Part shown: positions 1-20,000 of the stretch, in pieces
Position numbering within the stretch: the first letter of the stretch is position 1
Layout of the letters: each line of letters begins with the position of its first letter
Origin: an uncultured virus (IMG/VR IMGVR_UViG_3300025617_000008)
Taxonomy: Duplodnaviria > Heunggongvirae > Uroviricota > Caudoviricetes
IMG/VR virus record: IMGVR_UViG_3300025617_000008
DNA: 20,000 bases
Reading direction: 5' to 3' (one strand)
Notes under the pieces: model-generated
The model's input: only the letters and a program-made list of their open reading frames with translations
The model's database searches: none
What the model was told of the DNA's origin: nothing
Translations under genes and position numbers: made by a program

Positions 1-1042
1 CATCAAATAACACATCAACATCGTCATTTGGTACTGGTGGTAAATCTAAATCTTGGAAACTAATTAGTTTAATAGATTCGCCTACACCGTCTACTAGCCA
101 ATCTCCGCTAGCATATATTTCAGGTTCTACATTTCCTGAAAATGATACTTTTAGACCGTTTGTAAATTTAATATCATTAGAACTAGTATACTGTGCTTTT
201 CCAATAATTTCTGTTTCAACATTAATTTTAGTATTTTCATCAATAGACGAAATTCTAAACATGCCTACTCTATCAATATTATTACCACTTTGATAATAAA
301 GCACATCAGGACTATTAATCGGAACTTGAATTGTTACTGTTCCAACTTCAATTCCATTATTCTGTACACCTGTATTATAATTGGCAATATCGCCTTCTGT
401 TGGATTTCTTCTAATATAAAAAGGATCTCCAGGAGTATTAACATTAAAAGTGTATGTTTGCCCTCTATAAAGAGTTAATCCAGGATTAGGTGTTAAGCCA
501 TCTGGAAAGAAAATAAATTCGTTTTCGCCTTGGCTTCTTACTCTGTATTCGGATTCGACACCAAGTGCTTGACCGCTTACACTAACAGTATCAGGGCCTT
601 GCGGTAGCCAATAGTATTCTCTATAATTAATAAACTTATCCCAGTCAATTGGAGGATTCCAAGCGTAACTTTTTAATCCAGTTGTTAGATCATCACGCTC
701 GTTGTTATTATTAAAAAATTCTAATTGACTTTTTACATCAAGATAATCATAAAAATCTGTAACACTTCCGTTATTAGAATCAGTTACCACAACGCCAGGT
801 TCTAGTTGATAAGCATGTCTTAGTGATTCTTCTTTATCAATGTAGATATCTTTACTGTTGTAAGTTCTACCATAATTTCTTCCAATGTATCCAGAAATCC
901 TGTCCAGTGTTCCTGGTTGAACAAGTGGATCTAAAGTAGCACTTAAAAACTTCCTATTAGTAGGACTTTTAAAAATTTCCGGAAGTAACTCATATGTCTC
1001 TCTTACCGGCAATTCACTTTGTTTGAATATCTTTTTGCTCAT
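1..1042 (-). CDS. Large virion structural protein, probable baseplate wedge subunit (gp7-like position); partial, runs off the left edge
   Basis: Not in the ORF track because it has no stop in the window. ATG at 1042 overlaps the TAA of the upstream gene (TAATG). Manual translation: MSKKIFKQSELPVRETYELLPEIFKSPTNRKFLSATLDPLVQPG...FINYREYYWLPQGP...NPGLTLYRGQTYTF...PDVLYYQ. Lies directly downstream of the gp6-like wedge gene. Confidence 0.75.
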   Translation of the reverse strand, partial: MSKKIFKQSELPVRETYELLPEIFKSPTNRKFLSATLDPLVQPGTLDRISGYIGRNYGRTYNSKDIYIDKEESLRHAYQLEPGVVVTDSNNGSVTDFYDYLDVKSQLEFFNNNNERDDLTTGLKSYAWNPPIDWDKFINYREYYWLPQGPDTVSVSGQALGVESEYRVRSQGENEFIFFPDGLTPNPGLTLYRGQTYTFNVNTPGDPFYIRRNPTEGDIANYNTGVQNNGIEVGTVTIQVPINSPDVLYYQSGNNIDRVGMFRISSIDENTKINVETEIIGKAQYTSSNDIKFTNGLKVSFSGNVEPEIYASGDWLVDGVGESIKLISFQDLDLPPVPNDDVDVLFD

Positions 1043-4000
1043 TAACTGTTACTCGTCTTGGTTATAACTTGCGATTTTAACAAGTTCAATTCAGTTGCTG
1101 TGATAGTATCAACAATTTGTACATCGTCAACAGTTGCCGCACTAACAAGAATCTCATCTGGTTTTGATTGTATCTCAACTAAACTTCCGTATGCTTGGCT
1201 TTCTTGTTTAGGAACCATTACAACATTACTAATCTCTGGGGAATTATCTTGAATAATATATGCTAAAAGTTCACTAGCATAAAACTTGTCTCCAAAATCC
1301 CAATTTTCGATAGCAAAATAGTTTGTAATGCTTCTGATAATTTTTACCTTTAAATCATTATCATTAATTGTCATGTTTTTGTTTTTAACAACTTTAAATG
1401 TTGATTGGAAATCTGTATTTGCTTTTGTTCCAAATAGCGGAAAGTATGTCACTGGATGATATACTATTTCATCGCTAATAGTTTTTAAGTCTGCTAATGG
1501 AGAACCAAACTGTATTCTTAAACTTTCTGGTGTTGGTTCTTGTGGTGCTGTGCTTGTTGCTCCAATTAAATATTTTCTATAGTTAATATCATACGATCTT
1601 ACTAACAAATATATGTCAATAATGTTACTAACACTAGGATCAATTCGTCTATCACTACTAGCGTTATGAATGTATTGGAATTTTAATCCGCTTCGACCGA
1701 CATAAGCAACATACGATGGTTCTAAAATAAATGTTCTTGTAATTAGATCAACACGCTTAATAAAGTTTTCTGCCTGATCATAAAAATAAATTAATTGATT
1801 ATGATCATAATCGTTAACGCTTGTATTAACTTCTTTATCTTTAACTAAGATTGTGTTATTATCATTTTGAATAAATTCAAAATTTGTAAATCCAAAATTG
1901 TCTGTAGACTTTTTAAAGAACAAATACTTGTCTGTTAAGTCTGTTCCAACAACATCATCAAAGCTGTCGGGGTTGTCAATTACGCCATCGTCATCAGTGT
2001 CGTAAAATGTTACCTTTACACTTTCTGTACTTTGATAACCGTCTTCAAATCTTACACTGTCAGCAATTTCAAACTTAATATCGTTCTTTAACGTTCTGTC
2101 TTGATCAATAATTGTTGTAACATCTGTTACTGTAAAGTCTGGATTTGTGTTTTTAAGTTCAATAATCTTATTAGCAATATCTTCTGGAGAAAGTTCTTTG
2201 CCTTCTGGAATACTGTTAATATCCAAGATATTAATTTGATCTTTAATAACTGTTCGATTTTTACTGTCATAGATTTTTTCTGATCTATCAAAGTAAAATC
2301 TATTTTGCTGAACACTTGAAAACACATAGTTTGTGCCTCGTACTCTTACTCTAAATTCATCACCATCATAAACAAACGCTAACAACCAACTAGCATCAGC
2401 ATTTGTATTTGAATTGTCTCCGGCTTGTCCTAAACTAAAGTCACTAGCTAAATCAATATTATTACTTGAAATAACTTTCCATGTTCTTGTTTCGATATTA
2501 TATCTTAATCCAAATGTTTGACTAGCAAAACTTAAATTTAAAATTTCAGTTTCAATATCAACTGGTAAGTTACTAATAAACTTAGGAACAACCTGTGACG
2601 GAATAGCATTTGATGGTACAGGATCAGAAAGTGTAATCGGTCCAACGCCACTAGAAAGATTTCCTTGTCCAGCATTTGTACCATCGCCAACTGCTCTTAC
2701 TACTTTAGACCAAATATACTTCTTGTGTGTTTTATCTGTAGGATCATAAGTTACAAGTGTTCCATCTTTAAATGCTTGTGTGCTAAGAGGAGGTAAAAAC
2801 TTAATTAAACTACCTGCTTCAACAAATCTTAAGTTACTAGAAGTGTACACACCAACCTTAATTGGAAATTCATCAAAAATGTTACCAAAGTATCCTGTAC
2901 TTTCATTTACATCTGATGTTGATTGTAACCACTTAACACTAACATCACTTGTAAAAATTTTATCAAAGTTAGTTAGGTAAAAATTGTATGTTTGAAAATC
3001 CTCAATCGCTGGTTCTATTGTATTTCTAATATAATTTAGTACAATATTTTTATTTGTATAGCGATAACTAAATGCTCTTTCTGTATTTGTTCTATAAATT
3101 AAACCATCATCAGCAAAAACATTTACCATTGAATATTTTCCGCTAGCATCAATAATATCAAAGTTTCTACTAATGCCGCTTGCTGTTCTGTTTATTGCTT
3201 TTACTTTTAATATTTCTTGTGAACTGCCTAACGGAGCAAGATTATAATCTTCGCCAGTTACCATTCTGTTTTGTGTATAGTATTGAGCTGGCGCTTTTGT
3301 TCTAATTGATTCTATTGTTTCAGACGCTGCACTATTATCAACTGTATATTGTAAAGACAGTGTAATTGTTAGTGTTTGACTTGAGCCTGTTCTACTATTG
3401 TAAGGAACTGAAATTGTAACATTGCGCATATCTCTTGGAGAAATACTGTATGTTGTTCCTACTGAAGTTCTGTAGAACGCTCTAAACGATCCTTGCGGTA
3501 AATTTCCAAATACACCATCTGAGAATAGCAAGTCAACAGCATCATTTTCTTGTGTGATCACAGTATAGATGTTTTTCTCTTGGCTTGTTAAACTATTATA
3601 GATAATGTTGTTGCCTTCTACAGAATCTACTTTTGTCCAAAGTGTATCTAGTTCACCTTGAGCGTCAAGTCTGTACAACCAAACATCATCATTATTAATA
3701 CCTTGTGATGTAATAGATACTTGTTCATTAACTGTCGGCTGTGTTACTTCAAAGTCAGCACTTTGTAGTGAGCCTTGTTTAAACATCATAAAGAATCCAG
3801 TGTTAGCACTGGCATTTCCTTTGCCGTCTTGTCTATAAATGAAACCGTAATTTCTTCCAGGTTGTGGAGCATCTTCATAGATATAATCTTCATCAATAAT
3901 AGAAGTGCTAGGAATTTCAAATCTTAAGTTTCTATCACCGGCAGACTTTGAAAAATTAAACAAAGGAGATGTAGTATTTGAACTGTTAAAACTATACTGC

Positions 4001-4554
4001 TCTGTAAAAATACCGTTAATAGTTTTTTGTCCTTGGTTCTTTCCAAATTCTGTATTTGGAACCATTGCCGAATTTAGTACAGTAATAAACTGTTCGTACC
4101 AATTTGGATTGGTAGGATCATTCCAGTTAATTGTTTGTCCAGTTAAGTTAATACCCGCACTATCTGTAAGTTGCTCGTCTGTTTCTACTGAAGTAAATTT
4201 AAGTAATCCGCTAGCAGATACATTTCTTTTAGCATTGTAAGAAAGCATACGTGCTATACGTAATACACTTTCTTTTCTGCTTGCTAATTCAATGAAGTTT
4301 TCTCTACTGTTTAGATCCATTCTAAACGAAAGACTTTGTCCTAAGAAAGCAATAAGATCTATAAGGGCAACATATTCCGAGCTTTCAATAAAATCGTTAA
4401 AGTCTTCTGGATAATTTTCTCTTAGATACTCAACCATCACACGACGAAGATTTTCAAAGTCGTATGATTTAAAGTCAGCATTGCGGAAGGTCTGGTATAT
4501 ACGTGTCCAGTCCTCAGCAAGTATTAAATTGTTTTGTCTAGTTGTTGTTGTCAT
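1042..4554 (-). CDS. Baseplate wedge subunit, T4 gp6-like, C-terminally extended (1170 aa)
   Basis: gp6/Baseplate-J-like motifs: DFKSYDFENLRRVMVEYLR..YPEDFNDFIESSE, ARMLSYNAKR, LLFSDGVFGNLP, ETIESIRTKAPAQYYTQNRMVTGEDY. Follows the gp25-like gene. Confidence 0.85.
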   Translation of the reverse strand: MTTTTRQNNLILAEDWTRIYQTFRNADFKSYDFENLRRVMVEYLRENYPEDFNDFIESSEYVALIDLIAFLGQSLSFRMDLNSRENFIELASRKESVLRIARMLSYNAKRNVSASGLLKFTSVETDEQLTDSAGINLTGQTINWNDPTNPNWYEQFITVLNSAMVPNTEFGKNQGQKTINGIFTEQYSFNSSNTTSPLFNFSKSAGDRNLRFEIPSTSIIDEDYIYEDAPQPGRNYGFIYRQDGKGNASANTGFFMMFKQGSLQSADFEVTQPTVNEQVSITSQGINNDDVWLYRLDAQGELDTLWTKVDSVEGNNIIYNSLTSQEKNIYTVITQENDAVDLLFSDGVFGNLPQGSFRAFYRTSVGTTYSISPRDMRNVTISVPYNSRTGSSQTLTITLSLQYTVDNSAASETIESIRTKAPAQYYTQNRMVTGEDYNLAPLGSSQEILKVKAINRTASGISRNFDIIDASGKYSMVNVFADDGLIYRTNTERAFSYRYTNKNIVLNYIRNTIEPAIEDFQTYNFYLTNFDKIFTSDVSVKWLQSTSDVNESTGYFGNIFDEFPIKVGVYTSSNLRFVEAGSLIKFLPPLSTQAFKDGTLVTYDPTDKTHKKYIWSKVVRAVGDGTNAGQGNLSSGVGPITLSDPVPSNAIPSQVVPKFISNLPVDIETEILNLSFASQTFGLRYNIETRTWKVISSNNIDLASDFSLGQAGDNSNTNADASWLLAFVYDGDEFRVRVRGTNYVFSSVQQNRFYFDRSEKIYDSKNRTVIKDQINILDINSIPEGKELSPEDIANKIIELKNTNPDFTVTDVTTIIDQDRTLKNDIKFEIADSVRFEDGYQSTESVKVTFYDTDDDGVIDNPDSFDDVVGTDLTDKYLFFKKSTDNFGFTNFEFIQNDNNTILVKDKEVNTSVNDYDHNQLIYFYDQAENFIKRVDLITRTFILEPSYVAYVGRSGLKFQYIHNASSDRRIDPSVSNIIDIYLLVRSYDINYRKYLIGATSTAPQEPTPESLRIQFGSPLADLKTISDEIVYHPVTYFPLFGTKANTDFQSTFKVVKNKNMTINDNDLKVKIIRSITNYFAIENWDFGDKFYASELLAYIIQDNSPEISNVVMVPKQESQAYGSLVEIQSKPDEILVSAATVDDVQIVDTITATELNLLKSQVITKTSNS

Positions 4555-4575
4555 CTTTGTCTATGCCCTATATGC

Positions 4576-4599
4576 TATTTACCGTATCTAAAAAACTGC
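4576..4599 (-). promoter_or_regulatory. Putative late promoter (GCAGTTTT-N10-TAAATA) for the wedge genes
   Basis: Minus strand reads AATAAAATGCGCAGTTTTTTAGATACGGTAAATA, ending 22 nt before the ATG at 4554. TAAATA is the core of the T4 late promoter TATAAATA. Confidence 0.6.
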
Positions 4600-4608
4600 G
4601 CATTTTAT

Positions 4609-5046
4609 TTAGACGTCAGACTTATTAAAGTCTAACACTAGTCTTTCAGTTAAGTTTAATTGTACATACTGTAAATCGACTTCAACTTGTATACCATATT
4701 CAGTAGCATCAACGCTTATATTAGATGGATTTACACGTGGATCTCTGTTAATAATGTCTTCAACATCGTCGGCAACTTTTTGTATGTTTTCTTCTGTCAT
4801 TGGTTCGAATACCATTGACCATATTATAGTTCCAAAATCAGGCTGTTCTAGCTTCTCGCCTTTTCTAATATGGAAGTGATTAAGGAGATCTTGCTTTATT
4901 AGTGCTAGATCGTTTTCTTTAAAGTGATTTTTCTTTTTTCTAGAGTTAAATCCCTTATAAACCATTGGGCCAGCATCAACAGAGGTAGCACCTAGATTTG
5001 CTTCGCTAGATTCAACCTTTTGCTGATTATAAATTCTTCTAACCAT
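4609..5046 (-). CDS. Baseplate wedge subunit, gp25/GPW-like
   Basis: 145 aa with LIKQDLLNHFHIRKGEKLEQPDFGTIIWSMVFEP...IINRDPRV, the typical GPW_gp25 pattern (RxGE...PxFG...lFEP...ePRV). Confidence 0.9.
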   Translation of the reverse strand: MVRRIYNQQKVESSEANLGATSVDAGPMVYKGFNSRKKKNHFKENDLALIKQDLLNHFHIRKGEKLEQPDFGTIIWSMVFEPMTEENIQKVADDVEDIINRDPRVNPSNISVDATEYGIQVEVDLQYVQLNLTERLVLDFNKSDV

Positions 5047-5048
5047 TA

Positions 5049-6710
5049 TTATTCCTCATCATTATCCCTGTTTGTTTTAATAGGCGAAACACTTAAAGGA
5101 TCATTGTTCTCATGTTCTTTCCACGGTTCGTGCTGTGGAATACGCTTCATAATGCTTTCTAGGCCTTCATCGCTTTGATATTCTTTGTTAGCCCAAGGAA
5201 GTTTTATATCTGTAACACTATTTAAGTGAGTTGAAAGTTGCTGTGCAACTGTTACAGATGCTACTGCTCCTGGCTCTGCTACTTGAGCAGGATCGCAATT
5301 CATTTCAATCTTATCAGCAGTTTCTCTATGGAAGTTTTTACTGCTTATATTTGTACTATCGTTAGATCTAATTCTTGTATTTTTCACTGATGTTGTGTTA
5401 ACGTTATCTGCTTTAAGTTTATAATCTTTCTCAACAGTAACTTCCGTATTACCTTTAACATGATGTCTATCGGATCCGTCAATTACTGTGCTAACATCTT
5501 CAGTAACTTTTGTTGTCTTGAATCCGCCAACAATAGTAGTTAGGTTTCCTGCGGCGTCAACATGTATGCGGCCTACCGTTGAAGGTGTTCCTGTATCTCC
5601 TGTTGGACTTTCTGTATTTGTTCCGCTTGCTTTAATATTGATATTTCTTTGTGCTTCCATATTGATATCTCTACCAGCATGAAAATTAAAATCTTGTTGT
5701 GTATGAACGCTTATACTGTCTTGAGCAAAGATATCTATCTTTCCATCTGAGCTTAGTTCAATCCAGGCTGTTCCCCTGCTGTTACCAATATAAATTAAAT
5801 CTTCTGAATTGTGTAACAGTATTTGATGTCCTGTTCTAGTTCGTAATCTAAAACTTTCACCATATGGTATTCTAACATCACCATCAGTTTCACCTTCTAG
5901 AACACTGGCATATTCTGGCGGCCCAGCATCTGCTGTTGTTTTCCTTAAAAATCGCTCGTCGCCGTCGTCCATGACAAACTGATGTCCGCCTAAGCGACTT
6001 ACAAACTCTGTATTTCGTATTTCTTCTGTCGTCCCAACATCAGCTGTTTTTGCTCCGGGTCTTTTATCAATTGGACCAGGAGTACTAATACCATAAACAT
6101 TAGAAATAGCAGTTCTAACCATTGTACTAGTATGACTTCCTCTGATTGGATCTCCTATTAGTCCACTATCTAACAAAAATCCTGCTAATGGATGTACTGG
6201 TCTTTTATTTCTTTCAGCAAAACTATTTGCTTCAGTACTTTCTAACGCTGTGTTTACTTCTGCTACCGGTAATACTGTCGTTTGTCCATAATCTGCTTGT
6301 TGTTCCGGAGTAAGGTCAGCATTTGCGGCAGCCGCGATTCCTGGCACCATGTGATTTACACCAACTTGCGGTATAACGCCAATCCAGTACCAAGTTTTTG
6401 TGTCTTCTGTTTGGACTACTAATACTTGAGTTCCAATATCTGGCGGAACAAAACTCATACCATATGACTTTTGAGTATCATTATACGCTTTAGCATTGCC
6501 TGTGTTTTGTCCATTAAAGTCGCTGTTGGTATAACCAAAGAACGGTGGAGCATAGTAAGCAGGAACATAGCTAGTCTCACTGCCATAAACGGCAGGGTCG
6601 TAACCTTCAATAGTTACAAATAGTGTGCCTGCTCCTTGTCCAACATCGTGTCCAATGACTCTAGCAGTTTTTGGACCTGAATATCCTACCTCTTGTTTAC
6701 TAATACTCAT
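5049..6710 (-). CDS. Baseplate central spike, gp5/VgrG-like (OB-fold plus beta-helix), no lysozyme domain evident
   Basis: N-terminal SYGMSFVPPDIGTQVLVV (gp5 OB-fold-like), then GGHQFVMDDG, LRTRTGHQILLHNSEDLIYIGN..GTAWIELSSDGKIDI and repeated beta-strand segments. Upstream of gp25. Confidence 0.8.
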   Translation of the reverse strand: MSISKQEVGYSGPKTARVIGHDVGQGAGTLFVTIEGYDPAVYGSETSYVPAYYAPPFFGYTNSDFNGQNTGNAKAYNDTQKSYGMSFVPPDIGTQVLVVQTEDTKTWYWIGVIPQVGVNHMVPGIAAAANADLTPEQQADYGQTTVLPVAEVNTALESTEANSFAERNKRPVHPLAGFLLDSGLIGDPIRGSHTSTMVRTAISNVYGISTPGPIDKRPGAKTADVGTTEEIRNTEFVSRLGGHQFVMDDGDERFLRKTTADAGPPEYASVLEGETDGDVRIPYGESFRLRTRTGHQILLHNSEDLIYIGNSRGTAWIELSSDGKIDIFAQDSISVHTQQDFNFHAGRDINMEAQRNINIKASGTNTESPTGDTGTPSTVGRIHVDAAGNLTTIVGGFKTTKVTEDVSTVIDGSDRHHVKGNTEVTVEKDYKLKADNVNTTSVKNTRIRSNDSTNISSKNFHRETADKIEMNCDPAQVAEPGAVASVTVAQQLSTHLNSVTDIKLPWANKEYQSDEGLESIMKRIPQHEPWKEHENNDPLSVSPIKTNRDNDEE

Positions 6711-8830
6711 TCCGAACCACCTTTTTTATACATATTTTTAACTGTGTATGTTCCTAGATCTGATCGTGATTGGAAATCACTTCCTAATAAACTCTGTGTT
6801 CTACCAGCGGCAGCAGATTGAGCTCCTGTGTTTAAAATCTCCGGGTCAACAGTAAGATCTTTAATTAAAGTAAGATTCTGTGTAAACACACCTTCTTCAA
6901 AATGATTTCTTATTAGTAATGCTCTATACACTCCACTAAACGGATGATCTATTCCAGCATCTGGTGCTATAGGCAAGTTACTTCCAGGATATGGATAGTC
7001 TTGTATTGTTCTAAATCGAACATAGACTCTTATTTCATGGCCTTCCCAAGCCATTGAACTAGGCAAGTAAGTTTGATTTCCTAGCCCGCCTGTAGGAATA
7101 AAATATGGATCTCCAAGTATTTTTAATTTGAGTTGAATTTGATATAAATTGTCAGCATCGTCTTCTTTGTTTGTTTGTCCTGTAACATTAGCGGCGACCC
7201 ATCTAGCAACACTTAATTCAGCGGCATCAATACCTAAGCCGCCTGGCACAGCCGGAAAAGACTTTTTATCAGGTTCTGTTGGATATGCGCCTGGTGCTAG
7301 AAATGAAAATACATCGCTTCGGCCTTGTACTGGTTTAACCCAAGTATACTCTCCCTTGGCCAGTGTGTTGCTTTGCCTCTCAGCAAGAGTTTCAAACGAA
7401 GCATGATTTCCAGCAAGGAAAAATGCCGCATTAAATTCTAGATTATAGTCTATAATGTCATCATTTTCGCCAGTATATAGATAAGAATAAACTTTTCTAA
7501 TCACTTCAGTAGTTTTTTCAGTCATTTGAACTTCAGTTGTTGACTGTTTTATTTGATCTAATTTTTTCTTAAAAGGCTTTACAGTGTAAATTAATTTTTT
7601 AGGAAACTTACCTGTTAATGGGTCAACTGGTCCTTCTGGGTCTAAAAATTCAGCTCTTTTTTCTACAGTAAAATAAATTGTGTCGCCGTCTTCGTCCGCT
7701 TCTTGAGCGGCTCTGGTGCCTACTGTAGTGTGACACATTACATCTGTAATAACTGTAAGAAGGTCGAGTCTTTTTTCTGTAGTTGAATTATAAACAAATC
7801 TAGCATCGAGTAATTTATTATTTTTAGAATTAGGAGTTGTATTATTACCAAAGATAAGATTGTCTGTTTCTAAACCGCCTACCCCTTTAAGTTTAGCAGG
7901 ATCACTTAAAAATGTTTCCCATTCTGGGTTTTCAGGCCAAGAAATGTCCTCAGTATCAGTAAAATTATAATTATCAAGGCGTATTTGGTATTCATCAGCA
8001 AGGGTTTTTACTTTTCTTTCCTTAATTAATTCTTGTTCTTTGGTATTCATTGCTTTTTCTAAATTGAACAACGCTATTCGTGGAGATCTTCCTGCTGGAA
8101 AACTAACTTGGCTACCAACATCGATATTAAAATCATTTAACGACATTGCATCGCCGGCTTGCATAAAAGTTACAGTGTAATTACTGCCTGATCCGTCTGC
8201 TTTAAAAGTGATATTTTGTAAAAGGATTGGGATAAATCGTCTAGCACCGTCAATGTTAGTAGATGTGCCGTTTTGCCATCCTAAAAAATCTATTCTAACA
8301 ATAAATGGAGTTTGAATAAAATGATTATATCCAGATAATTTAGCACTAGACATTAAACTTTCAAACCATTGTCCTAGGCTGTAAGGCTCAAAAACATCAA
8401 AGGATCCGCCTGCCATTCCTGTGTTACCGCCTTTAGTACTATCAGCACCAGGCATGTTTGTTAAGAAATTAAAACTATCAATAAAGTATTCAGGAATATT
8501 TTTTCCGCCGGCTGGTGATCTAGATCCAATGTCACCAGAGGAACCGGATTTTTCTCCAGTTTCTTTAGTGCCTGTGTATCCGCTTTCGCCTAACACAATC
8601 CATCTAGGATCTTGTCCATCAGAATCAACATAACTAGCATCATTAAATGAACGCTTATCGATAGCTCCAATAGATATTCTATAAGTTACAGATTCGTAGT
8701 TTTTTAAAATATTATCTTGAGCTTCAGGAAAACGCAGATATTTTTCTACTCGGGTTTCATATGTGCCAGCCGCTTCTCGAAGCTGATTTTTAGCAGATCT
8801 AAGTTTTGATGATTTTGAGTTGACTGCCAT
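6707..8830 (-). CDS. Probable baseplate hub protein (gp27/Mu gp44-like)
   Basis: 707 aa. C-terminal LKILGDPYFI...FSGVYRALLIRNHFEEGVFTQNLTLIK resembles hub-protein C-termini. Lies between the gp53-like and gp5-like genes; ATGA overlap with the next gene. Confidence 0.6.
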   Translation of the reverse strand: MAVNSKSSKLRSAKNQLREAAGTYETRVEKYLRFPEAQDNILKNYESVTYRISIGAIDKRSFNDASYVDSDGQDPRWIVLGESGYTGTKETGEKSGSSGDIGSRSPAGGKNIPEYFIDSFNFLTNMPGADSTKGGNTGMAGGSFDVFEPYSLGQWFESLMSSAKLSGYNHFIQTPFIVRIDFLGWQNGTSTNIDGARRFIPILLQNITFKADGSGSNYTVTFMQAGDAMSLNDFNIDVGSQVSFPAGRSPRIALFNLEKAMNTKEQELIKERKVKTLADEYQIRLDNYNFTDTEDISWPENPEWETFLSDPAKLKGVGGLETDNLIFGNNTTPNSKNNKLLDARFVYNSTTEKRLDLLTVITDVMCHTTVGTRAAQEADEDGDTIYFTVEKRAEFLDPEGPVDPLTGKFPKKLIYTVKPFKKKLDQIKQSTTEVQMTEKTTEVIRKVYSYLYTGENDDIIDYNLEFNAAFFLAGNHASFETLAERQSNTLAKGEYTWVKPVQGRSDVFSFLAPGAYPTEPDKKSFPAVPGGLGIDAAELSVARWVAANVTGQTNKEDDADNLYQIQLKLKILGDPYFIPTGGLGNQTYLPSSMAWEGHEIRVYVRFRTIQDYPYPGSNLPIAPDAGIDHPFSGVYRALLIRNHFEEGVFTQNLTLIKDLTVDPEILNTGAQSAAAGRTQSLLGSDFQSRSDLGTYTVKNMYKKGGSE

Positions 8831-8834
8831 CGTA

Positions 8835-9134
8835 CTATACTCCTAGTGAGGCTTTTAAAATGTCCGCTCTAGGTATGTATATGATTGTTCCTGGCTCAAA
8901 GTCAAAGATTGGATCTTTTAAAATAGACGGATTTCTTTGAGCAAATACCCACCATAATTTTGGTGTGTCATAAAGGTTGCTTGATAAAAGATCAGGTCGA
9001 TGTCTAAACTGACTTTCGATTTCGTATGTATAATCTGTGCTATTAACTGGAATAGTCCTTGCTTCAAGCAAATCTAAATAATTGTTGTTCATTGGTGTTT
9101 TAAACCAAGGACTTGTTTTTGCATATTCTGCCAT
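8835..9134 (-). CDS. Baseplate wedge subunit gp53-like / LysM-like (tail X) protein
   Basis: 99 aa with RPDLLSSNLYDTPKLWWVFAQRN..DPIFDFEPGTIIYIP, matching the gp53/LysM-type pattern. Confidence 0.8.
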   Translation of the reverse strand: MAEYAKTSPWFKTPMNNNYLDLLEARTIPVNSTDYTYEIESQFRHRPDLLSSNLYDTPKLWWVFAQRNPSILKDPIFDFEPGTIIYIPRADILKASLGV

Positions 9135-10234
9135 TATAAAATTCCTGTTTGGCCGCCATTGGCGTAATCATTTAAATTAAACTGTCTTAATTTTGCTCTG
9201 TTAAACACTGGCGAAACTGTTAATGAAATGTTACTGTCTAATGGTACATAATTTACAGCGCCGTTATAGAGAATTCTTTTATATTGTACGTTCTTAGCTA
9301 ATTCAATTGTGACTGATTTCACAACAATGTTAACTCCGCCTTTACTGCCTCCAAACATGTGGTCACCATAACCGTAAAGTTGTGCCACAACAGGCGGCAT
9401 GCCGTTTGGAAAACTTTCACCATAAAAACTTTTAGTTAGTACCTTAAAAAATCTTGTTGCCGCTAACCAGTACTTTCCTTCTTCTTCATTTTGTACTGTA
9501 AAATTTCCATTAATTACAATATCATCAACCGCACTGTTTTTATAACTTTGAAATGTGAAGTTGTTGTGTACCGGACTTTGTTGAACATAATTTCCTTTGT
9601 GGATTACTGATATTGTAGGAGTGTAAGGAAATACTACACTGTTTTTTCCATCTCGTGTTAACGGTCCTAGATACCCTTTTTCAGCGCCGGCAGATGCTAA
9701 AATAGATGTTAAATTTGTAACGCCAATTCTTACACGCCAGTCTCCTTTCAATGGTTTAACATTCGCACTGGCTGATTTTTTAGGATCGGTTACTCCGCCA
9801 GCACCTTTTGCAGCTTTTTCTAAATTTTCAGCTTGTGCTTTAGCATCTGAAAATAACGAATCGCCAAACGCTTTGGCGGCAGCACCTATTTCACTAATAG
9901 ATTTAAGGACGCCTTCACCGGCGGCAACAATTGATGATGCCGCATTAATTAACGCAAGCCCTGTACCTAAGGCACCTAATGCTTTTTCAATACCGTTTGC
10001 TTCTGGCTTTCCAAATATTCCGAATGAAAAACTTCCGCTACCTCCTCCAGGAGCGGCATTAGATCCTGAAGCAAAACTTCCTGACTGTACACCTGACCCT
10101 GTTGTTCCAGTAACTCCATTCGAACTCCATGTTTGATTTGGAGCAGTTCCAGCAACAGTGATTACGTTCCGAACACCTGTGCCTGTATTTGGTGCTGTGC
10201 CAGCTGTACTTGTTACATTTCTTGGTAATGCCAT
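9134..10234 (-). CDS. Probable tail tube initiator / baseplate-tube junction protein (gp48/gp54-like) with Gly/Ala/Ser-rich N-terminal half
   Basis: C-terminal VVFPYTPTISV..Y..PVHNNFTFQSYKNSAVDDIVINGNF...PPVVAQLYGYG resembles tube-fold proteins. First gene of the baseplate operon; its stop overlaps the next start (TAATG). Confidence 0.55.
   Translation of the reverse strand: MALPRNVTSTAGTAPNTGTGVRNVITVAGTAPNQTWSSNGVTGTTGSGVQSGSFASGSNAAPGGGSGSFSFGIFGKPEANGIEKALGALGTGLALINAASSIVAAGEGVLKSISEIGAAAKAFGDSLFSDAKAQAENLEKAAKGAGGVTDPKKSASANVKPLKGDWRVRIGVTNLTSILASAGAEKGYLGPLTRDGKNSVVFPYTPTISVIHKGNYVQQSPVHNNFTFQSYKNSAVDDIVINGNFTVQNEEEGKYWLAATRFFKVLTKSFYGESFPNGMPPVVAQLYGYGDHMFGGSKGGVNIVVKSVTIELAKNVQYKRILYNGAVNYVPLDSNISLTVSPVFNRAKLRQFNLNDYANGGQTGIL
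10136..10222 (-). repeat. Tandem peptide repeat RNVTSTAGTAPN / RNVITVAGTAPN
   Basis: Residues 5-16 and 22-33 of the 366-aa ORF, 9 of 12 identical. Confidence 0.8.
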
Positions 10235-10271
10235 TTTGGTAAAATTCCTCGTTATTTTGAATACTTTACTC

Positions 10272-10294
10272 TATTTATTTCAAGAGAAATGTGC
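10272..10294 (-). promoter_or_regulatory. Putative late promoter (GCACATTT-N9-TAAATA) for the baseplate operon
   Basis: Minus strand reads GCACATTTCTCTTGAAATAAATA, 38 nt upstream of the ATG at 10234. Confidence 0.6.
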
Positions 10295-10300
10295 TATTAT
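10292..10300 (+). promoter_or_regulatory. Possible extended -10 promoter (TGcTATTAT) for the sigma factor gene
   Basis: TG-N-TATTAT in the divergent intergenic gap with no good -35. GGAG Shine-Dalgarno at 10313-10316. Confidence 0.35.
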
Positions 10301-10325
10301 ATAAGTATTAATGGAGTTCCTATAT

Positions 10326-11156
10326 ATGACACAAAGACGAGTAAAATACCTAAATAATAAAGATCTTTTAAAAGAGATCCACAAAAGTAAGAACACTTAC
10401 TGTTCTTACGTTGATAAAGAGCATCATCAGTTTGATATTATCCTACCAAGTTTAGAAAAAATTAACAGACTCACAATTGCAGAAGCAAAACGCAATCAAG
10501 CAAAGCGACTAGCAACTATTGAGTTCGAAAAAGCAAAAGCAGAAAAGCAAAAAGTAGTAGCAAAAGATTTTGAAATTCCCTATCAAAAGATAGATAAAAA
10601 AGACTTAATATTTAGAATTATGACTTTCGAGCATGTTCCGCTTGCTCCGGGTCGTAAGAAAACTGTAAAAACAGTAGCAGACGCACATGAAAGAGTAAAT
10701 TTTCCTCCATTCCAGCATTGGAAATTTGATGAAAACGATAATTTAGTGTGTGTTGGTAAATCACACTGGGTTGGAGGCATGGCTAACGGTTATTTCTCTA
10801 AAACAGACGGTCAAGCAACTAACGAGCTTGCTAAGATGTGGATGAAACTGTGTGAACGGTATGCTACAAGAGGTAATGTTCGCGGATATACTTACAACGA
10901 TGAAATGCGTGGACAAGCAATTTTACAGTTAGCACAAATTGGATTACAATTTGACGAGTCAAAATCACAGAATCCTTTTGCTTATTATACTGCCGCTGTT
11001 ACTAATTCGTTTGTAAGAATTATTAATATCGAAAAACGTAATCAAAATATCCGAGACGATATTCTTGAAATGAACGGCATGAACCCAAGTTGGACTAGAC
11101 AAAACTCTAACGAAGGCACAGGTGTCGATCCCGCTAAAAACGGCGAAAAGAATTAG
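10326..11156 (+). CDS. Late-transcription sigma factor, T4 gp55-like, with large internal insertion
   Basis: YLNNKDLLKEI at the N-terminus and NVRGYTYNDEMRGQAI..FDESKSQNPFAYYT..NSFVRII.IEKR, both gp55 hallmarks. Adjacent to gp47/gp46. Start moved from 10311 to ATG 10326 because GGAG lies at 10313-10316. Confidence 0.85.
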   Translation: MTQRRVKYLNNKDLLKEIHKSKNTYCSYVDKEHHQFDIILPSLEKINRLTIAEAKRNQAKRLATIEFEKAKAEKQKVVAKDFEIPYQKIDKKDLIFRIMTFEHVPLAPGRKKTVKTVADAHERVNFPPFQHWKFDENDNLVCVGKSHWVGGMANGYFSKTDGQATNELAKMWMKLCERYATRGNVRGYTYNDEMRGQAILQLAQIGLQFDESKSQNPFAYYTAAVTNSFVRIINIEKRNQNIRDDILEMNGMNPSWTRQNSNEGTGVDPAKNGEKN

Positions 11157-11185
11157 TTGACTTCTTAACAAAAAGACCTTATACT
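11157..11185 (+). promoter_or_regulatory. Sigma70-type promoter TTGACT-N17-TATACT
   Basis: -35 TTGACT at 11157-11162, 17-nt spacer, -10 TATACT at 11180-11185, SD AGGAGA at 11191-11196, ATG at 11205. Confidence 0.8.
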
Positions 11186-11204
11186 AGTATAGGAGAATGA
11201 AATA

Positions 11205-12218
11205 ATGGCGCTATTTAAAAAAGCGGCTTGCTTCACTGATATCCACTTCGGAATGAAGTCTGGCAGTAGACTACACAACAAAGACTGCGAAGATTTTATA
11301 GAATGGTTCATAGAAGAAGCCAAAAAAGAAAATTGTGATACTTGTATATTTTTAGGCGACTGGCACCATAATCGTGCGACTACTGATGTTAGTACGATGA
11401 ACTACAGTGTTAGTAACCTAGAAAAACTTAATAACGCATTTGATAAAACTTATCTTATGCTTGGCAATCACGACGAATTTTACAAAGACAAACGAGAAAT
11501 TCACAGTTTAGAATTTGCTAGACTGTTTCCTAACATTGTTCCCGTGAACAATCCTATTACTGAAGGTGATGTTACACTTCTTCCATGGCTAGTAGGTGAA
11601 GAATGGAAAAAAGTTAAGGATATTAAAAGTAGATATGTTTTTGGACATTTTGAATTACCGTTGTTCTACATGAACGCAATGGTACAGATGCCTGATCACG
11701 GTCAGCTACAGGCTGACGATTTTGTTAACCAAGAGTATGTTTTCTCTGGACATTTTCACAAGCGCCAAACCAAAGGAAACATTACATATATGGGCAATGC
11801 CTTTCCGCACAACTACGCCGATGCGTGGGATGATGACCGCGGAATGATGATGCTTGAATGGGGTGGCAAACCGGAATACCGTAGTTGGCCCGATCAGCCT
11901 CTTTACAGAACAATAAAACTTTCTAAACTTTTAGAAAACCCAGATAATCTTTTAAAAGAAAAGATGCACTGTCGTGTAACAATTGACGTCCCGATCAGTT
12001 TTGAAGAAGCAAACTTTATTAGAGAAACGTTTATGCCGCAGTACAATCTGCGTGAACTTATGCTGATTCCTGAAAAAACTGAAATCGATGGTCAAGATAT
12101 TCAACCTGTTGACTTAAAATTTGAAAGTGTTGATACTATTGTTGTTAATCAAATTACAAATATTGATTCTGAACAGTATGATCAAAAACTTCTATTGGAG
12201 ATCTATAATAACCTATGA
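11205..12218 (+). CDS. Recombination endonuclease subunit, T4 gp47 / Mre11-SbcD metallophosphoesterase family
   Basis: Phosphoesterase motifs DIHFG, GDWHH, GNHD, GHF, SGHFH. Paired with the Rad50-like gene. Confidence 0.93.
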   Translation: MALFKKAACFTDIHFGMKSGSRLHNKDCEDFIEWFIEEAKKENCDTCIFLGDWHHNRATTDVSTMNYSVSNLEKLNNAFDKTYLMLGNHDEFYKDKREIHSLEFARLFPNIVPVNNPITEGDVTLLPWLVGEEWKKVKDIKSRYVFGHFELPLFYMNAMVQMPDHGQLQADDFVNQEYVFSGHFHKRQTKGNITYMGNAFPHNYADAWDDDRGMMMLEWGGKPEYRSWPDQPLYRTIKLSKLLENPDNLLKEKMHCRVTIDVPISFEEANFIRETFMPQYNLRELMLIPEKTEIDGQDIQPVDLKFESVDTIVVNQITNIDSEQYDQKLLLEIYNNL

Positions 12219-13993
12219 TTAAAATTAAAAATCTAACAGTTCGTAATTTCATGAGTGTAGGCAATCAAACTCAAGCAATTGATTTTGATAAAGGTATGCT
12301 AACACTTGTGCTAGGTGAAAACTTAGATCTAGGAGGCGATGACAGTGGTGCTAGAAACGGTACCGGTAAAACAACTATTATCAACAGTCTAAGTTATGCT
12401 ATCTACGGCATCGCATTAACTAACATTAAGAGAGATAATCTAGTTAACAAAATTAACAGCAAAGGTATGCTTGTTACTGTTAGTTTTGAAAAGAATGGGG
12501 TTGCTTATCATATCGAACGTGGTCGCAAACCTAATATTCTCAAGTTAAGTGTTGACGGTGAAGAATACCAAACTGAGGAAGCTGACGAAAGCCAAGGCGA
12601 CAGCAGACAAACACAAAAAGAAATTGAAAAACTGTTCGGCATGAGTCACGACATGTTTAAGCACTTAATTGCTTTAAACACTTATACTGAGCCGTTTCTA
12701 AGTTTAAAAGCAAACGATCAACGTGCTATTATCGAGCAGTTACTAGGTATTACTATTCTAAGTGAAAAAGCAGATGCGTTAAAAGAACAAGTTAGAATTA
12801 GTAAAGATCTTATTCAACAAGAAAACACAAAAATTGAAACTATTAAAGTTAGCAATCAAAAAATTGAAGAGTCTATTCAAAGTTTAGAAAGAAAACAAAA
12901 ACTTTGGCAGGACAACCATAATAGTGCTATTAGTGAACTAGATCAAAGTATTAATATTTTAGAACGCATTAATATTGATGAAGAAGTCGAAGCGCATAAA
13001 TGTCTTGAATCATTTAATGAAAAGAAAAAACGTTTAGAAGAAGCGCAACGCTGGATTGCTAATATTGAAGCAGATAATAGTAAACAAGAAAAAACTATTT
13101 CTAAACTTAATAAAGAAATTTTAATGCTAAAAGAACACAAGTGTCATACTTGTGGACAGGATCTTCACGACAAACAACAAGAAGATATTTTAAACAGCAA
13201 AGAAGAACAAAAACAGGAAGCCGCATTACAGATCTTAGCAAATAACACACAGTGGGATGAACACACTGCTGTTATTAAGGAAGTAGGCGAATTAGAAAGT
13301 TGTCCTCCTACACAATATGATTCATTAGAAGAAGCAGTTAATCATAGAAGTACACTGACAAGTTTACATAAAGAGCTTGAAAATAAAAAAACAGAAATTA
13401 ATCCGTACGAAGAACAGATTGTTGAATTAAAAGAAACTGCTTTACAAGAAATTAATTGGCAAGCGATTAATGACCTTACAAAAGTAAAAGAACATCAGGA
13501 ATTCTTGTATAAACTGCTTACAAACAAAGATAGTTTTGTAAGAAAACGTATTATTGATCAGAATCTAAATTACTTGAATATGCGGTTAACTTATTATCTA
13601 AGCAAGATCGGTTTGCCTCACACAGTTGAATTTCAGAACGATTTAACAGTGGTTATTACACAACTAGGACAGGACTTAGACTTCGATAATCTCAGTAGAG
13701 GTGAACGAAATAGACTCATCTTGTCTATGAGTTGGGCATTCCGTGATGTATGGGAAAGTTTGTATCACAGTATTAATTTACTGTTTATTGACGAACTAGT
13801 AGACAGCGGCATGGACTCAAGTGGAGTTGAATCTAGTATTGCTGTATTAAAGAAAATGACTAGAGAACGTGATAAAAATGTATTCTTAATTTCACACAGA
13901 GATGATTTAGCAACTCGTGTTAATCAAGTTCTTAAAGTTATTAAAGAAAACGGATTTACATCCTATTCAAATGATGTCGAATTGGTGGAATGA
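12215..13993 (+). CDS. Recombination exonuclease ATPase subunit, T4 gp46 / Rad50-SbcC family
   Basis: NFMSVGN, Walker A GARNGTGKT, coiled coil with CHTC zinc hook, signature LSRGE, Walker B LLFIDE, H-loop ISH. ATGA overlap with gp47. Confidence 0.95.
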   Translation: MIKIKNLTVRNFMSVGNQTQAIDFDKGMLTLVLGENLDLGGDDSGARNGTGKTTIINSLSYAIYGIALTNIKRDNLVNKINSKGMLVTVSFEKNGVAYHIERGRKPNILKLSVDGEEYQTEEADESQGDSRQTQKEIEKLFGMSHDMFKHLIALNTYTEPFLSLKANDQRAIIEQLLGITILSEKADALKEQVRISKDLIQQENTKIETIKVSNQKIEESIQSLERKQKLWQDNHNSAISELDQSINILERINIDEEVEAHKCLESFNEKKKRLEEAQRWIANIEADNSKQEKTISKLNKEILMLKEHKCHTCGQDLHDKQQEDILNSKEEQKQEAALQILANNTQWDEHTAVIKEVGELESCPPTQYDSLEEAVNHRSTLTSLHKELENKKTEINPYEEQIVELKETALQEINWQAINDLTKVKEHQEFLYKLLTNKDSFVRKRIIDQNLNYLNMRLTYYLSKIGLPHTVEFQNDLTVVITQLGQDLDFDNLSRGERNRLILSMSWAFRDVWESLYHSINLLFIDELVDSGMDSSGVESSIAVLKKMTRERDKNVFLISHRDDLATRVNQVLKVIKENGFTSYSNDVELVE

Positions 13994-14256
13994 CTACAGA
14001 ATCACATGACAAACTAATCAGAGCATTTCAGGAATACTTTAAATGGCAAGATAAGTTTGAGTATAGTGGTTCAGATGCCGCAGGCATTAAAGCAAGGTAT
14101 TGGTTAAGTGAAATTAGAAACTTTTCTAGTATCAGAAGAAACGAAATACAGGCAAAAAGACAAGATCGTAAGGCAACCAGAAAAGGCATTGTAGGTAGAC
14201 CAAAGAAAGTAAGTAGTGTTGATGAAGACAAACCCAACATGGACTTACCAGAATAA
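13990..14256 (+). CDS. Small basic protein, histone H1-like Hc1-family-like nucleic-acid-binding protein
   Basis: KFEYSGSDAAGIKARYWLSEI....RRNEIQ resembles the Hc1 pattern KFE.GNKAAGTRARK.L.E....RKEIQ; basic tail with GRPKK. ATGA-coupled to gp46. Confidence 0.55.
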   Translation: MTTESHDKLIRAFQEYFKWQDKFEYSGSDAAGIKARYWLSEIRNFSSIRRNEIQAKRQDRKATRKGIVGRPKKVSSVDEDKPNMDLPE

Positions 14257-14683
14257 ACCTTTAGATTCTATTCCAGACGAATATGAAGGGTTTGTTTACC
14301 TAATCACAAACACAACTACTGGGCAAAAGTACGTAGGCAAAAAACTAGCCAAATTTAAAACTACTAAACCGCCACTCAAAGGCAAAAAGAATAAACGCAG
14401 AGGCACAAAAGAAAGCGATTGGAAGGACTATTGGGGTTCATCTGATAGATTAAACGCTGACGTTGAAGCACTAGGCCCAGAAAACTTCACAAGAGAAATA
14501 CTATACCTATGTAAAGGTAGGGGCGAAATGTCCTATATCGAGGCAAGAGAACAGTTTGACCGCCGTGTATTAGAAAGAGATGATTATTACAACGGTATTA
14601 TTAATGTTAGAGTTGGTGGTTCAGACAAGTTACGACAGGCATTGCTAGAACATAGCATCAAGGCAAAGCAATCCAACACATAA
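14222..14683 (+). CDS. Stand-alone GIY-YIG family (Seg-like) nuclease
   Basis: GFVYLITNTTTGQKYVGKK (GIY...YIG), YWGSS, ENFTREIL, candidate catalytic Glu in YIEAREQ and Asn in YYNG. ATG 14222 is preferred over TTG 14216; overlaps the upstream gene by 35 nt. Confidence 0.8.
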   Translation: MKTNPTWTYQNKPLDSIPDEYEGFVYLITNTTTGQKYVGKKLAKFKTTKPPLKGKKNKRRGTKESDWKDYWGSSDRLNADVEALGPENFTREILYLCKGRGEMSYIEAREQFDRRVLERDDYYNGIINVRVGGSDKLRQALLEHSIKAKQSNT

Positions 14684-15107
14684 GGTTGGCGGGCCAGTTT
14701 AGAAATACCGCTGTGGAAAAAGTCTCCGAATAGGAACACACGTACACGTTGATCAACACACCAGAGTGTGGAAGCCATCAAACAAATTGGGCTCACCGGT
14801 TGACGTAGATAGAATGTTGGCTGTCGAAAAACTGTATATTACACATAAAAACTCCTTAGCACTAGGAACGAGGCGGGAGGTAGAAATATAGTGTATTAGC
14901 TATAATTTAGAATTATTGCTTATAAGCTATATTTTGATGTCGACGTAGGTTGGGAAAGGTCAGAGCCCATTGTGTAGCAGTATAACAAACACCTACTTCC
15001 AAGTCTCGGCTGTGACGGACTCACATAAAGTCAAGATTAGATGGAACCCTTAAACAGGTTCCGTCTGACTGAAACAATCTACATAAAGCTAAAATTGCTT
15101 CGCAATT
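14684..15107 (+). ncRNA. Putative large structured non-coding RNA (family not recognised)
   Basis: No credible ORF. Many helices, several with G-U pairs on the plus strand: GGCGG/CCGCT, TTGAT/ATCAA enclosing CACAC/GTGTG, TGGGCTC/GAGCCCA, GTAGAT/ATCTAC, CGAGGC-GGAGGTAG/CTACTTCC-GTCTCG, AAATATAG/CTATATTT, TTAGATGGAACC/GGTTCCGTCTGA. Boundaries approximate. Confidence 0.6.
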
Positions 15108-15124
15108 ATTATATTGTATAAATA
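15102..15124 (+). promoter_or_regulatory. Late promoter TATAAATA (15117-15124) with upstream GCAATTAT
   Basis: Exact T4 late consensus; GC-containing octamer 9 nt upstream of TAAATA. Confidence 0.6.
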
Positions 15125-15139
15125 TCTATAATAAAAAAA

Positions 15140-15185
15140 TGTGTTTGAGCGATAGCGATAAACACAAGTGAGCTTTAGCTCACTT
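15140..15185. repeat. Two adjacent inverted repeats (TGTGTTT/AAACACA and AAGTGAGC/GCTCACTT)
   Basis: 15140-15146 pairs with 15160-15166 (loop contains AGCGAT twice); 15166-15173 pairs with 15178-15185. Confidence 0.75.
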
Positions 15186-15201
15186 ATTAGTGTTATAAAT
15201 A
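15178..15201 (+). promoter_or_regulatory. Late promoter TATAAATA (15194-15201)
   Basis: Exact T4 late consensus 21 nt before the ATG at 15222. Confidence 0.7.
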
Positions 15202-15221
15202 AGAGATCTTGAGATAGTAAA

Positions 15222-16487
15222 ATGAAATTAAATCAATTAGAAAACATCACACATTTAGATGAAGCACCACAAGGCATGTTTAAAAGAGCTGGCTTAAAAG
15301 CAAAATCAGCTTTTGGAAGTGATGTTGCTAAAGGACAACTTCAATCAGGTGACACAGCAAATAAACTAAAAAAAGAATATATGCAGTTTGTAGGCCGAAT
15401 GGCTGATAAAGTTGGAACAACAAATCCAACAACAGATACACTGCTTGCGTTTCTCAAGAGCAAAGGTGTTGATACTAAGGCAGTTGCTTCATTAATCGAT
15501 AAAGAATTACAAGCACTAGCACCACAAAAGCAAGAACCAGTTTCAACTGAACCTCCAGCTGATGCTGTTAAAAACGAGCCAGTGGCACAAACTTCAACAG
15601 ATCCAAACAATCCTCTTAAACCTGGTAACAATACAGCAAACATGAAGCAGGCTAGTTTAGATCTAGACGATCCTAACAGTTCACAAGGCGATCTATTTAA
15701 AAATAATCCTATTCCAAGTATGGCTCCTAAAACACCAGCTGTTAAAAAGCCCGTCGGTCGTACACAGGGTGGCGGGAAAGTCGCAGGTAAGTTAAGTCAA
15801 ACGCCCGGTGCTATAGCAAAGAGAAATGCTAGAGCAAAAGCAAACAAACAACTACAGTTAATGTCAATGTATAGCGAAGACGCACAACGCTATAGAAAAA
15901 ACTTTGAAAAAATTAACTGGGATCTAAAAGAAGATCAAGATTATTTTAACGCACTAAAATTTATGGGTGTTATGGAAGCTGAAATTCCAACAAAAGTATT
16001 AGATAAGGTATTAAACAATGTAGCCGCAGATTTAACAGATCCGGCAGCCGCCGATGTTAGTACACCACAAGATGCGCAAGCAGGCGATCAACAGTCAGAT
16101 ACTGATAGCACTGGCACACAACAAAAAGGCGATGGTGTTTTAAAAGGTATAGGTAAAGCTATAGGTGGTGTTGTTGGCAAAGCAGTAGGCGGCGTTAAGT
16201 CTGGTCTAGGTGACAATCCAGAAGCAAAACCAGGCAGTAAGATTTTTGATCCTGATGAAGAAGATGGGGAAGTAAGAGGTACTCTAAATTATCAGAATAT
16301 TTCTAAACAGTTCCCTGGTATAGATCCAACAATGCTTAGAAGAAGCATGTCTAAAAGTTTACAAGGTCAAGATTTAACCAAAGCTGAACATGAAACAATG
16401 TCTGCGGCAATGACCCAACTGCTTAAGAAAGATCCACAACAAACAGTTAAAGTAATGAACTTGTTTAAACAAGCAAAAGAAGTTTAA
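15222..16487 (+). CDS. Hypothetical late protein, possibly an internal head protein
   Basis: 421 aa, Ala/Pro/Lys/Gln-rich and low complexity, behind two TATAAATA boxes. N-terminal MKLNQLE..HLDEA carries an L-x-E site like T4 gp21 protease targets. Confidence 0.6.
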   Translation: MKLNQLENITHLDEAPQGMFKRAGLKAKSAFGSDVAKGQLQSGDTANKLKKEYMQFVGRMADKVGTTNPTTDTLLAFLKSKGVDTKAVASLIDKELQALAPQKQEPVSTEPPADAVKNEPVAQTSTDPNNPLKPGNNTANMKQASLDLDDPNSSQGDLFKNNPIPSMAPKTPAVKKPVGRTQGGGKVAGKLSQTPGAIAKRNARAKANKQLQLMSMYSEDAQRYRKNFEKINWDLKEDQDYFNALKFMGVMEAEIPTKVLDKVLNNVAADLTDPAAADVSTPQDAQAGDQQSDTDSTGTQQKGDGVLKGIGKAIGGVVGKAVGGVKSGLGDNPEAKPGSKIFDPDEEDGEVRGTLNYQNISKQFPGIDPTMLRRSMSKSLQGQDLTKAEHETMSAAMTQLLKKDPQQTVKVMNLFKQAKEV

Positions 16488-16660
16488 AAAAAAGGTAAAC
16501 CACTTTCCTTAGTGGTTTCCATATTTGATTTTACAATTTCCACAATAATTTCACGTTCTTCAGAACTTAAATTCATTGATTCAGTGAATGATAGCCCACC
16601 ACGCATATACCACACAGAGCGCATAGCTTCTGATTTGATTAGTTTTGCCTGGTCATCCAT
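16484..16660 (-). CDS. Small baseplate/tail assembly protein (gp51-like position), probably the -1 frameshift extension of the upstream gene
   Basis: Missed by the ORF track (58 aa): MDDQAKLIKSEAMRSVWYMRGGLSFTESMNLSSEEREIIVEIVKSNMETTKESGLPFF. The frame stays open upstream to about 16741 and there is no SD before the ATG. Confidence 0.75.
   Translation of the reverse strand: MDDQAKLIKSEAMRSVWYMRGGLSFTESMNLSSEEREIIVEIVKSNMETTKESGLPFF
16486..16520 (-). terminator. Intrinsic terminator-like hairpin plus U8
   Basis: Minus strand GGAAACCACT-AAGGAA-AGTGGTTT(A)CC-TTTTTTTT at the convergent gene junction. Confidence 0.55.
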
Positions 16661-16723
16661 GGCTTTCGTTTCGGCAAGAATGTCGTTAATTTTTAACTGC
16701 GAAAGCCTTGTCCGAAAAAATCC
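16661..16723 (-). other. Putative -1 programmed ribosomal frameshift signal
   Basis: G GAT TTT TTC (heptamer T_TTT_TTC at 16720-16714), spacer GGACAA, then stem GGCTTTCG (16707-16700) / CGAAAGCC (16668-16661). Confidence 0.75.
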
Positions 16724-17676
16724 GCTTGATCCAGTGTTAAGCTAACATCCCATTCGTGCTTACATTCTTCGTTGTCGCATGTAGCACGGAAGCTAGCCAT
16801 TTTACCGCTTTTCTGTGATTTACTGATAGCATCATTAATCGTAGTAAACACTGACTTATCAGCTTTTTGTAAAAACTCTTTAATGTACTCCGGATTATCT
16901 GTAGTACCTTGGACACTTTCAATTTTTGTAACACATTGTACAGCAGTATCTAGTGTAAGATCAGTAAGTTTAATGAAACTTTCGTTAAACAGTTTAACTT
17001 TCTCTTCGTCGCCGATACTTTCATCGTTAATAACAGCGAAGATACGTTGATGTTCAAATGTTTTTAGTGCTGTACCGGTAATTTCCTTGTACGTCATTGG
17101 ACGTAAATGAACAACCATGTCGTTATTAATTTCAACAGTTGTAGCAAACTCAATTTCAAGTAAGTTGTCAAGTACATTTCTTAAGTCAACTGATTTATCA
17201 TTAATAGTTTCGCATTTAGGACATCCTGCTGTTACATCCATTTCAACACCGTATGTTGCCATCCTAATTGCTGTTAACACAGCATCAACATCCATGCTTG
17301 GCATTTTCCAAGCATCTTTAATTGATGGGATACAACTCTGAATTACTTCAACAATAGCAGAACCATTCATTAACGCATCTGGCGTTTTGAATAGTAATTC
17401 GTCTCTTGCTGTCATAGCAAAAACTGGATGCTCTCCAGTTTCAGGAGTTTCTATACTTCCAATAGGCCAAAATTTGCCATCGCTTGGAAATTTAACATGA
17501 ATCTTTGGCTGTCTAAAATAGTGTGCCAAAGGGTTACCAGCCGGCCTTGAAGCAACATTTACTGGTGCCTCTTGAGCAGGCGCTTGCGGTACAGGAGTTT
17601 GTCCTGTTCTTGCCGCTTGTTCCGCTTGCGATTGTACAAACGCAGTTGGATCAAATTGATTGTTATTATCAGCCAT
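16693..17676 (-). CDS. Baseplate hub assembly protein / tail assembly chaperone, T4 gp26-like
   Basis: NPLAHYFRQPKIHVKFPSDG..HPVFAMTARDELLFKTPDALMNG..DVDAVLTAIRMATYG..CPKC..LRPMTYKE and a second Cys pair CDNEEC. Divergent from the tape-measure gene. Confidence 0.75.
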   Translation of the reverse strand: MADNNNQFDPTAFVQSQAEQAARTGQTPVPQAPAQEAPVNVASRPAGNPLAHYFRQPKIHVKFPSDGKFWPIGSIETPETGEHPVFAMTARDELLFKTPDALMNGSAIVEVIQSCIPSIKDAWKMPSMDVDAVLTAIRMATYGVEMDVTAGCPKCETINDKSVDLRNVLDNLLEIEFATTVEINNDMVVHLRPMTYKEITGTALKTFEHQRIFAVINDESIGDEEKVKLFNESFIKLTDLTLDTAVQCVTKIESVQGTTDNPEYIKEFLQKADKSVFTTINDAISKSQKSGKMASFRATCDNEECKHEWDVSLTLDQADFFGQGFRS

Positions 17677-17694
17677 TTTTTATTCCTATAAATA
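17672..17694 (+). promoter_or_regulatory. Late promoter TATAAATA (17687-17694) for the tape-measure gene
   Basis: Exact consensus with upstream GCCATTTT at 9-nt spacing. Confidence 0.7.
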
Positions 17695-17708
17695 GTATTG
17701 TATAGAGA

Positions 17709-17731
17709 TATTTATATACGCAGAAAACTGC
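17709..17731 (-). promoter_or_regulatory. Late promoter TATAAATA (17716-17709) for the gp26-like gene
   Basis: Minus strand GCAGTTTTCTGCGTATATAAATA; AGGA SD precedes the ATG at 17676. Confidence 0.7.
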
Positions 17732-17753
17732 TAGTTTTATTCTTGGATAGGTA

Positions 17754-20000
17754 ATGGCAAAAGATACAGTAGAAATACTAGGTGGGCAATTAGACGGAGC
17801 AGTACTCCAAAATGCCGCTTCAGAAGCAACATTAAAAGAACTTGTAGCCGCTATTAGCGGTAATAAAGGCGGTTCTGGCGGAGGCTCAAGCATGTTAGGC
17901 AGAACGCCTGCTGGTATGATAGCGGGCGGTATTGTTGGAGCAGTAGGCGGAGCAGTTAAAGGTGCTGTTAATCAGATAGGTAATGTAACTGGTGCCGCAG
18001 GCGCATTTGCTGGAATGATGCTTAAAGGTGAAGGACGAATCAGTTCTTATACTAAAGTATTAAACAATCAAGTTATTAGTCAGTTACCACTAGTTGGAAG
18101 ATATTTAGGTGCTGTTGGTGGCGCAATTTCAGGTACTATTGAAGAATTTGAAAGATGGAATAAAACCTTACAAAACCTAACAGGGACAGGGGCAACATTT
18201 AATAATTCAATTCTTCAGATGATGCATGCTAGTGCTAGAACTTATATGTCACTAGATCAATTTGAAGCATTTGTATCAAAAAATAATAAAACTCTTGTTG
18301 CTCTCGGTACCACGGTGTCTGAAGGTGCTGTTGCTTTTTCAAATTATTCTTATGAAGTATTAAAAGCCGCAGGCCCAGCAAGAAAGACGCTGATACAAAT
18401 GGGTTATACTGTTCCACAGATCAATCAACAGTTAGCAGATTATCTAGAAAACAACTATCGAGGAACACGCCAAGATAGAATTGATAAGAAATCTCTAGCA
18501 AATTCTTTTGTGGGCTACCAATCTTATGTACACCGTCTAACTGCTTTAACTGGAAAACAGTATGATCAATTAAAATCTGAAATGGAAAGTGTACAAAACG
18601 ATACTGCTTACAAATTAAAACTTAGTAAAATGGATGTTGAATCTAGAGAAAAGATGAATCTAGGTCTTACTAATTTTACAGCTATGTATGGTCCAGAAGC
18701 CGCCAAGATCTACAAAGCGATTGCGCTAGGGCTTAATCCAGCAACAGAAGAAGCTGCACTCTTTCAGATGTTGTTTCCAGATGCTGTTAAAAGTATGAGA
18801 AGCACACTAGCTGACGCTGAAAACGGATTGGTAAAAATTGACCAATTTAAAGCAACTACAGTAAAAGATAGAGCAAGATTACTTGTACATTCAGCTAGAC
18901 AACTTGATGAATTTATGCCTTTACTTAAAGCGGGATCAGCAGGAGTTGCTGAACTTCAAAAAATGCTAGGAGTTAGTAGTGATGTAGCGGCGTTAATTGC
19001 TAGAACAGGTACAGATGTTTCAAAAATGTCTTTAGAAGAAGCTGAAAATATGATTCGAAAGGCGGACCAAGAAGCGGAATCTAGAGAAACATTTACTGAG
19101 ATACTAAGATCTTTTGAAACTGCGATGGGCGACTTTAAAACAGCTTTCTTAGATGTTATGATTGCCGAAGGTGGTCCGTTGGACCTATTTTCAAAAGCAA
19201 TGAAAGGAAAAGATCTTCCTGATAAAATACGAAAATTTGGTAGAGAAATGGGCTACTTTGTTGTTGATACACTGCCACAGCTAACAAAGTTTTTTGCTAA
19301 CTTTGGAACAAGCGAAGGAAGAGAGTATTACCGAACTTCATTAAACAAAATGATGGCCAAGATGGGAGCATACTTGCTTTACTATCTGCCAAAAGTTATT
19401 GGTTTAGATGGAGATGAAGACGAACTAAAAGCTAGTCTAACATCAATTGATACAGTTTACGATAAAAAACTTAAAACCCTAAGAGTACAGTCAGATCAGG
19501 CAGTTACTAAATTAATTTCAAAGCCTGCCCGTTCTGAAGATCCTATGACCTACGGTCCGCAATTACCTGGAGGAAATGTATATCAAGATATTAGTGGAAA
19601 AATTAGAAATCAACCTATATCTGGTACACTAGCACAAATTTTAGCAAAGGCTGCCAAAGAATCTGGTGTAGATGTTACAGTACGAAGCGGCGGCCAGATG
19701 TCTATGAAGGATTGGGAAGCGGCATCAGGTGAGAAAAAAATAACTACCTCGGCCGACGGTACAAAAACATATTACTTAGATGGTAGAGCTGTAAGAACCG
19801 GTAGTATAAGACATGATGCTGGTGATGCGGCTGACTTAGATGTTTATATGGGAGGATCTAATACACCTCTGAGCATTAACGATCCAGCATTTAGAAAGTT
19901 TATCGCCGCGGCTAAAAAGCATGGAATTACCAATATGGGCGCAGGCGACGGCTATATGGAAACCGGCGGCCCGGGAACAAGAATACACATGGGTATTCGC
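17754..20000 (+). CDS. Tape-measure-like tail protein with an M15/LAS Zn-peptidase-like domain; partial (at least 749 aa)
   Basis: Not in the ORF track because it has no stop in the window. MAKDTVEILGGQLDGAVLQNAASEATLKELV..., Gly/Ala-rich then helical. Near the window end: VTVRSGGQ...RTGSIRHDAGDAADL...GAGDGYM...RIHMG (H-x6-D plus distal H). Start, a middle segment and end translated by hand are in the same frame. Confidence 0.75.
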   Translation, partial: MAKDTVEILGGQLDGAVLQNAASEATLKELVAAISGNKGGSGGGSSMLGRTPAGMIAGGIVGAVGGAVKGAVNQIGNVTGAAGAFAGMMLKGEGRISSYTKVLNNQVISQLPLVGRYLGAVGGAISGTIEEFERWNKTLQNLTGTGATFNNSILQMMHASARTYMSLDQFEAFVSKNNKTLVALGTTVSEGAVAFSNYSYEVLKAAGPARKTLIQMGYTVPQINQQLADYLENNYRGTRQDRIDKKSLANSFVGYQSYVHRLTALTGKQYDQLKSEMESVQNDTAYKLKLSKMDVESREKMNLGLTNFTAMYGPEAAKIYKAIALGLNPATEEAALFQMLFPDAVKSMRSTLADAENGLVKIDQFKATTVKDRARLLVHSARQLDEFMPLLKAGSAGVAELQKMLGVSSDVAALIARTGTDVSKMSLEEAENMIRKADQEAESRETFTEILRSFETAMGDFKTAFLDVMIAEGGPLDLFSKAMKGKDLPDKIRKFGREMGYFVVDTLPQLTKFFANFGTSEGREYYRTSLNKMMAKMGAYLLYYLPKVIGLDGDEDELKASLTSIDTVYDKKLKTLRVQSDQAVTKLISKPARSEDPMTYGPQLPGGNVYQDISGKIRNQPISGTLAQILAKAAKESGVDVTVRSGGQMSMKDWEAASGEKKITTSADGTKTYYLDGRAVRTGSIRHDAGDAADLDVYMGGSNTPLSINDPAFRKFIAAAKKHGITNMGAGDGYMETGGPGTRIHMGIR

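Follow-up and report, generated by a model that had tools for sequence, protein, structure and literature searches.

Bacteriophage T4 uses R-loop origins of replication, which consist of a middle promoter plus an unwinding element. The transcripts of oriF and oriG partly work by cut R-loop priming, and no large folded RNA is known to be needed at these origins. We know of no replication origin in the marine T4-like phages, from which, to our knowledge, the T4 middle-promoter system is absent. As for ColE1 RNA II, Masukata and Tomizawa reportedly found in 1990 that an upstream segment of the transcript pairs with the template DNA downstream, holding the hybrid. The scheme of hybrid formation and RNase H for RNA II is described in PMC4555960.

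Large phage-associated RNAs are described as forming RNA-only assemblies (PMC12286853). The Polynucleobacter-1 motif was published as a 141-nt motif represented by 16 sequences from Burkholderiales and from fresh water or estuary; its description gives no function, and its discoverers rated it 'cis-reg: y' (Weinberg et al. 2010, PMC2864571). In the literature searched, neither a mention of Polynucleobacter-1 beyond that paper nor a published description of the RNA analysed here was found.

The window, a stretch of DNA of 20,000 nucleotides, is a fragment of an uncultured marine T4-like myovirus. As judged by comparison of homologous sequences, its plus strand encodes at about 14673-15107 a genuine, compactly folded and doubly pseudoknotted RNA of about 430 nt. 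This RNA belongs to a family without an Rfam model, located at the 3' end of the row formed by gp47, gp46, an 88-aa ORF and a nuclease gene.

Gene organization around the RNA

The genes upstream from the RNA code for a gp55-type late sigma factor (10311-11156), gp47/SbcD (11205-12218), gp46/SbcC (12215-13993), the 88-aa ORF product (13990-14256) and a SegE-like GIY-YIG nuclease of 155 aa (14216..14683, plus strand; Pfam PF19835, E 9.3e-36), the last codons of which overlap the 5' end of the RNA. Downstream, a gene at 15222-16487, the 421-aa product of which belongs to no known family, is followed by baseplate genes. The gap between these two groups, 538 nt in length (14684-15221), contains no ORF of 60 aa or more. 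All the remaining same-direction junctions in the window are at most 55 nt long or overlapping, so this gap is by far the longest, and its description at first sight as unusually long is borne out. The GC content goes down to 0.25 at 15100-15249, the AT-rich stretch starting directly after the second copy of a direct repeat (see below). The motif TATAAATA, which we take to be the T4 late-promoter consensus, is present at 15117 and 15194, both 3' of the RNA.

No close cultured phage was detected: when 14600-15250 was compared by blastn with 50,697 phage records, there was no match. The best matches of the gp46 protein, from jumbo phages including PA5oct, share less than 50% identity with it. 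For related IMG/VR records, which span 115-169 kb, the completeness rating is no more than 31-47%, and this suggests a genome of about 350 kb; the T4-like myoviruses that carry the locus are probably jumbo phages. The SegE-like nuclease gave no sequence match in the PDB, and may be, like T4 EndoII, a nuclease acting on host DNA.

Distribution and synteny of the homologues

Loci were collected by a search with the nuclease protein (at least 600 stretches) and by a search with an 18-nt core motif (at least 120 IMG/VR contigs). Using nhmmer, 164 full-length and 58 partial copies of the RNA were detected in 235 loci. The full-length homologues are 64-91% identical to the window RNA, and 106 distinct ones constitute the alignment used below (A1).

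The order gp46, 88-aa ORF, SegE-like nuclease, RNA and baseplate module is shared among uncultured marine T4-like myoviruses. By tblastn, gp46, the 88-aa ORF and the nuclease precede the RNA wherever a locus extends far enough upstream, and only the 421-aa gene varies, being either present or absent. The contexts of BLAST matches had first suggested that nuclease and RNA travel together as a mobile cassette, an idea ruled out by this constant synteny. In syntenic loci the nuclease shows 66-100% amino acid identity, and its divergence tracks that of gp46. On the basis of this parallel divergence and of the synteny, the nuclease behaves as a resident gene and not as a roaming homing gene.

The RNA adjoins the nuclease gene in nearly all loci. 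The window-type RNA core is present without a nuclease gene upstream in two loci of another phage type, L149 and L158, indicating that the RNA is independent of the nuclease. In L158, inspection by eye showed that the RNA follows a small ORF, with a promoter-like site (TTGACA-17-TATAAT) upstream. In the loci of the L011 type, the next gene downstream is convergent. The 18-mer core gave 27 matches in 185,579 cellular genomes, about the number estimated by chance; only three of these are real, all on phage-like contigs inside MAGs and with the same synteny.

Contig ends within the RNA were considered as physical genome ends, since this is where 24 of the 80 loci anchored on the nuclease stop, and this was rejected. 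The ends cluster at three hypervariable segments flanked by invariant sequence (about 14757-72, 14827-50 and 14866-83), as explained by mixed-strain assemblies that break at such segments. The assembled contigs of four metatranscriptome runs reach, at low depth, the nuclease gene, the flanks and parts of the RNA; such contigs give neither ends nor strand nor level.

Covariation supports a structured RNA on the plus strand

Helices were proposed by a scan of all column pairs together with mutual-information ranking, and were then scored on A1. The model thus obtained contains 78 pairs in 16 helix segments; among the 106 sequences, 93.9% of the cells are paired and 42 pairs show compensatory change. 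Double-change cells were observed 785 times, as compared with 232.8 +/- 14.2 in shuffles. The covariation score was 0.289 against 0.140 in the shuffled alignments, none of 500 shuffles reaching 0.289, and when the partners were slid by 1-3 columns it was 0.04-0.06. The column pairs with the highest mutual information are Watson-Crick partners. A preliminary description of this DNA, made by reading the letters, had proposed that the plus strand gives rise to an ornate RNA, about 400 nt long and with a pseudoknot, and the covariation among homologues gives strong support for this proposal.

The choice of strand, made at that time from G-U pairs, holds as well. G-U pairs are plentiful on the plus strand, for example UG at columns 92/173 in 93 sequences and GU at columns 93/172 in 99, and the minus strand would have A-C mismatches in their place. 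The expectation that the fold would be more stable than shuffled controls stood only in part: the plus strand is somewhat better than its shuffles, the effect being modest (z -2.08, 4 of 100 shuffles as good), as compared with z -0.85 and 17 of 100 shuffles for the minus strand.

Secondary structure and two pseudoknots

All the elements described here are on the plus strand. The first pseudoknot, PK1, is formed between 14673-78 (CCAACA) and 14815-20, with six pairs, 99.7% paired and four of them compensatory (CG in 77 and AU in 25 sequences; AU in 78 and GC in 27). Its 5' strand is within the last nuclease codons, and its 3' strand is the loop of hairpin P5. Because a paired strand is located inside the nuclease ORF, the RNA starts upstream of 14684, and the left boundary proposed at this position should be moved to the left by about 10 nt or more. 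P1 (GGCGG/CCGCT, 14688-92/14708-12) is 99.1% paired with two compensatory pairs. Hairpin P2 (14722-27/14733-37), in which 5 of 5 pairs are compensatory, is enclosed by P2a (GTG/CAC, 14713-15/14739-41), one pair of which is UA in 88 sequences and AU in 18. P3 (14746-54/14798-806) consists of nine pairs, five of them compensatory (UA 70/CG 36; AU 66/GC 38). It contains hairpin P4 (14757-61/14766-70; 4 of 5 pairs compensatory) and an optional, conserved insert of 27 nt (14771-97), which is missing from about 40 of the 106 sequences. P5 (14808-12/14821-25) is 98.5% paired and compensatory at 5 of 5 pairs.

The long-range helix P6 (14840-45/14971-76) is 98.3% paired at its inner five pairs, all of which are compensatory (for example GC 76/AU 27; UA 74/CG 29; AU 68/UA 35); its outer extension, 14832-34/14978-80, is weak and only 61% paired. 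Hairpin P7 (CTCC/GGAG, 14852-55/14876-79) is 97.8% paired with 3 of 4 pairs compensatory, and its loop motif GGAACGA (14865-71) is invariant in 106 of 106 sequences. P8 is a variable hairpin insert (14884-14935) ranging from about 0 to more than 100 nt among homologues, in which columns 14887/14931 and 14888/14930 covary. P9 (GTAGGT/ACCTAC, 14945-50/14991-96; 99.4% paired, two compensatory pairs, UA 102/GC 4 and GC 90/GU 15/AU 1) crosses P6 to make the second pseudoknot, and encloses hairpin P10 (14951-54/14966-69) with the invariant loop AAAGGTCAGAG. P10 is near-invariant and beyond the reach of covariation; in the alignment of L158, one U-A pair of P10 is changed to C-G.

Toward the 3' end, a weak helix P11 (15011-15/15021-25) is followed by P12, a 12-bp hairpin (15037-48/15057-68) and the most conserved element of all: 93.2% paired, with G-U changes in seven pairs and one compensatory pair. 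The whole 32-nt hairpin (15037-68) was found letter-exact in 26 IMG/VR contigs, in which the flanks are merely 70-87% identical. The 3' hairpin, AATTGC-TTC-GCAATT (15093-15107), has a counterpart of differing sequence at the same place in homologues, and together with the following AT-rich stretch it probably constitutes the 3' end of the RNA. A motif ACAU(A/G)A(A/G)G recurs at 14679, 14842, 15022 and 15080, each time beside a helix end; the copies at 14679 and 14842 do not vary together with the two 3' copies.

Among the nine helices that had been read by eye, three were supported on A1 (n=106), two were weak or partial and four were unsupported. That model as a whole is 82.8% paired, with a covariation score of 0.106 against 0.083 in shuffles, and its support comes from the helices common to both models. 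The three retained are GGCGG/CCGCT (now P1), CACAC/GTGTG (P4) and the 12-bp hairpin P12. TGTGA/TCACA (P11) is 81.2% paired. As for AATTGC/GCAATT, a hairpin does recur at 15093-15107, but its sequence differs between phages, leaving the columns unaligned and only 48% paired. The long-range helices peculiar to the earlier model have 0-2 compensatory pairs each, are 77-85% paired and overlap strands that covary elsewhere. GTAGAT/ATCTAC (85% paired, no compensatory pair) overlaps the strongly covarying P3 and P5, and CGAGGC.GGAGGTAG/CTACTTCC..GTCTCG (77-81% paired, one pair forming in only 14 of 106 sequences) overlaps P7 and P9. TTGAT/ATCAA, 80% paired and without compensatory pairs, is likewise unsupported. 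The fourth, TGGGCTC-ACC/GGT..GAGCCCA, is 77-78% paired. Its 3' strand never varies, which places it beyond a covariation test, and its 5' strand is in the optional 27-nt insert and is lost with it, so it is at most an accessory contact. The pseudoknot that this helix was supposed to make (14788/14958) found no support, the supported ones being PK1 and the crossing of P9 with P6.

Comparison with known RNA families

Rfam gave no match at the gathering score for the whole window and none at E values up to 10 for 13900-15400, while ARAGORN detected 0 tRNA or tmRNA genes in the window. By these searches, the RNA belongs to none of the classes with which the earlier description could not match it, namely tRNA, tmRNA, RNase P RNA and group I/II introns. 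A group I intron was rejected also because stops occur in all downstream frames and the flanks are separate syntenic genes. The segment GGGAAAGGUC resembles by eye what we take to be conserved region I of RNase P, but RNase P RNA was rejected, as no Rfam model matched at E up to 10. GOLLD, ROOL, OLE, HEARO and raiA were rejected for want of a match to any Rfam model. A hammerhead-like CUGA..GAAA noticed by eye is off consensus and without an Rfam match. Small ORFs starting from ATG inside the repeats were also dismissed: by eye, the frames are not kept across homologues, and changes in loop length shift them.

A link to a known motif was found in sister phages (L003-L006), in which the slot after the same nuclease gene is occupied by a different RNA body. 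The first 141 nt of this body are Rfam Polynucleobacter-1 (RF01718), with 67.4 bits for L004, where 37 bits is the gathering score, and E 4e-14. The window RNA itself did not match RF01718 at the gathering score of 37 bits, nor at E up to 10. A strong Rfam hit had been named at the outset as what would remove the novelty; the window RNA has none, and the sister RNA in the same slot does carry a catalogued motif. The order of helices differs between Polynucleobacter-1 and the window RNA, but the two forms share a 3' module (matched direct repeats, hairpins and downstream elements), and the loops of their first hairpins are similar by eye (GCCAGUU in the Polynucleobacter-1 form and GCGCAGUU in the window RNA). 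A third RNA body occupies the slot in L112 and L113, and a second type of 5' domain is present in L121 and L126. The RNA is modular, its 5' domain, its P8 insert and even its whole core being swapped among related phages. The 3' module, consisting of motif copy 1, hairpin, copy 2, hairpin and AT-rich DNA, is kept in most of the forms examined, with a motif of 8-12 nt and copies 51-68 nt apart across forms.

Direct repeats that vary in parallel

In the window RNA, copy 1 of the direct repeat (ACTCACATAAAG; 15019..15030, plus strand) and copy 2 (ATCTACATAAAG; 15077..15088, plus strand), 58 nt from copy 1, flank P12 and vary in parallel. Twenty variant combinations were found among the 106 sequences, the motif variants including ACATGAAG, ACATAAAG, ACATAATG, ACATGATG and ACGTGAAG, and further GCATGAAG, ACAGGAAA, GTATGAAG and ACATGAGG. 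The same letter is present in both copies at 15023/15081, 15025/15083 and 15027/15085, with a normalised mutual information of 1.00, and at 15029/15087 with 0.77. At the variable inner positions the copies are identical in 101 of the 106 sequences, the remaining 5 differing at an inner position. On a tree built without the repeat columns, the changes in the copies were 2/2, 4/4, 6/6 and 8/10. On this tree 13 of 13 independent contrasts go in the same direction, this number being an upper bound and the contrasts not strictly independent, since recombination could move both copies together. Even so, the 20 matched haplotype combinations still demand many mirrored substitutions.

Matched pairs with other motif sequences, spaced by 51-61 nt, are present in the Polynucleobacter-1 form of L004 (AGATGATG), the third form of L112, and in L149 (ATCATCAAGT), L158 and L126; in L113 and L121 the repeat search called no pair. 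No covarying complementary partner of the repeats was found inside the RNA, and no reverse complement of the motif in 60 loci including their flanks. The five large records (115-169 kb) share no motif complement either, containing only the repeats themselves and two scattered matches in one record; as these are 31-47% complete, a distant partner is possible. Pairing of the two repeats as a palindrome was rejected, since it fails for the window's own sequence. The signal is one of segments kept identical, not complementary, which is new and unusual.

Possible functions of the RNA

The reading that we prefer, and hold only tentatively, is by analogy with ColE1: the RNA may act in cis on its own DNA, copy 1 of the RNA pairing with the template DNA at copy 2 to give a ColE1-like R-loop or primer. 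Since the copies are held identical and not complementary, copy 1 of the RNA would be the exact complement of the template strand at copy 2. The polymerase would open copy 2 just past P12, a hairpin located 8 nt upstream of 15077 and 12 nt upstream of the ACAT core in that copy, and the folded body would present copy 1 to the template strand thus opened. The transcript would then be anchored as a persistent RNA-DNA hybrid at the AT-rich edge. Such an R-loop could be cut, priming leading-strand DNA synthesis, and the locus would be an early replication origin with a preprimer that requires a precise fold.

The position of the locus at the close of an early or middle DNA-metabolism operon fits this R-loop idea, as do the finding of no third partner, the AT-rich DNA (GC 0.25) after copy 2, the presence of the RNA without nuclease in L149 and L158 and the use of R-loop origins by T4 itself. 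On the other hand, these T4 origins are not known to require a large folded RNA, an identity of 8-12 nt is short, the hairpin 3' of copy 2 resembles the 3' end of an RNA more than a read-through primer, and three unrelated-looking bodies in one slot would equally fit a scaffold or a sensor. Like ColE1 RNA II, the window RNA would be a long transcript needing a correct fold, and the two copies of its direct repeat agree at the variable inner positions in 101 of 106 sequences, so that the upstream RNA could pair with the downstream template. It differs from RNA II in a far more knotted fold and in the hairpin after the second copy, the proposed likeness being one of working alike and not of membership. 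A wider proposal, which we consider rather unlikely, sees in the locus a replication origin built of RNA in a large marine phage, with the swappable bodies, Polynucleobacter-1 among them, as alternative solutions to the same job.

Size, two pseudoknots, invariant loops (GGAACGA and AAAGGTCAGAG) and strong covariation are features by which the window RNA resembles the large phage-associated RNAs. It could, in a possible but doubtful alternative, be a free-standing, trans-acting ornate RNA of the GOLLD, ROOL or OLE kind, serving as a scaffold, sponge or particle, perhaps oligomeric or protein-bound, with the motifs as twin docking sites for one partner, either a dimeric protein or a nucleic acid. 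That it also occurs in another type of phage, in which the nuclease is missing, agrees with such a role, and the end hairpins would stabilise a processed RNA. With GOLLD, ROOL, OLE and HEARO it has in common a large size, many helices, pseudoknots, phage association and discovery by comparative analysis, but it is smaller (about 430 nt), is not located beside tRNA genes and carries the matched direct-repeat module, and the searches gave no Rfam match to the GOLLD/ROOL/OLE-type families. A protein partner would need to change its specificity about as often as the motif does, that is, for 20 combinations, and a search for a complementary nucleic acid in the vicinity and in the five large, incomplete records yielded no such partner.

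An unlikely explanation is that the RNA is a cis-acting 3'-UTR element of the upstream operon, involved in mRNA stability, termination or read-through to late genes, possibly as a ligand switch, with the repeats as parts of two alternative terminator or processing modules. The RNA is always at the 3' end of the gene row and overlaps the last codons of the upstream ORF, a hairpin follows each repeat copy, and the late-promoter-like TATAAATA motifs are located at 15117 and 15194. The sister motif Polynucleobacter-1 was, moreover, rated by its discoverers as cis-regulatory (PMC2864571). In the L011-type loci, however, the next gene is convergent, leaving no downstream target. A length of 430 nt with two pseudoknots far exceeds the needs of known stabilisers or terminators, and no alternative pairing of the repeats was found. 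With the 3'-UTR-derived small RNAs of bacteria the window RNA has in common an operon 3' end, an overlap with the end of the upstream ORF and a terminal hairpin, but it is 4-10 times longer and has a conserved tertiary-type structure instead of a seed.

That the RNA is a self-processing ribozyme excising itself from the operon transcript seems improbable. The ACAU(A/G)A(A/G)G motifs would then be cleavage or ligation sites served by one active site, hence their matching. Ribozymes typically have a pseudoknotted core in which unpaired nucleotides are invariant, and the motif is found four times, each beside a helix end. Yet the 5' motif and that at 14842 do not change in step with the two 3' copies; Rfam gave no match to a self-cleaving or intron family at E up to 10, and no covarying internal guide was found.

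Least probable by far is that the RNA serves the neighbouring GIY-YIG nuclease as a guide or partner in an RNA-directed nuclease system. The RNA begins inside the nuclease gene tail, as do the omega RNAs of TnpB/IscB, and adjoins this gene in nearly all loci. However, its core is present in L149 and L158, where the nuclease is missing, and two other RNA bodies are found with the nuclease as well; the locus is syntenic and not mobile, and a variable guide-like end segment is lacking. These findings speak against an omega-RNA-type system, in which the RNA would be obligately paired with its nuclease gene and would carry a variable guide.

Implications

Large, highly structured RNAs of obscure role are rare, and each one so far has revealed new biology. 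The contributions of this analysis are a secondary structure with two pseudoknots, the identification of Polynucleobacter-1 as an alternative body, the synteny of the locus and the matched repeats. By these, the orphan Rfam motif Polynucleobacter-1 is now connected with a modular RNA of larger size that has a fixed place in phage genomes. Segments that are kept identical and not complementary point to a mechanism that can be tested. If the proposed RNA-DNA pairing is true, a replication origin of the marine T4-like phages would be both located and explained.

Relatives of the RNA and the neighboring nuclease gene

The stretch 3467-3608 of locus L004, from one of the sister phages, corresponds to the Rfam motif Polynucleobacter-1, which was also detected in the sister loci L003, L005 and L006. 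In these four loci the motif forms the 5' part of a phage RNA of about 470 nt, located in the same slot 3' of the SegE-like gene. Polynucleobacter-1 is described in its published account (PMC2864571) as a 141-nt orphan motif with sources in Burkholderiales and fresh water.

The SegE-like GIY-YIG gene of the window (14216-14683) is short, encoding 155 aa without an extra DNA-binding domain, and no sequence match to its product was found in PDB. The gene is syntenic, and its divergence keeps pace with that of gp46. It looks like a resident gene and not a free-standing homing endonuclease. One phage type, represented by L158, carries the RNA without the nuclease gene. On the minus strand of this locus, a perfect TTGACA-17-TATAAT promoter-like site was recognized by eye. 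It precedes the RNA by about 190 nt and is followed by a 65-aa ORF (MATITRQEILKAK...) whose end overlaps the RNA in its 5' part.

Within the RNA region of the window, the motif ACAU(A/G)A(A/G)(A/G) was found four times (14679-85, 14842-49, 15022-30 and 15080-88), each copy directly 3' of a helix strand with an ACA end. Parallel change was observed only between the copies at 15022-30 and 15080-88.

Elements downstream of the RNA

A further conserved noncoding element is located at 15141-15185, about 35 nt 3' of the large RNA. It consists of a hairpin, GTGTTT/AAACAC (15141-46/15160-65), with the conserved loop GAGCGnnAGCGA, directly followed by a terminator-like hairpin (15166-85), of which the sequence covaries among phages. 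The loop motif was present in 112 of the 262 loci examined, always a short way downstream of the RNA. The sequence TATAAATA, the T4 late-promoter consensus, is located at 15117 ahead of this element. The element is possibly a small late RNA in its own right. The same sequence is located at 15194-15201, 21 nt before the start codon of a gene for a 421-aa protein (15222-16487). This protein showed no match in Pfam, PHROG or NCBIfam; it is 46-73% identical among related phages and is missing at this locus in others.

Contig ends and genome size

Among the 80 nuclease-anchored loci (L036-L115), 24 have a contig end inside the approximately 420-nt RNA, the chance expectation being estimated at a few per cent. 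These ends coincide with three hypervariable segments, at about 14757-72, 14827-50 and 14866-83 of the window. Assembly breaks arising from strain mixtures are the likely source, a physical cause being less probable. The larger records G002-G006, from which L030, L047, L053, L085 and L097 were taken, measure 115-169 kb at a CheckV completeness of 31-47%, therefore suggesting a genome size of about 350 kb, in the jumbo range, for this clade of phages.
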